Shown: positions 1-64,000 of the stretch, piece after piece
How positions within the stretch are numbered: position 1 is the first letter of the stretch
How the letters are laid out: the number at the start of each line of letters is the position of its first letter
IMG/VR virus record: IMGVR_UViG_3300030419_007641
Coordinates: 32,001 to 96,000 of that record
Direction: 5' to 3' (one strand)
Length of the DNA: 64,000 nucleotides
From: a virus
Position numbers and translations under genes: made by a program
The notes under the pieces: model-generated
The model's input: only the letters and a program-made list of their open reading frames with translations
What the model was told of the DNA's origin: nothing
The model's database searches: none

Positions 1-87
1 AATACTAGCAATCCACTTTGATATTGCGGTGATTCCAACCAAAATACCTATTACAATTACTGTGATTGCAGCTAATGTTTCATTCAT
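1..87 (-). CDS. small hydrophobic hypothetical protein, runs off the window edge (MNETLAAITVIVIGILVGITAISKWIASI...)
   Basis: Manual translation; ATG at 87 lies 6 nt below the AAGGAACT-N4-TATAAT motif at 94..111. Confidence 0.45.
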   Translation of the reverse strand, partial: MNETLAAITVIVIGILVGITAISKWIASI

Positions 88-93
88 ATCTCT

Positions 94-111
94 ATTATAT
101 CAGAGTTCCTT
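94..111 (-). promoter_or_regulatory. early/middle promoter motif AAGGAACT-CTGA-TATAAT
   Basis: One of 10 copies of the same motif with fixed spacing. Confidence 0.7.
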
Positions 112-541
112 AATACCACTTAACTGGTTTGAACCGATCGAGAGGATCAAAGAAATCATTAACTATCTCCTTATCCCGAAATGTGTACTGGCCCTCGGGA
201 GCTATGATAATCTTATCATTTCCTTTTTTATCAGGTCTTGATGCGTCGTATTGAACATGACCAACTGGAATGAGTTGCTTGTCGTTTTTTGACGAGGACG
301 GGACGATTATAATATCCCACCCCAAATTATCCGCCGGGTTAATTAGGTTAGGATACTCCCCGTAGTCAAATGGTAATGGAATTTTCTTTTTATGACCAAA
401 CCCTTTATAGCTTCCTTTAGGGCTGTCTAGATTAATCTTTTGATCAGGTATGTTGCCGATATATGTAACAATCTCTTTAAGTGTAGGGATTATCTCTGGC
501 ATCTGCTTGGGCTGAGACCAATGCTCTTTGAATAGCCTCAT
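110..541 (-). CDS. divergent family I inorganic pyrophosphatase-like protein
   Basis: LDSPKGS, LPFDYGEYP, ADNLGWDIIIV and NDKIII resemble the PPase motifs EIPKGS, YPxNYG, DGDPLD and DxK; the acidic motif is partly degenerate. Confidence 0.55.
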   Translation of the reverse strand: MRLFKEHWSQPKQMPEIIPTLKEIVTYIGNIPDQKINLDSPKGSYKGFGHKKKIPLPFDYGEYPNLINPADNLGWDIIIVPSSSKNDKQLIPVGHVQYDASRPDKKGNDKIIIAPEGQYTFRDKEIVNDFFDPLDRFKPVKWY

Positions 542-547
542 GGCTCA

Positions 548-859
548 TTACACAGGCGGCTGCATTTCATTGTGGGCCTCTCCAGTCTTTACTACAATAG
601 CACCATAAGCATTGTCCTTTAACTCCCATTCGCCAAACCGGCTGAGAAAATCCATTACATCACTCTCTTTTTCAATAACCTCCTCTTCTGCCTGAGCATA
701 CTCGGCTACTTTATCAAACAAAAAAGCATCACCAAGGTCGGCATATTCTAAATCATTTGTGTCTGTAACTTCTTTAATGTCATACTCGTCACTCCACTCT
801 ACTCCTTCTAAATTCTCTCTTAAAATTTTCGATGCTTGTTTGTCAAATTCGTTATCCAT
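548..859 (-). CDS. acidic hypothetical protein with MDNEFDKQASKILRE leader (putative internal head protein)
   Basis: ORF track; TAAATA (865..870) lies 5 nt upstream of the ATG. Confidence 0.75.
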   Translation of the reverse strand: MDNEFDKQASKILRENLEGVEWSDEYDIKEVTDTNDLEYADLGDAFLFDKVAEYAQAEEEVIEKESDVMDFLSRFGEWELKDNAYGAIVVKTGEAHNEMQPPV

Positions 860-866
860 GTCTTTA
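812..866. repeat. 55-bp exact direct repeat, copy 1
   Basis: attctctcttaaaattttcgatgcttgtttgtcaaattcgttatccatgtcttta is identical to 1131..1185. Confidence 0.95.
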
Positions 867-1178
867 TTTATTCTTCTTTAAGTCACTAAAGATACCTTCT
901 GGTCCGTATAAATCATCCTTGTCTAGACGTGCTTTTTTAGCTATGTGCTTCAAATAGCCTATTGCTTGCTCTTTATCAGCATGATTATATTTACTGGAAG
1001 TGGCGATATCATTTACAATGTCTTGTAGATCAATCGTGGAAGCGCTTTCCATATCTCCGAGATTATTTTTAAACAGCTCAATATCTCTTTTCAGGTCATC
1101 ACTCCAACGCTCTGCAGAGATGTCACCTACATTCTCTCTTAAAATTTTCGATGCTTGTTTGTCAAATTCGTTATCCAT
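864..1178 (-). CDS. hypothetical protein with the same 16-aa leader MDNEFDKQASKILREN
   Basis: ORF track; N-terminus shared with 548..859. Confidence 0.75.
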   Translation of the reverse strand: MDNEFDKQASKILRENVGDISAERWSDDLKRDIELFKNNLGDMESASTIDLQDIVNDIATSSKYNHADKEQAIGYLKHIAKKARLDKDDLYGPEGIFSDLKKNK

Positions 1179-1185
1179 GTCTTTA
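1131..1185. repeat. 55-bp exact direct repeat, copy 2
   Basis: Identical to 812..866. Confidence 0.95.
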
Positions 1186-1380
1186 ATTAGTCTTTTCTAA
1201 ATATCTCGATACTGCTTCGTCAAAGGTCTCCTCTTTCTCTTCAGGCTCTTCCTCTTCATCAGCTTCTTTTGCTTTAGAGAGAGCTATAGCTACAGCTTGT
1301 TTATGTGGCTTACCTTCTCTTTTAGATATCTCAATATTTTGAGAGATAGCCTCGTCTGATGATCCTTTTTTGAGTGGCAT
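1183..1380 (-). CDS. small phage protein of the MPLKKG...KQAVAIAL type
   Basis: Motif recalled from many phage small proteins; TAAATA 5 nt upstream. Confidence 0.7.
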   Translation of the reverse strand: MPLKKGSSDEAISQNIEISKREGKPHKQAVAIALSKAKEADEEEEPEEKEETFDEAVSRYLEKTN

Positions 1381-1388
1381 GTTATTAT

Positions 1389-1742
1389 TTATTTCTTTCC
1401 TCCGAAATATTCAGTAGCGTGACCTTCTGATATTAGCATCTGATTAGCATTTTGATCTCCATCTAGACTTAGCAACTCTGCGAGCAATCTACCATACTTA
1501 CCTTTATCGATAGTAGTCTTGACGACAATCGTATCTCCAAATGACTCGAGAATCTCAATGAGTCTTGCTTTTGATGCTAACCCTCTCTTCTTTTCTTCTA
1601 AATCTCTCGTCCTACTCTCAGGAGCGTCAATTCCATAGAGCCTTGCACGCTCCTTTATGTGGATGTTAAATCCAACATCAATTAAAAGATCGACAGTATC
1701 ACCATCTACTACTCTTGTTACTTTTGCTTTGTATTCGTACAT
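1389..1742 (-). CDS. thermonuclease / SNase-like nuclease
   Basis: VVDGDTVD...RLYGIDAPE...DKGKYGRLLA...NQMLISEGHA are SNase motifs. Confidence 0.92.
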   Translation of the reverse strand: MYEYKAKVTRVVDGDTVDLLIDVGFNIHIKERARLYGIDAPESRTRDLEEKKRGLASKARLIEILESFGDTIVVKTTIDKGKYGRLLAELLSLDGDQNANQMLISEGHATEYFGGKK

Positions 1743-1743
1743 A

Positions 1744-2058
1744 TTATTCAGGATCTATTCCATATTTTTTCTGAAGTTGTGCCTGTGTCTTTTCAATCAT
1801 ATCAACATACTGACCGAACACAGGATCATTAGCTAAGTTTATATTTAAAATTTCTAAATTAACCGGTCCGTTATCAGTCTGACTCGCCTTAAAGTGTACT
1901 CCATTCATGATGCGCTCTCCTTGTATGTTAGCCTCGTCCATAAGCCATTTAAATAAGTTTTTTACCTGCCAGGCTACTTGATTAAATTCAACGTCAAATT
2001 CATACTGCAGACGGGATTCATTGAGTATTTTTACGACCTCTTTATCGAAATTGTCCAT
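1744..2058 (-). CDS. hypothetical protein with MDNFDKEVVKILNE leader (start re-assigned from 2142 to 2058)
   Basis: The internal Met gives a leader homologous to 548..859 and removes the overlap with 2063..2266. Confidence 0.7.
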   Translation of the reverse strand: MDNFDKEVVKILNESRLQYEFDVEFNQVAWQVKNLFKWLMDEANIQGERIMNGVHFKASQTDNGPVNLEILNINLANDPVFGQYVDMIEKTQAQLQKKYGIDPE

Positions 2059-2062
2059 ATTA

Positions 2063-2266
2063 TTATAATGGGTAATCAGCGCTATCGCTAAGCTTTTCTG
2101 TTGCCTTTGGATCTTGGTCTCCGGACTCCTCTTCCGGCTCACTACCGAACTCTGCAGTTTTCTTCTTCAGCTTTCTAAAGTCATCAGCCCAGGAAGGCTC
2201 CTTGTCTATCTTGTCTTGAAAATAATCCTTGAACTTTTTTTTACGTTCGTTAAGCTGACCCGTCAT
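2063..2266 (-). CDS. small charged hypothetical protein
   Basis: ORF track; TAAATA (2272..2277) 5 nt upstream; packs against 2058. Confidence 0.65.
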   Translation of the reverse strand: MTGQLNERKKKFKDYFQDKIDKEPSWADDFRKLKKKTAEFGSEPEEESGDQDPKATEKLSDSADYPL

Positions 2267-2280
2267 TTATATATTTATTA

Positions 2281-2409
2281 CTAAAACGGTCCACATCCAA
2301 GAAAGATAGTGCCAAATACCATAAATGCAACCAGTGCAGCTATTACTGACACGAAAAGGAAAACCGCAAGTATAGACAAACTAGTTAGTTTTATTATGTT
2401 AATTATCAT
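2281..2409 (-). CDS. 42-aa membrane protein
   Basis: Manual translation MIINIIKLTSLSILAVFLFVSVIAALVAFMVFGTIFLGCGPF; start overlaps the upstream stop. Confidence 0.5.
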   Translation of the reverse strand: MIINIIKLTSLSILAVFLFVSVIAALVAFMVFGTIFLGCGPF

Positions 2410-2567
2410 TTTACTACAGGAGCAGTAGAGCACTTAATACTCTCTGCAGCCATGGGAGCTATTAAATATTTTTCGAAAATTTCCTCGTTAAGCTTTCTAT
2501 TTTTCTGCCAATTTGTAACACAAGAAGTCAGAGACAATGCAATTAAAAGTGTAATATACCTATACAT
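2406..2567 (-). CDS. small lipoprotein (lipobox LTSC)
   Basis: MYRYITLLIALSLTS|C; start re-assigned to 2567. Confidence 0.6.
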   Translation of the reverse strand: MYRYITLLIALSLTSCVTNWQKNRKLNEEIFEKYLIAPMAAESIKCSTAPVVK

Positions 2568-2568
2568 A

Positions 2569-2757
2569 CTAATAGTGCCAAAGTTTGTGGTATGGTATTG
2601 CAATATGTGGCGGGGTAATGACTGGTACCCTAATACCTGTTGGTATTCTGAACGGGCTATATTCAGGCCAGGCCACTGACGCAGAATGCCTTGTACTACT
2701 GCAACTTGATAAAAGTAGAGATCCTCCTACCAAAAATAAAATAGCTAGTTTTTTCAT
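2569..2757 (-). CDS. small Pro-rich lipoprotein (lipobox LSSC)
   Basis: MKKLAILFLVGGSLLLSS|C; start re-assigned to 2757. Confidence 0.65.
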   Translation of the reverse strand: MKKLAILFLVGGSLLLSSCSSTRHSASVAWPEYSPFRIPTGIRVPVITPPHIAIPYHKLWHY

Positions 2758-2768
2758 GTACTTATATG

Positions 2769-2855
2769 TTAAAAGAAATAAGCTCCGAAGAAAAGCCCCA
2801 GAGCAAACCAGCATGTAATATCAACCAAATGAGCGATTAAGAGTTTTTTGTTCAT
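2769..2855 (-). CDS. 28-aa membrane peptide
   Basis: Manual translation MNKKLLIAHLVDITCWFALGLFFGAYFF; fills the gap between co-oriented genes. Confidence 0.4.
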   Translation of the reverse strand: MNKKLLIAHLVDITCWFALGLFFGAYFF

Positions 2856-2863
2856 ACGTTATA

Positions 2864-3085
2864 TTAGCTTGGTTCCTTTTCTTCAATTAGAGTGTCTATG
2901 TAACATGATAACTGATTTACTGGTCCGTTAATAGCACAAATCATGTTACATACATTTTCCTCATCACTACGCTCAGATAACGCGTTAATAGCCGTTAAAT
3001 TTAACTTAACTATATCCACCATTCGTTTGAGCTCTGTTTCGTATCCCATAAAGGGATATTTATTAATATCCTGGTTATATACCAT
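2864..3085 (-). CDS. hypothetical protein
   Basis: ORF track; co-oriented packing. Confidence 0.55.
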   Translation of the reverse strand: MVYNQDINKYPFMGYETELKRMVDIVKLNLTAINALSERSDEENVCNMICAINGPVNQLSCYIDTLIEEKEPS

Positions 3086-3109
3086 ATTTTTTTTATAAAA
3101 CTTTTTACA

Positions 3110-3517
3110 CTAATCAGCTAGTGGAATAGAATATTCGCTTGCTCCTTCAAAAATTGAGCTCAATGCTGGGACTGTAATTTCAGAATATTTTGCAGTGTCT
3201 ACGCTTTTGGGCGCATAGTCCCTAAGCTCCTTTTCTTTGTCAAGTCGAATTTGCTTTGCATCTTCTGGCTCTTTTCCAATATGCTCAAACATATTTGTTT
3301 CCTTATTAAAGGCCATTGCACCGAACTCTTTATCAGGTAAATCCAGGCAATAAAACATATCAGTAAGAGTGTCAATAGCTTCATTCCACCCTTCATTCCA
3401 TCCCTTTTCTCCCAGGTCTCCGAAAGCCGGCTCATCGACCTTTAACAATGATAAGTGTTCTAGAATTTGTTTATTAGAGAAGTTATCTCTCTGCCATTTT
3501 GTAGATCTTTCGCTCAT
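3110..3517 (-). CDS. hypothetical protein
   Basis: ORF track; TATAAT just upstream. Confidence 0.65.
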   Translation of the reverse strand: MSERSTKWQRDNFSNKQILEHLSLLKVDEPAFGDLGEKGWNEGWNEAIDTLTDMFYCLDLPDKEFGAMAFNKETNMFEHIGKEPEDAKQIRLDKEKELRDYAPKSVDTAKYSEITVPALSSIFEGASEYSIPLAD

Positions 3518-3567
3518 ATATTACAGTATTATAAAGTAAGTTGTTATCAAGTCCAGCTTGGTATCAA

Positions 3568-3726
3568 TTAAAATGCTCGGCAAGCGCGCTTATTTGCCTG
3601 CTTCTTCCTATCAACAAATGTCGGGTTTCTCCTCAATAAAAATCCTTGGACATAACCGGCCCCCTTTGAGAAACTATAGCCCATTTTATCCATCTTAGCT
3701 TTATGTTTTTCTGCTCTGCTCATCAT
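3568..3726 (-). CDS. small basic protein (MMSRAEKHKAKMDKMG...FVDRKKQANKRACRAF)
   Basis: Manual translation; promoter motif at 3731..3748 directly upstream. Confidence 0.6.
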   Translation of the reverse strand: MMSRAEKHKAKMDKMGYSFSKGAGYVQGFLLRRNPTFVDRKKQANKRACRAF

Positions 3727-3730
3727 CTAT

Positions 3731-3748
3731 ATTATATAAAAGTTTCTT
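3731..3748 (-). promoter_or_regulatory. early/middle promoter motif AAGAAACT-TTTA-TATAAT
   Basis: One-mismatch copy of the motif. Confidence 0.55.
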
Positions 3749-3814
3749 ACTAGATTCCGTCTGGATACTTGTCATGTGCGAGTATCAATATAACTATAAT
3801 GAGGATAATTACTA

Positions 3815-4186
3815 TCATAATGCTACCTTTCTTACAGCGTCAGCGATGGTGCGGATATCCTCGTCATCACCAGGCCATGCTCCGAGCTCCCGCCAGCCGA
3901 CCATCTCGCAGATGTAGTGTCTGGTTGGGCCGCGCACTCCTCCCTCTTGGATGGAGATGGTGTCGCTGACCATCATATTGCGGACCTGGGCGTTTAAAAA
4001 TCTCTGACTCTCTCTTTGTGAGCCTCTGTTCCACTCACACCACATCAGCTCTAGGACATCGTCGTTGGAGAGCTTCTCGTCGAGGTATCGCACCTGGTGG
4101 AAGACGGCGCCTGAGTCATGATACCTGATTGAAATCTTCAGGCGGCGCTTGGATGAATCGGGTGAGTAATTGTTTACCGCTGGCAT
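3815..4186 (-). CDS. YodL-like domain protein
   Basis: RNMMVSDTISI...HYICEMVGWREL resembles the YodL RSxSVSDV...YYCDSxGF pattern; the second ATG (4186) fits promoter spacing. Confidence 0.55.
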   Translation of the reverse strand: MPAVNNYSPDSSKRRLKISIRYHDSGAVFHQVRYLDEKLSNDDVLELMWCEWNRGSQRESQRFLNAQVRNMMVSDTISIQEGGVRGPTRHYICEMVGWRELGAWPGDDEDIRTIADAVRKVAL

Positions 4187-4192
4187 ATCCAT

Positions 4193-4210
4193 ATTATATA
4201 CTTGTTCCTT
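4193..4210 (-). promoter_or_regulatory. early/middle promoter motif AAGGAACA-AGTA-TATAAT
   Basis: Motif copy. Confidence 0.65.
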
Positions 4211-4395
4211 TACAGCAAACCAACTGTCGATTCCATTTTAGCTCTCGCGATTATAGTACTTTGTCTACTAAAGCGTGTAGTTTCTTTGATAACTTCTTCT
4301 TCTACATATGGTTTCGGGAGTGGAAACCCTTGCCGTTTTTTAATCTCTTGAACTTCTCTGAGAGTTGGTAACTTATTAGTTGGTTGTCCTTCCAT
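4210..4395 (-). CDS. hypothetical protein
   Basis: ORF track; motif at 4402..4419 lies 6 nt upstream. Confidence 0.6.
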   Translation of the reverse strand: MEGQPTNKLPTLREVQEIKKRQGFPLPKPYVEEEVIKETTRFSRQSTIIARAKMESTVGLL

Positions 4396-4401
4396 ATGAA
4401 T

Positions 4402-4419
4402 ATTATATGAGAGTTCCTT
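4402..4419 (-). promoter_or_regulatory. early/middle promoter motif AAGGAACT-CTCA-TATAAT
   Basis: Motif copy. Confidence 0.7.
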
Positions 4420-5527
4420 ATTGTGGAGTAGGTGATATCCACTGGGAAACTACACGCCCCACTGCGCGTTCCATTCCCAATGTAGCCCAATTATAAATTG
4501 GCATACCTGCTACAACTGGTTCATTTACTAGCACCTCAGACCATTGAGCTGACAGCTCGTCCCATGCTTGTATAGAGTATCTAATATTACTACCAGCGGA
4601 TACCCAGCTTACAACAAATAGATCTTGATGTAAATCTATTGTAACAGCTACCTCTGGCACAGGGGGAGCATCCGGAGGAGCTGTAGTTACTTTGGTAGCA
4701 AAAGGATTGCATATTGCAATATTACCTCCTGGTCCTTTAGTTTGAATTACAAAAGATTGTGTCAGTAGTACGTGTCCCATATCTTCATCGCCCCTACCTA
4801 CTTGCTTCCAACCCTCGGTAAAAAAGGGCGGTATTGGTTTTGTATAAAAAAACTGAGTATAGCCGTGAGGATGTGCGTTCCACACCCCATTAGGCAACCA
4901 TAAAACGTCGCCTGAATTCAGCTGGTCGTTTTTTGTATACCCCGGAGAATCTTCAATACCGGTGTAGCGTAAAGGTATGCCAACAGGACCACTACGACTA
5001 AAAAAATTGAAAGTACCGGATTTTGCTTCGTAGTTTGTACACGGTGGTATATTAAGAATATAGGCAAATGCCACACTATGAGTATTAGGCCGGTCAATTG
5101 CTCCGCTCCCACTCTGTAAAAATATACTAGCATTTTGAGGTATCTTTACAGTACTAGCATCTAAATCTCCTTGCCCTATCTGTTTCCATCCCTCTGTAAA
5201 AAAAGGCCATTGAGGCTTTTGGTAATAAATTTGGGACCAATAATCCGTTTCCGGGTCATTAATCCATATTTTATCAGCTTCTGTAAAATCACCTTGGGCT
5301 AGACCAAATTGATTGCTTATGCCAAAGATTTCTTCAATTGTGGACGGCCCTTTTGTAAACGCCGGGGACCCTACTAAGGTAAAATGCCCTTGTTTTCCAT
5401 TTGGACCCACATGCTGTATAGTCTGAGTATGAAAGCCAAACGGAGTAGAAATAGACGTCTGAGCATAGGTTGCTGTTCCTAGAACAATAGAAGCTAGGAG
5501 TCCAAACAAGCTTGCCAACACCTTCAC
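4418..5527 (-). CDS. exported protein with signal peptide and two internal repeats; Verrucomicrobia-like
   Basis: Signal peptide ...TATYA|QTS; repeat P(W/P)FFTEGWKQ(I/V)GxGD occurs twice; GTG start 5 nt below TAAATA. Confidence 0.75.
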   Translation of the reverse strand: MKVLASLFGLLASIVLGTATYAQTSISTPFGFHTQTIQHVGPNGKQGHFTLVGSPAFTKGPSTIEEIFGISNQFGLAQGDFTEADKIWINDPETDYWSQIYYQKPQWPFFTEGWKQIGQGDLDASTVKIPQNASIFLQSGSGAIDRPNTHSVAFAYILNIPPCTNYEAKSGTFNFFSRSGPVGIPLRYTGIEDSPGYTKNDQLNSGDVLWLPNGVWNAHPHGYTQFFYTKPIPPFFTEGWKQVGRGDEDMGHVLLTQSFVIQTKGPGGNIAICNPFATKVTTAPPDAPPVPEVAVTIDLHQDLFVVSWVSAGSNIRYSIQAWDELSAQWSEVLVNEPVVAGMPIYNWATLGMERAVGRVVSQWISPTPQ

Positions 5528-5577
5528 ATAAATATTTATGTAAATATGAACGAGTTATCGCGATGTTGGTATAAAAA

Positions 5578-5653
5578 TGGTAGGAGCAGCGGGAGTCGAA
5601 CCCGCACTGGACGGATTTTAAGTCCGCTGTCTCTGCCGTTGGACTACACTCCC
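5578..5653 (-). tRNA. trnL: tRNA-Leu(TAA), 76 nt, short variable arm, CCA encoded
   Basis: GGGAGTGTAGTCCAACGGCAGAGACAGCGGACTTAAAATCCGTCCAGTGCGGGTTCGACTCCCGCTGCTCCTACCA folds as a cloverleaf. Confidence 0.92.
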
Positions 5654-5865
5654 TACTCGCATCTGTATCGTTTATTTTCGAAATCTGACAAAGCTTCTTC
5701 CAAAAGTTTATTCACTGTTCGTAGTTCAGTGTCAATATTCCTAATCCAATAACCGTCCCTTTTTTGGCATGCAAGCATTCGCTGTGTTTCTAGTAGAGAC
5801 TTTCTAGACTTGAGTCCCTTTATATGTTTTTTAGCTTTGAACCTTTTTTGTAAATTAGATAGCAT
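5653..5865 (-). CDS. small basic hypothetical protein
   Basis: ORF track; lies between two tRNAs. Confidence 0.6.
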   Translation of the reverse strand: MLSNLQKRFKAKKHIKGLKSRKSLLETQRMLACQKRDGYWIRNIDTELRTVNKLLEEALSDFENKRYRCE

Positions 5866-5877
5866 ATTTTTTTTATT

Positions 5878-5953
5878 TGGTGCGCCCGGCAGGATTTGAA
5901 CCTGCGACCTAACGATTATGAGTCGTGTGCTCTAACCACTGAGCTACAAGCGC
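5878..5953 (-). tRNA. tRNA with CAT anticodon, probably Ile2 (lysidine type) rather than Met
   Basis: GCGCTTGTAGCTCAGTGGTTAGAGCACACGACTCATAATCGTTAGGTCGCAGGTTCAAATCCTGCCGGGCGCACCA; the anticodon arm CGACTCATAATCG resembles E. coli ileX. Confidence 0.9.
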
Positions 5954-6318
5954 TATTCAAAAGATCCCCTATAAATTGCTCCATTACCTTCACCACTACT
6001 GGCTACTTTAGACCCAGTAGCCAGATCAAATGCTATAAGGTCGTTATGATGCATAGAGTATTTTTCAATATACGCTAGTGCTTCACCTAGAGTCTCTGTT
6101 AATTCTAGACGCTCGTTTGTATGGTCGTTAACGATCCGGACTTCAAATCCTTCAACAACTTTTTCCTGTCCAACTTGAACAACTTCTTGCTCTTCGCTTT
6201 TGTTAGCCCATATACTATAGTTAACATACAGGAAAGTAATGATAAAACAGATAAAAATTTTAAGTTCAAGTTTCATATCTTTATTATACGTAAGTTTGTT
6301 ATTTTTCAAGCTGTTCAT
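5953..6318 (-). CDS. hypothetical protein with N-terminal TM segment
   Basis: ORF track; hydrophobic IFICFIITFLYV; the true start may be MKLEL. Confidence 0.6.
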   Translation of the reverse strand: MNSLKNNKLTYNKDMKLELKIFICFIITFLYVNYSIWANKSEEQEVVQVGQEKVVEGFEVRIVNDHTNERLELTETLGEALAYIEKYSMHHNDLIAFDLATGSKVASSGEGNGAIYRGSFE

Positions 6319-6970
6319 CTAATGGTACTCTGTATTTATCAGGGTTTCGTCGCATATGCTTAAGCATAGTTTTGTTAGGTTTTCTAACTATTCTCCCAGA
6401 ATTAGTCTTATATTTACGATTGTAAACTTGGCACACATAACCGTATGGGCATTCAAGGCATTGATTTTTTACTACCAGATCAGTTCTGTGACATGTGTCT
6501 TTGGTGAGTTCTGCGGCCCACTTTACCCTCTCGTCATTACTCAATTGAGGTTGCGGTGCTGGCTTCCCAAACAATTTCGATACCTGCTCCGGATGTCTCC
6601 AAGACCAATCAACCCGGCCATCAGGCATCCTCGTCTTAAAGCGCCTATATGCTGCTGGATCATCTGGGTCTAACACCCTGTTAGCTTCTTTCTTAGGCTT
6701 GCTAGCTCTTCCGAGGTAACTAGTCATTACCTTTTCGATAGAGCCGAATTTCTTTACACGGCTATAAAAAAGCTTTTTAATTCCCATCGCGCATTTTTTC
6801 CCGCTCAACATGTCATATGTGTAGAGAGGTCGCTTCTTCTTTTCGTACCACCTATTAAGCAAACGAGTAATATCAGCAACAATATCCTTGTTATTAATAA
6901 CGGTACGAGATGCAACATTAGACTTTAACATTGCAATGATGTCGTCAGTAGAGTAATTAGGATGTCCCAT
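6299..6970 (-). CDS. basic hypothetical protein with C-terminal Cys cluster (start re-assigned to 6970)
   Basis: The track start overlaps tRNA-Arg; C...CLECPYGYVC; promoter motif at 6980..6997. Confidence 0.7.
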   Translation of the reverse strand: MGHPNYSTDDIIAMLKSNVASRTVINNKDIVADITRLLNRWYEKKKRPLYTYDMLSGKKCAMGIKKLFYSRVKKFGSIEKVMTSYLGRASKPKKEANRVLDPDDPAAYRRFKTRMPDGRVDWSWRHPEQVSKLFGKPAPQPQLSNDERVKWAAELTKDTCHRTDLVVKNQCLECPYGYVCQVYNRKYKTNSGRIVRKPNKTMLKHMRRNPDKYRVPLDEQLEK

Positions 6971-6979
6971 CTTTTCTTT

Positions 6980-6997
6980 ATTATATAATAGTTCCTT
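6980..6997 (-). promoter_or_regulatory. early/middle promoter motif AAGGAACT-ATTA-TATAAT
   Basis: Motif copy. Confidence 0.7.
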
Positions 6998-7006
6998 ATA
7001 ATTTTC

Positions 7007-7082
<76 letters not shown>

Positions 7083-7090
7083 CTCTATGT

Positions 7091-7108
7091 ATTTTAGATA
7101 TGTTCCTT
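7091..7108 (-). promoter_or_regulatory. early/middle promoter motif AAGGAACA-TATC-TAAAAT driving tRNA-Arg
   Basis: Motif copy 8 nt upstream of the tRNA 5' end. Confidence 0.6.
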
Positions 7109-7128
7109 TAAATTCAACAACAAAAACA

Positions 7129-7134
7129 TAAATA
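7129..7134 (+). promoter_or_regulatory. late promoter TAAATA
   Basis: 5 nt before ATG 7140, the modal spacing in this genome. Confidence 0.7.
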
Positions 7135-7139
7135 CTAAT

Positions 7140-7478
7140 ATGAAACGTATTGGTGATAGAGAAGATCCTATTTGGAAAACATTCATTGAAAGTAAAAAGC
7201 CGGACTTCCTTGATTTTGACAAGGATGGCAACAAAGAAGAGCCAATGAAGGATGCTCTCAAGGATAAAGATATAGAACATAACTGAGCTACTCACGTAGC
7301 GCCGGTCGGTGCTGAAGAAAATGAGGAGTTCAGAGTTATTGATCATAGCTTAACGTCACAGGGAATAATTGAAGAGTACTATGTTGATGTTAATGGCTTT
7401 TTAGTGACGATGAAAGCTAGTGACGTTAAAATTATTCGCGAGCAATCTCATAAACATCCTAAGAAAAAGAAAAAATAG
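7140..7478 (+). CDS. candidate selenoprotein, 112 aa with in-frame TGA at codon 49; putative virion/internal head protein
   Basis: MKRIGDREDPIWKTFIESKKPDFLDFDKDGNKEEPMKDALKDKDIEHN*ATHVAPVGAEENEEFRVIDHSLTSQGIIEEYYVDVNGFLVTMKASDVKIIREQSHKHPKKKKK; TGA at 7284..7286; frame stays open to TAG at 7476..7478. Confidence 0.7.
7297..7314 (+). promoter_or_regulatory. candidate bacterial SECIS hairpin
   Basis: Stem (T)AGCGCC/GGTGCT(G), loop GGTC at 7304..7307, 17 nt after the TGA. Confidence 0.65.
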
Positions 7479-7483
7479 AATGA

Positions 7484-8956
7484 ATGAAGGCAAGCGAACA
7501 TAGTTATTATGCTCCGGTTGCTAATGTTGTTTATGTACCAGAACAGGACCCTATAGAAAATATAGTACGTCGACAAGAAAATCGTAGCAAAGCAATCTCA
7601 TTAGGCATTTCTATATGCATCATTGGTCTGTTAATGATGCTACTAGCATTTTTAACTATTGCCATTTTAAAAGATGAACAGATAGAATTAATAGTATCTG
7701 CGACACAGGGCCAAAAAGAAGTAAAGATTAATAAAAATACCTTTGCTACTTCTGTTCGCAACAGTAGACCCTCTAGACCTGATAGCAAGCCAGCTGATGT
7801 TATCGTATCTAATAATCTTTCAAATATATCATTACCGTCTGTTGATAGTTTAGCGCCAACTATAGGTACTAGTTTTAATGATGGGTTTGGCGCCGGTGGA
7901 TTTGGGACTGGTATTGGAGGCGGCTTTAGAGTACCTACAGCTATGGGAGGTAGATGTGGTACATCTGATAGAATTAATCGTTTAATTAAAGCAGGTGGTA
8001 AGAGAAAAATGGACACTCAGGTCTTAAATGCTCTGAGATGGATCAAATCTCAGCAGAAGCCGGATGGTTCTTTTGGTACAAAGTTTCCTATCGCAATGAC
8101 ATCGTTTGCTTTACTAGCATATAGCGGTCATTGTGAGACTGTTGATTCACCTGAGTTCGGTAAATCAGTTAAAGCTGCAATTGAGTATCTCTTGGATGTA
8201 TCAGATAAAGGTAAGGGATATATTACAACCTCTCGTGATCGTAACCTTTCATATGAGCATGGCATTGCAATGTATTCATTAGCAGAAGCTTATTCTATGA
8301 ATAAGAATGCTCGTACCTCTTTTAGGAGAATATCTCCTGCGCTTAAGGTAGGCATTCCAATAGTAATTGAAGGTCAGACAAATGGAGGTGGGTGGTTATA
8401 TTCCTATGGATCAAATGGTACAGGAGACTTATCTGTCTCTGGGTGGAATATACAAGCGTTAAAGGCAGCCGAGCTAACTGGCATTAAATTTTCTGGACTA
8501 GAAAGAGCCAAACAAAAAGCTGTCCGTTATTTGAAGTCAGCTGAAGATCCTAATGGCACTGATGGCTACTTTAGATATAGAGTAAATGATGGTCAACGAG
8601 GTAAATTATCTCTCACAGGAGTAGGAGCTTACAGCGCTAGAATGCTGGGGGCACCTTCGAAACTCGAAGACAAATCTTTAGATTTAATTATCTCTAAGAA
8701 ACCTAAATCATTTCCTCCTAACCAAGCATATGCTTGGTACTATCATTCTTTAGCAGCATTTCAAAAACAAGGTAACCACTGGAGGCAATATAACGATTCG
8801 TATCAAACACTAATATCTGAATCACAGCAGAAAGACGGGTCATGGCTTCCTTCCGGTGGTCATGGTCAAGTTGGACCTGATGGAGCATTATACTCAACAT
8901 GCCTCTGCACTTTAATGCTGGAGGTCTATTATAGATACCTACCCTCTTCTAAATGA
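7484..8956 (+). CDS. membrane-anchored prenyltransferase/squalene-cyclase-repeat (alpha-barrel) protein, PVC type
   Basis: TM helix, Gly-rich linker, then QW-like repeats QQKPDGSF, QTNGGGW and QQKDGSW, plus DLSVSGWNIQALKAA and YSTCLCTLMLEVYYRYLP. Confidence 0.85.
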   Translation: MKASEHSYYAPVANVVYVPEQDPIENIVRRQENRSKAISLGISICIIGLLMMLLAFLTIAILKDEQIELIVSATQGQKEVKINKNTFATSVRNSRPSRPDSKPADVIVSNNLSNISLPSVDSLAPTIGTSFNDGFGAGGFGTGIGGGFRVPTAMGGRCGTSDRINRLIKAGGKRKMDTQVLNALRWIKSQQKPDGSFGTKFPIAMTSFALLAYSGHCETVDSPEFGKSVKAAIEYLLDVSDKGKGYITTSRDRNLSYEHGIAMYSLAEAYSMNKNARTSFRRISPALKVGIPIVIEGQTNGGGWLYSYGSNGTGDLSVSGWNIQALKAAELTGIKFSGLERAKQKAVRYLKSAEDPNGTDGYFRYRVNDGQRGKLSLTGVGAYSARMLGAPSKLEDKSLDLIISKKPKSFPPNQAYAWYYHSLAAFQKQGNHWRQYNDSYQTLISESQQKDGSWLPSGGHGQVGPDGALYSTCLCTLMLEVYYRYLPSSK

Positions 8957-9102
8957 AAGCTGGTACCTTATCGTGGTTAAGAACCCTCATTGGGATAGGC
9001 ATTCTATTCTTTCTCCTATGTATGATGGCAGAAGATAGGAAGCATCAGACAGAAATGAAAGGTAGTCTAGAAAAGATAGAGAACATTCTAACGCCGGAAT
9101 AA
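8953..9102 (+). CDS. 49-aa membrane protein
   Basis: Manual translation MKAGTLSWLRTLIGIGILFFLLCMMAEDRK...; ATGA overlap with the upstream stop. Confidence 0.55.
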   Translation: MKAGTLSWLRTLIGIGILFFLLCMMAEDRKHQTEMKGSLEKIENILTPE

Positions 9103-9114
9103 ATATACAAAGAA

Positions 9115-10656
9115 ATGGTCTCCTTTAAAGTATATTATGAAGCTAATATAGCTAATGCTGAAGATGTCAAGAACGAGATAGTAACCCTTTTGCAGCAGAA
9201 TAGGCGCCAGGGCAAGCCTAACTTAGAGCCCGGTGGGCCTATCTATAAGTGGTTTACTAATAACCTTATGAAGTTTTTAACCGGTCCGGCAACTAGTGTT
9301 TCATTCCCTTTCCAGCAATCATTAATAGGTTTAGAACCTCATAAGTATAAAGAAGGTGAACCAGAGTGGATGAAGAAAGATGATGTTGTAGATTATACTG
9401 AGGTTGGTGATTGGAATAAGATGGAGCATATAATGGATTACTTTAACTCTTTATCAGATCGTGAAAGAGAAAAGATAGTTAAAAAGCCATATGAGCAAGT
9501 TGATAAAGAAGTAGCACAATGGGATAAAGAGTTAGCTGAACAGGAGAAATCATCAGAGGGTCGATTAAAAAAAGATAAAGACTACGAGGTTCTTTATAAG
9601 GACGGTGACTATACATGGGTTAAGTTAAAGACTAAAGCAGCCTATGAATGTGAAGGAGAAGGTATGGGTCACTGTGTTGGAGGATATGATCCTGATAACC
9701 CCAATAACACAATAATTTCTCTTTGGGATAAGAAAGGCGAACCTCATGTAACATTAGAGGTTAGCGGGAAAGAAGACGGTTATCAGGAGATGGTACAAAT
9801 CAAAGGAAAGCAAAATGCTGCGCCGACGGAAAAATACAAAGACATAACTGCTAAATTTGTGCAAAGCTGGATGGAAGACCCAGAGTACAATGAAGATCCA
9901 GATGAGCCAGATCGCGTAGTAGTTGGGGATGGCGACAATATAGGGATGATTTCATATGATGACTGGATGGGGGGATCTGGCCCTGGGAGACATTACTTTT
10001 TTCCAGACTCAAAACTATGGGAAAGGATATACAAAAAAGAAATTATTCCTGCTCAAAAAGACAGAATAGAAAAGAATAAAAAGGCAATACATAAAGAGGA
10101 GGGCCAAACATACATAGACGGTAATCTGAATTTGGCGTATATGTATTTGAGAGAGATTCCTAAAGAGCTGGGAGTTGCAGTAGTTGAAGGTGATCTCAAC
10201 CTACAGAGAAATCTTCTAACTAATTTAAAGAATAGTCCTGAACATGTCGATGGTGACTTATATGCTGGACAGAATTACATCGAAACACTTGAAGGTGGTC
10301 CTGAACATGTTGAGGGTGACTATAAAATAGCTTACAATAAGCTTAAAAATCTAAAGGGCATCGCGAAGTATATCGGCGGCGATCTTCACATCGAAGGCAA
10401 TCCTCTAGAGTCTCTGGACGGTGCACAGGACACAGTTGTTATGGGGAAAATTTTTGTTGGTGGATGGCCTATTCCCGATCGGTTCGAACCTAGGGCGTTA
10501 CCTGCTCCGGTGCGCGGCCTTCACGGCGACCATCGCGGAAGTATTCGTGCCGGTGCACCTGACTTCCTACAGCCTGATGCGATAAGAGATGCTTTTAAGT
10601 GGCCTGATAAAGGTCGAACGGGCCTTACCTACCTTCCGCCGAGGACGCAGTACTAG
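9115..10656 (+). CDS. PcfJ-like domain plus LRR-like repeats, late gene with MVSFKVYYE leader
   Basis: EGEGMGHCVGGY...SLWDKKGEPHVTLEV...QIKGKQNA; repeats N-L-x-x-L-x-G-x-P-x-x-V-x-G-D. Confidence 0.7.
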   Translation: MVSFKVYYEANIANAEDVKNEIVTLLQQNRRQGKPNLEPGGPIYKWFTNNLMKFLTGPATSVSFPFQQSLIGLEPHKYKEGEPEWMKKDDVVDYTEVGDWNKMEHIMDYFNSLSDREREKIVKKPYEQVDKEVAQWDKELAEQEKSSEGRLKKDKDYEVLYKDGDYTWVKLKTKAAYECEGEGMGHCVGGYDPDNPNNTIISLWDKKGEPHVTLEVSGKEDGYQEMVQIKGKQNAAPTEKYKDITAKFVQSWMEDPEYNEDPDEPDRVVVGDGDNIGMISYDDWMGGSGPGRHYFFPDSKLWERIYKKEIIPAQKDRIEKNKKAIHKEEGQTYIDGNLNLAYMYLREIPKELGVAVVEGDLNLQRNLLTNLKNSPEHVDGDLYAGQNYIETLEGGPEHVEGDYKIAYNKLKNLKGIAKYIGGDLHIEGNPLESLDGAQDTVVMGKIFVGGWPIPDRFEPRALPAPVRGLHGDHRGSIRAGAPDFLQPDAIRDAFKWPDKGRTGLTYLPPRTQY

Positions 10657-10898
10657 GCGCAGATACTTCTGCTGAAGTTCTTCACCGCTGACCTAGCGCC
10701 ATTAGGAGTAAAGTACTTCTTATTAGCAGCATAAGTCTCCGCAGACATAATTTCTATCTCCCCCGCAGTCTTATGGCCATATACCATTCGACCCTTCGAT
10801 TTAGAAACATCAGGACCAGCATGAGCACATGCAGCACAGTTAACAAAACCATACTCAGCCCGCTCAGGCTCCACTATATTACCACATCCGCAATTCAT
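10653..10898 (-). CDS. C4 zinc-finger protein (DksA/TraR-like)
   Basis: CGCG...ERAEYGFVNCAAC. Confidence 0.55.
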   Translation of the reverse strand: MNCGCGNIVEPERAEYGFVNCAACAHAGPDVSKSKGRMVYGHKTAGEIEIMSAETYAANKKYFTPNGARSAVKNFSRSICA

Positions 10899-11086
10899 TA
10901 CCAGGCAGCGTAAATAGCTTGAGGAGAGTCTAAGAACTCTCTCTTCTTGCGCTTTTCCTCCTCGTTAAAACTACGCTCATTTTCCTCCTCGACGATCTGG
11001 TCTTTGATGAATCCTTTCATATCTTCATCGCAAAGACCATGAGCTTTTGCAAACTCTCTATCAGACTTACTTAAGGTCACTATCAT
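10898..11086 (-). CDS. hypothetical protein
   Basis: ORF track. Confidence 0.6.
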   Translation of the reverse strand: MIVTLSKSDREFAKAHGLCDEDMKGFIKDQIVEEENERSFNEEEKRKKREFLDSPQAIYAAW

Positions 11087-11135
11087 AACTAAATATAAAC
11101 TCTTTTGTATAATGGTTCAACTACTTCGTACCATT

Positions 11136-11153
11136 ATTTTACATGAGTTCCTT
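11136..11153 (-). promoter_or_regulatory. early/middle promoter motif AAGGAACT-CATG-TAAAAT
   Basis: Motif copy. Confidence 0.6.
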
Positions 11154-11334
11154 ATGAAATTGACCCTCTTTTTGCATACCAATCCATTATCTCGTAATGG
11201 AAAGTCTTTTCATCTACATCAGGACTAACAGGAATGTGCCATCCAGGCTCTACGGCGTCTCCTTTTTGGTAGACGTCTATTCTGTTTAGTTCTTTATCTA
11301 ATTCGAAAGTGTATTCTCCGATTTTTCCTCTCAT
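11152..11334 (-). CDS. hypothetical protein
   Basis: ORF track. Confidence 0.6.
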   Translation of the reverse strand: MRGKIGEYTFELDKELNRIDVYQKGDAVEPGWHIPVSPDVDEKTFHYEIMDWYAKRGSIS

Positions 11335-11335
11335 T

Positions 11336-11581
11336 TTATAAAATGCTGTTAAGGTCTGCTTCTATTAATTTTGTCATGAATAAATGACTTATCAAATCTA
11401 ACCCCTCACTGATGTCTGATCCAATGTAGTCATCTATAATAGTATGCACTCTTAGCCTAGTGATTTCAACTATATTTTCTGAAATTGTGTAGTGTGCTTG
11501 AATAAACACCCCATCCCCGTCTGGGGATGGGGGTATAACTATTCTGTGAACCTTCTGCGTTCTGCGCACAACTTTATGCAC
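11336..11581 (-). CDS. hypothetical protein (start uncertain)
   Basis: ORF track; contains a terminator-like hairpin. Confidence 0.4.
   Translation of the reverse strand: MHKVVRRTQKVHRIVIPPSPDGDGVFIQAHYTISENIVEITRLRVHTIIDDYIGSDISEGLDLISHLFMTKLIEADLNSIL
11500..11532 (-). terminator. intrinsic-terminator-like hairpin downstream of the DUF932 gene
   Basis: Perfect 10-bp stem CCCCATCCCC-AGAC-GGGGATGGGG followed by TGTTTATTC. Confidence 0.55.
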
Positions 11582-11582
11582 C

Positions 11583-12422
11583 TTAAGATACTTTAGCTGC
11601 TTTAGGTGTCTGAAGGATCTTCAGAGCCTTGTTAGCAAGGTTACCGTTCAGCAGTCCCCTGACAAGCTTCTCAGGTGTCTGCTTGCGATTGTGAGTTTCG
11701 AACTCGGTGATAGCGTTGAATGCATCCCACCTGGTCTCTCCTACGTTCCCCACTCCACTCTCGTAGAGCTCGACAAGCTTTTCGCGCTTGTTGTTGCGCT
11801 TGACAGACTCGTCCTTCTCAACCGGAATAAGCTTTTGAGTAAGCTTGACCATCTGGTCGCGACTGAACTTAGCGTTCTTAAGAAATTCTACTACTCCGCC
11901 GAACCCTTTAACAGTTTGGATGTTCTCGATAATGCGACCAATCATAACATCAACATTTGCCTCGAAGGTATCAGAGTGCCTGAGACGGTCACCTTTGCGC
12001 TTCTCAATTAAGTGAAAAGCATTGTCGCAAGAGATCCGCTGAGTAGATGGCGCGACTTTGTTTGACCCCATACCTGTGTTATCAACAACAGTGTAGAAGT
12101 ATCCTTCAATCTTGTCTCCATCGACGTTTATTTCGTCCTGAAGTTTCGATTGAACGACTACCTTCCTACCGTTACCGGTTGTGGTATAGCCGATGTGATC
12201 AATGCCTCCAACTCTGTCGCTAGCAGTGTTGAGTACATCAAACATTTCTTCCATCTGAATCGGGCGGTATTTTTCTCCGCAAGACCCGAGATGCGCATTC
12301 GTATCAGAGCGTTGCAAAGCAAATACTCCGTCGTGTTGGCCCCTGCTATCAAACAGCGGCTCTTTAACTACCTCAAAGCGAGGTACTTCTTCTAGTGTGT
12401 TGATTTCTGTTAAGAATCCCAT
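11583..12422 (-). CDS. DUF932-family phage protein
   Basis: R-S-D-T...LG...Y-x-P-I-Q; RISCDN; RH(S)...; TRWDAFNAITEFETH pattern. Confidence 0.75.
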   Translation of the reverse strand: MGFLTEINTLEEVPRFEVVKEPLFDSRGQHDGVFALQRSDTNAHLGSCGEKYRPIQMEEMFDVLNTASDRVGGIDHIGYTTTGNGRKVVVQSKLQDEINVDGDKIEGYFYTVVDNTGMGSNKVAPSTQRISCDNAFHLIEKRKGDRLRHSDTFEANVDVMIGRIIENIQTVKGFGGVVEFLKNAKFSRDQMVKLTQKLIPVEKDESVKRNNKREKLVELYESGVGNVGETRWDAFNAITEFETHNRKQTPEKLVRGLLNGNLANKALKILQTPKAAKVS

Positions 12423-12450
12423 GTTTTTTGTTGTTATTTGTTACTCCTAT

Positions 12451-12468
12451 ATTTTAACCTAGTTCCTT
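12451..12468 (-). promoter_or_regulatory. early/middle promoter motif AAGGAACT-AGGT-TAAAAT
   Basis: Motif copy. Confidence 0.6.
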
Positions 12469-12909
12469 AAGGTCAAATCTTTCAAATTTTTCTTGGGCTT
12501 TCTGATAATTATCATAAATCTTGATAATTTCGCTAGTGAGTTTTTCTTGCTTTCTAGCATCTTTCTCCTCAGTAGAATTATAATAAGCTCTGTAGGAGGA
12601 GAATCGCGCAACTACATCATAGTCGAAAATTGTTTGCTGAAATGCGTGTCTCAACTCATGCAAAATACTACTAATAATATATCTCCTATTACCGTCTATA
12701 TCTAGATTTATTTTATAAAACGGTTCAGTAAACTCCTCTAGTTTTTCTAGTGTCGATGTCTTTTCCTCTCTGCTTTTATGAACTAAACATCGGAAATATA
12801 GATCCTTTTTGAAACCTCTATTGAAAATTTCTGAAAAGATCCTGCTTAATAGATTAAAATCTAGACCTGTATCTTTTTGTACCCTTCTTGATGGGAAAAA
12901 ATTAATCAT
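12454..12909 (-). CDS. HExxH zincin-like metalloprotease-fold protein
   Basis: SILHELRHAFQ...EEKDAR. Confidence 0.6.
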   Translation of the reverse strand: MINFFPSRRVQKDTGLDFNLLSRIFSEIFNRGFKKDLYFRCLVHKSREEKTSTLEKLEEFTEPFYKINLDIDGNRRYIISSILHELRHAFQQTIFDYDVVARFSSYRAYYNSTEEKDARKQEKLTSEIIKIYDNYQKAQEKFERFDLKELG

Positions 12910-13094
12910 CCTACTTTTTTTATGATTGGGTCATGATACCCCTTTACTAATAATTCTTCACGCACTTCTTCGGCTCTCTTTAAAGTATCTATTTGTTCCT
13001 TATAAAACCGTAGTAGCCCTCCACTATCTTCTCTATATTCGACAAGATACTTTCCATAAACAAAAGGTTTTACGGGCGGTCTTCTTTTAGGCAT
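12906..13094 (-). CDS. hypothetical protein
   Basis: ORF track; motif at 13102..13119 lies 7 nt upstream. Confidence 0.65.
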   Translation of the reverse strand: MPKRRPPVKPFVYGKYLVEYREDSGGLLRFYKEQIDTLKRAEEVREELLVKGYHDPIIKKVG

Positions 13095-13101
13095 TTACTT
13101 T

Positions 13102-13119
13102 ATTATAGGCTAGTTCCTT
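13102..13119 (-). promoter_or_regulatory. early/middle promoter motif AAGGAACT-AGCC-TATAAT
   Basis: Motif copy. Confidence 0.7.
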
Positions 13120-13142
13120 ACGAGTTCAACATAAATAATTAT

Positions 13143-13613
13143 GTGTTGGAACAGATTATATTAGAAAATAGCTCAGAAAAACAAGCTAAGCTTTTGGAGC
13201 CGGCAAAGCGTGCACATAAAAAGCCAGATATTGGCGTCGAAATCCAAAATAAATCAGCTTACTATGTTATTCGAGACTGCGCAATGATTACGCAAAAGTA
13301 TCTTGTTCATCACATTTGGAGCTCTTACCAGAACCCGTTTGAAGCCTTGAAAGGAAAATTTACCAAGGAGCATATAGCAGATTTTTTGAAAAGAGCTAAA
13401 AAGGATAGCGCTGTTAATCATCTCAAACATATTGTTATTAATGACATTAAAGATAGGTTTGATACTACCATAACTACTACAACTAACTTTGATTATAGTA
13501 AGGAAGAAGATGATATTTATAAGTACTATAGTGACGCAGAAGAGACAGAAGATGAGACCGTCGTAGAGCAACAAATGACTGAAGAAGAAATGCTCCTAAA
13601 ATATTTGACCTAG
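13143..13613 (+). CDS. late hypothetical protein with acidic tail
   Basis: GTG start 5 nt below TAAATA (13132..13137). Confidence 0.7.
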   Translation: MLEQIILENSSEKQAKLLEPAKRAHKKPDIGVEIQNKSAYYVIRDCAMITQKYLVHHIWSSYQNPFEALKGKFTKEHIADFLKRAKKDSAVNHLKHIVINDIKDRFDTTITTTTNFDYSKEEDDIYKYYSDAEETEDETVVEQQMTEEEMLLKYLT

Positions 13614-13616
13614 GAG

Positions 13617-14609
13617 TTAGGATGTATATTTTTCAACATAGTACTTAATTGTTTCCTCAAGAAAGAATCCTCCCTGGCAATTTACAGCGTGTAAGCTGTG
13701 CTTTGTAGAAAGCGCATATTTAAAATCGTGGCCTTTCCTATCCTCTACAAACTCTATATACTCCATGCGCGCCCCTTCTCGCTTTCTTTTATACTCCGGG
13801 TAATGAAATTCCATACGATCAATAATTTCGTTAACTACTCTTATATTAGATTGTTCTATACAACCGGGAATATTGTATACTTCACCCGACTCACCTTCAG
13901 CTAGTACTTCTAAAATAGCCTCAGCATGGTCTTCAACGTGTACCCATTCTCTAATATTCTCTCCCGTTCCATAAACAGGTATTTTATCTCCTCGAATGAT
14001 AGATCTAATTACAGTCGGAATTAATTTTTCGTCATGTTGCCGTGGTCCATAATTATTACAGCACCTGGTAATACAAGCGTTAATGCCAAACGTTTCAATA
14101 TAAGCCTGTACAAGAAGATCTGAACTAGCTTTAGTTGCTGAATAAGGCGACCTAGGAGCAAGAGGACTCTCTTCTGTAAAGGGAGGATCATCCTTTCCTA
14201 AATGACCGTACACCTCATCAGTAGAGACATGTACCATTCTAGCATTGTGCTTTCTAACTATCTCTAAAATATTTGCTGTCCCCTTTACGTTAGATTCAAC
14301 AAACGCTAATGGGTTATCAATTGAACGGTCTACATGTGACTCAGCTGCTAAATGAATTACATGATCAATTTTTTTTGGAAGATAATCTTCGATATAGTCA
14401 GAGCAAATATCAACATGTATATTAGTAACTGGCGCTTCTGGCTTTGTGCGAATATTTTTATAACAAGAACCAACGCCCATTTTATCTACATTGTAGATAT
14501 TAATAGCATCCGGATCTTCTAAATTTTTACATTTGGCTAAAACAATTAGTTTATCGATTACATATGAACCAATGAAACCACATCCACCTGTTACTAATAT
14601 ATTGCTCAT
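13617..14609 (-). CDS. rmlB: dTDP-glucose 4,6-dehydratase
   Basis: GGCGFIG, HLAAESHVDRSI, STDEVYG, SPYSATKA, CNNYGPRQ. Confidence 0.93.
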   Translation of the reverse strand: MSNILVTGGCGFIGSYVIDKLIVLAKCKNLEDPDAINIYNVDKMGVGSCYKNIRTKPEAPVTNIHVDICSDYIEDYLPKKIDHVIHLAAESHVDRSIDNPLAFVESNVKGTANILEIVRKHNARMVHVSTDEVYGHLGKDDPPFTEESPLAPRSPYSATKASSDLLVQAYIETFGINACITRCCNNYGPRQHDEKLIPTVIRSIIRGDKIPVYGTGENIREWVHVEDHAEAILEVLAEGESGEVYNIPGCIEQSNIRVVNEIIDRMEFHYPEYKRKREGARMEYIEFVEDRKGHDFKYALSTKHSLHAVNCQGGFFLEETIKYYVEKYTS

Positions 14610-15040
14610 TTTATAATGTCGGGGTTCTGTTTAATAGTTTGTTTTGTGATTAGATCTTTTAACTTTGTTGTAGACCAATCATGAGACCTAGTTGTGTAAA
14701 TGACCTTTAAAGGTAAATCATCACCGGTGAAAGATTTACCGATATAGTCCTCTCCGAGAATTCTAACATGTGGCTTCCAGAATTTGATCAGCTCATATAA
14801 CTCTTCTTCTGTTTGATAGATATATACATCATCAATATATTTGATAGACATTAATGTTCTATACCTTTCGTACAACGGTATAACAGGCCTATACTTAGTA
14901 TACCTTGTAGCTGAAGGGTCTCTTTGCAAGAACACTAAAAATTTATCACAATGTCTCTTTGCTTCTTCAAAAGTATATATGTAACCTGGATGTAATAAAT
15001 CAAAGTTACCGGCTGTAAATCCTATTATTTCGTTCTTCAT
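14606..15040 (-). CDS. stand-alone cytidylyltransferase-family nucleotidyltransferase (TagD/RfaE-like)
   Basis: TAGNFDLLHPGY (HxGH variant), GEDY, WSTT. Confidence 0.85.
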   Translation of the reverse strand: MKNEIIGFTAGNFDLLHPGYIYTFEEAKRHCDKFLVFLQRDPSATRYTKYRPVIPLYERYRTLMSIKYIDDVYIYQTEEELYELIKFWKPHVRILGEDYIGKSFTGDDLPLKVIYTTRSHDWSTTKLKDLITKQTIKQNPDIIK

Positions 15041-15041
15041 T

Positions 15042-16028
15042 TTATAAACTCACAACCCAGTGATCAACCATTTCATCTATCATAGATTCAAAAGTATATC
15101 TAGGCTCCCATCCTGTAGCTTCTCTTAGCTTAGTACTATCACCCTTTAACACGTCTAGTTCTTCTGGTCGCAAAAACTTTTTATCTTGTGTAACAAATTT
15201 TTTCCAATCTAAATCAAGCCTTTTAAATACGTGCTTAACTAGATCTAACACTGTATGTGATACTCCTGTAGCGCATACAAAATCGCCCGACTCTTCTTGC
15301 TGCAACATTAACCACATAGCTTCCACATAATCTTTTGCATGCCCCCAGTCTCGAGCTGCATGTAAATTTCCTAAAGTTAATTCCTTACTAAGGCCCTTTG
15401 ATATTTCTACAGCTCCTTTAGCTACTTTGTTAGTAACAAAATTGCTTCCGCGTCTTGGAGACTCGTGATTAAAAAGTATCCCATTAGAAATAAACATACC
15501 ATATGAATTTCTGTAGTTGCGGCAAATATTATATGAAAAGACTTTAGCACAACCATATGGTGATACCGGGTGCATTAAAGTAGTTTCACGTTGATAGCCA
15601 TCTTCGTCAATATTATTACCAAACATTTCAGAAGAAGATGCTTGATAAATTTTAGCATCTGGTTTTATGAGGCGAACTGCCTCTAATAAATTTAGGGTAC
15701 CAATACCAGTTGTATTTGCTGTATATATTGGCTGATCAAAAGATACTCTTACATGTGATTGCGCTGCAAGATTATATACCTCGTCGGGTTGAGACTCTTG
15801 AATAATTCTAACAAGAGACGATAGATCAGTCATATCTACGTACTGTAAATTATTCTTAATCTTATCGTAAACATCATTTAAACGGGCAGTTTGATTCTCT
15901 GCAACGGAATTACGTTTTACTGTTCCCCATACTTCATATCCTTTATCTACTAAAAATTCAGCGAGATAAGAACCATCCTGTCCATTTATACCTGTAATGA
16001 GAGCTACTTTACCGTCTTGCTTTGTCAT
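15042..16028 (-). CDS. gmd: GDP-mannose 4,6-dehydratase
   Basis: GINGQDGSYLAE, YNLAAQSHVRVSF, YQASSSEMFG, SPYGCAK, LFNHESPRRG, RDWGHAKDYV. Confidence 0.97.
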   Translation of the reverse strand: MTKQDGKVALITGINGQDGSYLAEFLVDKGYEVWGTVKRNSVAENQTARLNDVYDKIKNNLQYVDMTDLSSLVRIIQESQPDEVYNLAAQSHVRVSFDQPIYTANTTGIGTLNLLEAVRLIKPDAKIYQASSSEMFGNNIDEDGYQRETTLMHPVSPYGCAKVFSYNICRNYRNSYGMFISNGILFNHESPRRGSNFVTNKVAKGAVEISKGLSKELTLGNLHAARDWGHAKDYVEAMWLMLQQEESGDFVCATGVSHTVLDLVKHVFKRLDLDWKKFVTQDKKFLRPEELDVLKGDSTKLREATGWEPRYTFESMIDEMVDHWVVSL

Positions 16029-16941
16029 AATTTTCTTTAAACCATTCTACTGTTTGTTTTATTCCTTCTTCGATTGGCGTAAACTTAAATGCTGGTACTA
16101 AGCTCTTTATTAGCGAATTGTCTGATGGCTTTCTATATTGACCATCAGGCTTTGACCTATCAAATTTTACCTTACCAGTAAATTTAAATTCCTTTACTAA
16201 TAAATCAACTAGATGTTCGATACTTATTTCATCTGAAGTAGATAAAATAAGAGGATCTTCTCCATCATAGTTATGAAGCACCCACTTTGTAAGCTCTGCT
16301 ACGTCGCGCGAGAAAATAAACTCGCGAAGAGGCTTCCCTGACCCCCATACATTAAAATCTGTACCGTCACGCTGCGCCTTGTACAATTTATGAATAAGCA
16401 TAGGTACTACATGACCATGCTCTAAGGAAAAGTTATCATTAGGTCCATAGATATTTGTAGGTATTACACAAGAATATTTTCGTCCGTATTGCTCCCTGTA
16501 TGCTCTAATTTGAACCTCTGCCATCCTCTTAGCATGGGCATAACCAAAATTAGATTCATGTGGTTCTCCTAAATGAATTTTTGTATGATCTAGAGGATAT
16601 TCAACATCTGCCGGGAATGCACATGTAGTCAAAAACGCTACTAACCTTTTAACGCCCCATACATTAGCTTGATCAATAACGTTGGTGTTCATCATTAAAT
16701 TTTTATAGAAATACTCACCTTTATATTTCATATTTGAACCCAAACCCCCAACCTTAGCCGCGGCATGTATAACCTTTGTAGGTCGGTGGTTCATAAACAT
16801 TGAATTTACTTGCGACTGTTTAGTTAAATTATACTGACTGCTACCTATTGAAGTTACTTCATCGGATGTCGAATTATAAGCTTCAGCTAAAGCACGTCCG
16901 ACCAGACCCGAGCCACCGGTTATCAGAATCTTTTCCCTCAT
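16009..16941 (-). CDS. fcl: GDP-L-fucose synthase
   Basis: GGSGLVG, AAAKVGG, HESNFGYAHAKR, PTNIYGPNDNF, WGSGKPLREF, KPDGQYRK. Confidence 0.95.
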   Translation of the reverse strand: MREKILITGGSGLVGRALAEAYNSTSDEVTSIGSSQYNLTKQSQVNSMFMNHRPTKVIHAAAKVGGLGSNMKYKGEYFYKNLMMNTNVIDQANVWGVKRLVAFLTTCAFPADVEYPLDHTKIHLGEPHESNFGYAHAKRMAEVQIRAYREQYGRKYSCVIPTNIYGPNDNFSLEHGHVVPMLIHKLYKAQRDGTDFNVWGSGKPLREFIFSRDVAELTKWVLHNYDGEDPLILSTSDEISIEHLVDLLVKEFKFTGKVKFDRSKPDGQYRKPSDNSLIKSLVPAFKFTPIEEGIKQTVEWFKENYDKARR

Positions 16942-17816
16942 ATAGATATATTAGCTAACGCCTTTTTAATTGCAACCTCCTCATCAAGAAGTCTAAATCC
17001 ATACTCCTTTTCCAGCTTCTTAGTGCTAAGGATACAATTAGATCTGTTAGCTTTTGTATTGAGCTCTTCGAAGTGTACCCATTTCCAGCTTGTATTATGC
17101 AATCCTTTTTCTTTCATTATACCTGTAACTTGGTCTGTAGATAGAGGAACAGGGTTTACAAAATTTAAAATGTTTTTCTCCTTAGCAGGGTATTTTCCTT
17201 TAATGAACAATGTAATAAAATTTACTAGATCGGGAATATAGGTCTTTGAATTAACATACGTAACTAAGTTGTCATAGTTTAATAACTTAGTCAGTATAGA
17301 TCTCTCATGAAGGTTATTGCAAAAAGGCATTCTTACTCTTAGTATTAATCCGTAGTCACTTCCTAACTCATATGCGTGCTTGCTTTTAGAATATGTAGAA
17401 GCTTCTTCATCAAACAAACCAAAATTAGGATCATCCTTTTCTGTGTATTGCTTTTCATACCCATTATATATACATCCTGAAGAAATATGAATATAATTAA
17501 TACCGTGCAATTTGCACATATTACTTACGCGTAAAGGGGCAAATGTATTAAGCTCGTAGCATAGATCTTGTTTTTCTTCTGCCTGATCCACATTTGGTCG
17601 ACCCGTAAACCCGGAACAATTAATTACGTAATCGTATTTTGCTACGGCGCCAGGTCTGCCAGTTGGTGACTGCCTGTAGAGTAGTCGCTTAACAAGGGTA
17701 TTGACATCAGTATAATTAAACCATTTTTTACTCTCAAAATCTACAGAAGCAAATGATTTTAGTTTGTCATTGAGATAGCTCCCAATGTAACCTTTTCCTA
17801 ATATTAATATGTTCAT
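16938..17816 (-). CDS. NDP-4-keto-6-deoxyglucose 3,5-epimerase/4-reductase (UER/RmlD-like)
   Basis: GKGYIG, CSGFTGRPNVDQAE (cf. the plant UER/RHM GRPNVDWCE), SSGCIY, STYSKSK, LILRVRMP. Confidence 0.8.
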   Translation of the reverse strand: MNILILGKGYIGSYLNDKLKSFASVDFESKKWFNYTDVNTLVKRLLYRQSPTGRPGAVAKYDYVINCSGFTGRPNVDQAEEKQDLCYELNTFAPLRVSNMCKLHGINYIHISSGCIYNGYEKQYTEKDDPNFGLFDEEASTYSKSKHAYELGSDYGLILRVRMPFCNNLHERSILTKLLNYDNLVTYVNSKTYIPDLVNFITLFIKGKYPAKEKNILNFVNPVPLSTDQVTGIMKEKGLHNTSWKWVHFEELNTKANRSNCILSTKKLEKEYGFRLLDEEVAIKKALANISI

Positions 17817-18868
17817 ATTTCTAAAGTAGAGGTCTCATATATTTTACTATGCGTCTTTGTACATCTTACGAACGTAGCGCATTTAGATAAATGCTTTAAT
17901 TTTGAAGCACCTACATAAGTACACGCGCTTCTTACACCTCCTAAAATGTCTTGTATAATACCCTCCATCGGCCCTTTATATGGAATAGCAACTCTTCTAC
18001 CTTCGGATGTTCTATAATCCTTTAATCCGCCGTTGTGCTTTTCATTGGCCTTCTTACTACTCATACCATAAAACTCAACATATTCTTTATCAAGGATCGT
18101 GACCTTTTCGCCTCCTCCTTCTGTTGACCCGGCTAACATAGACCCTAGCATTACAAAATCAGCTCCTGCTCCAAATGCTTTAGCTACATCACCGGGTGTA
18201 GTACACCCACCATCAGCAATAATATGACCATTAAGTCCATGAGCTGCATCAGCGCATTCAGCAATACAACTAAACTGTGGATAGCCAACTCCTGTTTTAA
18301 TTCTAGTTGTGCACACACTTCCGGATCCTATTCCAACCTTAACTACATCTGCTCCAGCTAAGAGTAGCTCTTCGACCATCTCACCAGTTACAACATTGCC
18401 GGCGAATATATTTGAGTCAGGGTAGCTATCTCTAACCTTTCTTACAAAGTCAACAAACGCTTGACTGTAACCATTTGCAACATCTACACAAATATTTTTA
18501 ACTTTAACATGCTTACTAATACGTCTTAATTTATTAAAGTCATTATCATTTCTTCCAATGGAAACAGCTACATTCTCTCGTTGCTTATTTACAGTATAGA
18601 GGCTTAGCGCATCTATTAGAGAGTTTTCATCAATATCCTTTTTATAGCAGGTAAACAGGTTTAATGATGAAAGCGTTTCACCAACTTCTAACTCACCAAC
18701 ACCGTCCATATTGGCAGCCATAATAGGTATGCCTTCAAAATATGACCCGCCGTGTAAAAAATTATACGTTCTACGCAGGTCTACATCTCTTCTAGATGTG
18801 AGTGTAGATCTCTTTGGTCTAATAAGCACATCGTCGAAGTCTAATTTAAGATCAGTTTCTATACGCAT
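17813..18868 (-). CDS. guaC: GMP reductase
   Basis: LDFDDVLIRPKRSTLTSR, CVDVANGYS, KVGIGSGSVCTTR, RTSEG, GGVRSACTYVGA. Confidence 0.96.
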   Translation of the reverse strand: MRIETDLKLDFDDVLIRPKRSTLTSRRDVDLRRTYNFLHGGSYFEGIPIMAANMDGVGELEVGETLSSLNLFTCYKKDIDENSLIDALSLYTVNKQRENVAVSIGRNDNDFNKLRRISKHVKVKNICVDVANGYSQAFVDFVRKVRDSYPDSNIFAGNVVTGEMVEELLLAGADVVKVGIGSGSVCTTRIKTGVGYPQFSCIAECADAAHGLNGHIIADGGCTTPGDVAKAFGAGADFVMLGSMLAGSTEGGGEKVTILDKEYVEFYGMSSKKANEKHNGGLKDYRTSEGRRVAIPYKGPMEGIIQDILGGVRSACTYVGASKLKHLSKCATFVRCTKTHSKIYETSTLEI

Positions 18869-18906
18869 TCCTTTATATTATAAAGGACTAATGAATAATT
18901 CAACTC

Positions 18907-19122
18907 TTAATCTTCATCAACATCAGTAATCAGCCCTTTAATCGCTTCAACACTAGCTTCTCCCTCACTTAAGACCTCTTCAATATCCTCTACAAATTGA
19001 TCAGCTGCTGATTCTAATTCATAATCCTCCGTTGAATCTAATAGCTCTTTAACGTCATAAAGAGAATCGTATAATGTTTGAACTTTTGTATCAAATTTTT
19101 TAAGTAATGAAGACCTTGTCAT
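18907..19122 (-). CDS. acidic hypothetical protein
   Basis: ORF track; TAAATA at 19130..19135 upstream. Confidence 0.65.
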   Translation of the reverse strand: MTRSSLLKKFDTKVQTLYDSLYDVKELLDSTEDYELESAADQFVEDIEEVLSEGEASVEAIKGLITDVDED

Positions 19123-19129
19123 GCTACTC

Positions 19130-19143
19130 TATTTATATAAATA
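19130..19143. promoter_or_regulatory. palindromic bidirectional late promoter TATTTATATAAATA
   Basis: Perfect 14-bp palindrome between divergent genes; contains TATAAATA on both strands. Confidence 0.65.
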
Positions 19144-19152
19144 CATTTATCA

Positions 19153-19776
19153 ATGTCTTTCAAAAGTCAAGTAAATTTAATTCTAGAAAAAAATGAAGGT
19201 TATAAGCCGATTACCTTGCCCTATAAGCTTGATGCACTAGAACCTGTAATTAGTTATAAAACTAATAATTTTCATTATAATGATCACTACAAAGGATACG
19301 TCAAAAAGCTTAATAAGGCAATGGGAAGTAGAAGAAAGCCACCTCTGCCCGAGTTAGTAACAAATATTAAAAAATATAATGATAAAATTAGAGACAATGC
19401 GGGAGGAGCTTATAATCATCAATTGTTTTTTAACATGTTAACAACTGGTGGTAGTGAACTAACAGGAGAATTAAAGGATATAATTAACAAGCGTTTTGGA
19501 TCAGTTGCTAACTTCAAGTCTAAATTTATTGAAAATGCCTTGGATCAATTTGGATCCGGATGGGGCTGGCTTGTAGAAAAAAATGGAAGATTGGACATTG
19601 TGCGTACAGCTAATCAAGATAATCCTTTAATGCACAATATGGGGAGGCCGATCCTAGGAGTTGATGTCTGGGAGCATGCTTATTATCTCACCTATGGTCC
19701 TAAGAGAAAGGAATGGCTAAAGAAGTTCTTTGATATTGTTAACTGGAATTTTTGCTCAGCTCTTCTAGCAACTTAG
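19153..19776 (+). CDS. sod: Fe/Mn superoxide dismutase with an extra N-terminal leader
   Basis: LPYKLDALEP, HYNDH, YNHQLFF, FGSGWGWL, NQDNP, DVWEHAYY. Confidence 0.95.
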   Translation: MSFKSQVNLILEKNEGYKPITLPYKLDALEPVISYKTNNFHYNDHYKGYVKKLNKAMGSRRKPPLPELVTNIKKYNDKIRDNAGGAYNHQLFFNMLTTGGSELTGELKDIINKRFGSVANFKSKFIENALDQFGSGWGWLVEKNGRLDIVRTANQDNPLMHNMGRPILGVDVWEHAYYLTYGPKRKEWLKKFFDIVNWNFCSALLAT

Positions 19777-20477
19777 CTATTTGGATTCATAAAGAAAATC
19801 TGACAAGAATTTCTAGATCCTTGCAAACTAACATTATCACTTCCGACTCCATGCCATGTTTTATCTGTACGTGTAAAACACACCAACCGGTTGGGTAAAA
19901 ATTCAGCCTTCTTATACTCTTTTAGAAGTTTTGTACCTGCATCTCTGGTATTAATATAGCTTCCAGTACCCTCTTCATAAATAGAAAGTCCAAGATCTCT
20001 ATTAGTATCATCAACAGGGCAGTAAAATAACAGAGTAAATACATTACCAGGTTGATCTGTGTGTGGTAAAATCTTATAATCAGTCTGATCTTTAATAAGA
20101 CAAAAATCTAAATATTGATAACTGTCTCGCTTTATACTAAATGTTTCAGATAGAGCAGTAAATAATTTATTTTGATTCTCCAACCACAATCCTGTAAATT
20201 CATTTATTTTATTGTAGTTTGGAAATTTATTTTGCTCCTTCACAAACGAAATAATCCTGTCGCCTACTGAATGTGTCTCACCTACCAATCCTCCTTGCTC
20301 ACGATACACCTCAACATTTTCACGGTTATCAGATGCTTCTAGAAGATTAATTTCATTAATTTCTTGAGCTAAAATTTTGTAGTCATCTTCTGGTATAAAG
20401 TTATCAATGATAAGATGCTCATAAGGCTCTTTAAAAGTTTCTGTAGTTTTAATTTTATGTAAAATATACTCTAACAT
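19773..20477 (-). CDS. 2OG-Fe(II) oxygenase
   Basis: PHTD...TLLFY...TWHGV...RNS. Confidence 0.85.
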   Translation of the reverse strand: MLEYILHKIKTTETFKEPYEHLIIDNFIPEDDYKILAQEINEINLLEASDNRENVEVYREQGGLVGETHSVGDRIISFVKEQNKFPNYNKINEFTGLWLENQNKLFTALSETFSIKRDSYQYLDFCLIKDQTDYKILPHTDQPGNVFTLLFYCPVDDTNRDLGLSIYEEGTGSYINTRDAGTKLLKEYKKAEFLPNRLVCFTRTDKTWHGVGSDNVSLQGSRNSCQIFFMNPNS

Positions 20478-20496
20478 CTTTGCTATTTAGTAAGGA

Positions 20497-21186
20497 TTAC
20501 TTGCTATTCAACTGATGTTGTAAGATAGCTTCTACCTCAGCTTTCATATAATTTATATGATAGGATAAGAATCTATCATCCTGTAAGTAAAATATTACAC
20601 ATTTTCTACACCTCTTACCAGACATCTTTTCATACAAATATGCATAAAGTGACAATTGTAGCCCATATAAATTAAACTCACAATTGTGTAGATGGCTTAC
20701 TGGATCCTTCAAGCGCTCTGAGTAAGGCGAACTAAACCTAAACCGTTTATTGGTTTTAAAATCTCCAATTGTAAATTCATGCTTATGTTCGTATATAAGA
20801 TCTGCTGTTCCTGCTACACCATTATCTTCATCATATAAAAGGTTCTCACTTAAAACATTTTTAAATGAATCTATAGAGCGCTCCACAGCCTTGTCATAAG
20901 ATTTACACAACCACCCATAATTATCCTCCACATCTCCATAGTTAATATAATCTTCAAGCACTGCATGAATATTGGTACCCCTAGTACATGCTTTGTTCTT
21001 TTCTTGCTCCCACATTTCTAGCACTAACTCCTGAGGCACACCTTCTCTATCTGCTACTCTCTTTGAATGGCCATCTCTATCGAAAGGTTGCTTATACTCA
21101 CCTAGTAGAGTTGTTACTGATATAAAGGGTTCGTTTGTGTCTACATGAGTGTATGTATGAGATTTTTCATCGAATTTAATTTTCAC
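20497..21186 (-). CDS. PD-(D/E)XK exonuclease (Cas4/exonuclease-like)
   Basis: SVTTLL, RGTNIH, AGTADL...DFKT, QLSLY. Confidence 0.85.
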   Translation of the reverse strand: MKIKFDEKSHTYTHVDTNEPFISVTTLLGEYKQPFDRDGHSKRVADREGVPQELVLEMWEQEKNKACTRGTNIHAVLEDYINYGDVEDNYGWLCKSYDKAVERSIDSFKNVLSENLLYDEDNGVAGTADLIYEHKHEFTIGDFKTNKRFRFSSPYSERLKDPVSHLHNCEFNLYGLQLSLYAYLYEKMSGKRCRKCVIFYLQDDRFLSYHINYMKAEVEAILQHQLNSK

Positions 21187-21238
21187 CTATCTTATTATAT
21201 CTAGGATTCCTCTATTTCAAGACTATAAATAATATAGT

Positions 21239-21556
21239 ATGGAACCTGATAAGTCCTTGTTAAACGAGTTTGTAAGTGGTGGATGGATTGTACCTCTCAT
21301 AGGAGCAGGTGGTATGCTGGCGCGCTTACTGTCCTCAGGTAATAAACTAACGTGGGTTCAGCAACTCAAAAAAATTCTCACCGCTGCTATTGCATCATTA
21401 ATAGCTTGGTTTGTGCTAGAACAAACAGAGATATCCTCACTATATAAGGCCATGACATATGGTATCATAGGTGTTATATCACCTGAGGTTATAACAGGAA
21501 TTGTAAAACTTGGTAAGCGCTTTGCTGATAATCCAGAAAAGATTATAGAAAAATGA
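21239..21556 (+). CDS. multi-TM membrane protein, holin-like
   Basis: Three hydrophobic segments; TATAAATA 7 nt upstream. Confidence 0.55.
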   Translation: MEPDKSLLNEFVSGGWIVPLIGAGGMLARLLSSGNKLTWVQQLKKILTAAIASLIAWFVLEQTEISSLYKAMTYGIIGVISPEVITGIVKLGKRFADNPEKIIEK

Positions 21557-21792
21557 AACCAAAGTATTTAGTTTATATACTAACAGCTATAATTGTAGCA
21601 TTTGTACTACGTGGTTACTTTGCTGCGGAGGAGGTACAATTAATATTACAGGCAGCAGAGCAAGGCGAAACAGAACATATTAACTGCCCTGCGGCATGTG
21701 AATCAATCGATAACTTTCAAACACATTTAATATTATCTGCTGTTTTTGCTGTTTCTATAGCTACATGTTGTCGATTAAAAGCTCCGAAGTAA
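21553..21792 (+). CDS. two-TM membrane protein
   Basis: ORF track; ATGA-type overlap. Confidence 0.6.
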   Translation: MKPKYLVYILTAIIVAFVLRGYFAAEEVQLILQAAEQGETEHINCPAACESIDNFQTHLILSAVFAVSIATCCRLKAPK

Positions 21793-21816
21793 TTACTTCT
21801 TACCATAAATATACAT

Positions 21817-23997
21817 ATGGGAATTAAAATTACTGATTTACCCGACAACCAATTACCATATGGTGGTAGTGAATTAGCAGCGGTAGTTCAAGGCGGGCAA
21901 ACTCGCCGTGCAGAATTGAGCACATTTCTCAATTATTTATCCGGGGCTGAATATGATATTGACCATGGAGGGTCTAATAAACCTGTTCAACCTCTTGCTT
22001 CACCACTAAAAAACAATCATTTTTGTACTACGCAAACTATTGCTAGTGACTTAAGCGCTACAGGAAAACTAGTTATTGGATGCTTAAATTCTTCGAACTA
22101 TGACCACTCTTCTGTAGCTGGTGGATGCTGTAATGCAAATGGCGGTGAGTGTGGATTTATTGGGGGAGGCGCATGCAACTGTGTCGTTGATGGAGCTACC
22201 ACCGCTACGATTGTTGCGGGGTGTAAGAATTACACGGAGGGGAGTTACGTGTTTATTGGCGGTGGTATTTGCAATGAGTCTTTTTCAGACTATAATACTT
22301 TGGGAGGTGGAACCTACAACGAAATTAGTGGTGAGCACAGCTCAATAGTAGGTGGATTTAGCAGCAGAGTCCCTGGATCATGCTCGTTTATTGGCGGTGG
22401 CACTAACAACATAGCATGTGGAGCTGGATCAACTATAGTTGGTGGAATATGCTCAATTGCAACAGGCGCTCAATCATTTATTGGTGGAGGTTGCTGTCAA
22501 CGCACTGTTGGAGCTGGTTCTTCGCTTGGCGGTGGATTTAGCAGCAGAACCACTGGGACATGCTCTGTAATTGGAGGCGGTCGTCAGAACCAGACAACCG
22601 CAAATCTGACGACAATCGGCGGTGGCGGGGGTAACTTCGCAATAGGCTTATCATCAACAATAGCTGGTGGTGCTGCTAATTACACTTGTGGAGAATTATC
22701 ATTCATTGGTGGTGGTAAATTAAATTTAACTAATGCGGGTTGTTCAACAGTTGCTGGGGGAATGAGCAGCATAGCTACAGGAATAGCATCTACAGTTGGT
22801 GGAGGATTAAGCAGTACTGCTAGTGGTGTCTTTGCTACGGTAGCAGGAGGCGGGTGTAATAATGCTAGTGGTGAAGGTGCTTTTATAGGCGGTGGAAGAT
22901 GTAACATAGCAACTGGAACATGTTCTACTATTGGTGGTGGTTGTAATAACCGATCATTAGGAGTAGGTTCAGCTATAGCTGGTGGTATCAGTGGATTTGC
23001 CTCCGGTGCCTGTTCTACTATCGCCGGTGGATGTAAGAATACAGCTGCAGGAGAATTTTCATTTGTAGGTGGAGGTCGGTCTAATGAAGCATGTGCCGAC
23101 GGTTCTATGATAGCCGGTGGTAGTGACAACTGTGTAACAACTACAGGGTTAAGCGGATTTATAGGTGGCGGATTTTCGAACACCGTCTCATGCGGAGGTG
23201 GTACTGTGGTAGCTGGTAACTTTAATACTACAGGAAATGCTGATGCTATTATAGGAGCGGGTAGTTATAACTGCGCTACTGGTCTTCGCTCTACTGTGGT
23301 AGGTGGAATCAGTAGCTGCGCATCGGGTGCAGACACATTTATTGGCGCTGGGTGCCATAACTGCGCCACCGATGCTTTTGGTTCAGTACTCGGTGGATTC
23401 TGCAATTGCAATACTGGTACCTGCTCTACTATTGGTGGTGGAGCATGCAACATAGTTACAGGAGCCGGGTCGACTGTCGGTGGTGGTTTAAGCTCCATAG
23501 CTAGCAACTGCTTGTCATTTGTGGGTGCCGGTAAAGAAAACAGATCAAGTGGACCGTATTCAGTTATTGGAGGCGGTCATTTAAATAAAGCTACTGCGCA
23601 TGGAGCGACTGTTCCAGGTGGATCTTACAATGAGGCGACTGCCGCTTCAGCGGCTATTGGTGGTGGTAACTGTAATTTTAGTACCGCTACCTGTAGTACA
23701 GTTGTAGGAGGAAAGAGTGGATGCGCTACTGCGGTAAACGCTACAGTATTAGGTGGGCTCAACAACCGAGCAGCCGGAGCATGCAGCGTGGTGGGCGGTG
23801 ACAATAACTGTTCATCTCACACCGGTGGTCATATTTTAGGTTCAAACACAAATTCAATCTCAGCTCATGCGTTCCATACGAACAGATTATTTTTAAGTGC
23901 TGGTGCTCTTTTAACTTCAGACCCAGGTATAGCAGGACAGGTGTATTTAAGTGGTGGTGGTGCAGCTGGATATGCATTGATGATAAGCAATCCATAA
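21817..23997 (+). CDS. Gly/Cys-rich beta-roll repeat fibre protein
   Basis: KITDLP N-terminus; dozens of ~15-aa repeats xxIGGGxxNxAxGxxS; late promoter. Confidence 0.8.
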   Translation: MGIKITDLPDNQLPYGGSELAAVVQGGQTRRAELSTFLNYLSGAEYDIDHGGSNKPVQPLASPLKNNHFCTTQTIASDLSATGKLVIGCLNSSNYDHSSVAGGCCNANGGECGFIGGGACNCVVDGATTATIVAGCKNYTEGSYVFIGGGICNESFSDYNTLGGGTYNEISGEHSSIVGGFSSRVPGSCSFIGGGTNNIACGAGSTIVGGICSIATGAQSFIGGGCCQRTVGAGSSLGGGFSSRTTGTCSVIGGGRQNQTTANLTTIGGGGGNFAIGLSSTIAGGAANYTCGELSFIGGGKLNLTNAGCSTVAGGMSSIATGIASTVGGGLSSTASGVFATVAGGGCNNASGEGAFIGGGRCNIATGTCSTIGGGCNNRSLGVGSAIAGGISGFASGACSTIAGGCKNTAAGEFSFVGGGRSNEACADGSMIAGGSDNCVTTTGLSGFIGGGFSNTVSCGGGTVVAGNFNTTGNADAIIGAGSYNCATGLRSTVVGGISSCASGADTFIGAGCHNCATDAFGSVLGGFCNCNTGTCSTIGGGACNIVTGAGSTVGGGLSSIASNCLSFVGAGKENRSSGPYSVIGGGHLNKATAHGATVPGGSYNEATAASAAIGGGNCNFSTATCSTVVGGKSGCATAVNATVLGGLNNRAAGACSVVGGDNNCSSHTGGHILGSNTNSISAHAFHTNRLFLSAGALLTSDPGIAGQVYLSGGGAAGYALMISNP

Positions 23998-24032
23998 GTT
24001 GCAATATATGATAAAACGTCATAATTATATCA

Positions 24033-24932
24033 ATGGCGACAACTGTATTTCAAATCGAAGGTGGTGTAGGAAAACATATAGCTGCTACGGCTGTAATAAG
24101 GGCATATAAAAATGCCTACCCTAAGAGGAAGATAGTAGTAGTATGTGCCTTTCCAGAAATCTTTTTAAGAAATAAAGATGTTACGAGACATTACAGGCTA
24201 GGAATGGTGCCTTATTTTTATGAAGATTTTATCTTAAAGAAGGATGTAGAAATATATGCCCAGGATCCTTATAGACAAACTAAGCATATAACCAAACAAA
24301 GCCATTTAGTAGAGACATGGTGTGACATGATTGGTGTACCATATAATAATGAATCAACAGTTATGCCTTTTAACTTTAGAGAAAAAGAAGTCGGGGCAGC
24401 AATGATTGATAGCATTATACCTAAGAATGGTAAGCCGCTTTTAATTTTTCAGCCATTTGGCGGGCCAGGAAAAGATCACCAACAACATCCTTATGCTTGG
24501 ACTAGAGATATGCATCCCCATATAGCACAAGCTGCGGTAGATCAATTAAAAGACAAATACAACATTTTACATATATGCTATGACTTTCATCCAACTCTCA
24601 ATGATTGCATTCGGTATGATAGTATGGTGTCGAAGAAAGAACTATTTAGCTTGCTGCCATGGTCTGAAAAAAGATTGTTTATTGATTCTTCTTTACAGCA
24701 TGCCGCGGCCGCAATGAGCCTACCTTCAGTTGTAGCATGGGTAGCTACAAAACCAGAGCAATTTGGCTACCCTCTTCATAACAATTTAAGACCAGCTAAG
24801 GAATTTCCACGTGGCCTGATTGACTCGTATCTATATGATTATAATTTCTCCGGAGTAATTCATGAATGTCCTTACGAGGACATGGAAGATATTTACAGCA
24901 CGGATACGATTGTTAATGCTGTCCTGGCTTAG
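24033..24932 (+). CDS. GT9-like (heptosyltransferase-fold) glycosyltransferase
   Basis: EGGVGKHIAATAVIRAYK...YP..I; FIDSSLQHAAAAM..PSVV. Confidence 0.7.
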   Translation: MATTVFQIEGGVGKHIAATAVIRAYKNAYPKRKIVVVCAFPEIFLRNKDVTRHYRLGMVPYFYEDFILKKDVEIYAQDPYRQTKHITKQSHLVETWCDMIGVPYNNESTVMPFNFREKEVGAAMIDSIIPKNGKPLLIFQPFGGPGKDHQQHPYAWTRDMHPHIAQAAVDQLKDKYNILHICYDFHPTLNDCIRYDSMVSKKELFSLLPWSEKRLFIDSSLQHAAAAMSLPSVVAWVATKPEQFGYPLHNNLRPAKEFPRGLIDSYLYDYNFSGVIHECPYEDMEDIYSTDTIVNAVLA

Positions 24933-25780
24933 TAATAAGATCCATAGATGTCGGTATCATTGACACTCATGTCTAAGACGTCATTCTGAGAACTGTCATC
25001 AATATCATATGGATTAGCCGGCGGCGGGGCATAAGTTTTTCCTTCAGATGACGCCTGATCAGCTAGCGTGCTAGATAATACCCCGCTAAATGAATTGTCA
25101 AATACCTGCTCATTAACTGGTTCGCTTTGCGGCCATTGGTTGCCATCGTCACCGCGAGCAGAAAGACCGCTCTCGAAAGAGTAATTGAATCGTTTGCCTC
25201 TTAATCGGTATATATAGTGGCCTAACACTGGATTTAATGCGGACATGTCCTGCTCCATCCTCTCTGTTACTTGGTACACTACTGTACCTCTTCCATTGGG
25301 ACGGTCGCATCCCAACCCACTCAGGCTAATTAAATCTCCAGCTTTAGGTTCTATGTCTTGATTAAATGATGCATAATCAAAAGCAGCAGATGCCGCAGTT
25401 TGAAATGTACTTATATGAACAAACCCAGTAAATTCGTCTCCGGGATCAAATCCAAATTTAGTTAAGCTCACAGCGTCATCTGAAAGCTGTATATACATTT
25501 GCATTTCAAGAGGACCTTCATATGTTTCAACATTAACACCAGCGTAAGAACCTACATTTTCTCCATATAGTAAGTCAGCTGATAAAGTATTAAAGGTGTT
25601 AACATAGTAGCTAATTGCTATGCCATAATTGTTTATTAAATCACTAAATGCTTGATCATAAACTAATTGCTCTGCTTGTAAATTTCCTGGATTAACAAAC
25701 TTGCCACAAGCAGGTATAGCTGTTGCAGCTAATACCTCATCAGGTGTACAGTTTATTCTATTTTCGTTACATAGGGGCAT
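24929..25780 (-). CDS. gp14: neck / head completion protein, gp14-like
   Basis: YG..I.YY...LYGE; LTKFG...DE...; PKAGDLI; Y.YRL....FNYS.E. Confidence 0.7.
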   Translation of the reverse strand: MPLCNENRINCTPDEVLAATAIPACGKFVNPGNLQAEQLVYDQAFSDLINNYGIAISYYVNTFNTLSADLLYGENVGSYAGVNVETYEGPLEMQMYIQLSDDAVSLTKFGFDPGDEFTGFVHISTFQTAASAAFDYASFNQDIEPKAGDLISLSGLGCDRPNGRGTVVYQVTERMEQDMSALNPVLGHYIYRLRGKRFNYSFESGLSARGDDGNQWPQSEPVNEQVFDNSFSGVLSSTLADQASSEGKTYAPPPANPYDIDDSSQNDVLDMSVNDTDIYGSYY

Positions 25781-25781
25781 T

Positions 25782-26816
25782 TTATTTTACCTCCAATCTA
25801 CCGCACTGGTTTCCTTCCTCATCCTCATACATTTTTACACACACACCAGAATTTCCCAAGCCCTTAACTTGCCCTGGTTCATACTGTACACCATACTCAC
25901 TTAAAGTGTTCAATAGGGGCTGCCCCATCAATAAGATTTGGCCTCCTCCGTTGCGCATTAAGTTCTTAACATGAGGACTTTTATGAGAATATTCTTTTGG
26001 TACGGTGTTTAAATGCTTTTTTTCAGGCCCAACGCTATTCGGGTTTTTACCATTGCGCATATGAGGATTCATAATAGGGTTACCTTGAAAGTATTCAAAA
26101 AATGTCTTAAAGTTTTCCATGTAAATTCTATCATATGATTTAGTAACCTGGTCTATTAAATCCCCTATTACTTGGGTATTACGTAGGACCTTGAACGCTA
26201 AATTTTCAATGCTAAACTCTCCTTCACGAGCCAGTCCTCTCTGTCTCATTTTGCTTATCTTTTCTTTTAGCTTATTTGCCCGGGTATGTAGCTCCCTTGC
26301 CTCGTCTCCCTTTGCAGCAGAAATCTTCTCTGTTAAAATTTCAACCTCTTTTGCTATAGCATTTGCCTTTTTATATACATCTCTTTCATCAATTGAAGGT
26401 GGGTCATATGTTGGCTCGGTAATCCATTCATCATCTCTTATTGAATAGAGTCCAGATGCTACATGTGGCTCATCTTTATCCTGCATATACATCTCAACAT
26501 CATGCCCGTTAAGATTTATATTATGCCTTAAATTCCAAATAAACCGATCACCATCTAATGCCTTTTTAACTAAATCTTCATCCTCATTAATATCTTTAAA
26601 ATCTATCAACACGTGTACATCGAGATCAGAATAGTCGTTGTAGTTATAATTGCTGTTACTACCGGTAAGCGTTATGTCATAAATATCGACATTTTCTAAA
26701 TTTAACTTTTCTATAAAGTCTTTAGAGATTAACAATAGCTTCTCTCTTATATTTGGATCAAACTGTTTATCATCTGACCAAAACTTTTTATTAAGAGTTT
26801 TGTTATAGAACTTCAC
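25782..26816 (-). CDS. DNA-polymerase-beta-superfamily nucleotidyltransferase with an extra C-terminal domain
   Basis: TGSNSNYNYNDYSDLDVHV, VEMY.QD, GEFSIENLAFKVLR. Confidence 0.8.
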   Translation of the reverse strand: MKFYNKTLNKKFWSDDKQFDPNIREKLLLISKDFIEKLNLENVDIYDITLTGSNSNYNYNDYSDLDVHVLIDFKDINEDEDLVKKALDGDRFIWNLRHNINLNGHDVEMYMQDKDEPHVASGLYSIRDDEWITEPTYDPPSIDERDVYKKANAIAKEVEILTEKISAAKGDEARELHTRANKLKEKISKMRQRGLAREGEFSIENLAFKVLRNTQVIGDLIDQVTKSYDRIYMENFKTFFEYFQGNPIMNPHMRNGKNPNSVGPEKKHLNTVPKEYSHKSPHVKNLMRNGGGQILLMGQPLLNTLSEYGVQYEPGQVKGLGNSGVCVKMYEDEEGNQCGRLEVK

Positions 26817-26829
26817 ATCTATATTTATT

Positions 26830-26864
26830 AAAAAAGCCCGAAGAGGGGTAACTCAACGGGCTTT
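26830..26864 (-). terminator. intrinsic terminator after the acidic protein gene
   Basis: AAAGCCCG...CGGGCTTTTTT on the minus strand. Confidence 0.7.
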
Positions 26865-26889
26865 ATTAATTTAAATTTTAATTAAAGAT

Positions 26890-27879
26890 TTAAGCGCCGG
26901 GTATTGGTCCGGGCTTAAGATTACCGACTTTGTTGTTCTTGCCCATGTCTACTGTGTGGTTAAGAGTAGATCCAGCATCAACACCGTACCCTCCACCGTC
27001 TTTCATAGCAAGACCAGTAGCAGGTTTAAGTTTACCAACTTTATTTTTACCACCACGGCCGTAGTCTACTTCGTGCTTAAGAGTAGATCCAGCATCAACT
27101 CCGTATCCACCACCATCTTTCATTACTGCTTCTTCATCCTCTTCAAAGTCCATTGTCTCAGTTTCATCGACTTCTACTTCAGTCTCAACTTCAACTTCTT
27201 GATCATCTAGAGCTGCTTGAAGAATGTCACAGAGGGTTTGTGCTAATTCGCTAGGTAAAGTGACTGCAATATCCTCTGGCTCTTCTTTCTCAATTCCAAG
27301 AGCTTCGAGGTCGTCAGTTTCGGAAAATTCCTCCTCGAAGTCTTCCGACACCATTACCTTGTTATAAAGTTTATCAAATACAGATTGTTTGGCCATAAAA
27401 TTATTTAGGCTCTTCCGGGCGTTTTTCTCGTGTTCTGACAAAATTTCTTCATCTTCTTCATTTTCTCCGGCGCCTTTATTATCTTCCTCTTCTTCATCTT
27501 CCTCTTCTTCATCTTCTTCTGGGCCCCCAACATTACCTGTATATGATACTTGCCCAAATTCCGGTCCTGTTGGCTCTGGCTCCTGATTACCTAGTCCGGG
27601 GTTGTTACCGTCACCGTAAGTAAGACCTTTTATATTATAAAGATTTTCATCTTTTTCTTTATCTGTCATTACATCTATGTCAATTGCTGCTGGCTTAAAA
27701 CCACCGGCAGCTTCAGGTCCGCCTGACTCTAATGGAGCATCGCCAACTTCACCAACTTCACCAACGCGACCCGTCTCTGCTGCGCTGGCCTCTTTTACTA
27801 ACTTTGGTTTTATACCGTTAAGCATATCGCCATATATTGCACCTATAGAATATAAATCCTCTTTACGTTTATCAGACAT
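26890..27879 (-). CDS. highly acidic late protein with C-terminal tandem repeat (scaffold/core-like?)
   Basis: Poly-E/D tracts; MKDGGGYGVDAGSTL occurs twice; TAAATA 5 nt upstream. Confidence 0.75.
   Translation of the reverse strand: MSDKRKEDLYSIGAIYGDMLNGIKPKLVKEASAAETGRVGEVGEVGDAPLESGGPEAAGGFKPAAIDIDVMTDKEKDENLYNIKGLTYGDGNNPGLGNQEPEPTGPEFGQVSYTGNVGGPEEDEEEEDEEEEDNKGAGENEEDEEILSEHEKNARKSLNNFMAKQSVFDKLYNKVMVSEDFEEEFSETDDLEALGIEKEEPEDIAVTLPSELAQTLCDILQAALDDQEVEVETEVEVDETETMDFEEDEEAVMKDGGGYGVDAGSTLKHEVDYGRGGKNKVGKLKPATGLAMKDGGGYGVDAGSTLNHTVDMGKNNKVGNLKPGPIPGA
26960..27123. repeat. imperfect 47-bp direct repeat, period 117 bp
   Basis: ttaagagtagatccagcatcaac...tttcat at 26960..27006 and 27077..27123. 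Confidence 0.85.
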
Positions 27880-27911
27880 GTAATTATTTATGTTTGCAAT
27901 TAAATATTTCT

Positions 27912-29642
27912 GTGGCTAGACAAGATAATATGTTTTATATGGGCAACAAAAATTTGCCCAATGTTAACTGGAAGGGTGAATACACTAAGCAACAAGTAAA
28001 AGATCTTAAAAAGGCTAGTAGTAATATACTGTATTTTGCTGAAAACTTTTTTCATATTGTTAACCTGGATAGAGGAAGAGAAAAAATTAAGCTTTATAAA
28101 CCGCAGAAGAGATCATTAAGGCTTATGCGAGATAATCGGTTCTTTTGTTTACTAGCATCTAGACAGATTGGTAAGTCTACTATGATGTCTATATACATTC
28201 TTTGGCAAGCATGCTTTAATAATGATCAGCGTATCTTATTAGTAGCAAACAAAGAAGCTACTGCAATAGAAATCTTTCAAAGAGTTCGAATGGCATATGA
28301 AGAACTTCCAAACTGGCTCAAACCACCGGTTAAGGAATATGCTAAAACTTCTATGACATTAGAGAACGGTAGTCGGATAGGTATTACAACAACTACCGGT
28401 ACTGCTGCTCGTGGTCAATCTGTTAACTGCTTGGTTATTGATGAGATGGCATTTATTGAGCCTCACTTAGTAGAAGAGTTTTGGAAATCGGTTTTCCCTA
28501 TTATTACTTCTTCTAAAAAATCTAAAGTATTTGTCTGTTCTACAGCCAATGGTACTGATAATTTATTTTACAAATTATATCATGGGGCTATCGAAGGAGA
28601 AAATGGCTGGGCGCATGATAAAATAAAATGGGATGAAATACCAGGTCGCGATAAAGCATGGGCTCAAGCTACTAAAACAGCTATTGGTTCAGCAGATGCA
28701 TGGTTACAAGAATTTGAATGTGAGTTTATTCATTCAGGTGAATCAACACTAGATGATGAACTATTCGAAGAAATGATGCAAAAAGTATCTAAGCCCAAAA
28801 TTTTATTAGATGAAGGTCATTATAAAATTTGGGAAGAACCAGATGACTCTAAATTATATGTCGCAGGTGTTGATATATCAGAAGGTGTTGGTATCGATGC
28901 TTCTGTCATTCAAATACTAGATATTACTGACATAAGAGATATTAAACAAGTAGCTATATATAGAAGCAATAAAATTCCTCCATTAGAGTTTACTAATAGA
29001 GTTTATAAGATTCTTCGAAATTGGGGGTCACCTCTCGCTTTAATAGAGCGAAATAATTGCGGAGCTCAAGTGGTAGATAGGTTAGCTACTGATTTAGGAT
29101 ACGAAAAGATAGTATCATATGGAAATGCTAATGCACACAGACGCAATGTAATGAGAGGGATGATAGCTCATACTAACACAAAATATAAAGGAGTATTAAA
29201 CATGCGCTACTTTATGAATGAAGTGCGTACTGTTAGTATAAATGAAGAAGAAACAGTAATGGAGCTAAGAAACTTTGTCAGATATCCTAATGGTACATGG
29301 AAAGCTCGAGCTGGTTTTCATGACGACCGCGTGATGGCCATGCTTTATGGTCTCTTTATATTAGAGAAAGAAATAACAGAACGATTTTTTGAAATTGTAG
29401 AAGAAGATGATATGGGCAAGCCATTGGTAATAGAGCCGATGGATTTCGGAGTACAGTATTTCGAAGATCCAACATCCATTTATCTAGATGAGGAGATTGT
29501 AGGTAGTAATACTCATTCCTTACCTGCTATAGTTTGGGGCATGGGAGGCGAGCAAAATGCTGATATGAGTGAGCTAGAATCTTTCGGTTTTAAATTAGTT
29601 GGCGAGAAGCCACCAAAAGACTGGCAAGGTCACACACTGTAA
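27912..29642 (+). CDS. gp17: terminase large subunit
   Basis: ASRQIGKST, LVIDEMAF, STANG, QEFECEF, GVDISEG, HDDRVMA; the GTG at 27912 is 5 nt below TAAATA. Confidence 0.96.
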   Translation: MARQDNMFYMGNKNLPNVNWKGEYTKQQVKDLKKASSNILYFAENFFHIVNLDRGREKIKLYKPQKRSLRLMRDNRFFCLLASRQIGKSTMMSIYILWQACFNNDQRILLVANKEATAIEIFQRVRMAYEELPNWLKPPVKEYAKTSMTLENGSRIGITTTTGTAARGQSVNCLVIDEMAFIEPHLVEEFWKSVFPIITSSKKSKVFVCSTANGTDNLFYKLYHGAIEGENGWAHDKIKWDEIPGRDKAWAQATKTAIGSADAWLQEFECEFIHSGESTLDDELFEEMMQKVSKPKILLDEGHYKIWEEPDDSKLYVAGVDISEGVGIDASVIQILDITDIRDIKQVAIYRSNKIPPLEFTNRVYKILRNWGSPLALIERNNCGAQVVDRLATDLGYEKIVSYGNANAHRRNVMRGMIAHTNTKYKGVLNMRYFMNEVRTVSINEEETVMELRNFVRYPNGTWKARAGFHDDRVMAMLYGLFILEKEITERFFEIVEEDDMGKPLVIEPMDFGVQYFEDPTSIYLDEEIVGSNTHSLPAIVWGMGGEQNADMSELESFGFKLVGEKPPKDWQGHTL

Positions 29643-29677
29643 CACAGAACAATAAATAATATAAACGGTAATTACAC

Positions 29678-30268
29678 ATGGCAAAAAATACATACCGGCA
29701 GTCAATGCTAAATAAATCAAGAGCGGACAAGTTTCTACTGGTCTTTGATATACCTCCTATCTTGAAAACGTTTAATAGAAATTGGAATCAAGACCAAGAC
29801 AATAATTCTATTATTAGCGACACGGTTCAATTTTCTATCTTTGGAACTACAGTCCCAGAAATAACTGTTCCTGCCGTCGATAACAGATATGCTGGTAGCA
29901 CTCTATATATTTCTTCTCATTCTAAAAATGCCTACCCACCTGTTAGTGTAAAATTTAACATAGATAATGAATATAAAAATTACTGGGTAATATATCAATG
30001 GCTTAACTTACTACATGATCAAAGAGAAGGTCACTATAATGTTAGAGACATTAATGTAGGAGAAAGTCACCCTTTTAAAAATTATCAAACTGATCTTACA
30101 ATTTTTGGAAAAGATGAATTTAATAATAATAGAATAAAATTTACCTACACTAAGGCATTTCCTACGACCGTAGAGACAATTGACTACGATTATCAAACAT
30201 CTGATGAGGTAACCTCCGGATTTACGTTTGTATACTCCCAACTACACACTGAAGTTATAAATTTTTGA
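29678..30268 (+). CDS. gp3: tail tube terminator, gp3-like
   Basis: Tube-fold pattern P-x-I-T-V..., F-N-I-D-N-E-Y-K-N-Y...W, F...AFPT. Confidence 0.65.
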   Translation: MAKNTYRQSMLNKSRADKFLLVFDIPPILKTFNRNWNQDQDNNSIISDTVQFSIFGTTVPEITVPAVDNRYAGSTLYISSHSKNAYPPVSVKFNIDNEYKNYWVIYQWLNLLHDQREGHYNVRDINVGESHPFKNYQTDLTIFGKDEFNNNRIKFTYTKAFPTTVETIDYDYQTSDEVTSGFTFVYSQLHTEVINF

Positions 30269-30300
30269 AATTATTTGCTTAAGAGCGGATAAATATTCTT

Positions 30301-32718
30301 ATGGCACAGCGTACAATAACTTCCCCGGGCGTAGAACTTTTTGAAACTGATATTACACAAGAAGCGCCCACGCCAGGGGGGACTAATATATATGTCACCG
30401 GATTTGCACAGCAAGGCCCTGTAGAAGAAGTTCTTAGAATAAACTCAAAGCAGGATCTATTACGAATTTACGGTCATCCTACAAATTCACCAGAAAGATA
30501 TTTTTACCATACTATAACTCAATTGTTAGAATCTCCTTCTAACGTCTACACGGCTAGATTACCATATGGTTCTCATCTTGGTGATGGCTATGGATCCAAA
30601 TACGTAGCGCTCGCTTACCCCGTATCAGCAGTTGGTAATAACTATGCAACAGATTATAATACATTAAACTTTTCCGGAAGCGGGGTTTATGTTATAGGCG
30701 CGCCGGCTCACATTGAGCTTACACAAAATCAGTATTTAAGTGCAGTGGCCGGCACATTGTTTGATTGGAGCAATACAGGTGGAGGTGTTAAGGATTTTAA
30801 TCAAGGATCAGGGACTACAGTTAATGGAGTGTTATGTGCTTTAGGAAAAGCCGCAATAATCGTATTAAATAAATCTCAAACTACTATTGATGGAAATTTC
30901 CAGGGATATTATGTAGGTCTACAAGACAATTCTAATCTTAACCCTGCAGCAGATTTTACCAGTATAAAGAATGTTTATTCAGTAGATAAAAATAGTGGAA
31001 CTATTAATTCTGTTCTTTGTGGAAATGAGTATAAAAAGATACCCGCTACAACATTACAATTTGCAACTAGTTCCCCTGCCACAAATGGGTTAAATAATAG
31101 TATTTCCGAAGTAATGGAAAATATTACCGATTATGAAATTGACGGGGCTGGGTCTCGCGATGTATTAAGCCTAGGGGTGTTCAAGCTACGTAAGTCTATT
31201 TTTGCTACAGAAGCATTTAAACTAGATTATGTAGTAGATGACTCATTCGCGGGATCGATAAATTATTTTAGAAAGGAATTAAATCCTGACGGTGGTCCTG
31301 AGACCAGCGACTTTCTCGGTAATAAAAGCGATGCATCAAGAAATGTAAAAGTACTGGTAAACCCATATATATCTAATCAACTATCTGGCGGCGATGCATT
31401 AGACAGCAGTGGTAATCCAACAAAATGGATTAGGATATATAATAGCTCACTAGGCACTTTAATGGAAACCGCAGCTGGTAGAGCTGAGGCAGGGCTAAAT
31501 AATGCTCAATATGTTGACTTATCAGCCAAGCTCGGTGACCCACGGTTGGGATTAAGCGCTTATAACACAGACGTTGGACCTGATGCAGGTCAATTATTCC
31601 CTATCGGGGGGTATGTTGAGCCAATTTCAGATAAGCTTATTGGCGCTCTTCCGGAAAAAATTGACAGAGTTCTTAATAGGATAACTAATGATGAAGTATA
31701 TGATATTGATGTAGTTGTTGAAGGTGGTTTAGGTACTATATACGCTGCTAGTTGTGCAGCAAGTACAGACTATTATGATGAATTTAACACTAACTTATCC
31801 TTACAGCAAGCTGTAAATGGATTAAGAACGTCAGATAGTATATCAGGAGATTCCTTAACTCTTAGAAATAGTTACAACACTATTTTCCAAAAATTTGATA
31901 ACTTCTGCAAACCGCCTTATCTAGCGGGTGGTACTAGAGGTGATTGTATCTTTGTGGCAGATGTAATGCGACAAATTTTAGTAACAGGTCAAAATACAAA
32001 GGTTCTTGATAACAGAGAACTTAACTTCCAAAAAGATATATTATGGCCAATACGCCATCAATTTGAGTCTCAAAACACATCTTACGCAGCTGTTTATGGA
32101 CAATGGGCACAAGTTTTTGATGAGTTTGTAGGTGATCTAGTTTGGGTACCATTTTCAGGATATGCAGCTGCAGCAATGGCTAGGACAGACTCTATTGCTA
32201 ATCCATGGATTGCACCGGCAGGGTTTACCCGCGGGACAATTAATGCGACGGATATAGCAATTAATCCTAATCAGAAGCAAAGAGATGAATTATATAAGAG
32301 CAATATTAACCCGGTAGCGTTCTTCCCAGGTCAGGGGCAAGTTATATTTGGTCAAAAGACACTGAACAAAAAACCAAGCGCGTTTGATAGAATTAATGTA
32401 CGGAGATTATTCTTAGCATTAGAAAGACCTACTAAGAAAGCTTGTAGATTGTTTGTTTTTGAGCAAAATAATGAGTTTACAAGAACTAGAATTGTTAATA
32501 CATTAACCCCTATCTTCGAAAATGCAAAAAATACTGACGGTCTACATGACTACCTAATTGTATGTGATGAAAGAAACAATACTCAAGCGGTTATTAATGC
32601 AAATGAACTTAAAGTCGACATTTATATTAAACCAGTTAGGACAGCTGAATTTATTTTGGTAAGTTTCTATGCTACAAAAACAGATGCAAATTTTGAAGAA
32701 TTAGTATCAGGGTATTAG
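30301..32718 (+). CDS. gp18: tail sheath protein
   Basis: SPGVELFETD, WIAPAGFTRG, RDELYKSNINPV, GQKTL...SAFDRINVRRLFL, CDERNNT. Confidence 0.96.
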   Translation: MAQRTITSPGVELFETDITQEAPTPGGTNIYVTGFAQQGPVEEVLRINSKQDLLRIYGHPTNSPERYFYHTITQLLESPSNVYTARLPYGSHLGDGYGSKYVALAYPVSAVGNNYATDYNTLNFSGSGVYVIGAPAHIELTQNQYLSAVAGTLFDWSNTGGGVKDFNQGSGTTVNGVLCALGKAAIIVLNKSQTTIDGNFQGYYVGLQDNSNLNPAADFTSIKNVYSVDKNSGTINSVLCGNEYKKIPATTLQFATSSPATNGLNNSISEVMENITDYEIDGAGSRDVLSLGVFKLRKSIFATEAFKLDYVVDDSFAGSINYFRKELNPDGGPETSDFLGNKSDASRNVKVLVNPYISNQLSGGDALDSSGNPTKWIRIYNSSLGTLMETAAGRAEAGLNNAQYVDLSAKLGDPRLGLSAYNTDVGPDAGQLFPIGGYVEPISDKLIGALPEKIDRVLNRITNDEVYDIDVVVEGGLGTIYAASCAASTDYYDEFNTNLSLQQAVNGLRTSDSISGDSLTLRNSYNTIFQKFDNFCKPPYLAGGTRGDCIFVADVMRQILVTGQNTKVLDNRELNFQKDILWPIRHQFESQNTSYAAVYGQWAQVFDEFVGDLVWVPFSGYAAAAMARTDSIANPWIAPAGFTRGTINATDIAINPNQKQRDELYKSNINPVAFFPGQGQVIFGQKTLNKKPSAFDRINVRRLFLALERPTKKACRLFVFEQNNEFTRTRIVNTLTPIFENAKNTDGLHDYLIVCDERNNTQAVINANELKVDIYIKPVRTAEFILVSFYATKTDANFEELVSGY

Positions 32719-32738
32719 ACACTTGATTAAATACTATT

Positions 32739-33317
32739 ATGGCAGCAAATATCCAAGACTTTTATCAAAGAGCTCAAGCTGGGTTCTCGCGAGATTTTTC
32801 CTTTAGAATTAAAACAATTTCCTGGGGAATAGAAGGTCTTGAAGACTTTAGCGGAGATAGAGAACTAGTATATGCGCGATCAGCCACATTCCCGGGGCGT
32901 AGTATACAAGATAAAACAGTCAACTTTGCTGGGCAAGAATTTCACTTAGGTGGTAAGGCAGATTATTCTGGATCGAGTGGCTGGGGTATAGACTTTTATT
33001 GTGACGAAGAGTGCTCTCTACGCGGTCTCTTAGAAAAAGTGTCTCGAAGTATATTTGGAACAGAAGATGGAAATATTAATGCCCCACCTATAGGCACCGG
33101 AGCGTATGGAATTGGGCAAGGGACTATAAATTTAGAGGTTATAGATAAAAGCTTAGAACCAGTTAGCGAGATTAAACTAATCGGGACACAGCTTAGAGAC
33201 CTAGGCGATATTAGTTATGCTATCGCTGATGGGTCAGGTGAGGTTCAAACATTTGATGCGACCTTCGCCTATCAGTGGTATCAAATACCAACTATAGGGG
33301 AATTTGGAGACGCGTAA
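32739..33317 (+). CDS. gp19: tail tube protein gp19-like, paralog 1
   Basis: SATFPGR...VNFAG.EF..GG...Y..W.IDFYCD...TFAYQW. Confidence 0.8.
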   Translation: MAANIQDFYQRAQAGFSRDFSFRIKTISWGIEGLEDFSGDRELVYARSATFPGRSIQDKTVNFAGQEFHLGGKADYSGSSGWGIDFYCDEECSLRGLLEKVSRSIFGTEDGNINAPPIGTGAYGIGQGTINLEVIDKSLEPVSEIKLIGTQLRDLGDISYAIADGSGEVQTFDATFAYQWYQIPTIGEFGDA

Positions 33318-33358
33318 TTAGAGCTGTAAGGTAATATAGCTGCCGATTAAATATATAT

Positions 33359-33877
33359 ATGGCGGCAAATATTCAAGACTTTTATGAGAGAGCAAAGCTC
33401 GACTTCTCTCGTGATATATCTCTTAGATTGTTGTCGCTTATGGGCATACCGTTCAATGATATAATTCTAGCTAGGACGGCGAGTTTACCAGGACGTATAA
33501 TAGAAGATAAAATAGTTAACTATAAGGGAACCGAATTTCATTATGGTGGTAAAGCAACCTATTCACAAGCTGACGGCTGGCCGGTAGAGTTTTATTGCGA
33601 CATGTCGTGTGATTTAAGGGCTCGACTTGACACAATGTCCTTTCAAACATGGAACTCAAATACAGGTACAGGGGCGACAAGTCTTGGCGGTGATACCATA
33701 ATATTACAAGTACTCGACAAAAAATTTGCACCTCAATTATTCCTTACATTACATGACGCTCAAATTAGAAATATTGGCGACGTTAACTATTCTATTGCTG
33801 ATGGCACTGGTGAGGTAGTTAATTTTCAAACAACATTTGCATATTCAAGATATTCGATGGTAAGTATAAATAATTAA
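33359..33877 (+). CDS. gp19: tail tube protein gp19-like, paralog 2
   Basis: MAANIQDFY and IGDVNYSIADGTGEV are shared with paralog 1. Confidence 0.8.
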   Translation: MAANIQDFYERAKLDFSRDISLRLLSLMGIPFNDIILARTASLPGRIIEDKIVNYKGTEFHYGGKATYSQADGWPVEFYCDMSCDLRARLDTMSFQTWNSNTGTGATSLGGDTIILQVLDKKFAPQLFLTLHDAQIRNIGDVNYSIADGTGEVVNFQTTFAYSRYSMVSINN

Positions 33878-33878
33878 T

Positions 33879-34406
33879 ATGGCAACACCACAACAGTTTC
33901 CAGGAGCCGTTGGGCAATTACCTCAGCCCTTTTTATGGGAGGTGGAATTGACGATGCCTGAAGGTGTCCCCGGGCTTGATGGTAATTTGGGCAATAAGCC
34001 GGCATTTCTAGCACAAGAGGTGACGATACCTAACGAATCAAGCACATTTGCAGAATTTGGGCAAGAAAACAGAGGTGGATTTTTACCCGGGTACGGTCTT
34101 ATGCAAAGAGAGAGCTTTTTAACAAGAACTGTATCTATTAATTTTTTAGAAACTGTGGGCACAGATATTGAACATAATTATCTTAGACCTTGGATGATAG
34201 CTATAGGTAGAGATGGCCTAGTAAATGGTATATACAGAGGTTCTATTACAGTAAAACAACAGAGTAATGACGGTGGTCAACATAAAGGATATCAATTTAG
34301 TCATGTGTTTCCTACGAACTGCGAAGGGTTTACAGTAAACTACGGCTCACAAGACTTCCTAGCCAAAACAGTTACCTTTTCATGTAGGGATTACCGTTTG
34401 ATCTAG
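33879..34406 (+). CDS. tube-fold protein (gp19/gp54-like)
   Basis: EVTIP..., FLET...W, Y.FSHVFPT, VTFS. Confidence 0.6.
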   Translation: MATPQQFPGAVGQLPQPFLWEVELTMPEGVPGLDGNLGNKPAFLAQEVTIPNESSTFAEFGQENRGGFLPGYGLMQRESFLTRTVSINFLETVGTDIEHNYLRPWMIAIGRDGLVNGIYRGSITVKQQSNDGGQHKGYQFSHVFPTNCEGFTVNYGSQDFLAKTVTFSCRDYRLI

Positions 34407-34449
34407 AGACTATCGTTTGCTTAATTAATACTTTAATATAATTATTATA

Positions 34450-35244
34450 ATGGAACTTGCTCTACACCTTCCTAATAATAAGGAAGTGATTGCCCGAGAA
34501 TTTGTTTATAAAGACCTAAAACAATTAATTTATTTAAAAGATTCTTCTTTGGCATGCTCAACTAAATTTTTAGAATCTTTTATTTGTACTAAAAATTTAA
34601 ACGTATTAGAAAAGTTTTCAGCGCTGATACTTTTAAGAAAACGATGTGTGGGTGATAATATCACTATGAACTCTGATAAGGGTGGCATTCAAATAAATTT
34701 AGACTTTATTCTAAAAAATATTGGCGGTGCACAAGAAATTAAAAAACATGTCGATATTAACGATGTAAAGTATGTTCTTAATTACCCGAGCCGATTTAAT
34801 TTAGGAGATTCAGATTCGATATTCTCTTTAATCGAAAGCATACAAATTGGTGACGAAAGAATTACCACTGGCGAGCTAACTAGTGAAGAATTTAATCAAC
34901 TGGTTAATTCTTTACCTAAACAACTTCTACCACATTTAAGTGACTATCTAGATAAGACACAAAGATTTTTTAATATAAATGTTTGGGCGAAAAGAGAGAA
35001 GGTAAGTATAGATGAATTAAGCTTGAACGTTCTTTCTACGGATCTGCCAGCATTTTTAATATCTATTTTTAATGTTATGGTAGAATCCGACTACAGAGAA
35101 TTTCTTTTTGCTTTATCTCACAGGATACCAGATATGGCTTTTTTAACCAACTGCACCTTTAAGGAAATAGAAGATTTCTATAGCTTATATGAACGAGAAA
35201 TTAACAATCGAGATGCTAACTTGCAATCTAGTTCCGCTAATTAA
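34450..35244 (+). CDS. baseplate hub assembly protein (gp26-like)
   Basis: Position; L..LR...VG pattern; YPS. Confidence 0.5.
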   Translation: MELALHLPNNKEVIAREFVYKDLKQLIYLKDSSLACSTKFLESFICTKNLNVLEKFSALILLRKRCVGDNITMNSDKGGIQINLDFILKNIGGAQEIKKHVDINDVKYVLNYPSRFNLGDSDSIFSLIESIQIGDERITTGELTSEEFNQLVNSLPKQLLPHLSDYLDKTQRFFNINVWAKREKVSIDELSLNVLSTDLPAFLISIFNVMVESDYREFLFALSHRIPDMAFLTNCTFKEIEDFYSLYEREINNRDANLQSSSAN

Positions 35245-35252
35245 ATATTTTT

Positions 35253-35993
35253 ATGATTAGTGACGTTTCTAAATTTATTTCAAAGCTAGATAAGCTTAAT
35301 AATACTAAATTCGAGGTATTTGTACCTTCTTTAAATAAAAAAGTAGAAACAAAAGCATTAAATTTAAAGCAACAAAAAGATCTTATTGCCCCTGCATTAG
35401 ATGGTATAAGGGGTACATTAAATTTTAGCAAAACCCTGAATAACGTTATTATTGATAATTCCGGGTTGAATGACTTAAAGATATATGATAGGTTACCTTT
35501 TACTATACAATTAAGAAAAGAAGCTTTGGGTAATAAAATCCAAACTAATGACGGGGAAGTGGAATTACATAAAATTTTAAATAATATTAAAGAAAATTCT
35601 TTTAATATTGCTCCGGAGCAAACAGTCAGGCATGAGAACTTAACAATACACCTAAAAGTACCGACCCTGCAACAAGAAAATATATTACTTACTAATTGTA
35701 TACAAACTATTAGTACACTAGATGATGATCTTACGGAGCATGTTGGTATTTTATATCTGGTTGAAATAGTAAAGTACATCGACAGTTTAAAAATAGATGA
35801 CGAAGTTGTAGATATGTCTGAAATAAAAATTGAGGAAAGAATTAAGTTAGTTGAAAGATTACCACTAGCCATTTATAGAGATATATCCGAGTTTATAGCC
35901 ACTGTAAACAAATACGAAAATGATATTTTAACAGTAGGCGGTGTATTGATAACTATTGATTCTTTATTTTTTGATTCTTCGAGCGATGAATAA
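35253..35993 (+). CDS. baseplate hub protein (gp26-like)
   Basis: VPSLNKKV..KAL.LKQQK; LKVPTL; gp26-like pattern. Confidence 0.6.
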   Translation: MISDVSKFISKLDKLNNTKFEVFVPSLNKKVETKALNLKQQKDLIAPALDGIRGTLNFSKTLNNVIIDNSGLNDLKIYDRLPFTIQLRKEALGNKIQTNDGEVELHKILNNIKENSFNIAPEQTVRHENLTIHLKVPTLQQENILLTNCIQTISTLDDDLTEHVGILYLVEIVKYIDSLKIDDEVVDMSEIKIEERIKLVERLPLAIYRDISEFIATVNKYENDILTVGGVLITIDSLFFDSSSDE

Positions 35994-36001
35994 ATATATT
36001 T

Positions 36002-37057
36002 GTGGCTGACCAATCTAAAAAACGCGGACTTATGTCTGGAGTCTTCCGAGGAGAACTTCTGGGAAAAATTGACTCTATCGCGGGGGAGAAAAGCAAATCT
36101 ACATTAGAAAGGGATGTAGTTAACTCAAAAAGAATAAATCCGGTATTAACAGGGCCTGAAAGAACGCGACTGGTAAATGAAACCAAGCTATTTTGGGATA
36201 CTTATTTTAAACTGGCTCCTAAGTATCAAAAGGATACAAAAGGTAAGACGAAGGTCGGTAAATCACCGGCTGATAAAGTACTGGAGGATGCTGAAGCAGG
36301 AAGCGTCCAGGGTAAATCGAAAAAAAGTTTGGGGCTGGTAGCAATGGCTTTAGCGAAAGTTGCTGCTGTTGCAGCTGTGGTTCTAGGGGCGGGTGGGTTT
36401 GCTGTTAAAAAAGTAATGGAGTCTATCGATGCTTATAAAAAGATGCGTGATGAACAAAAAGATGCGGAGAGAGTAATTAAGGAATGGCAAAAAAGGTACG
36501 GTATAATGTCAGAGGACCTTGGAAAAAAAAGCGCGGCTGAAGCTGCAGCAGGTAACCCTCTCCAAGCTAAAATGGCTAAATTACAGCAAGAGATGATCGA
36601 TGTAAGCGCGCGTGAGCAAGCAGCTCAAATGAAGGTAAGAACTTCATTGGGGTACCGGATGTCACAAGCAGAGATCGGCGGGGTGTCACTGAGCCCGACA
36701 AACAAACGAGCATGGGCGATGATGGAAAAACTGGCGATCAAGCCCTTTCAGCAGCAGAAAGCAGATATTACAAAACAAATGAACGAGGTTCGACAACAGA
36801 TCAACAACCAGAAAAAAGGTCTTGATGAACAAGTAGCAACAAATAACCACTTATCAAATTTAGTTAAGCTAACAGAGTCCATCGCGAAAAGGGGCGGTGG
36901 AGGGAGTGCACCGGTTCCACCAGTAAATACTAAATCTCCTTCATTAAAATCTGATACTACTGGAGCCGCGCCAGGAGGACCACCGTCAATGGATTCATCA
37001 AGGCTCTCATATTATAATTCACCCGGTAGTATGAATACACCAGCAGTAGTAGAGTAA
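36002..37057 (+). CDS. putative tape measure (gp29-like), coiled-coil
   Basis: Position after the hub genes; Ala/Gln-rich helices; hydrophobic segment; LVKLTE motif near the C-terminus. Confidence 0.45.
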   Translation: MADQSKKRGLMSGVFRGELLGKIDSIAGEKSKSTLERDVVNSKRINPVLTGPERTRLVNETKLFWDTYFKLAPKYQKDTKGKTKVGKSPADKVLEDAEAGSVQGKSKKSLGLVAMALAKVAAVAAVVLGAGGFAVKKVMESIDAYKKMRDEQKDAERVIKEWQKRYGIMSEDLGKKSAAEAAAGNPLQAKMAKLQQEMIDVSAREQAAQMKVRTSLGYRMSQAEIGGVSLSPTNKRAWAMMEKLAIKPFQQQKADITKQMNEVRQQINNQKKGLDEQVATNNHLSNLVKLTESIAKRGGGGSAPVPPVNTKSPSLKSDTTGAAPGGPPSMDSSRLSYYNSPGSMNTPAVVE

Positions 37058-37119
37058 TAATACATTAATACCGTAAGATTTGTTTAATTAGATACTAAGG
37101 TTGTTACCTAAATATTAAT

Positions 37120-38028
37120 ATGGCGACATATGACATTGTAAGAGATTACGCGTGGACCACTGCGTCTCAAGCAGAGCGGGCAAATGCGCCGTATGTTGAC
37201 GTGAGCGGATGCAGGCTCGATGGGTCTAATTTGCAACAAGCAATACAAGGATATTTAGCGTTCTCAGGTGCTGATGAACCCGGAAAAGATTTTATAAAAA
37301 GTTTATACAAATGTGATCCTAGTAGTGAAAAGCAAAACTTTACATTTCCTTTTTTCGGAACAAATATAAGATCTTTTGCTAATGAATATGCAGATACTTT
37401 TTCCAATATAGCGCAACGGGGTACCGAGTTTCCAGGAAAGCCATTAATTGATGCTGTGCGGACTGGTGCGGACTGGGCAATAGGTGGTCAAGAAGCAATA
37501 ACAAAGCTTATTGATGATGATTGGTTTAAGAAAGGTGTTGAGACATATAATGAATTTGCCGGGAAAATAGGGTTTAATATTTCAATCCCAGAGGCTAATT
37601 CACCTGGTGCACCTGGAACGTACATTGAGTCACCTATGTTTTATCAATATGGTAATACAGATGCCGCATTACAAGTGTCATTTGTATTATCTAATACATA
37701 TGACGAAGCATCAACTAGAAAAAATATAGATTTTATAAATGATTTTACACGATTTAATAGGCCTGAGCGATTGGGCGCTATTAATCTTAGCTACCCTATG
37801 GTCTATAACGTTGTGCTGCCAGGGTGGCGGAAAATAGTATGGGCCTATATAAGTGGGTTTTCTATAAATTTTCTAGGTGCGCGCCGGATCCTTGATACCT
37901 ATGACATGCAAGGTGGAGGCGGCCCCACGATTGTACCAGAAGCGTTTCAGTGCGACTTTGCTTTTAAGTCACTTACAATAGAAAATGCTGAAATGGTGGA
38001 ACCAACTGACGCCGCAAATGTAGGTTAA
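37120..38028 (+). CDS. baseplate tail-tube cap, gp48-like
   Basis: F.L.N...N...I; P..Y.V..PG...; AYIS..S..F; position. Confidence 0.5.
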   Translation: MATYDIVRDYAWTTASQAERANAPYVDVSGCRLDGSNLQQAIQGYLAFSGADEPGKDFIKSLYKCDPSSEKQNFTFPFFGTNIRSFANEYADTFSNIAQRGTEFPGKPLIDAVRTGADWAIGGQEAITKLIDDDWFKKGVETYNEFAGKIGFNISIPEANSPGAPGTYIESPMFYQYGNTDAALQVSFVLSNTYDEASTRKNIDFINDFTRFNRPERLGAINLSYPMVYNVVLPGWRKIVWAYISGFSINFLGARRILDTYDMQGGGGPTIVPEAFQCDFAFKSLTIENAEMVEPTDAANVG

Positions 38029-38033
38029 TAACT

Positions 38034-38447
38034 ATGAGCTTAACAGGAAAATTAGGAAGATATCAAAACCGGGTTGCTAATCCGAGTCTATCTGCTATTG
38101 ACATTAAAAAATATGAACGAATCTTTAAAGTCTATACCGAGCCTAATAATGGTAAAGAATTTTATTTTTATAATATTTTAAGAAAAGTAGAATTTCCTAC
38201 TGAGATCCAATCTAATTTTTTATCGGCTTTTAGTCCTCAATCGCGTATGCCTCTCACCACCGTCTCCTTTAATCTGTATCAAGATATAGACAGCTGGTGG
38301 CTAATTTACCTACTAAACAAGGATGTAATAGGTAAACAATTCTATGTGGAAGGTGGTCAGCAATTAAAATACATACTACCGGAATTCAGAGACGTTATTT
38401 ATGACCAGATAACGAATATTACTGTGTATGATAACAGACATTTCTAA
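38034..38447 (+). CDS. gp53: baseplate wedge gp53-like (LysM-type)
   Basis: VSFNLYQDIDSWWLIYLLN pattern. Confidence 0.7.
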   Translation: MSLTGKLGRYQNRVANPSLSAIDIKKYERIFKVYTEPNNGKEFYFYNILRKVEFPTEIQSNFLSAFSPQSRMPLTTVSFNLYQDIDSWWLIYLLNKDVIGKQFYVEGGQQLKYILPEFRDVIYDQITNITVYDNRHF

Positions 38448-39910
38448 TGGCACAAGAATATATAATTAATGGTAATCGGTTTGAATGTGAGTTTAAGATT
38501 ACTAATGCAGATGGTGATAAAAGTGTTGATTTTACAAAATCTGCTATTAAGTCACTTGATTTAACAGAAAATATATTTGAGCCTTTTCAACATGCTACAA
38601 TTACTTTTAGCAATCCTTTTGATTTTCTAGAAAGTGAAATGTTAACAAGGGGCGATGGTAGTGATTTATTCGAATTTTCTATAAAGCCTACCGGGGATCT
38701 GGTTCAGGCAGCTGCTGAAGTCGGTGATACGGATCCTACTTTAAAGTATAAATTTGTAATTGCAGATGAACAAAATAGTACTTCTAAAGAAAGCCGAAAT
38801 AACAATTTAAAAACATACACCTTACTAGATCAAAATTATTGGAAGTTAAATCAGCCTATCCCCTATGGAACAAGATACAGAGGTAAAATAGGGGATATAC
38901 TTAAAGAGATTTTTAAAGAAAAGAAAATAGAAATAAATGAAGAAAAATGGGAATCAGGTGATCACTTCATAGATATTTTTCCAGAACATATTCTACCGGC
39001 CTCCTCTTTTAGATATTCAGATCTAGTAAAATATTTAATTAGATATAATTATAATAATGTTAGCTCGGGTGGGCAACAATCTAGCCCTCAAGGAAATCCA
39101 AGTGAAGGAGATACATATGTCCGGTCTATGCTAATATGGGATCGATCAGATACAGATGGAGATGATGCGGATCGTGACGGGGCATATCACTTTCAACCTC
39201 TCAATAAATTATATGAAAATATAGAATCAACGGAAGCTTTTATAATAGGTGACATGTCGAGTAAATATGCTACCAATGCAAATAATCCCGGGCAGATGAG
39301 GGACCGGGAAAATAAAACTTTTGCTTATAAGAGTGAAGCACATAATACTGATCTTACTACTCCAATGTTAACATATAGTAACGAGTACTTTATAAATTTT
39401 ATTGCCTCGGGATATGATCCAGAATTAGGTCAACACGGATTAAGAGAGATCCGAATTGAGGAGGTGAAAGAAAAATGGAAGGCTATGTTTGTGGATCCAT
39501 TTAAGACGTTGGAGGGTGAACCTGATCCCTTTTTACCACTAAATGAAGAAAAAAAGCAAAGGTTATTTAAAACTTTTAGTTTTCCTTTTAGTCTAAATAA
39601 AGTTGCTAAAATAGCAGAGGCGCAAATGATTTCCGATTTAACTTTTTATAATCTTGAATTGGCAATGACCCAGATAGGGGATACTAAAAGAACAGCAGGT
39701 AAATTTATTGACGTTATGGGAATGGCCAATGCAGTAGATGTAGATGCCAAACTTATAGGGACCTGGCTTGTTACTAAATGCCATCATCAATTTTCACACG
39801 ACAACTACTTTAACACTATACAATGCGTAAAAACTTACGTAGGACCTGGTGGGCAGTACAGTAATAGTATCGACAACGTAAAGAATGACTGCCCGAAATT
39901 ACTAAATTAA
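38447..39910 (+). CDS. baseplate hub gp27-like
   Basis: LDLTENIFEPF..ATITF; GTWLVTKCHHQF. Confidence 0.55.
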   Translation: MAQEYIINGNRFECEFKITNADGDKSVDFTKSAIKSLDLTENIFEPFQHATITFSNPFDFLESEMLTRGDGSDLFEFSIKPTGDLVQAAAEVGDTDPTLKYKFVIADEQNSTSKESRNNNLKTYTLLDQNYWKLNQPIPYGTRYRGKIGDILKEIFKEKKIEINEEKWESGDHFIDIFPEHILPASSFRYSDLVKYLIRYNYNNVSSGGQQSSPQGNPSEGDTYVRSMLIWDRSDTDGDDADRDGAYHFQPLNKLYENIESTEAFIIGDMSSKYATNANNPGQMRDRENKTFAYKSEAHNTDLTTPMLTYSNEYFINFIASGYDPELGQHGLREIRIEEVKEKWKAMFVDPFKTLEGEPDPFLPLNEEKKQRLFKTFSFPFSLNKVAKIAEAQMISDLTFYNLELAMTQIGDTKRTAGKFIDVMGMANAVDVDAKLIGTWLVTKCHHQFSHDNYFNTIQCVKTYVGPGGQYSNSIDNVKNDCPKLLN

Positions 39911-39916
39911 TTAATC

Positions 39917-41347
39917 ATGGCTGTAGACGCAATACTTAGATTACGAGACGCGGAACCAATTATCGACAATAAGGCTGAGTTATTGAGAGCTTTGGAGAGA
40001 ACTGCTAGCCAGTTTGATGAGCTTATTGGATATCCATTTGGTACTAATGATGAAGCTGCTGACAATGCTAAAGACGGGTTACCATGTTCAGCAGCCGATG
40101 GGGAGTATACAGATGCAGATAAAGAATTTTTAGAGTTATTTAAAAAAATTGCACATGAGGGCACCGATGACTTATCTGAATTTATTGATAAAATAGCCGA
40201 TGAGGGTAATGATATAGATGAAGCCTCTATAATTTACTATATTAATCAGCTTTTTAGTAGGTGGCCACCAGATCTTATCTCAATTATAGAAGGTGTGCCC
40301 CCAGAAATAAAATCGTTTTTTAGATTTGCACCTGATATCATGGGAGCAAACGGCGAAGCATTTGTAAACCGGGCAATTGCTCCAGAGCTTCCGCGATTGG
40401 TTGCACTGGGAGGTTTAATTGCAGCCCGTCCAAATTCTTCGGCGCCTGTATCTAAGACTTCTCTATTACAGAGAGGGCAGGTACCTTTAAATGCTGCTCC
40501 TGTTACTTTTAATAAAAGCCCGGGTATCGTTCAAAAGTTGCTGTGGCAAAATACAATAAACGTACAAGAAGTATATGTACGTAATTTCGATCAGTTGGTA
40601 GCATTTGATAATACTAGTACATTATCCGGGCCGGATCTTGACAAATTAAATGAATTCCGAATAAGCAATGAAGCGGTGCAATATGTAGTAGCAGTAGGTG
40701 CTGAGGCAGGTGAAGGTGAACCTGGATTACCGCCTCATGCAGCTGGTGATCCGAGAGAGGCGACTCCTCCGGTTGCACCTAACGGCCAACCAGGCGGAGG
40801 CGCTGGACCGGCCCGATTTGCTGACCCAGCATTTATGGAACATGACGGCCATAACCATCTGCCACATGCAAATATTGGAGTTAAAGATGTAGAATTCTTT
40901 AATACTATTTTAAAAGTTCATAAATGGATTTATGATAGTGTAGACGAAGAATTAGGTGAAGACGACTTCAAGCTATGTGTGTTCAAGAAAAGAATAAACT
41001 ACTTTAATGCAGAACAAAATATAGCACAGTCTGAAAACGATACAGTAGGTAGAGTGGTAGAATATATTTCTCGCTCATTTGACGATAAATCAGATAACAA
41101 CCAAGCGGCTAATGGCGAGGAGGAAATTATAACTAAGTTTGCTACTATAGAGACTGATCTCTTTGGTAATACATTTACCTCGGCAGATGAAGGTGGAGAG
41201 CCTGGTCGCATGGCCTTTGAATTAACAGTACCTGATCACGGGGCTGAAGATGAAGATGGTACCTTTAAGCTGTATACTGTTAAGGGGCAGCTCGGTAGTG
41301 GAAGAGATGTTAAAGAGGATGATATCGTTAAGGAGTGTAAGACTTAA
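39917..41347 (+). CDS. acidic hypothetical virion protein with a Pro/Gly-rich insert
   Basis: ORF track; position within the baseplate operon. Confidence 0.7.
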   Translation: MAVDAILRLRDAEPIIDNKAELLRALERTASQFDELIGYPFGTNDEAADNAKDGLPCSAADGEYTDADKEFLELFKKIAHEGTDDLSEFIDKIADEGNDIDEASIIYYINQLFSRWPPDLISIIEGVPPEIKSFFRFAPDIMGANGEAFVNRAIAPELPRLVALGGLIAARPNSSAPVSKTSLLQRGQVPLNAAPVTFNKSPGIVQKLLWQNTINVQEVYVRNFDQLVAFDNTSTLSGPDLDKLNEFRISNEAVQYVVAVGAEAGEGEPGLPPHAAGDPREATPPVAPNGQPGGGAGPARFADPAFMEHDGHNHLPHANIGVKDVEFFNTILKVHKWIYDSVDEELGEDDFKLCVFKKRINYFNAEQNIAQSENDTVGRVVEYISRSFDDKSDNNQAANGEEEIITKFATIETDLFGNTFTSADEGGEPGRMAFELTVPDHGAEDEDGTFKLYTVKGQLGSGRDVKEDDIVKECKT

Positions 41348-41349
41348 TC

Positions 41350-41796
41350 TTATACATCAATAATATCGCTATCATCCTTATCTACTAGCGCAGCCATAAT
41401 ATCTTCGCGAGAGAGAAGAACTTTTGTTTGATTATCAACAATGCTAATTCTTTCCTTTGATTCAACGTCCATTCTCTTAACTTCTTTTTGAGTTTCGTTC
41501 CTTTCGTTAGAACTGTGCAATTTTTGTAGTGTATCTATAGAGCCAGCAGTTGCTTTAATTACTTCTGCTAATGCTGCAACATCTCTATTTTCCGGAGCTG
41601 ATGAAATGTAATCATTAACGTTATCTACAATCTCTAAAGACTTACTAACAAGCTTACCAGAAGATTTCATAATAAACTCTTCTAAGTTTTCTTTATCAAT
41701 ATGTACATCTTTTTGCTTTTCACGTACAGCTTCTTTACTACCCTTGATTTGAGTAATAATATCATTTACTGCCTCATCTAACTCATCATTAGCCAT
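41350..41796 (-). CDS. putative terminase small subunit (gp16-like)
   Basis: APENRDVAALAEVIK...L.KL...N..V..SREDIMAAL resembles the gp16 PR..EV...K...NN..GS..L pattern; late promoter. Confidence 0.5.
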   Translation of the reverse strand: MANDELDEAVNDIITQIKGSKEAVREKQKDVHIDKENLEEFIMKSSGKLVSKSLEIVDNVNDYISSAPENRDVAALAEVIKATAGSIDTLQKLHSSNERNETQKEVKRMDVESKERISIVDNQTKVLLSREDIMAALVDKDDSDIIDV

Positions 41797-41851
41797 TGCA
41801 CATATATTTAATCTATAGTTGAATTTTTTTATTAGCCCGTTATTATATAGT

Positions 41852-42274
41852 ATGTTATTAAAGTTTAAGAAAACTAATGAGAGGGCGGTTCTCCCCTGTA
41901 AGAACCATGCGGACGATACAGGGCTAGATGTGACATCAGTTGTGGATAAAGTTATTCCAGCTCGTGGGTCTGCTGTTGTAGACGTCGGATTAGAATTTGC
42001 TCACATTGATTCACAATTTTGGGTTAAAATAGAAGGTAGATCTGGTATGGGATTTAAACACGGAATTTTACCACATCCTGGGATAATTGATAGTGGATAT
42101 AGAGGCGATGCTGGCGTTAAGCTATATAATCTTACTGATAAAGACTATGAAGTAAAAGCTGGTGATAGAATTGCGCAATTTGTAGTATATACTAATCATG
42201 TAGTGGAAGTACAGGAAGGCGACATTCAAGAGACAGAGAGAGGTGCTAAAGGTTTCGGTTCTTCTGGTAAATAA
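41852..42274 (+). CDS. dut: trimeric dUTPase
   Basis: DTGLD, EGRSGMG, GIIDSGYRG, GDRIAQ, RGAKGFGSSG. Confidence 0.96.
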   Translation: MLLKFKKTNERAVLPCKNHADDTGLDVTSVVDKVIPARGSAVVDVGLEFAHIDSQFWVKIEGRSGMGFKHGILPHPGIIDSGYRGDAGVKLYNLTDKDYEVKAGDRIAQFVVYTNHVVEVQEGDIQETERGAKGFGSSGK

Positions 42275-42276
42275 TT

Positions 42277-43203
42277 ATGGTAGATTTTGATAAAATTTGG
42301 GTAGAAAAATATCGCCCGCAGACGCTAGACGATATTATTCTGGATGAAGAAACATTACGAGTAGTTAAGGAGTTTAAAAATGAAATTCCTAATCTTTTAT
42401 TTGTTGGTAATCCCGGTACCGGTAAAACAACGTTAGCGAGAGTTATTGTTAACGACATTCTCGGATGCAATTATCTTTATATTAATGCTTCTGATGAGTC
42501 TGGTATCGATACTATTCGACACAATATTACTAACTTTGCTCAAACTAAATCTTTTGATGGTGGAGTTAAGGTTGTAATTCTAGATGAAGGTGACGGTCTA
42601 ACACCGCAAGCTCAAGCCGCTCTCCGTAATACAATGGAGTCGTATGCTAAGTATTGTAGGTTTATTATTACAGCAAACTACAAGCATAAGATTATCCCGG
42701 CTGTGCAATCTAGATGTCAGTCGCTAACTATCAAACCTGTTTTAGACTTAGCAGTTAAAAGATGTTATAGTATATTACAACAGGAGAGTGTAACAGTTCC
42801 GGAAGAGCAAAAGAAGAAGTTTGTACAGTTGGTTAAAAAGAGCTTCCCGGATCTTAGAAAAACAATCAACGAGCTTCAAAAGAACGTTATTGATTCAGAG
42901 CTTTGCATTACTAGTATTAATACTGATAACGAATTATTGGAAACAATTTACAAAAAAATAGCTAGTAAGAAATGCTTAGATGCTAGAAGATATCTAATTG
43001 AGAATGAAGATAGGTTTCAAGGTGATTACGATACGTTGCTTTGTAACTATCTAGATTTTATCTACAATGCGAATGTACAAGATATCAAAAAGAAAGAGAT
43101 GATTGCTATTATTGCAGATCATCTCTATAAGAGTGCGTTTGTTGTTGATAAAGAAATCAACGCATTTGCATGCTTAGTAAATTTAGAAAATGCTTTAGAC
43201 TAA
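42277..43203 (+). CDS. gp44: clamp loader AAA+ subunit, gp44/RFC-like
   Basis: WVEKYRP, GNPGTGKTT, INASDE, LDEGD, SRC. Confidence 0.95.
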   Translation: MVDFDKIWVEKYRPQTLDDIILDEETLRVVKEFKNEIPNLLFVGNPGTGKTTLARVIVNDILGCNYLYINASDESGIDTIRHNITNFAQTKSFDGGVKVVILDEGDGLTPQAQAALRNTMESYAKYCRFIITANYKHKIIPAVQSRCQSLTIKPVLDLAVKRCYSILQQESVTVPEEQKKKFVQLVKKSFPDLRKTINELQKNVIDSELCITSINTDNELLETIYKKIASKKCLDARRYLIENEDRFQGDYDTLLCNYLDFIYNANVQDIKKKEMIAIIADHLYKSAFVVDKEINAFACLVNLENALD

Positions 43204-43205
43204 CC

Positions 43206-43736
43206 TTAGGCTACCTCTGCGCCTAACCCTTCATCATCTTTATAACGAGTTTCATACTGGGCACTGAAACCATCCCTCGTACCCTCAATTTCTACGTCTT
43301 CTACATTCTTAAGACTGTCAGTAATAGTATCAATTAAATCTTGTATAAATTCTTCTTCGGGAACCTCTAGAGCCATCCCTAACTTCTTAAGGTCGTTAGC
43401 AATAGTTTTAGCTGAATTATTGATATAGGATTTATATTTGGCTTCTTGACCTGATCTACGACCTGCCGCGGCTTCCTCTTTTCCGCCTTTAGTCCACTCA
43501 GCCCCCTTTTTAGCCAACCCTCCTTTAGAAGCGTCTACCCCTAAAGCCTGGCCTCCGAGCTCAGCAGTTTTACTTAAAACATCACCAGCCAATTCTTTGG
43601 CTGCTCCTTTTATTCGTTTACCGGCGCCCTTAAAGGCACCTACTGCTTGATCTTTTCTAGCCTTTAACCTGTCTAAAAACCCTTCTTCAATGCTTTGATA
43701 CGCCTCTGCTAATAGCTGTTGGTCTCTTTTGTTCAT
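43206..43736 (-). CDS. hypothetical protein with MNKRDQQLLAEAY leader (putative internal head protein)
   Basis: Leader type recalled from T4-like phage proteins. Confidence 0.7.
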   Translation of the reverse strand: MNKRDQQLLAEAYQSIEEGFLDRLKARKDQAVGAFKGAGKRIKGAAKELAGDVLSKTAELGGQALGVDASKGGLAKKGAEWTKGGKEEAAAGRRSGQEAKYKSYINNSAKTIANDLKKLGMALEVPEEEFIQDLIDTITDSLKNVEDVEIEGTRDGFSAQYETRYKDDEGLGAEVA

Positions 43737-43753
43737 TTATCTTTTACCTAGTT

Positions 43754-44353
43754 TTATTGCCCTATAGGTGGCGGTATCACAGCCGCAGAACTACTTGTGT
43801 CGTAATAATGATCCTCTGTGGGGCAAGGACAGGGAATCTCCACATTTTGGGTTGGAAGAGATCTTTCCGTTGGAGTTAAATCATGAGGTTCTGTACCTCC
43901 GCGGTCCGATCTATTAGCAAGGTTCTCTTCATCTTCTGGCAGCTCTTCAGGTTTAATATTAACCTTGTCCGCTCTTCTCATCGCATCAGGAATTGGAAGA
44001 AGATTAGGATAATACTGAACAGCCTGGCCTAGTTCACCAGGAATCGAACAATAATGAGAATATCTTCCACCACCTGTATCTAATGCTATATCAAGTATTA
44101 CATCAATTGAAGCTGTTGCGGGGTTAGCTGGATAGCGCGCGGGGTCTGTATCTTTAATTCCAACAATTCGAATATGGAGACCTGAATCAATCATTTGGTT
44201 AATTAGATCTTGAGTATTAGTGCCAAGTTCTTTGAAACCATCTGAGCCTTTAAAATTGTCGTTAAACTTAAAAACGTCACCTACGAGGAATCCACCCCGC
44301 TCGTATCTCCGCATATAAGACTCATGTAACTTAACAAACTTTTTACCTGCCAT
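43754..44353 (-). CDS. late hypothetical protein (start re-assigned to MAGKKFVKLHE)
   Basis: TAAATA (44359..44364) 5 nt above ATG 44353. Confidence 0.7.
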   Translation of the reverse strand: MAGKKFVKLHESYMRRYERGGFLVGDVFKFNDNFKGSDGFKELGTNTQDLINQMIDSGLHIRIVGIKDTDPARYPANPATASIDVILDIALDTGGGRYSHYCSIPGELGQAVQYYPNLLPIPDAMRRADKVNIKPEELPEDEENLANRSDRGGTEPHDLTPTERSLPTQNVEIPCPCPTEDHYYDTSSSAAVIPPPIGQ

Positions 44354-44399
44354 AATATTATTTATACAACCCTGCAGATAATCACACAGATATGCAAGT

Positions 44400-44666
44400 T
44401 TAATCTCTAAGAAATTCTGCGATTGTATGGAAAGCATCAAATAGCTCTATATCATCTTCTATAGCAGGTCCTAAATCTTCCTCAATTTCAAAAGAGTGTG
44501 TGGTATATACCGACCTTTGACTTACCCACCGTTCATCCTTAATATATACCCGCTCATACGAAGGGTCTGGAAGATTTAATCTTGAATACAGCTCTTTTTT
44601 AAGAGCACTTACTAGTTCTTTAGGTTCTATTTCCACTTCAATAGCAGTTTTACCTTTGACATGCAT
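44400..44666 (-). CDS. hypothetical protein
   Basis: ORF track; motif at 44673..44690 lies 6 nt upstream. Confidence 0.65.
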   Translation of the reverse strand: MHVKGKTAIEVEIEPKELVSALKKELYSRLNLPDPSYERVYIKDERWVSQRSVYTTHSFEIEEDLGPAIEDDIELFDAFHTIAEFLRD

Positions 44667-44672
44667 ACTTTA

Positions 44673-44690
44673 ATTATATTGTAGTTCCTT
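44673..44690 (-). promoter_or_regulatory. early/middle promoter motif AAGGAACT-ACAA-TATAAT
   Basis: Motif copy. Confidence 0.7.
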
Positions 44691-44726
44691 AAACTCGATT
44701 TACCACTGGTGTATTAAATATTATAA

Positions 44727-45218
44727 ATGGGTGCTATTAAATTATCTAAACTTTCTGTAGATACAGCGGATAACGCTGCTTTAAAGGGTGGGTACCTATA
44801 TAAGGATTTGTTTTTAGGGCAGGATATGAACCGTGTTACATACAATAGTCAGTTTGATGCTGCAAACGAAATTAAAGATGTACAGGGAATGTACGATTTA
44901 ATGTCTATAGAAAATAGTATTAAAAATATATTTGGTACGATTCCTGGGCAAAAAATACTCAGCCCCACTTTTGGAATAGATCTGAGGGAGTTTATTTTTG
45001 AGCCAGTTACACGATTTAATGGGCGTATAATTCAGGGAGAGATTGCATCTGCAATTGCTCAGCAAGAGCCTAGAGTTCAAAGAGTCCGTTCAGCGGTTAC
45101 CGCCCATGAAGATATTCAAGAGTATTCCATAACAACCACATATGATGTTCGCTCATTAGATACATATGGCATTTCTTTAAAGTCAGTACTAAATAGTAGC
45201 GGACATTTTTTTCCTTAA
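44727..45218 (+). CDS. gp25: baseplate wedge gp25
   Basis: SIENSIKNIFGT.PG.K...P.FG.DL...IFEP; EPRV. Confidence 0.9.
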   Translation: MGAIKLSKLSVDTADNAALKGGYLYKDLFLGQDMNRVTYNSQFDAANEIKDVQGMYDLMSIENSIKNIFGTIPGQKILSPTFGIDLREFIFEPVTRFNGRIIQGEIASAIAQQEPRVQRVRSAVTAHEDIQEYSITTTYDVRSLDTYGISLKSVLNSSGHFFP

Positions 45219-45220
45219 GC

Positions 45221-47065
45221 ATGCCTACACCTACTAACACATCAAACGATTTTTTAGACTATAATCTTCCGCAAAACGCTTATGCTGCATTTGATGCTAT
45301 AAGCTTAAAAAGTTATATTGTCGATAGATTAAACAAAAATGAAAAATTTACAGATCAAAATTTTGACGCAAGTAACTTAGCAGCTATTATCGATATTATA
45401 GCTTATTCGTACCATGTGCTCCTCTTCTACTTAAACAATACAGCTACAGAGGTGAATTTTGATCAGGCTAGTTTATATGAAAATATGAACAGAATTGTAA
45501 AGCTCATAGGTTATAAACCCGCAGGTAAGCAGACCTCTCTTGTTCCTATTGAATGTACTGGCTCGGTAAATTTACCAATTAACAATTATACTATACGTAA
45601 GTATTCTTACTTTTTAGTAGATAATATACAGTATACGTTTTTAAATGATGTTTCTTTTAGTAAGACAGTAGCAGGGTCTGAAAATATTACTTCTATTAAC
45701 GATAGTGTAGTCCTATACCAAGGATCGGTAGCAGAATATCCAAGTTACACCGCGCAAGGAGAAATTTTTGAAGTGTTACCCATTGTAGTAGACAATATTG
45801 TAAATTCAGATGATGCTAAATTTATAGCTGATAATACAATAAGTGTTAATGTATTGGAAACGGACTCAGGGTTATATCATGAGTATAGAGAAGTTGATAA
45901 TTTATTTCTTTCAACATCTAACGAAAGAGTATTTGAAAAAAGATTAAATGAAAATGGTCATTATGAAATTAAATTCGGTGACGGCATTTTTGGAAAGCGG
46001 CTCGGTGAGGGAGATACAGTAGCAGTGAGTTACATATTGTCAGATAATAAAAGAGGTGTTATAAATAAAAACGCTTTAGCTGGTAAAAAACTATTTGTGT
46101 ACGAGTCTTCGAGACAGAGGGCAATATTTAACGATACATACCTAAATAAAGATCAAACTACTTTTATTACTGCTAACAATAGCTCAGAATTAACTTTTAA
46201 TAACCCGTTAGATTCTTCTTCTCTTACTGACGAGGAGACAGTACAACAAATAAGGGAAAATGCTCCTAAAGTATTTTCATCACAACTTAGGTTAGTAACA
46301 GAAAGTGATTATGAGGCACTTATACATAAGAACTTATCTCATGTGGTAGGTAGTGCAAAGGTTGTAGGTAATGACACGTATATGAATGAGTATATACAAT
46401 ATTTTTATAATATTGGCGTAAATCCTAACAAAGTAAATCGTGTACTAATTAATCAAGTAAATTTTGCTAGCTCGTGTGACTTTAACAATATTAACATTTT
46501 TGTAGCACCAAAATTCGTAATTAATGAAGATCGATCTTATCCGCCATATGTAAGTAACTCATTTAAAAATCTTATACTAGAATTGACAGAAGATAAAAAA
46601 ATGATATCTAATGAAGTGGTCCCAAGAGATCCTGTTTACATGGCTTACGGGCTCGGTGTAAACAGTAATACTGATCGAGGCCTAAAATTATCTATACTAG
46701 ATAACACACAGCTATGTATTGTACGTAAAAATACAAACAAGATAAACAAAAATACAATAAAGGCTCAGGTAGTTGATATTATAAGAACATTTTTTGACCC
46801 TAATAACAACGAATTAGGTCAAAATATAAGTTTAACTAACTTAACAAATACTATTTTATCGATTGAGGGTGTTGAAAGGATATACACACACAATACAACC
46901 GACAATACATCTTATGATGGTATTTCCTTTTTATCATTTAATCCCCTATACCCGGACAGCGATATGCAAATAGTAACCCAGGACGATACACTTCCATTTT
47001 TTAAATTTCCATATTTGTATGCTCCGTTGTCTATCTCAAACCGAATAGCTATAAAAGATGAATAA
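45221..47065 (+). CDS. gp6: baseplate wedge gp6-like
   Basis: F.DQNFDASNL..IIDIIAY; IKFGDGIFGK; ET..QIR.NAP..FSSQ.R.VT..DYE. Confidence 0.9.
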   Translation: MPTPTNTSNDFLDYNLPQNAYAAFDAISLKSYIVDRLNKNEKFTDQNFDASNLAAIIDIIAYSYHVLLFYLNNTATEVNFDQASLYENMNRIVKLIGYKPAGKQTSLVPIECTGSVNLPINNYTIRKYSYFLVDNIQYTFLNDVSFSKTVAGSENITSINDSVVLYQGSVAEYPSYTAQGEIFEVLPIVVDNIVNSDDAKFIADNTISVNVLETDSGLYHEYREVDNLFLSTSNERVFEKRLNENGHYEIKFGDGIFGKRLGEGDTVAVSYILSDNKRGVINKNALAGKKLFVYESSRQRAIFNDTYLNKDQTTFITANNSSELTFNNPLDSSSLTDEETVQQIRENAPKVFSSQLRLVTESDYEALIHKNLSHVVGSAKVVGNDTYMNEYIQYFYNIGVNPNKVNRVLINQVNFASSCDFNNINIFVAPKFVINEDRSYPPYVSNSFKNLILELTEDKKMISNEVVPRDPVYMAYGLGVNSNTDRGLKLSILDNTQLCIVRKNTNKINKNTIKAQVVDIIRTFFDPNNNELGQNISLTNLTNTILSIEGVERIYTHNTTDNTSYDGISFLSFNPLYPDSDMQIVTQDDTLPFFKFPYLYAPLSISNRIAIKDE

Positions 47066-49295
47066 TATAGTCACAGACTATGTCACTTTTGACGTTCTAG
47101 ATTATAAAAATGAATCCCCTATAACTAATCGCGGGGATATTCTTTCTACTTATAATCTTCCTATCACCCCGCTCTTATTTAAAGCAAAAATTCCTCGATC
47201 ATCAGACGTAGAGGCTGTTGGGTTAGATTTAAGTAAAGTTCAATTTGATTTCGGAGACGGTACAATTGCCAACGGAGCGTCTGCTTCACACATATACCAA
47301 TATCCTGGGCAATATACCGTAAAAATGGTATTAAGAGATATTCATAACAATGCAGTACTGGGCTCTTTGAGCGGTGGGATTAAAGTATTAGATTATATTG
47401 AAGATTCGTTTGATATAAAATTTGATGACCCTACTACCGGTGCTGACGGGGGTGGATATGACGGGGTAGGTCATCTTAGTAATTTAAATTTATCTGCTGG
47501 TGAGTTTTCCGACCCGTTAAGTGCTACCTCACAGGTACCTTTTTATCTAAACATTGAAGATATATATTTTAGCCTATCAGGTGACAAATATGATAATTAT
47601 TTTAATTTAGAAAAAAATAAATTTAATCACTTTAAAACTTACTCTTCATTTTATACAAAAAATACCTTATCTAATCTTTCTGCAGTTGAATATAATGAAA
47701 TTAAAACAATAAGTTTGACCGGTGAATTTATATACGTAAAACTTTCTAGCTATGGGACAGATCTAAGCGCCGTTAAAATAGTAACGTCTAATCGAAATGA
47801 TGATTCTTCAATCATAGCAGGTACCTCTGGACAAAATATTGTATATTTTAAAACAGAAGAGCAGAGTAACCCTATATATCTTTCCTTTTTTAAAAATCCT
47901 GATGTTATTCATTCTACAAGTGTTAAAAAGACTAACAATACAGATTACCCCACTAATTTTAACATAACCCTTTCTACTTTTGTTGGCTCAACGTCAGCTC
48001 AAACGCTTAGCAATATACAAATTACTAGTAATGGGTTAGGTGGTGATAAAGATGAATTTAATTCTTTTCCTATTAATTCTGTACAATTTAAGGGGGTAGG
48101 TATACCTCTTGTTTTAAATCCTAAAAACACAAACAATTATACAGTAAAGGCTTTGTCAGCTAGCTATCCGTTCTTTAAAGTTCTTTCTGGTAGTGATACC
48201 TTTACGCACCCGCTCTGTGTTGTCGCGGATCACAATTACACTATTACTAGCATTAATCAACCTGTATCAACATTCAATACTGATTTTGCTGGTCGCTTCC
48301 TACTAACCTTTAATGATAATGTATCATCAACTGCTACTGTTATAAGATTGAGCGCAAGTAATGACTATGCATTTGCTTCTACAATAACTAATTTAACCGG
48401 TTCAACGCCACCCTTAACTTGCTTCCCTAAAGACTTCTATGCAATGAGTAAGCACAACGAGGATTTTGGCTTCGAAGAAATGTATGACGATTTGCGTTTT
48501 CAAGAAGCACTATCAGATAAAGACGAGTTTTTTACAGATTTGTTAGGTACTATAGTCGGCAATGTCAGTAGTAGTCACAACACTCTAGGAAAGAAAATTT
48601 GGGAAAAATGTTTTAATTTTGTACCGAATAATAATGATATAGATGACTGTAGCATTGATAGTTTAATTAATTTAGCTAATATGGTAGATGCTGATGCTTT
48701 GGTATTTGATGGATCTAATAATTTAACTCCTCCAGAAATTGAAAGAGTTATTAGCATTTTAAGTGCAAACTACAATAGGCTTAGAGGTACAGAAAATACA
48801 TTTAGTGAAAATTTTGCTAATATGGGGCAAATCACAAAAGACACATATGGAAAAAATTTAAGTAGCGACAAGTTAGACACATACACTTATGTTGTTACTG
48901 CGGGGACAGATATAGTAGCATACGAAAAATTTAGCGGTCTATATACAAAATTAAATACATATCAACCTTTATGCAGTGTTGAGTTACGCGATGGCTCGAC
49001 TAACCAATATGCTTTTAGTGGTATAGGATCTGAAAGCCCGCAAGGATCTGCATGGGGGTGGCCACTTACCTTGCCTGTAATTTACGATATAGGGACTGTA
49101 AACGACAATTATAATTTTTACCCATATAGCAGCGTGTATGAGGGTACAATAGTAGGTGGGATAATTGACTTTACTAACCCCTTGACAACTCTGAGCTTTA
49201 ATGAGCCATTGAGTACTATGAGAGGGAATGAAAAAATTGACGATATAATGATTAGGAATACGCTATATAGTAGTCTATCATTATTTCCAGCTTAA
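47058..49295 (+). CDS. baseplate structural protein with PKD-like domain
   Basis: FDFGDGT...SHIYQYPGQYTV; position after gp6. Confidence 0.7.
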   Translation: MNNIVTDYVTFDVLDYKNESPITNRGDILSTYNLPITPLLFKAKIPRSSDVEAVGLDLSKVQFDFGDGTIANGASASHIYQYPGQYTVKMVLRDIHNNAVLGSLSGGIKVLDYIEDSFDIKFDDPTTGADGGGYDGVGHLSNLNLSAGEFSDPLSATSQVPFYLNIEDIYFSLSGDKYDNYFNLEKNKFNHFKTYSSFYTKNTLSNLSAVEYNEIKTISLTGEFIYVKLSSYGTDLSAVKIVTSNRNDDSSIIAGTSGQNIVYFKTEEQSNPIYLSFFKNPDVIHSTSVKKTNNTDYPTNFNITLSTFVGSTSAQTLSNIQITSNGLGGDKDEFNSFPINSVQFKGVGIPLVLNPKNTNNYTVKALSASYPFFKVLSGSDTFTHPLCVVADHNYTITSINQPVSTFNTDFAGRFLLTFNDNVSSTATVIRLSASNDYAFASTITNLTGSTPPLTCFPKDFYAMSKHNEDFGFEEMYDDLRFQEALSDKDEFFTDLLGTIVGNVSSSHNTLGKKIWEKCFNFVPNNNDIDDCSIDSLINLANMVDADALVFDGSNNLTPPEIERVISILSANYNRLRGTENTFSENFANMGQITKDTYGKNLSSDKLDTYTYVVTAGTDIVAYEKFSGLYTKLNTYQPLCSVELRDGSTNQYAFSGIGSESPQGSAWGWPLTLPVIYDIGTVNDNYNFYPYSSVYEGTIVGGIIDFTNPLTTLSFNEPLSTMRGNEKIDDIMIRNTLYSSLSLFPA

Positions 49296-49304
49296 ATATA
49301 CTTA

Positions 49305-52175
49305 ATGGGTAACATTATTAAAGGATATCCTCAAGTAAGTCGCTCTATAACAAATCCTAATGTTAATAGAGACGATGCACTAGATAAATTTAAACCTTTC
49401 TCATTTTTAAATTTTATTAAAAATGTTGAAGAGTCTTTTGCACCAGACACGTTACAGGATTTTTACACAACTTACGTAAATAGATGGAGTAAAATATCTA
49501 CCAACAAAACTGCTTCTAACAATGAATTAATTATCGAGAGATATAAGGATTTTTTGAAGGATATTGCGTTAAATTTTTCTACCAATGCCGAAAAGAAATT
49601 TTTAACGCAAATTGATTTTAATGATAAAGATGATCAAAGAATTATAATATCATATTATAGTAAAAAAATAAGAGATATAATAACATATTATAACAAGAAA
49701 AGAAATTCGTTACATTTTTCTACTGTAAAGAGCAAAGTAAAAGGAACTAATATTAATCTACAGCAAACTGCACGTGAATTAATATTAGACTTTTTAGAAA
49801 ATACAAATACAGGAAATATTGACTATAATATAGAGGCAATAAAAAATAATCTATCGGTTTCTTTAACTGAATATTTTGATAATTACTCTCAATACTTTAA
49901 CCAAGCTCCTAGTAAAAATTATTACGGCAGGAATCAAAAAGGGTATGATAACGCTAGCGATATATTTGTAACTCCTGATATTAATTTAATACAGCGAACA
50001 TATGGCGCTGTAAGTAATGAGCTCACTGCGTTAAAGGAAGGTAATCAACTATTTGAAACTAAGCGCAAGCAAACTGAGAAGTACTCAGGAGCAGATTATT
50101 ACTATCTGAGAACCGATTCTGCGGGTACTCCTACTGTTGGTATATTATTTGAAGCCGAAGCGCCATATAGAAATTTATTAGATCAGAATTTTCCTACTAC
50201 AGCCTCTGTTTTCTCCGACGATATAATAAGTGAAAGAGACTTAGGATTTTTTAGACCTACCAATACTAGTATAGTATCTATACAAGGACAAAGGCTAGAA
50301 TATTTCGAAAAAGAATCATATAAACCAAACCAATTTTACATATTTCCGGATCCGAATTTATTTACTAATAATCATGATATTTTCGCTTTTGTTGTAGATA
50401 CCTCTTTATCTCAAAATAACGAAAGTAAAGGAATAGCAGCTAATCAACCTAATACAGATAAAAACAGCACTTCTGTCATTGGATATAATTCTGAAATTTT
50501 ACAAGAAAGAAATATTAATACAGACTTATCATTTTTATATGATCAAGGATATATAAGTGATAGCAAGAAGGACTTATTTGGAAACATATTTGGAATAATA
50601 AAGGATAACAATTACTATAAAGAGGAATTTATTAATGAAACACCGAAAACCATAAAAAGTCTTATATTTAATGGGTATCAATTTTTTGATGATCTATACG
50701 GTGATGGTTATAATTTCAATTATAGTGTAACAGATTCGACAACATTTCCAGAGACTTTAAGATCGGGAATATCTTCCTTTACGAATGGAATGACTGGTAA
50801 GGGTGAAGGTACGATAAATTCTGACACGCCTGCTAATTGGGCTACATTTCCAGCATCTGCATATAATATTTTCTTTAGATATTTTAATCCTTATCAGGAA
50901 TTATTAGCGCCGTCAAATTTTAAGAAGGTAGATTACGATATTAAGAGAACTATTACAGCTGATGTTAAAGAAGGAGCTTATTTTAAATATACAAATTCTA
51001 GCGACTTAGCAAGTACGGTAAGATCAGGATTATGCTCATTTACCACCTCATTTGAAGATGGAGCCGGGACTTATTACTTTACAGAGCTTATTGAAGGTGG
51101 GGTAGCGCAGTATAATGGTCTTCCTTCAGGGGATGGAAATAAATCAACCATAGTGCGCGCTCTATGTGATGCTGACTACCCGACAATATCTGGTAATATG
51201 ACCCTAAATGTAAGAGCATCCGGTGGGCCTGACTCTAATAATGGAGTTCAAAATATGGACGGGGGTCTATTTACAGATGATATAATTTATAACTATGGTT
51301 CTGATGTAGAAGATTTTACCTATATTGATACTGTATACCTACCCACGGAAACCTTATCTGTATCCCCAGAAAAGGAAAGCTACTTTAGCAAAAATGACCA
51401 TCTCGGAAAAATATATCTTAAAAATATTTCTATTGCACCGTCGTTATCACCAGTTAAGGAGCTAACACAAGCTTTACCATATCTTTCTACCAAATACAAC
51501 ACTACAATTTGTAATGAGCTTTGTACTAAAGTTACAAACTTTGATATTTACAATGGTGATACTCTCTTTATAGAAACAAGCTCTAACTTGGTTATAGAAA
51601 AAACTGTATACGATGATGGGGTATTTGTGAATCCAAACACAGCTGCTATTTCTTTATCACATAGCTCTGATAACTTTAATAAATTGAGTAATAGGGTTAC
51701 TGTAAATAACGAAGTATTTTATTGCAGGCTAGTGTATTCACAAATAGAAAATCTCTGTTCTTTTAGAGTATATCCCGAAATTAGAAAATATAACGACAAA
51801 GATAAAATAAATGAAAGAATATTTCCAACCACTATAAATCCGGTAGTATCATCTACTGCGTACTTTAATAACACCTCATCTAATGTAACATACCTGGAAA
51901 GCAGTAAGCCATTCTTAACTTATAGCAGTGCTAATCAGCTATTTAACTTAGGTTTCTTATTAAAGGATCAAAATAAAACTCCTGTTATATATAACTACCT
52001 ATTTGAGTATACTGATCAAGTAAACTTTTTAAGTACGGATTACTATGAAACCACTGACAATAATTTTACTAATCTTTATGTTAACAATACCGGTGACCTA
52101 GACCTGGAATCATTATCATTTTCTTTATGTGGTAATAACCCTCTTAGCGCCGGTGCAGTCTCCTTAGTACTATGA
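49305..52175 (+). CDS. large virion structural protein
   Basis: 956-aa ORF with late promoter, in the baseplate operon. Confidence 0.7.
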   Translation: MGNIIKGYPQVSRSITNPNVNRDDALDKFKPFSFLNFIKNVEESFAPDTLQDFYTTYVNRWSKISTNKTASNNELIIERYKDFLKDIALNFSTNAEKKFLTQIDFNDKDDQRIIISYYSKKIRDIITYYNKKRNSLHFSTVKSKVKGTNINLQQTARELILDFLENTNTGNIDYNIEAIKNNLSVSLTEYFDNYSQYFNQAPSKNYYGRNQKGYDNASDIFVTPDINLIQRTYGAVSNELTALKEGNQLFETKRKQTEKYSGADYYYLRTDSAGTPTVGILFEAEAPYRNLLDQNFPTTASVFSDDIISERDLGFFRPTNTSIVSIQGQRLEYFEKESYKPNQFYIFPDPNLFTNNHDIFAFVVDTSLSQNNESKGIAANQPNTDKNSTSVIGYNSEILQERNINTDLSFLYDQGYISDSKKDLFGNIFGIIKDNNYYKEEFINETPKTIKSLIFNGYQFFDDLYGDGYNFNYSVTDSTTFPETLRSGISSFTNGMTGKGEGTINSDTPANWATFPASAYNIFFRYFNPYQELLAPSNFKKVDYDIKRTITADVKEGAYFKYTNSSDLASTVRSGLCSFTTSFEDGAGTYYFTELIEGGVAQYNGLPSGDGNKSTIVRALCDADYPTISGNMTLNVRASGGPDSNNGVQNMDGGLFTDDIIYNYGSDVEDFTYIDTVYLPTETLSVSPEKESYFSKNDHLGKIYLKNISIAPSLSPVKELTQALPYLSTKYNTTICNELCTKVTNFDIYNGDTLFIETSSNLVIEKTVYDDGVFVNPNTAAISLSHSSDNFNKLSNRVTVNNEVFYCRLVYSQIENLCSFRVYPEIRKYNDKDKINERIFPTTINPVVSSTAYFNNTSSNVTYLESSKPFLTYSSANQLFNLGFLLKDQNKTPVIYNYLFEYTDQVNFLSTDYYETTDNNFTNLYVNNTGDLDLESLSFSLCGNNPLSAGAVSLVL

Positions 52176-53362
52176 ACACTTATACTTTTAGCGTATCAAC
52201 CACACTGCCCACTGTAGAGCATACTTATAGCACTATAGATCTATTTGACCAGACAAACTTTATTATTGATTTATCTGATGTATATTGTGATGTTTTTCCA
52301 AATTATATTGCATTCAATTGGGGTGACGGATCGTCAGTTGAAGAGCCAGAATTAAGTATATACAAAAATTATAGAACTGATTCTATTTACTCTGAAATTC
52401 TTAAAGGGCCCTCTCCTCTATTTTTAAATAAAAATTATAGCCATATTTATTACCCATCCAATATTGCACTAAACAAATCAGTAACATTGCGAATAAACAT
52501 AGAGTATGTTACCGGAGCTGTTACTAAATTAACTGTACCTGTAAATATAAGAACAGCTGGATATCATGAAAGTGTAGAAGATATGGAGGTTGTAGGTCTA
52601 GACCTGTTAGATAATGACATAAACAGTTCGCGATATACTCTTTTAACTAAAAAAGACAACTACCTTCTTCAAGTAGATAATACGGGGCAGAAAAATGCTC
52701 AATATCCTGATAAGATATCTTGGGATCCTAAATTTTGGGATAAAGGACTATTACCGGGTGGAAAGCATTGGGAATTTCCTGGGAAATTGCCCTTCGGTCT
52801 TAAATTTAAGATACGGTTACCATGGCAGGGTTGGAATCCTGGCCCTGGAAATGATCCATTCTTACTCCCCCCGGAGATAAAGACTCCACCTAGCCCGAAG
52901 ATATACGATCCGGATGCCCCGGGAGGCTGGGGACTACCTGGACCTGGTGGTATTGGGATAAGGCTGCAACCGGTACCAGAAGAGGATGTACGACTTGGTG
53001 GGAAGAACTGCGAAGAAAAAATTGTGTTTCCTAGGGCGTGGAAAAAGAAATTAAGAAGAAATGGGCCAAATAACCGTCGCGGTGAGGTTAATCTCAGGCC
53101 CCGTGGTAAGTGGCCAGGAATTGTTCCGGGGCCTCCAACCGGGGACTGGGAAACCGCTTCTGAAGCTGAGAAGCTTATGACTTTCCCACCTTTCTATCTA
53201 TATCTTTGGATCCTCTGGCGCAAGGGTGAACTTAACTACTTTCAATTACAGCAGTGGGAGCGTTGCGTATATGGTGCGGAAGGTATAAATTCAGGTGAGT
53301 ATCTATTTGAAGAAGGATTGCGACCGAATCTTGCCGATCCGGGCGACTTCTTCGATGACTAA
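52172..53362 (+). CDS. virion protein: PKD-like N-terminus plus GC-rich Pro/Trp/Gly-rich C-terminal module
   Basis: FNWGDGS; composition shifts after about 52700. Confidence 0.7.
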   Translation: MNTYTFSVSTTLPTVEHTYSTIDLFDQTNFIIDLSDVYCDVFPNYIAFNWGDGSSVEEPELSIYKNYRTDSIYSEILKGPSPLFLNKNYSHIYYPSNIALNKSVTLRINIEYVTGAVTKLTVPVNIRTAGYHESVEDMEVVGLDLLDNDINSSRYTLLTKKDNYLLQVDNTGQKNAQYPDKISWDPKFWDKGLLPGGKHWEFPGKLPFGLKFKIRLPWQGWNPGPGNDPFLLPPEIKTPPSPKIYDPDAPGGWGLPGPGGIGIRLQPVPEEDVRLGGKNCEEKIVFPRAWKKKLRRNGPNNRRGEVNLRPRGKWPGIVPGPPTGDWETASEAEKLMTFPPFYLYLWILWRKGELNYFQLQQWERCVYGAEGINSGEYLFEEGLRPNLADPGDFFDD

Positions 53363-53397
53363 GTTATAAACCTTTGAAGTGGGCATAAATATATTCA

Positions 53398-55788
53398 ATG
53401 GGATCATTAGTAAAGTCTAGTTTAAGCGGGTTAAGTTCAAAACCTGCGGATATTAGCCCTAAGGGGCTAGCTTTAAAACAATTTTCTCGTACATTCAACG
53501 GCGGTGGTAATTTAAATTTTGTACACGCGCTATGCGGCGCGCAGGATTTTAAAAATTTAAATTATACTAATTTTTACCTATCTAACAATATTTTATTAGA
53601 TAATGTTGTTACCTATACAGGTGATACTAAGCCTGGAAAAACTACTATATTACCAGAGAAGTTTTTAACGACTTTAAATTTTTGTAATTCCGGAAGCAAT
53701 TATTTAAAATTTCAAAAAGCTTCTAAGGCACCATTTATTCAAACTAATGACACATATAATGCTAAATTTTACGGGTCACCTACATTTACTAATAGTATAA
53801 ATGAAGCTGATAATTTCGAAATTACTATAGTAGATGAATTTACATGTAGAGTAGCATATCTAGTAAATAATTACCGGTATTACTTAGTAGTATCTGATGA
53901 TCCACCTGAACAACATAGTTTAAATGCAAATACAAAATATGTGCTATTTGTCGGTGAAAATAAATTACCTTTAGCCGGAACAAATCTTCAATACAACTTT
54001 ACAACTTATTCAGACGCAAGTTATATAAATCTATATACCACCAAGGATAATGAAAGATATATTTTAGAAAGCTCTGGGCCTCATCTTATAGCAAATAAAA
54101 TATCAGGTGAATCATCTCGTGCAAATGAGTTTTTTATAACTGCAAGAAGTATTAAGCTTAATCAGCAAACTAATATTACTGTTACTAGTCCATACAATAC
54201 TTCATTTGTAACATATAAAACAGAAAATAATGAAATTGATAATTTAAAAAGTGACTTTAATTTAACATCAAACTACCTTCTGTACAGCTCTAGCAACAAT
54301 GATTTTCAAAAATTTAATCTATACAATTTAAAAAATATAGCTAATAATCAAGATGGATTTACATCTTCCAATAATTTGCTATCAACTTCATCCACATCTA
54401 TTTTTGCGAAAAATTTAAGAAATTACACTTCAATTTTTTCTGACATAGATAGTGAAAAAAATGAAGTTTTAGCTTTAAATTATGTGTACAATAATTTTGA
54501 TGTAAGTATATCTCCAGGCACTACTTTTTTCACAACACCCTCTTCACTAAGCCCATTCAAATCAATAAACATAAATGACACAAAATTTGTTGAATGTGGC
54601 GCATTTCCTTTCATGCAACCTTACTTATCTGATAGAGTGTATAGGATAGATGATGAAAGTATATACAGTGAAAATGCTACTTACTTATGTACGTGGTTAT
54701 CCGGTGCACCTGGTACAAGAGGAAAGTGGGTTGATAGATATTACTACCCTAATTACGTAACAAAAGAGGCTGCATTAAATGCAAAGGGTACATACAACCC
54801 TACATATGAAACATATATCGAAAATCTATTAAAAACTAATTCTGATTTAAAAGATTCTGTTGTAGAGAAGCATTTTTTCGATAAAAAGAGTGACATGTTA
54901 TTTGAAAAAAACAAACGGTATCGGTATGAAAGGATTTCAATAGAAGATTTTACAAGATCGATTCCTGCTAATGTTGTCGGGTCAAATTTAACCAACTATT
55001 TTAAGGCTATTAATGATCGTGGTGGATTTGGATTAGGGTTTACAATAACAAATGACCCCGGTGCCGCAGAACCTGGTAAGGGTACCGATTTTATGATTAA
55101 ATCAGCAAGAAATAATATTGACGGGGGGTTAGAAATATTAAAAATAGGAGACGCGATTCGATTTATCTTTAAGGTATTTGATAATTCTAATCAAAAAATT
55201 GCTAGTTTTGTGCATAGCTTCAATATTGATATTTTTGCAAAAAACAATTTGTTTGTAAACTTTAATGCTAAGTCAGGGGTAGGTAATTTATATTTAAATA
55301 GTCAAAATATTTTTACTTTTAATGTTAATAAAGATCAAATGGTTTCGAAATATATACTATTTGGTGATATTAGTTGTAGTATATTAGGTGGTCCCCCAGA
55401 TGTTACAGGTAACGCATATACAACATCTTCACATGATATAGTGCGTGATAGTTCATCATATATTACCAATACATACATTTCACTTGAACCATTAGACGAA
55501 GAAGAAGAAATAATTGTTACTCTACAACAAAATATAGACGGGATACAAAAAATGACCATTTCATTACCCTGTGGAATGAGAAACTTATCTGATACCATTA
55601 CAACCGTTAATTCAATTAATACACCTTTAAAACATAAGAGTAATGTAGTTGATATTAATATTAAAAATTTAAATATACAGGACAATAATATTACTAGAGA
55701 AATTAAAAATAATCTAATAGCTAATATTAGAACAGCTCTACCTAAAACTACAACTATTAATGATATTAATTTTATCGATTATAAATGA
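53398..55788 (+). CDS. large virion structural protein
   Basis: 796-aa ORF with late promoter. Confidence 0.7.
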   Translation: MGSLVKSSLSGLSSKPADISPKGLALKQFSRTFNGGGNLNFVHALCGAQDFKNLNYTNFYLSNNILLDNVVTYTGDTKPGKTTILPEKFLTTLNFCNSGSNYLKFQKASKAPFIQTNDTYNAKFYGSPTFTNSINEADNFEITIVDEFTCRVAYLVNNYRYYLVVSDDPPEQHSLNANTKYVLFVGENKLPLAGTNLQYNFTTYSDASYINLYTTKDNERYILESSGPHLIANKISGESSRANEFFITARSIKLNQQTNITVTSPYNTSFVTYKTENNEIDNLKSDFNLTSNYLLYSSSNNDFQKFNLYNLKNIANNQDGFTSSNNLLSTSSTSIFAKNLRNYTSIFSDIDSEKNEVLALNYVYNNFDVSISPGTTFFTTPSSLSPFKSININDTKFVECGAFPFMQPYLSDRVYRIDDESIYSENATYLCTWLSGAPGTRGKWVDRYYYPNYVTKEAALNAKGTYNPTYETYIENLLKTNSDLKDSVVEKHFFDKKSDMLFEKNKRYRYERISIEDFTRSIPANVVGSNLTNYFKAINDRGGFGLGFTITNDPGAAEPGKGTDFMIKSARNNIDGGLEILKIGDAIRFIFKVFDNSNQKIASFVHSFNIDIFAKNNLFVNFNAKSGVGNLYLNSQNIFTFNVNKDQMVSKYILFGDISCSILGGPPDVTGNAYTTSSHDIVRDSSSYITNTYISLEPLDEEEEIIVTLQQNIDGIQKMTISLPCGMRNLSDTITTVNSINTPLKHKSNVVDINIKNLNIQDNNITREIKNNLIANIRTALPKTTTINDINFIDYK

Positions 55789-58700
55789 AATCATATTTTA
55801 AATATACTACTGGAGAAGCATTCACCTTAGATGGGGAGGACTATTCTGGGTTTTTTACTTTATGGAAAGGTATTCCTATTACCGGAAAGATACCTTCAGA
55901 CACCTCCGGGGTATTGAGTTCTAAAGGCAATATGCTGGCTAATTCATTTTTAAATAAAAAAAACTTTGATAGAACAGCTGCGCCGGTGTCGATGTCCAAC
56001 CGGATTATAGCTCCGGAGATTTCACCTAGAGATATAATAGATCAAAGATTTTTAAATAAAAATTTAAATATATTAAATCACAATAATTTAAATTTATTTG
56101 GGTTGAATATTATTCCTAAAACTAACCTAATTGACTTAGAAAATACTCATACAGATGGAGATAGTTACTTTTTAGGAGTATCGAGCGGCAAAACTGATAC
56201 AAAAAACAACGATACAGGGTTAGCTAAAACTAATTCTAGGCCGCTACAAATTGACCCATTTGCAGCCACAAACAGACTGCCTGCGGGAATAAATGCTTTA
56301 GATAGCAAAGTAGATGGTACTCTTTTTGTCAATGATGATAAATCATATAAGTATCTCATTACAACAAATACTAACTCTTATACGTTTTCCGGAAGTTTTG
56401 CACCTAAAGGCTCTTTAACTTTAATCGATGAAGGAAAACTTCCAGCGGGTTCAAAACTAACCTATAATGACACCACCGGGGAATTAATAAACTATGTATG
56501 TTTACATGGGCCCGTGGAGGAGAGGCTCCATGGCCTCCGCCGCGGTGGTGAGATCGAGCAGAGGGCTGATTTCTTTACACATCCCGACGATCGGCTTCCG
56601 GGTCCGGACGCCTCCGTAGAGGAACTTCAGGAATGGCAGCGCCGGGAGGAGGAGAGAGCACGAGAGCAAAAGCGGGAGTTGGATCGACAGCTTGAAGACC
56701 TTCATGGAACATTACCGCCAGATGATTTCTTGGACCCCACTCCACCTCGAGCCGGAGCCGAGTCTACTTTAGAGCCATGGTGGTCGCGAACTTCACCATT
56801 ATTAGAAAAGTGGTTAAAGAGATATGAGGAGCAGTTGGACAGAATTGATAAACTTCCACGCCAAGGTCGCGATTGGCCATGGCCAATGGAGGGAGCCGGT
56901 GGTGCGCTGGATCTGAGGAGAGATATCAGGAGAGAGGTTGCTCTTCGGGAACTGAACAGTGCCATAGAAGCTCTTTGGAGATTAGTTAGTAATGAGCAAC
57001 GACGGCTGGCAAGGGAATGGGCGAAAAAGCAAGCGTTACTAGAAGGTCAGTACGGTACACCTCGTGACCGGAACAAAACTCCGGGAAACAGGCCAGTACC
57101 AGCTCCCCCAGGGCTACCGCCGGCTGCGGGAATGGATAGAGCTCCAGCCTTTCCACCGGATTTGCGTTTCGAACCTAGTGAATTTGGCGCTGAGAGAGGT
57201 ACCCGAGAATTAGAATGGTGGGATCCGTCACGTGGTCAATGGATCCCAAAGAGTCAGGAGCCAATGCCTGATCCATGGCCCTTTTGGTGGGAAGGTGATT
57301 TACCGCAAGGGCGGCTATTAGAGCCAAATCCACCGCCGGCAGGAATTGGTCCAAGTGGAATACCAGATGTTAACATCCGGCCAGATGCCCCAGGTGGATT
57401 TGGATTACCGGGTCCAGGTGGAGGCATGCCATTACCGATGGGGGAAGACGGATTTCCGGATCATTGGCGACGAGGGCGCGGATGGGTGCCATTACCAGCT
57501 CCTGGAGGGCCGGAGCTTGATCCAGAGTCCCCAGGATTTGGGTTAGAGGCCGGTAATAGACCTACTATAGGAGAGCCAGAACCTCCGGGTAATAGAGAGA
57601 AAAATTTAAAAGAATGGGCGCGCCGTAAGAAAATTCTAGAAGAATATGATAGAGCTAGTGAAGAATGGAAGGAAGTAGCTACCTTTCTTAAGTACTTAAT
57701 AGAAAAAATTAAAGAAGCGAAGAAGCAGGTCCTTGATAGAATGGAATTTGACATTCAAGGGCGACCGATGAACCAGCCGTCCTTGAATGACCCGGACGTT
57801 GCAATGACAGAGGAAGAGCAAAATGAGTTAAATTTAATAGGTATAGCGGCTAACGCTACTATAGTAAATGCTGGTGCTATAGCTGACTTAGCGTATAAAG
57901 GATACTTACGCCACCCAACATTTTCTACAGTTACAACCCCAGATGTAGCATCCCTTGCGGCTAATATATTAGGAACAGAGGGATTTCATTCTCATAATGA
58001 TAATGCTACATTTATGCCATGTTATACAATGGATGATTTCATGTATATAACGAATCCTGCAAAAGTACAGGAGGAAATGTCTCACGTAGCTAATAACGCT
58101 CCAAGAAAATATCTTGTTAATACATATGATTTTAGTTCATTTGCAACAACAAATGAATGTCAATTAAAAGACCAAGTCCCAGTTATAGGAAATATTGTAG
58201 ATGGTAAAATTAAAGTAGGTAAAAATATTATGGGCACTCTTCATAAAAGAGGGCAAGAAATAGAGTTATCTATTAGTAACAGGTATACAAGAAAAAACTA
58301 TGTCACCATAGTTACACTAGGGATGGGAGATAAAATGGTTGACTTTGATATCCGAGATACTGATGATAATATTCTTATATTAACTCAAAATTCGGATTCT
58401 AGTAATACATATGGTCTATATCACGTAGATACAGATAATGTCCTACAAAATAGCATTAACTTTAATGCGGATGAAAATCAAACTGGAAAGGGACGCACAT
58501 GTAAATGTAAAAATGAAATTAAAGTGCATTATCTGGCACCTAATGGAAAAGATATAATGATTCCCCCAGATGATCTTAATGACATAGGCTCTATTCCTGA
58601 GGGTTGGACTATAGAATACGGGTTTAATCCCTCAGACGATCCAGAGGGGCTGTGGTGGCGTAAAGAGGGCAAACACTGTTGGTATCGGCAACTATATCGA

Positions 58701-60497
58701 AGAGGCGATGGTGTTACTGAAATAAGATATTACTGCCGGGGTAGTGTAAATGGTAAAGACGGTCCGATAAAGCAACCGATGCCTGATAATAGAGAATGGG
58801 AATGGGATAAGGGAGATTGGGGAAGATTTCGTATGGGAGACGGGGCTGGTGGCGAAGTTGATCCTGATGCCCCCGAACAGCCGGAAGTCATTTATACTAA
58901 TCCTGCCGTGATAATAATTGGCGGTGGACTCGACGAGGGTGAAGATCAAATTTTTATCCCGACTCCGGGTGATGGTGATGAAATAATTGGGCTACCGCCT
59001 GCAAATGCTGATTGGCATAAAGAGATTGAAAATTGGGAAGAGGAATGGCCAGAGATAGAACAAGTACCAGATGGTGAAGTTATTGAAAATCTGCCGGAAT
59101 TCAACTTTCCCGAGCCCGGTGATCCTGATGACCAAGAGGTCTTTGATCTTAATGACCTTGAAAGGCCCTCAGATGAAGATCTGGAAATGATGGAAGAATC
59201 GGCAAGAGTGGCTAGAGAGTTTCAGTTAGAATTCATGCTTCAGAATCAGATACAAGAGTGGCTAGATCCAGAAGGTGAGTTACAGCTGTTTGACCCTCGA
59301 GGGCCGGCATTCGGGGAGATTCAAGAAATAATAGAAAATTTAAGGGCATTAGGTACAGATCGAGTACTGCTTGATAGTGCTAAGGGTAATATAAATCGAA
59401 TTGATACCAGTCGCACACATTCACATAAAACTAAAATTGAATTTTCAAATACAGATAGTAATGAATTTATTTTAACTGATAATGGAGTTGTATCTAAAGG
59501 GTTTATTTCTAATCCAACCTTCCCATCTAGTATGGGTTCAAAAGCTAATCTTTTATACCCACCAGGTGCATTCTGGGGAACAACAGAAGAAGAAATATCA
59601 AATAGCCAATTAAAATGGAATACTGATTCACTAAAATCCAATAATTTTAATAATTTAAATATACATGAAGTTCAAAACCAAACGGATACATTTACATTTA
59701 TACATAATATAGGTAGAATTTATCTAGGTACAAGTAAGACATTATACAATAATCTAGTACCATTAGATCTTGATAATAATTATAGACCAACATTAACCCC
59801 GGAGTCGAGCTTAGGAATATCTCTTAATAGTCAACTACAGTCCATTTTAAAAGATACATTAAATGTTTTTTATAATTTAAATACGGTAATTAAACAAGAT
59901 ATAGTTGAAGGTATACCTATTCTCCAAAATTATGAAGCTCCTTTGTCAATTAATATTAATCTTAAAGATTTTGAATTTCATGAAAATGAAGAAATAAGTT
60001 ATACTACTGTATCACGAGTTTTTAATAAGCTTTATCAATTGCAACTTGATATATATAACACTGTTTTGCGTGTAAGTCCACGTGTCCCGACAGAAATAAC
60101 GTTTCCGGTTGATGAGGTGGTATACGATACGAGCTATCCGGAGCCTAAAGACCCAGGACCGTCTTTATACGACATATACTCATCATGGACTGCACCAATA
60201 GCTCATCTGCGATATCAAAAAATGGGGCTAGCCCCGTGGCCATGGCCACCGGGAGCTGACTTATCTAAAGAAGAAAGAGTAAAAATGTTAGCAGCCCAGG
60301 CTGAAGCTGATCGAAATATGGATACCGGGCCATGGCCTCTTAGTATAAACCAAGATGCGCTAGATTATTACAGCTCTAGATCACAAGATGGTACAGCTGG
60401 CACATCAACAGGTACTATGCCAACTACAACTCCAACAGGAACTACAGATGGACCAACAACACCATCTACAGGGTACGGAGGCGGAGGGGGGTATTAA
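55785..60497 (+). CDS. 1570-aa mosaic virion protein with three GC-rich inserted modules
   Basis: N-terminal YTTGEAFTLDGEDYSGFF; AT-rich scaffold alternating with Pro/Glu/Trp/Arg-rich blocks. Confidence 0.75.
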   Translation: MKSYFKYTTGEAFTLDGEDYSGFFTLWKGIPITGKIPSDTSGVLSSKGNMLANSFLNKKNFDRTAAPVSMSNRIIAPEISPRDIIDQRFLNKNLNILNHNNLNLFGLNIIPKTNLIDLENTHTDGDSYFLGVSSGKTDTKNNDTGLAKTNSRPLQIDPFAATNRLPAGINALDSKVDGTLFVNDDKSYKYLITTNTNSYTFSGSFAPKGSLTLIDEGKLPAGSKLTYNDTTGELINYVCLHGPVEERLHGLRRGGEIEQRADFFTHPDDRLPGPDASVEELQEWQRREEERAREQKRELDRQLEDLHGTLPPDDFLDPTPPRAGAESTLEPWWSRTSPLLEKWLKRYEEQLDRIDKLPRQGRDWPWPMEGAGGALDLRRDIRREVALRELNSAIEALWRLVSNEQRRLAREWAKKQALLEGQYGTPRDRNKTPGNRPVPAPPGLPPAAGMDRAPAFPPDLRFEPSEFGAERGTRELEWWDPSRGQWIPKSQEPMPDPWPFWWEGDLPQGRLLEPNPPPAGIGPSGIPDVNIRPDAPGGFGLPGPGGGMPLPMGEDGFPDHWRRGRGWVPLPAPGGPELDPESPGFGLEAGNRPTIGEPEPPGNREKNLKEWARRKKILEEYDRASEEWKEVATFLKYLIEKIKEAKKQVLDRMEFDIQGRPMNQPSLNDPDVAMTEEEQNELNLIGIAANATIVNAGAIADLAYKGYLRHPTFSTVTTPDVASLAANILGTEGFHSHNDNATFMPCYTMDDFMYITNPAKVQEEMSHVANNAPRKYLVNTYDFSSFATTNECQLKDQVPVIGNIVDGKIKVGKNIMGTLHKRGQEIELSISNRYTRKNYVTIVTLGMGDKMVDFDIRDTDDNILILTQNSDSSNTYGLYHVDTDNVLQNSINFNADENQTGKGRTCKCKNEIKVHYLAPNGKDIMIPPDDLNDIGSIPEGWTIEYGFNPSDDPEGLWWRKEGKHCWYRQLYRRGDGVTEIRYYCRGSVNGKDGPIKQPMPDNREWEWDKGDWGRFRMGDGAGGEVDPDAPEQPEVIYTNPAVIIIGGGLDEGEDQIFIPTPGDGDEIIGLPPANADWHKEIENWEEEWPEIEQVPDGEVIENLPEFNFPEPGDPDDQEVFDLNDLERPSDEDLEMMEESARVAREFQLEFMLQNQIQEWLDPEGELQLFDPRGPAFGEIQEIIENLRALGTDRVLLDSAKGNINRIDTSRTHSHKTKIEFSNTDSNEFILTDNGVVSKGFISNPTFPSSMGSKANLLYPPGAFWGTTEEEISNSQLKWNTDSLKSNNFNNLNIHEVQNQTDTFTFIHNIGRIYLGTSKTLYNNLVPLDLDNNYRPTLTPESSLGISLNSQLQSILKDTLNVFYNLNTVIKQDIVEGIPILQNYEAPLSININLKDFEFHENEEISYTTVSRVFNKLYQLQLDIYNTVLRVSPRVPTEITFPVDEVVYDTSYPEPKDPGPSLYDIYSSWTAPIAHLRYQKMGLAPWPWPPGADLSKEERVKMLAAQAEADRNMDTGPWPLSINQDALDYYSSRSQDGTAGTSTGTMPTTTPTGTTDGPTTPSTGYGGGGGY

Positions 60498-60555
60498 TAA
60501 GGAAACGTATAACAGTCTTAGATAGTATTTTAAATAAGTAGCATAAATAATAATA

Positions 60556-61176
60556 ATGCCAAGGAGTTTACAAAATCAATTAATCTCAAATACATATAGT
60601 TCTATACTGCATTTGAGTTCAAATAATTTAAAGTCTCCTGTAAATACCCTTAACGGTATATTTGACGGGGTAGGAAATGAAACAGGCATAAGTTTAAGTG
60701 GATCTAGAGTTGTAATTAATAATTATGTGCAACCTGAAGGGCCTACAGCACCAAGCGAGTGGCTGGATGCCTTTTTTCCTGTTAATTCTATTAAATTAAC
60801 TTTTGATGACACAAACCCAGGAACAAAAATTGCAAATACGACTTGGGAGTTAGTATCGCAAGGCAGATTTTTAGTTGGAGCTGGCCCTGGAACTGATAAA
60901 AATGGCTTAGTTAAGACTTTTGAAGCTGGTTCACAGGAAGGTGAGTATGAGCATACTTTAACTACATCTGAGATACCTAAGCATTCTCATGATATCGATG
61001 AAAAGGTTGTAGGGGGCGATAATCCGAGTGCCGCGGCAGGTAAGGGTGGAGAATTAATAGGTGGTAGGCAGCAACAAGGAGGAGTTAAATACACCACTCT
61101 AACTACCGGTGATGGTGAGTCGCATAACAATATACCCCCGGGTTATGGAATTTACGTTTGGAGAAGAACAGCATAG
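60556..61176 (+). CDS. baseplate/tail protein with gp10 C-terminal-like domain
   Basis: FPVNSI...NP.....TTWE....GRFLVGAG...GEYEHTLT..EIP.H.H...HNNIPP...YVWRRTA. Confidence 0.75.
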   Translation: MPRSLQNQLISNTYSSILHLSSNNLKSPVNTLNGIFDGVGNETGISLSGSRVVINNYVQPEGPTAPSEWLDAFFPVNSIKLTFDDTNPGTKIANTTWELVSQGRFLVGAGPGTDKNGLVKTFEAGSQEGEYEHTLTTSEIPKHSHDIDEKVVGGDNPSAAAGKGGELIGGRQQQGGVKYTTLTTGDGESHNNIPPGYGIYVWRRTA

Positions 61177-61185
61177 CAATAAATT

Positions 61186-62712
61186 ATGGCAAATATTACT
61201 ATAGTAAAATTAAAAGTACGTCGTGGATCTAATGCGCAAAGGCAGACCATTGTTCTCGATCAAGGGGAATTAGGATACACAATAGACACAAAAAGATTAT
61301 TTGTCGGTGATGGTTCGACAACAGGTGGGCATATTGTAGGTAATAAAGGATTAGGATCGTTTACCTCTTTAGAATCATTAGGAGATGTTGTAGGTGCACA
61401 AGTCGGGGATATTGGCTATGCAAATAGCTCATTGTGGATGATATCTTCTACACCTTATGAATGGAATTCGGGTTCAGCATACTTATCTGGGTTTGCTCAT
61501 ATCGGTACTAAAACAGAGGGTACAGGGGCAACTATTAATTTCAACAGTGATGGCAAGGTGGCTGTTAAAAAAAGCTCTTTAGATGTACAATATTTTAAAT
61601 CAACATTCTTTGGAGGCGGTATATTATCGGCAGCTGATGGTTCTGCTAAAATTGATTTAAATACTGTCTATTTTGAATTATCCGGGGATGCTGCTAGTTC
61701 TAAGATATCGCCTAAACAGAATTCAATAACAGAAAGAGAGATAGCTACTACGGCTCTTTCTTCTGGTTTACAAGGAGGAAATGACGTACCGGTTAAGCTG
61801 TACATAGATACCGATACATTTGGGTTTGAACCAGACGGTAAATTAATATTAACAAATACAGGATCGAAAAGCGTACAATTTTCTAGCTTTAATCCCGATG
61901 TAATAGGCGATGGATTAAAGCTAGATGATTCTACTAGAAAATTACAAGCACTGTTTCAAAAAACAAATAATTCTTTAAGTTTGGTAGACGGTGTATTATC
62001 AATTGCTGCAGGAGTTTCTGCTGGTGATACAGAGGAAAGTCAAGCACCGGAATTGCCATTTGTAACTGTTTCAGATGGAATTGTAACTGGATTACAAAGC
62101 TCAATATATGATACAGCATCCGCACTAGGTCTATCAGGCAACGATACAGGGTCCGATGTACCTGTTGGAACTGTATTACCTCATGCTAAGACGTTTCCTG
62201 GCGCGCCTCCCGGGTATCTACTTTGTGACGGTAAAGCATATGATAGTACTCTTAGCGAGTACAAAGATTTATACGACGTTATAGGTACTAGTTGGAACGA
62301 AGCATATGGTGCCTCAGCGCCTGCATCTGACTTTTTTAGAGTTCCTAATTTAACAGGTGGTAACGTTATGATGTATGGTGCAAATGCTGCAGCACCGGGC
62401 TCAACTCTCTATAAATTAAGCGCTACAGACTCAACAGCGTCGCATGTACTTTCAGTACAGGGATATAACTTTATAATTCGTTATACCAAAGGTACAGGTA
62501 GTTTTGATTTATTTAACGGAGCGCCCAATCAAGTTAGTAAAGGACTATTAGGGGCATACGATCAAAAGACTTATGAGTGCATGGATTCTTCAGGAGTACA
62601 TATGCAACTAAGCTCTGCTGGATTTATGTTATTTGCACTATCCGGGGATGTGAGAAAAGATACTAGTAGTGAAACGTTTGATAAATTTGCTATCCCTGTA
62701 TATAACTGGTAA
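61186..62712 (+). CDS. fibre protein: Mtd/hyaluronidase-type N-terminal domain plus tail collar domain
   Basis: KLKVRRG...GELGYTIDTKRLFVGDG; PVGTVLP...GYLLCDG...FRVPNL. Confidence 0.8.
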   Translation: MANITIVKLKVRRGSNAQRQTIVLDQGELGYTIDTKRLFVGDGSTTGGHIVGNKGLGSFTSLESLGDVVGAQVGDIGYANSSLWMISSTPYEWNSGSAYLSGFAHIGTKTEGTGATINFNSDGKVAVKKSSLDVQYFKSTFFGGGILSAADGSAKIDLNTVYFELSGDAASSKISPKQNSITEREIATTALSSGLQGGNDVPVKLYIDTDTFGFEPDGKLILTNTGSKSVQFSSFNPDVIGDGLKLDDSTRKLQALFQKTNNSLSLVDGVLSIAAGVSAGDTEESQAPELPFVTVSDGIVTGLQSSIYDTASALGLSGNDTGSDVPVGTVLPHAKTFPGAPPGYLLCDGKAYDSTLSEYKDLYDVIGTSWNEAYGASAPASDFFRVPNLTGGNVMMYGANAAAPGSTLYKLSATDSTASHVLSVQGYNFIIRYTKGTGSFDLFNGAPNQVSKGLLGAYDQKTYECMDSSGVHMQLSSAGFMLFALSGDVRKDTSSETFDKFAIPVYNW

Positions 62713-62728
62713 TTAAATATTAAAGACA

Positions 62729-64000
62729 ATGGCTATTGAAATTTTAGAAAACACCTTATTAAAACTGTTAGTCAGGAGAGGAACAAATGTAGATAGACTA
62801 CAAATAACTCTCGAAAGCGGCGAACTAGCATATACTACTGATACAAACAGATTGTACATAGGTGATGGTACAACAGCCGGGGGTATTCTAGCAGGTAACA
62901 AATACAAAGGAACAGCTGGTGATATAACCACATTAGCGCCGGCTGATGTAGGAGACTATGTATATAATTCTGATGAAAATGTCCTTTATGTATGCACTAC
63001 GAGTAATGGTTCATCTCCAGGAGATTGGTCTGCTGTATCAAATAGCTTAAGTGCGTATAACGCGACTCTAAATGTTAACAGTGGAAGTGAAATAAAAGTT
63101 GGTGTAATTTCTGAGGGTGGTGGTCTTTCTGCAGGCAACATATCTAATTCGGCACTTGGAAATTCTTTAGTAGTAGATACATCAGATCAAGTATCTTTAT
63201 GTTCCAATATTAGTACAGATGCTATCTTCCGCAGAACAACTGATGCTAATAGCTATTTATCATTACCAGGGAAATTAAAAATAAATGAAGTTAATTATGA
63301 TTTTACAGGAGCATCGCCTACTGCACATTCATTCTTAGCAGCTGACGCTGCTGGTGCGCTAACTTGGGGCGTTCCAGGGCTAGTAACCTCTGGCGTAGCC
63401 CCTACTACTGCAGCATTAATTCCTGTGGGTACTATAGTACCATATGTATCAACTGCCGGGTCTCTACCTTACGGGTGGTTACCATGTGATGGTAGGTCAG
63501 TGGCTACTGCTGATTTTCCAGATCTTTCCGGGGTCATTCATTATGGTTATGGTGGGTCTGGTGCGAATTTTAATGTACCTGACCTTACTAATAAAGCAGT
63601 ATACGGAAGCGATAACCCAGAAGGTAGCACATTGTATGGATTAAGCGCTAGCGCTGGTAGCACCGGTGCTAGCATATCTGCATCAGGTATGATGTTCATT
63701 ATTAAGGCTTTCGGTGGCATTACAAGTCCTACATTTACAGTGACAAAGAATCTCGATTGCACCATTAATGGACTAGTGTCCTCGGGTTTTGAATTTAATC
63801 CATTAAGTGGGGATATTGTTATAGCTAGTTCTAAGCCTGGTACAGAAGTGTTTAATACTAATGTAGGTGGAGCGACATTTACATTCCCCGCAGGTATACA
63901 TTACGTAAAATATTATGTTACCGGAGCAGGAGCTACAGGTGGTAATACTAATGGTGGTGCCGCGGCAACATGCATCGGATATTTATCTGCTTGGCCAGGC
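62729..64000 (+). CDS. second fibre protein (partial): same N-terminal domain, collar domain, Gly-rich domain
   Basis: Manual translation MAIEILENTLLKLLVRRG...GELAYTTDTNRLYIGDG; IPVGTIVPY...GWLPCDG in frame; appears open to the window end (spot-checked). Confidence 0.8.
   Translation, partial: MAIEILENTLLKLLVRRGTNVDRLQITLESGELAYTTDTNRLYIGDGTTAGGILAGNKYKGTAGDITTLAPADVGDYVYNSDENVLYVCTTSNGSSPGDWSAVSNSLSAYNATLNVNSGSEIKVGVISEGGGLSAGNISNSALGNSLVVDTSDQVSLCSNISTDAIFRRTTDANSYLSLPGKLKINEVNYDFTGASPTAHSFLAADAAGALTWGVPGLVTSGVAPTTAALIPVGTIVPYVSTAGSLPYGWLPCDGRSVATADFPDLSGVIHYGYGGSGANFNVPDLTNKAVYGSDNPEGSTLYGLSASAGSTGASISASGMMFIIKAFGGITSPTFTVTKNLDCTINGLVSSGFEFNPLSGDIVIASSKPGTEVFNTNVGGATFTFPAGIHYVKYYVTGAGATGGNTNGGAAATCIGYLSAWPG

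Follow-up and report, generated by a model that had tools for sequence, protein, structure and literature searches.

A predicted selenoprotein gene in an uncultured marine T4-like phage, with a conserved in-frame UGA and a bacterial SECIS-like hairpin

In an uncultured marine T4-like phage, a short late gene carries a single in-frame UGA, at codon 49, which is very probably decoded as selenocysteine (Sec), an assessment that comes from sequence comparison and has no experiment behind it. The gene lies in IMG/VR record IMGVR_UViG_3300030419_007641, from which we analysed a stretch of 64,000 nucleotides (positions 32,001 to 96,000; hereafter the window). Because relatives keep the UGA, cyanophage homologs have Cys in its place, and a SECIS hairpin follows it, a selenoprotein made with host machinery is the most likely explanation. 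An earlier note on this DNA had proposed a phage-encoded selenoprotein, and that reading is now supported by Cys homologs, a retained TGA, a co-varying hairpin, an otherwise normal code, and the lack of sel genes in the phage record. The features of the locus, in window coordinates, are as follows.

7129..7134, plus strand: T4-type late promoter core TAAATA, 5 nt ahead of the ATG
7140..7478, plus strand: predicted selenoprotein gene (Sec49), 112 aa, from its frame and orthologs
7140..7193, plus strand: N-terminal leader ending KTFIE, inferred from a loose likeness to the T4 capsid-targeting sequence and its gp21-type Glu cleavage site
7197..7262, plus strand: variable charged insert with the KPDFLD..DKDG motif, optional and not family-defining
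7272..7451, plus strand: conserved five-stranded SH3-like barrel (predicted), from a model, fold matches and alignment
7284..7286, plus strand: in-frame TGA, predicted Sec codon, codon 49, from comparison of homolog codons
7297..7314, plus strand: SECIS upper stem-loop with a 7-bp stem, a GGTC loop at 7304-7307 and GU at +19/+20 from the UGA, from folding and conservation
7484..8956, plus strand: PVC-type prenyltransferase/squalene-cyclase-repeat gene, membrane-anchored, outside the recoding unit, from a weak PF13243 match
5578-5653, 5878-5953 and 7007-7082, minus strand: tRNAs Leu-TAA, Met-CAT and Arg-TCT, respectively

The gene, its promoter and codon use in the phage genome

Re-reading the sequence bore out the architecture that the earlier note had described: a TAAATA at 7129-7134 separated by 5 nt from the ATG at 7140, only one in-frame TGA (7284-7286, codon 49), 63 open codons after it up to a TAG at 7476-7478, the ATG of the next gene at 7484, and a first in-frame ATG past the TGA at 7410. 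An in-frame GTG lies between the TGA and this ATG, at 7404. The promoter spacing had been credited to about 20 other late genes, a count that did not hold, as the window has 14 copies of TAAATA-N5-ATG and the genome 41; with these 41 cases, 5 nt is the modal TAAATA-to-ATG spacing. Most orthologs in three of the four TGA-containing clades described below (A–C) also have an upstream TAAATA. Those of clade D have a purine-rich leader instead and lie near primase and thyX, in a different T4-like group.

The source record comprises 196,877 bp at 37% GC, encodes T4-like structural and replication genes, and is estimated to be 93% complete; the domain encoded by the Sec gene occurs in it as a single copy. 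The two ends of the record carry diverged nrdA/nrdB copies (G000 C1:3374-7436 versus about 192,700-196,800; 83% over 4 kb), with a further 73% match near the record start. These duplicated ends possibly mark a join of two related phages, and the window is far from either of them.

The rest of the genome uses TGA as a regular stop, as had been inferred from the window: 42 of the 198 long ORFs end in it, open stretches past TGA stops are no longer than those past TAA or TAG, and TGG is used 756 times, which argues against a genome-wide code change. TGA 7284 is the sole one of 23 possible readthrough sites, all outside other long genes, at which a late promoter and a SECIS-like hairpin come together. 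The phage record encodes three ordinary tRNAs and a tmRNA, with no UCA-anticodon tRNA. The earlier note had seen no selC or selD in the window, and a search of the whole phage record likewise returned no tRNA-Sec over the cut-off and no SelD; five partial contigs of relative phages contained no tRNA-Sec. Immediately ahead of the Sec gene, on the opposite strand, is the Arg-TCT tRNA, an arrangement repeated in L001. On the downstream side, the prenyltransferase/squalene-cyclase-repeat gene starts 5 nt past the Sec gene, a linkage confined to clade A, with other neighbours elsewhere.

Conservation of the TGA and its counterpart Cys in homologs

The check suggested in the earlier note was a search for homologs, and its outcome favoured the proposal. 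In scans of marine metagenomes and IMG/VR, TGA occupied codon 49 in 140 of 140 homologous loci, as a rule accompanied by a co-varying hairpin, and TGG in 0 of 140, while in other homologs Cys aligned with the TGA. The 140 loci are redundant and reduce to 54 distinct sequences (36-nt contexts), which fall into four clades, ~45–55% identical to each other, from two T4-like phage groups. No homolog had TGG, or any sense codon other than one for Cys, at codon 49. In public databases such genes stand either as two separate ORFs or with Trp, which would be mis-calls if Sec is read there: gene callers divide some loci in two (using a TTG start in clade B), and the relatives retrieved by protein searches show W at the codon-49 column, which in each of six database proteins that we traced, covering all four clades, was TGA in the DNA.

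The frame downstream of the TGA is intact in all homologs and contains many synonymous differences, with pairwise codon differences of 1022 synonymous versus 463 non-synonymous in clade A and 8832 versus 8154 in clade B. The 16 codons that follow the TGA contain no ATG in any of 64 sequences (0/64), and at 18 homologous loci a second TGA is the true stop of the gene. Upstream, the proteins are wholly different between clades, except for the residues adjoining the TGA. In a tree, one branch (95/97) divides the TGA forms from the Cys forms, such that one origin of the TGA form suffices. Because the TGA sequences make up one clade, their conservation reflects this single origin and not independent gains.

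Cys was found at the TGA column in 65 loci (62 cyanophage-type and 3 marine), always as TGT or TGC. Two marine proteins carry H-A-C-A at the Sec-site motif, and a marine Cys homolog used as the query found the H-x-C-A domain in >200 cultured cyanophage records (267). Homology of the Sec and Cys families was supported by hhalign (91.7%, E 8e-7), by a profile HMM that was trained on TGA sequences alone and scored L173 at E 1e-12 and the best cyanophage at E 6e-5, and by the fold matches of the modelled domain, for which the top BFVD hits were cyanophage homologs (TM ~0.75). The earlier note had mentioned Cys homologs that combined the KPDFLD/DKDG motif with an HxCA domain; the Cys at the TGA position of an HxCA domain was indeed there, but the joining of the two elements was not seen in the Cys homologs read. 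About 70 unrelated phage proteins share the KPDFLD/DKDG motif alone with the window protein, and the insert that bears it is missing from most orthologs. Matches to a KPDYLD motif, which made up most of those from a full-protein scan, were rejected as homologs because this insert is promiscuous in unrelated proteins, and L074 was rejected as a chance match.

The cyanophage proteins of cluster T4-GC 715 (Syn33_183, Syn9 gp185 and P-SSM7 E3SNV6), annotated as hypothetical or 'cytidyltransferase', have the same domain as the window protein, in which H-x-C-A, the second and third His, the Gly and the Tyr are invariant. They differ from the window gene in having Cys for the TGA and no hairpin, and in that the domain lies mostly within charged proteins of 400–700 aa and unknown function. 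Syn33_183 (L221:2836-4374) is a 'cytidyltransferase' in RefSeq, yet the sequence read has no HxGH-type motif, and the name given to T4-GC 715 proteins appears to be borrowed from a neighbouring gene. A 'cytidyltransferase' reported in cyanophage virions was considered as support for packaging and rejected, the S-CREM2 virion 'cytidylyltransferase' being another protein; because the reported virion protein is the neighbouring true nucleotidyltransferase, it was dropped as support for a virion location.

The hairpin and decoding of the UGA

Computing the hairpin anew reproduced the one first described, with a 7-bp stem (7297-7314) and a GGTC loop that starts 18 nt past the UGA. The hairpin begins 11 nt past the UGA, has 72% GC in a gene of 37% GC, and includes the rare codons GTC, GCG and CCG (9%, 11% and 18% of their codon families, respectively). 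Its folding energy of −9.9 to −14 kcal/mol was only modestly better than that of shuffled sequences (z −1.0 to −3.1, depending on the segment folded), and Rfam had no match to it at the gathering score. Because the folding energy alone is unremarkable, the case for a SECIS rests on conservation.

According to the bacterial SECIS consensus, an apical loop of 3–9 nt caps a stem of 4–16 bp and lies 16–37 nt from the UGA; its first two bases read G(G/U), its outer bases are often paired, and its consensus is N-G-U-N-N (PMC13188914). The criteria also ask for an MFE at or below −7.5 kcal/mol, and the window hairpin met all of them, with its 4-nt loop, 7 bp, +18 position and MFE. The minimal SECIS of E. 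coli fdhF requires a bulged U17, and has G23/U24 and a stem 11 nt from the UGA (PMC8659212). As the earlier note had pointed out, the GU of the window hairpin is one nt closer than that of fdhF, and the bulged U is absent. With no U17 bulge and with GU at 22/23, the hairpin does not meet the strict criteria for the fdhF-type subtype; it is, as predicted from its sequence, an element that works like the fdhF SECIS but belongs to another subtype.

A GU-loop hairpin rule was passed by 51 of the 54 distinct TGA sequences, by 0 of 36 Cys sequences, and by 130 of 6641 genomic TGAs (2.0%). This rule is looser than the published criteria, and some of the orthologs that pass it are above −7.5 kcal/mol; indeed, hairpin stability is weak in some clades. 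The permitted distance range was widened after the data had been seen, and the 51/54 pass rate is therefore partly fitted; the same rule was used on all controls. The three failing TGA sequences keep the GGTC loop and have a mismatch beside it. Clades differ in their stems and share the GU, at +19, +22, +23 or +24. The outer loop bases of clades B and D form the one compensatory pair, swapping jointly between G-C and A-U, with a Gly-to-Ser change, and in the stem C-G alternates with U-G. Overall, 98% of the cells in the hairpin alignment pair, a control that is inflated by related sequences, and third codon positions are frozen within the stem and variable in its flanks. Synonymous recoding of the same peptides yields a hairpin in only 0–9% of cases for clades B–D versus ~43% for the window's clade A, in which the peptide itself does much of the work.

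By analogy with known bacterial Sec insertion, the mRNA, inferred to be made late in infection from the TAAATA promoter, would present the GU loop of its hairpin to host SelB carrying Sec-tRNA(Sec), and UGA49 would be read as selenocysteine, so that the 112-aa protein is finished; when Sec is short, the ribosome would halt and leave a 48-aa stub. The phage would give only the signal in cis and would depend for SelA, SelB, SelC and SelD on a host that uses Sec, probably one of the Verrucomicrobiota, with Sec49 taking the place of the cyanophage Cys within the SH3-like barrel.

Other fates of the codon can be imagined. A near-cognate or special tRNA might read the UGA as Trp or Cys, with the hairpin acting as a generic stimulator, which would give a fixed short:long ratio without selenium. 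The absence of Sec genes from some candidate host lineages and the weak hairpin of some clades speak for such readthrough; however, homologs never have TGG and have Cys as their sole sense alternative, conservation falls on a GU loop exposed at SelB distance and not on stem stability, the Cys homologs have no hairpin, and the phage record holds no UCA-anticodon tRNA, all of which make it improbable. The notion that TGA means Trp genome-wide or in late genes (a code 4-like arrangement, in phage or host) draws on the W shown by database entries at this position, but each W that we traced was a gene-caller translation of TGA, and in a genome with 42 of 198 long ORFs ending in TGA, 756 TGG codons, and TGA stops that resemble TAA and TAG stops, it has almost nothing left to recommend it.

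If the TGA were instead a true stop, the gene would make a short peptide, and the downstream domain would be reinitiated or untranslated, as might be supposed from the ordinary use of TGA as a stop elsewhere in the genome and from the way in which gene callers split some loci, with the TTG start in clade B. Such a stop would cut the first beta-strand and part the invariant H47 from the remaining fold; moreover, no in-frame ATG occurs within 16 codons in 64 of 64 sequences, early alternative starts are missing from the window's clade, and the upstream parts differ wholly between clades save for the TGA-adjoining residues. We consider termination very unlikely. A sequencing error or a recent nonsense mutation in a pseudogene can practically be dismissed, as evidenced by the same TGA in independent assemblies and many marine samples and by the conserved downstream frame; judged from these comparisons, TGA 7284 is neither. 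Decoding as Sec is thus the reading kept in what follows.

The protein, known selenoproteins and candidate hosts

Across 36 diverse Sec and Cys sequences, H47, U/C49, A50, H69, G75, Y80 and H104 are invariant; both termini of the protein are charged and variable. A model of residues 45–104, built with a nine-sequence alignment, is a barrel with a pLDDT of 85.8, for which PDB fold searches found only generic SH3/KOW/Hfq-type barrels (Z<5, E>0.5). The window protein contains no CxxU or UxxC motif. The combination of three His with the selenol (or thiol) of residue 49 is suggestive of a metal site (inferred, geometry unchecked), and we lean slightly toward the inference that the three invariant His and the Sec/Cys bind one metal ion.

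The capsid-targeting sequence (CTS) of T4 is MKTYQEFIAE (PMC8442874), which the MKTYKEF or MKTYNEF start of clade D orthologs clearly resembles; the resemblance is weak in the window's clade, and other late genes of the window have leaders similar to that of clade B. T4 IPI–IPIII (PMC9026906, PMC8442874) are small charged late proteins with a CTS, to which the CTS-like heptapeptide of clade D and the KTFIE near the N terminus of the window protein can be compared. Beyond the leader no likeness to them was found, the leader of the window protein is internal and degenerate, and packaging is not shown. That this leader sends its protein to the prohead, to serve as a core or internal component, is an inference for which the balance tips marginally to the negative. 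The T4-GC 715 cluster was absent from the examined portions of a virion-proteome table. A virion location of the product is inferred only, and the product may be degraded in maturation or left unpackaged. The tandem late genes at 548-859 and 864-1178 (minus strand) have an identical 16-residue N-terminal leader, like that of the clade B Sec proteins, which is likely a shared prohead-targeting signal.

Bacterial genes read with SelB, of which E. coli fdhF is the prototype, share with the window gene an in-frame UGA at the Cys of homologs, a 3′ stem-loop, and a GU at the start of the loop, and the window gene meets every sequence criterion for a bacterial selenoprotein that could be tested, except the strict fdhF subtype. 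It differs from the bacterial genes in being phage-encoded, in having a late promoter, and in having no sel genes in its record, and its product is not a Trx-fold protein or a CxxU/UxxC redox enzyme. Among 119 catalogued prokaryotic selenoprotein families (PMC13188914) there was no name or motif match and no HxUA family; the window family is not among the GOS_A–C selenoproteins and is absent from the GOS dataset; and the window protein had no match above cut-off in NCBIfam or Pfam, with no NCBIfam model for it. The words phage, virus and viral do not appear in the 2026 review of those 119 families (PMC13188914). The known viral selenoproteins are the glutathione peroxidases of molluscum contagiosum and fowlpox viruses (PMC8310308), which, like the window gene, use a viral UGA decoded by host Sec machinery, with the fowlpox SECIS also within the coding sequence (PMC8310308). 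These enzymes, however, were captured from the host and use a eukaryotic SECIS (PMC8310308), whereas the window family has a bacterial SECIS and an unrelated fold and was found in phage-like contexts only. Selenoprotein catalogues are limited to cells and two poxviruses, and our literature search, whose scope left out most subscription journals, agreed with the earlier note in finding no paper on a characterised phage selenoprotein.

Were the Sec reading true, phages would use the 21st amino acid of their hosts for a gene of their own, and a non-oxidoreductase fold would join the selenoproteins, for which cultured cyanophages hold a natural control with Cys. The gene would also be a marker for host prediction because the host must have selABCD. 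The fullest version of this picture, in which a widespread family of marine T4-like phages has a phage-specific, non-captured selenoprotein that is decoded by host SelB, packed into the head, and equipped with a His3-Sec metal site, giving particles that contain selenium and a late output tied to the selenium status of the host, is tentative and on balance doubtful.

Clues to the host come from an RpoD-like sigma factor of the phage and from a pair of its genes, one DUF1549/DUF1553 and the other DUF1501. The best DUF1501 matches were in Verrucomicrobiales and Opitutae (43–48%). Three Verrucomicrobiales genomes among the best (G001–G003) encode SelB, tRNA-Sec, and a SelD that itself contains an in-frame TGA, and two Opitutae matches are without that Sec machinery. 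G002 has all of SelA/B/C/D and, out of 301 Verrucomicrobiota genomes, holds the best match (43%) of the gene adjoining the Sec gene; SelA is present in 29 of the 51 genomes of its family and in only 17 of the 301 Verrucomicrobiota genomes. In G002, the SelD SECIS matches the window element in its unbulged 7-bp stem, in the +18 position of its GGTC loop and in its CC-GGTC-GG core; those of G001 and G003 lie further out. Two selD matches in G002 (C297 and C94; L405 and L410), one of them partial, have the same Sec codon and SECIS. The genomes with the top RpoD matches, and several with close DUF1501 matches, had neither SelA nor tRNA-Sec, with margins of 1–2% identity and genomes that are possibly incomplete, and tmRNA and RpoD comparisons gave no host resolution below the phylum. 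The idea that predicted hosts should carry selABCD was thus met in part, in that candidate Verrucomicrobiales have the full Sec machinery and other close matches do not. Because all host-gene identities are low, the host is known to its probable phylum only: on sequence evidence alone it is probably a Verrucomicrobiota species, which is not proven. Candidate hosts capable of using Sec exist, and it is not shown that the true host is among them.

The loci L284:1235-4307 and L285:1247-2407 hold the PVC-type DUF1549/DUF1553 and DUF1501 pair together with the RpoD-like sigma factor, an EF-hand protein and a gene resembling an outer-membrane barrel. The phage tmRNA (L284:6278-6694; G000 C1:15777-16193, minus strand) has a predicted tag of 21 residues, about twice as long as the tags in 16 Verrucomicrobiota genomes. 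A clade D phage encodes, by eye, an amino-acid ABC transporter substrate-binding-like protein (L220:731-1933), which may hint at a second group of hosts.
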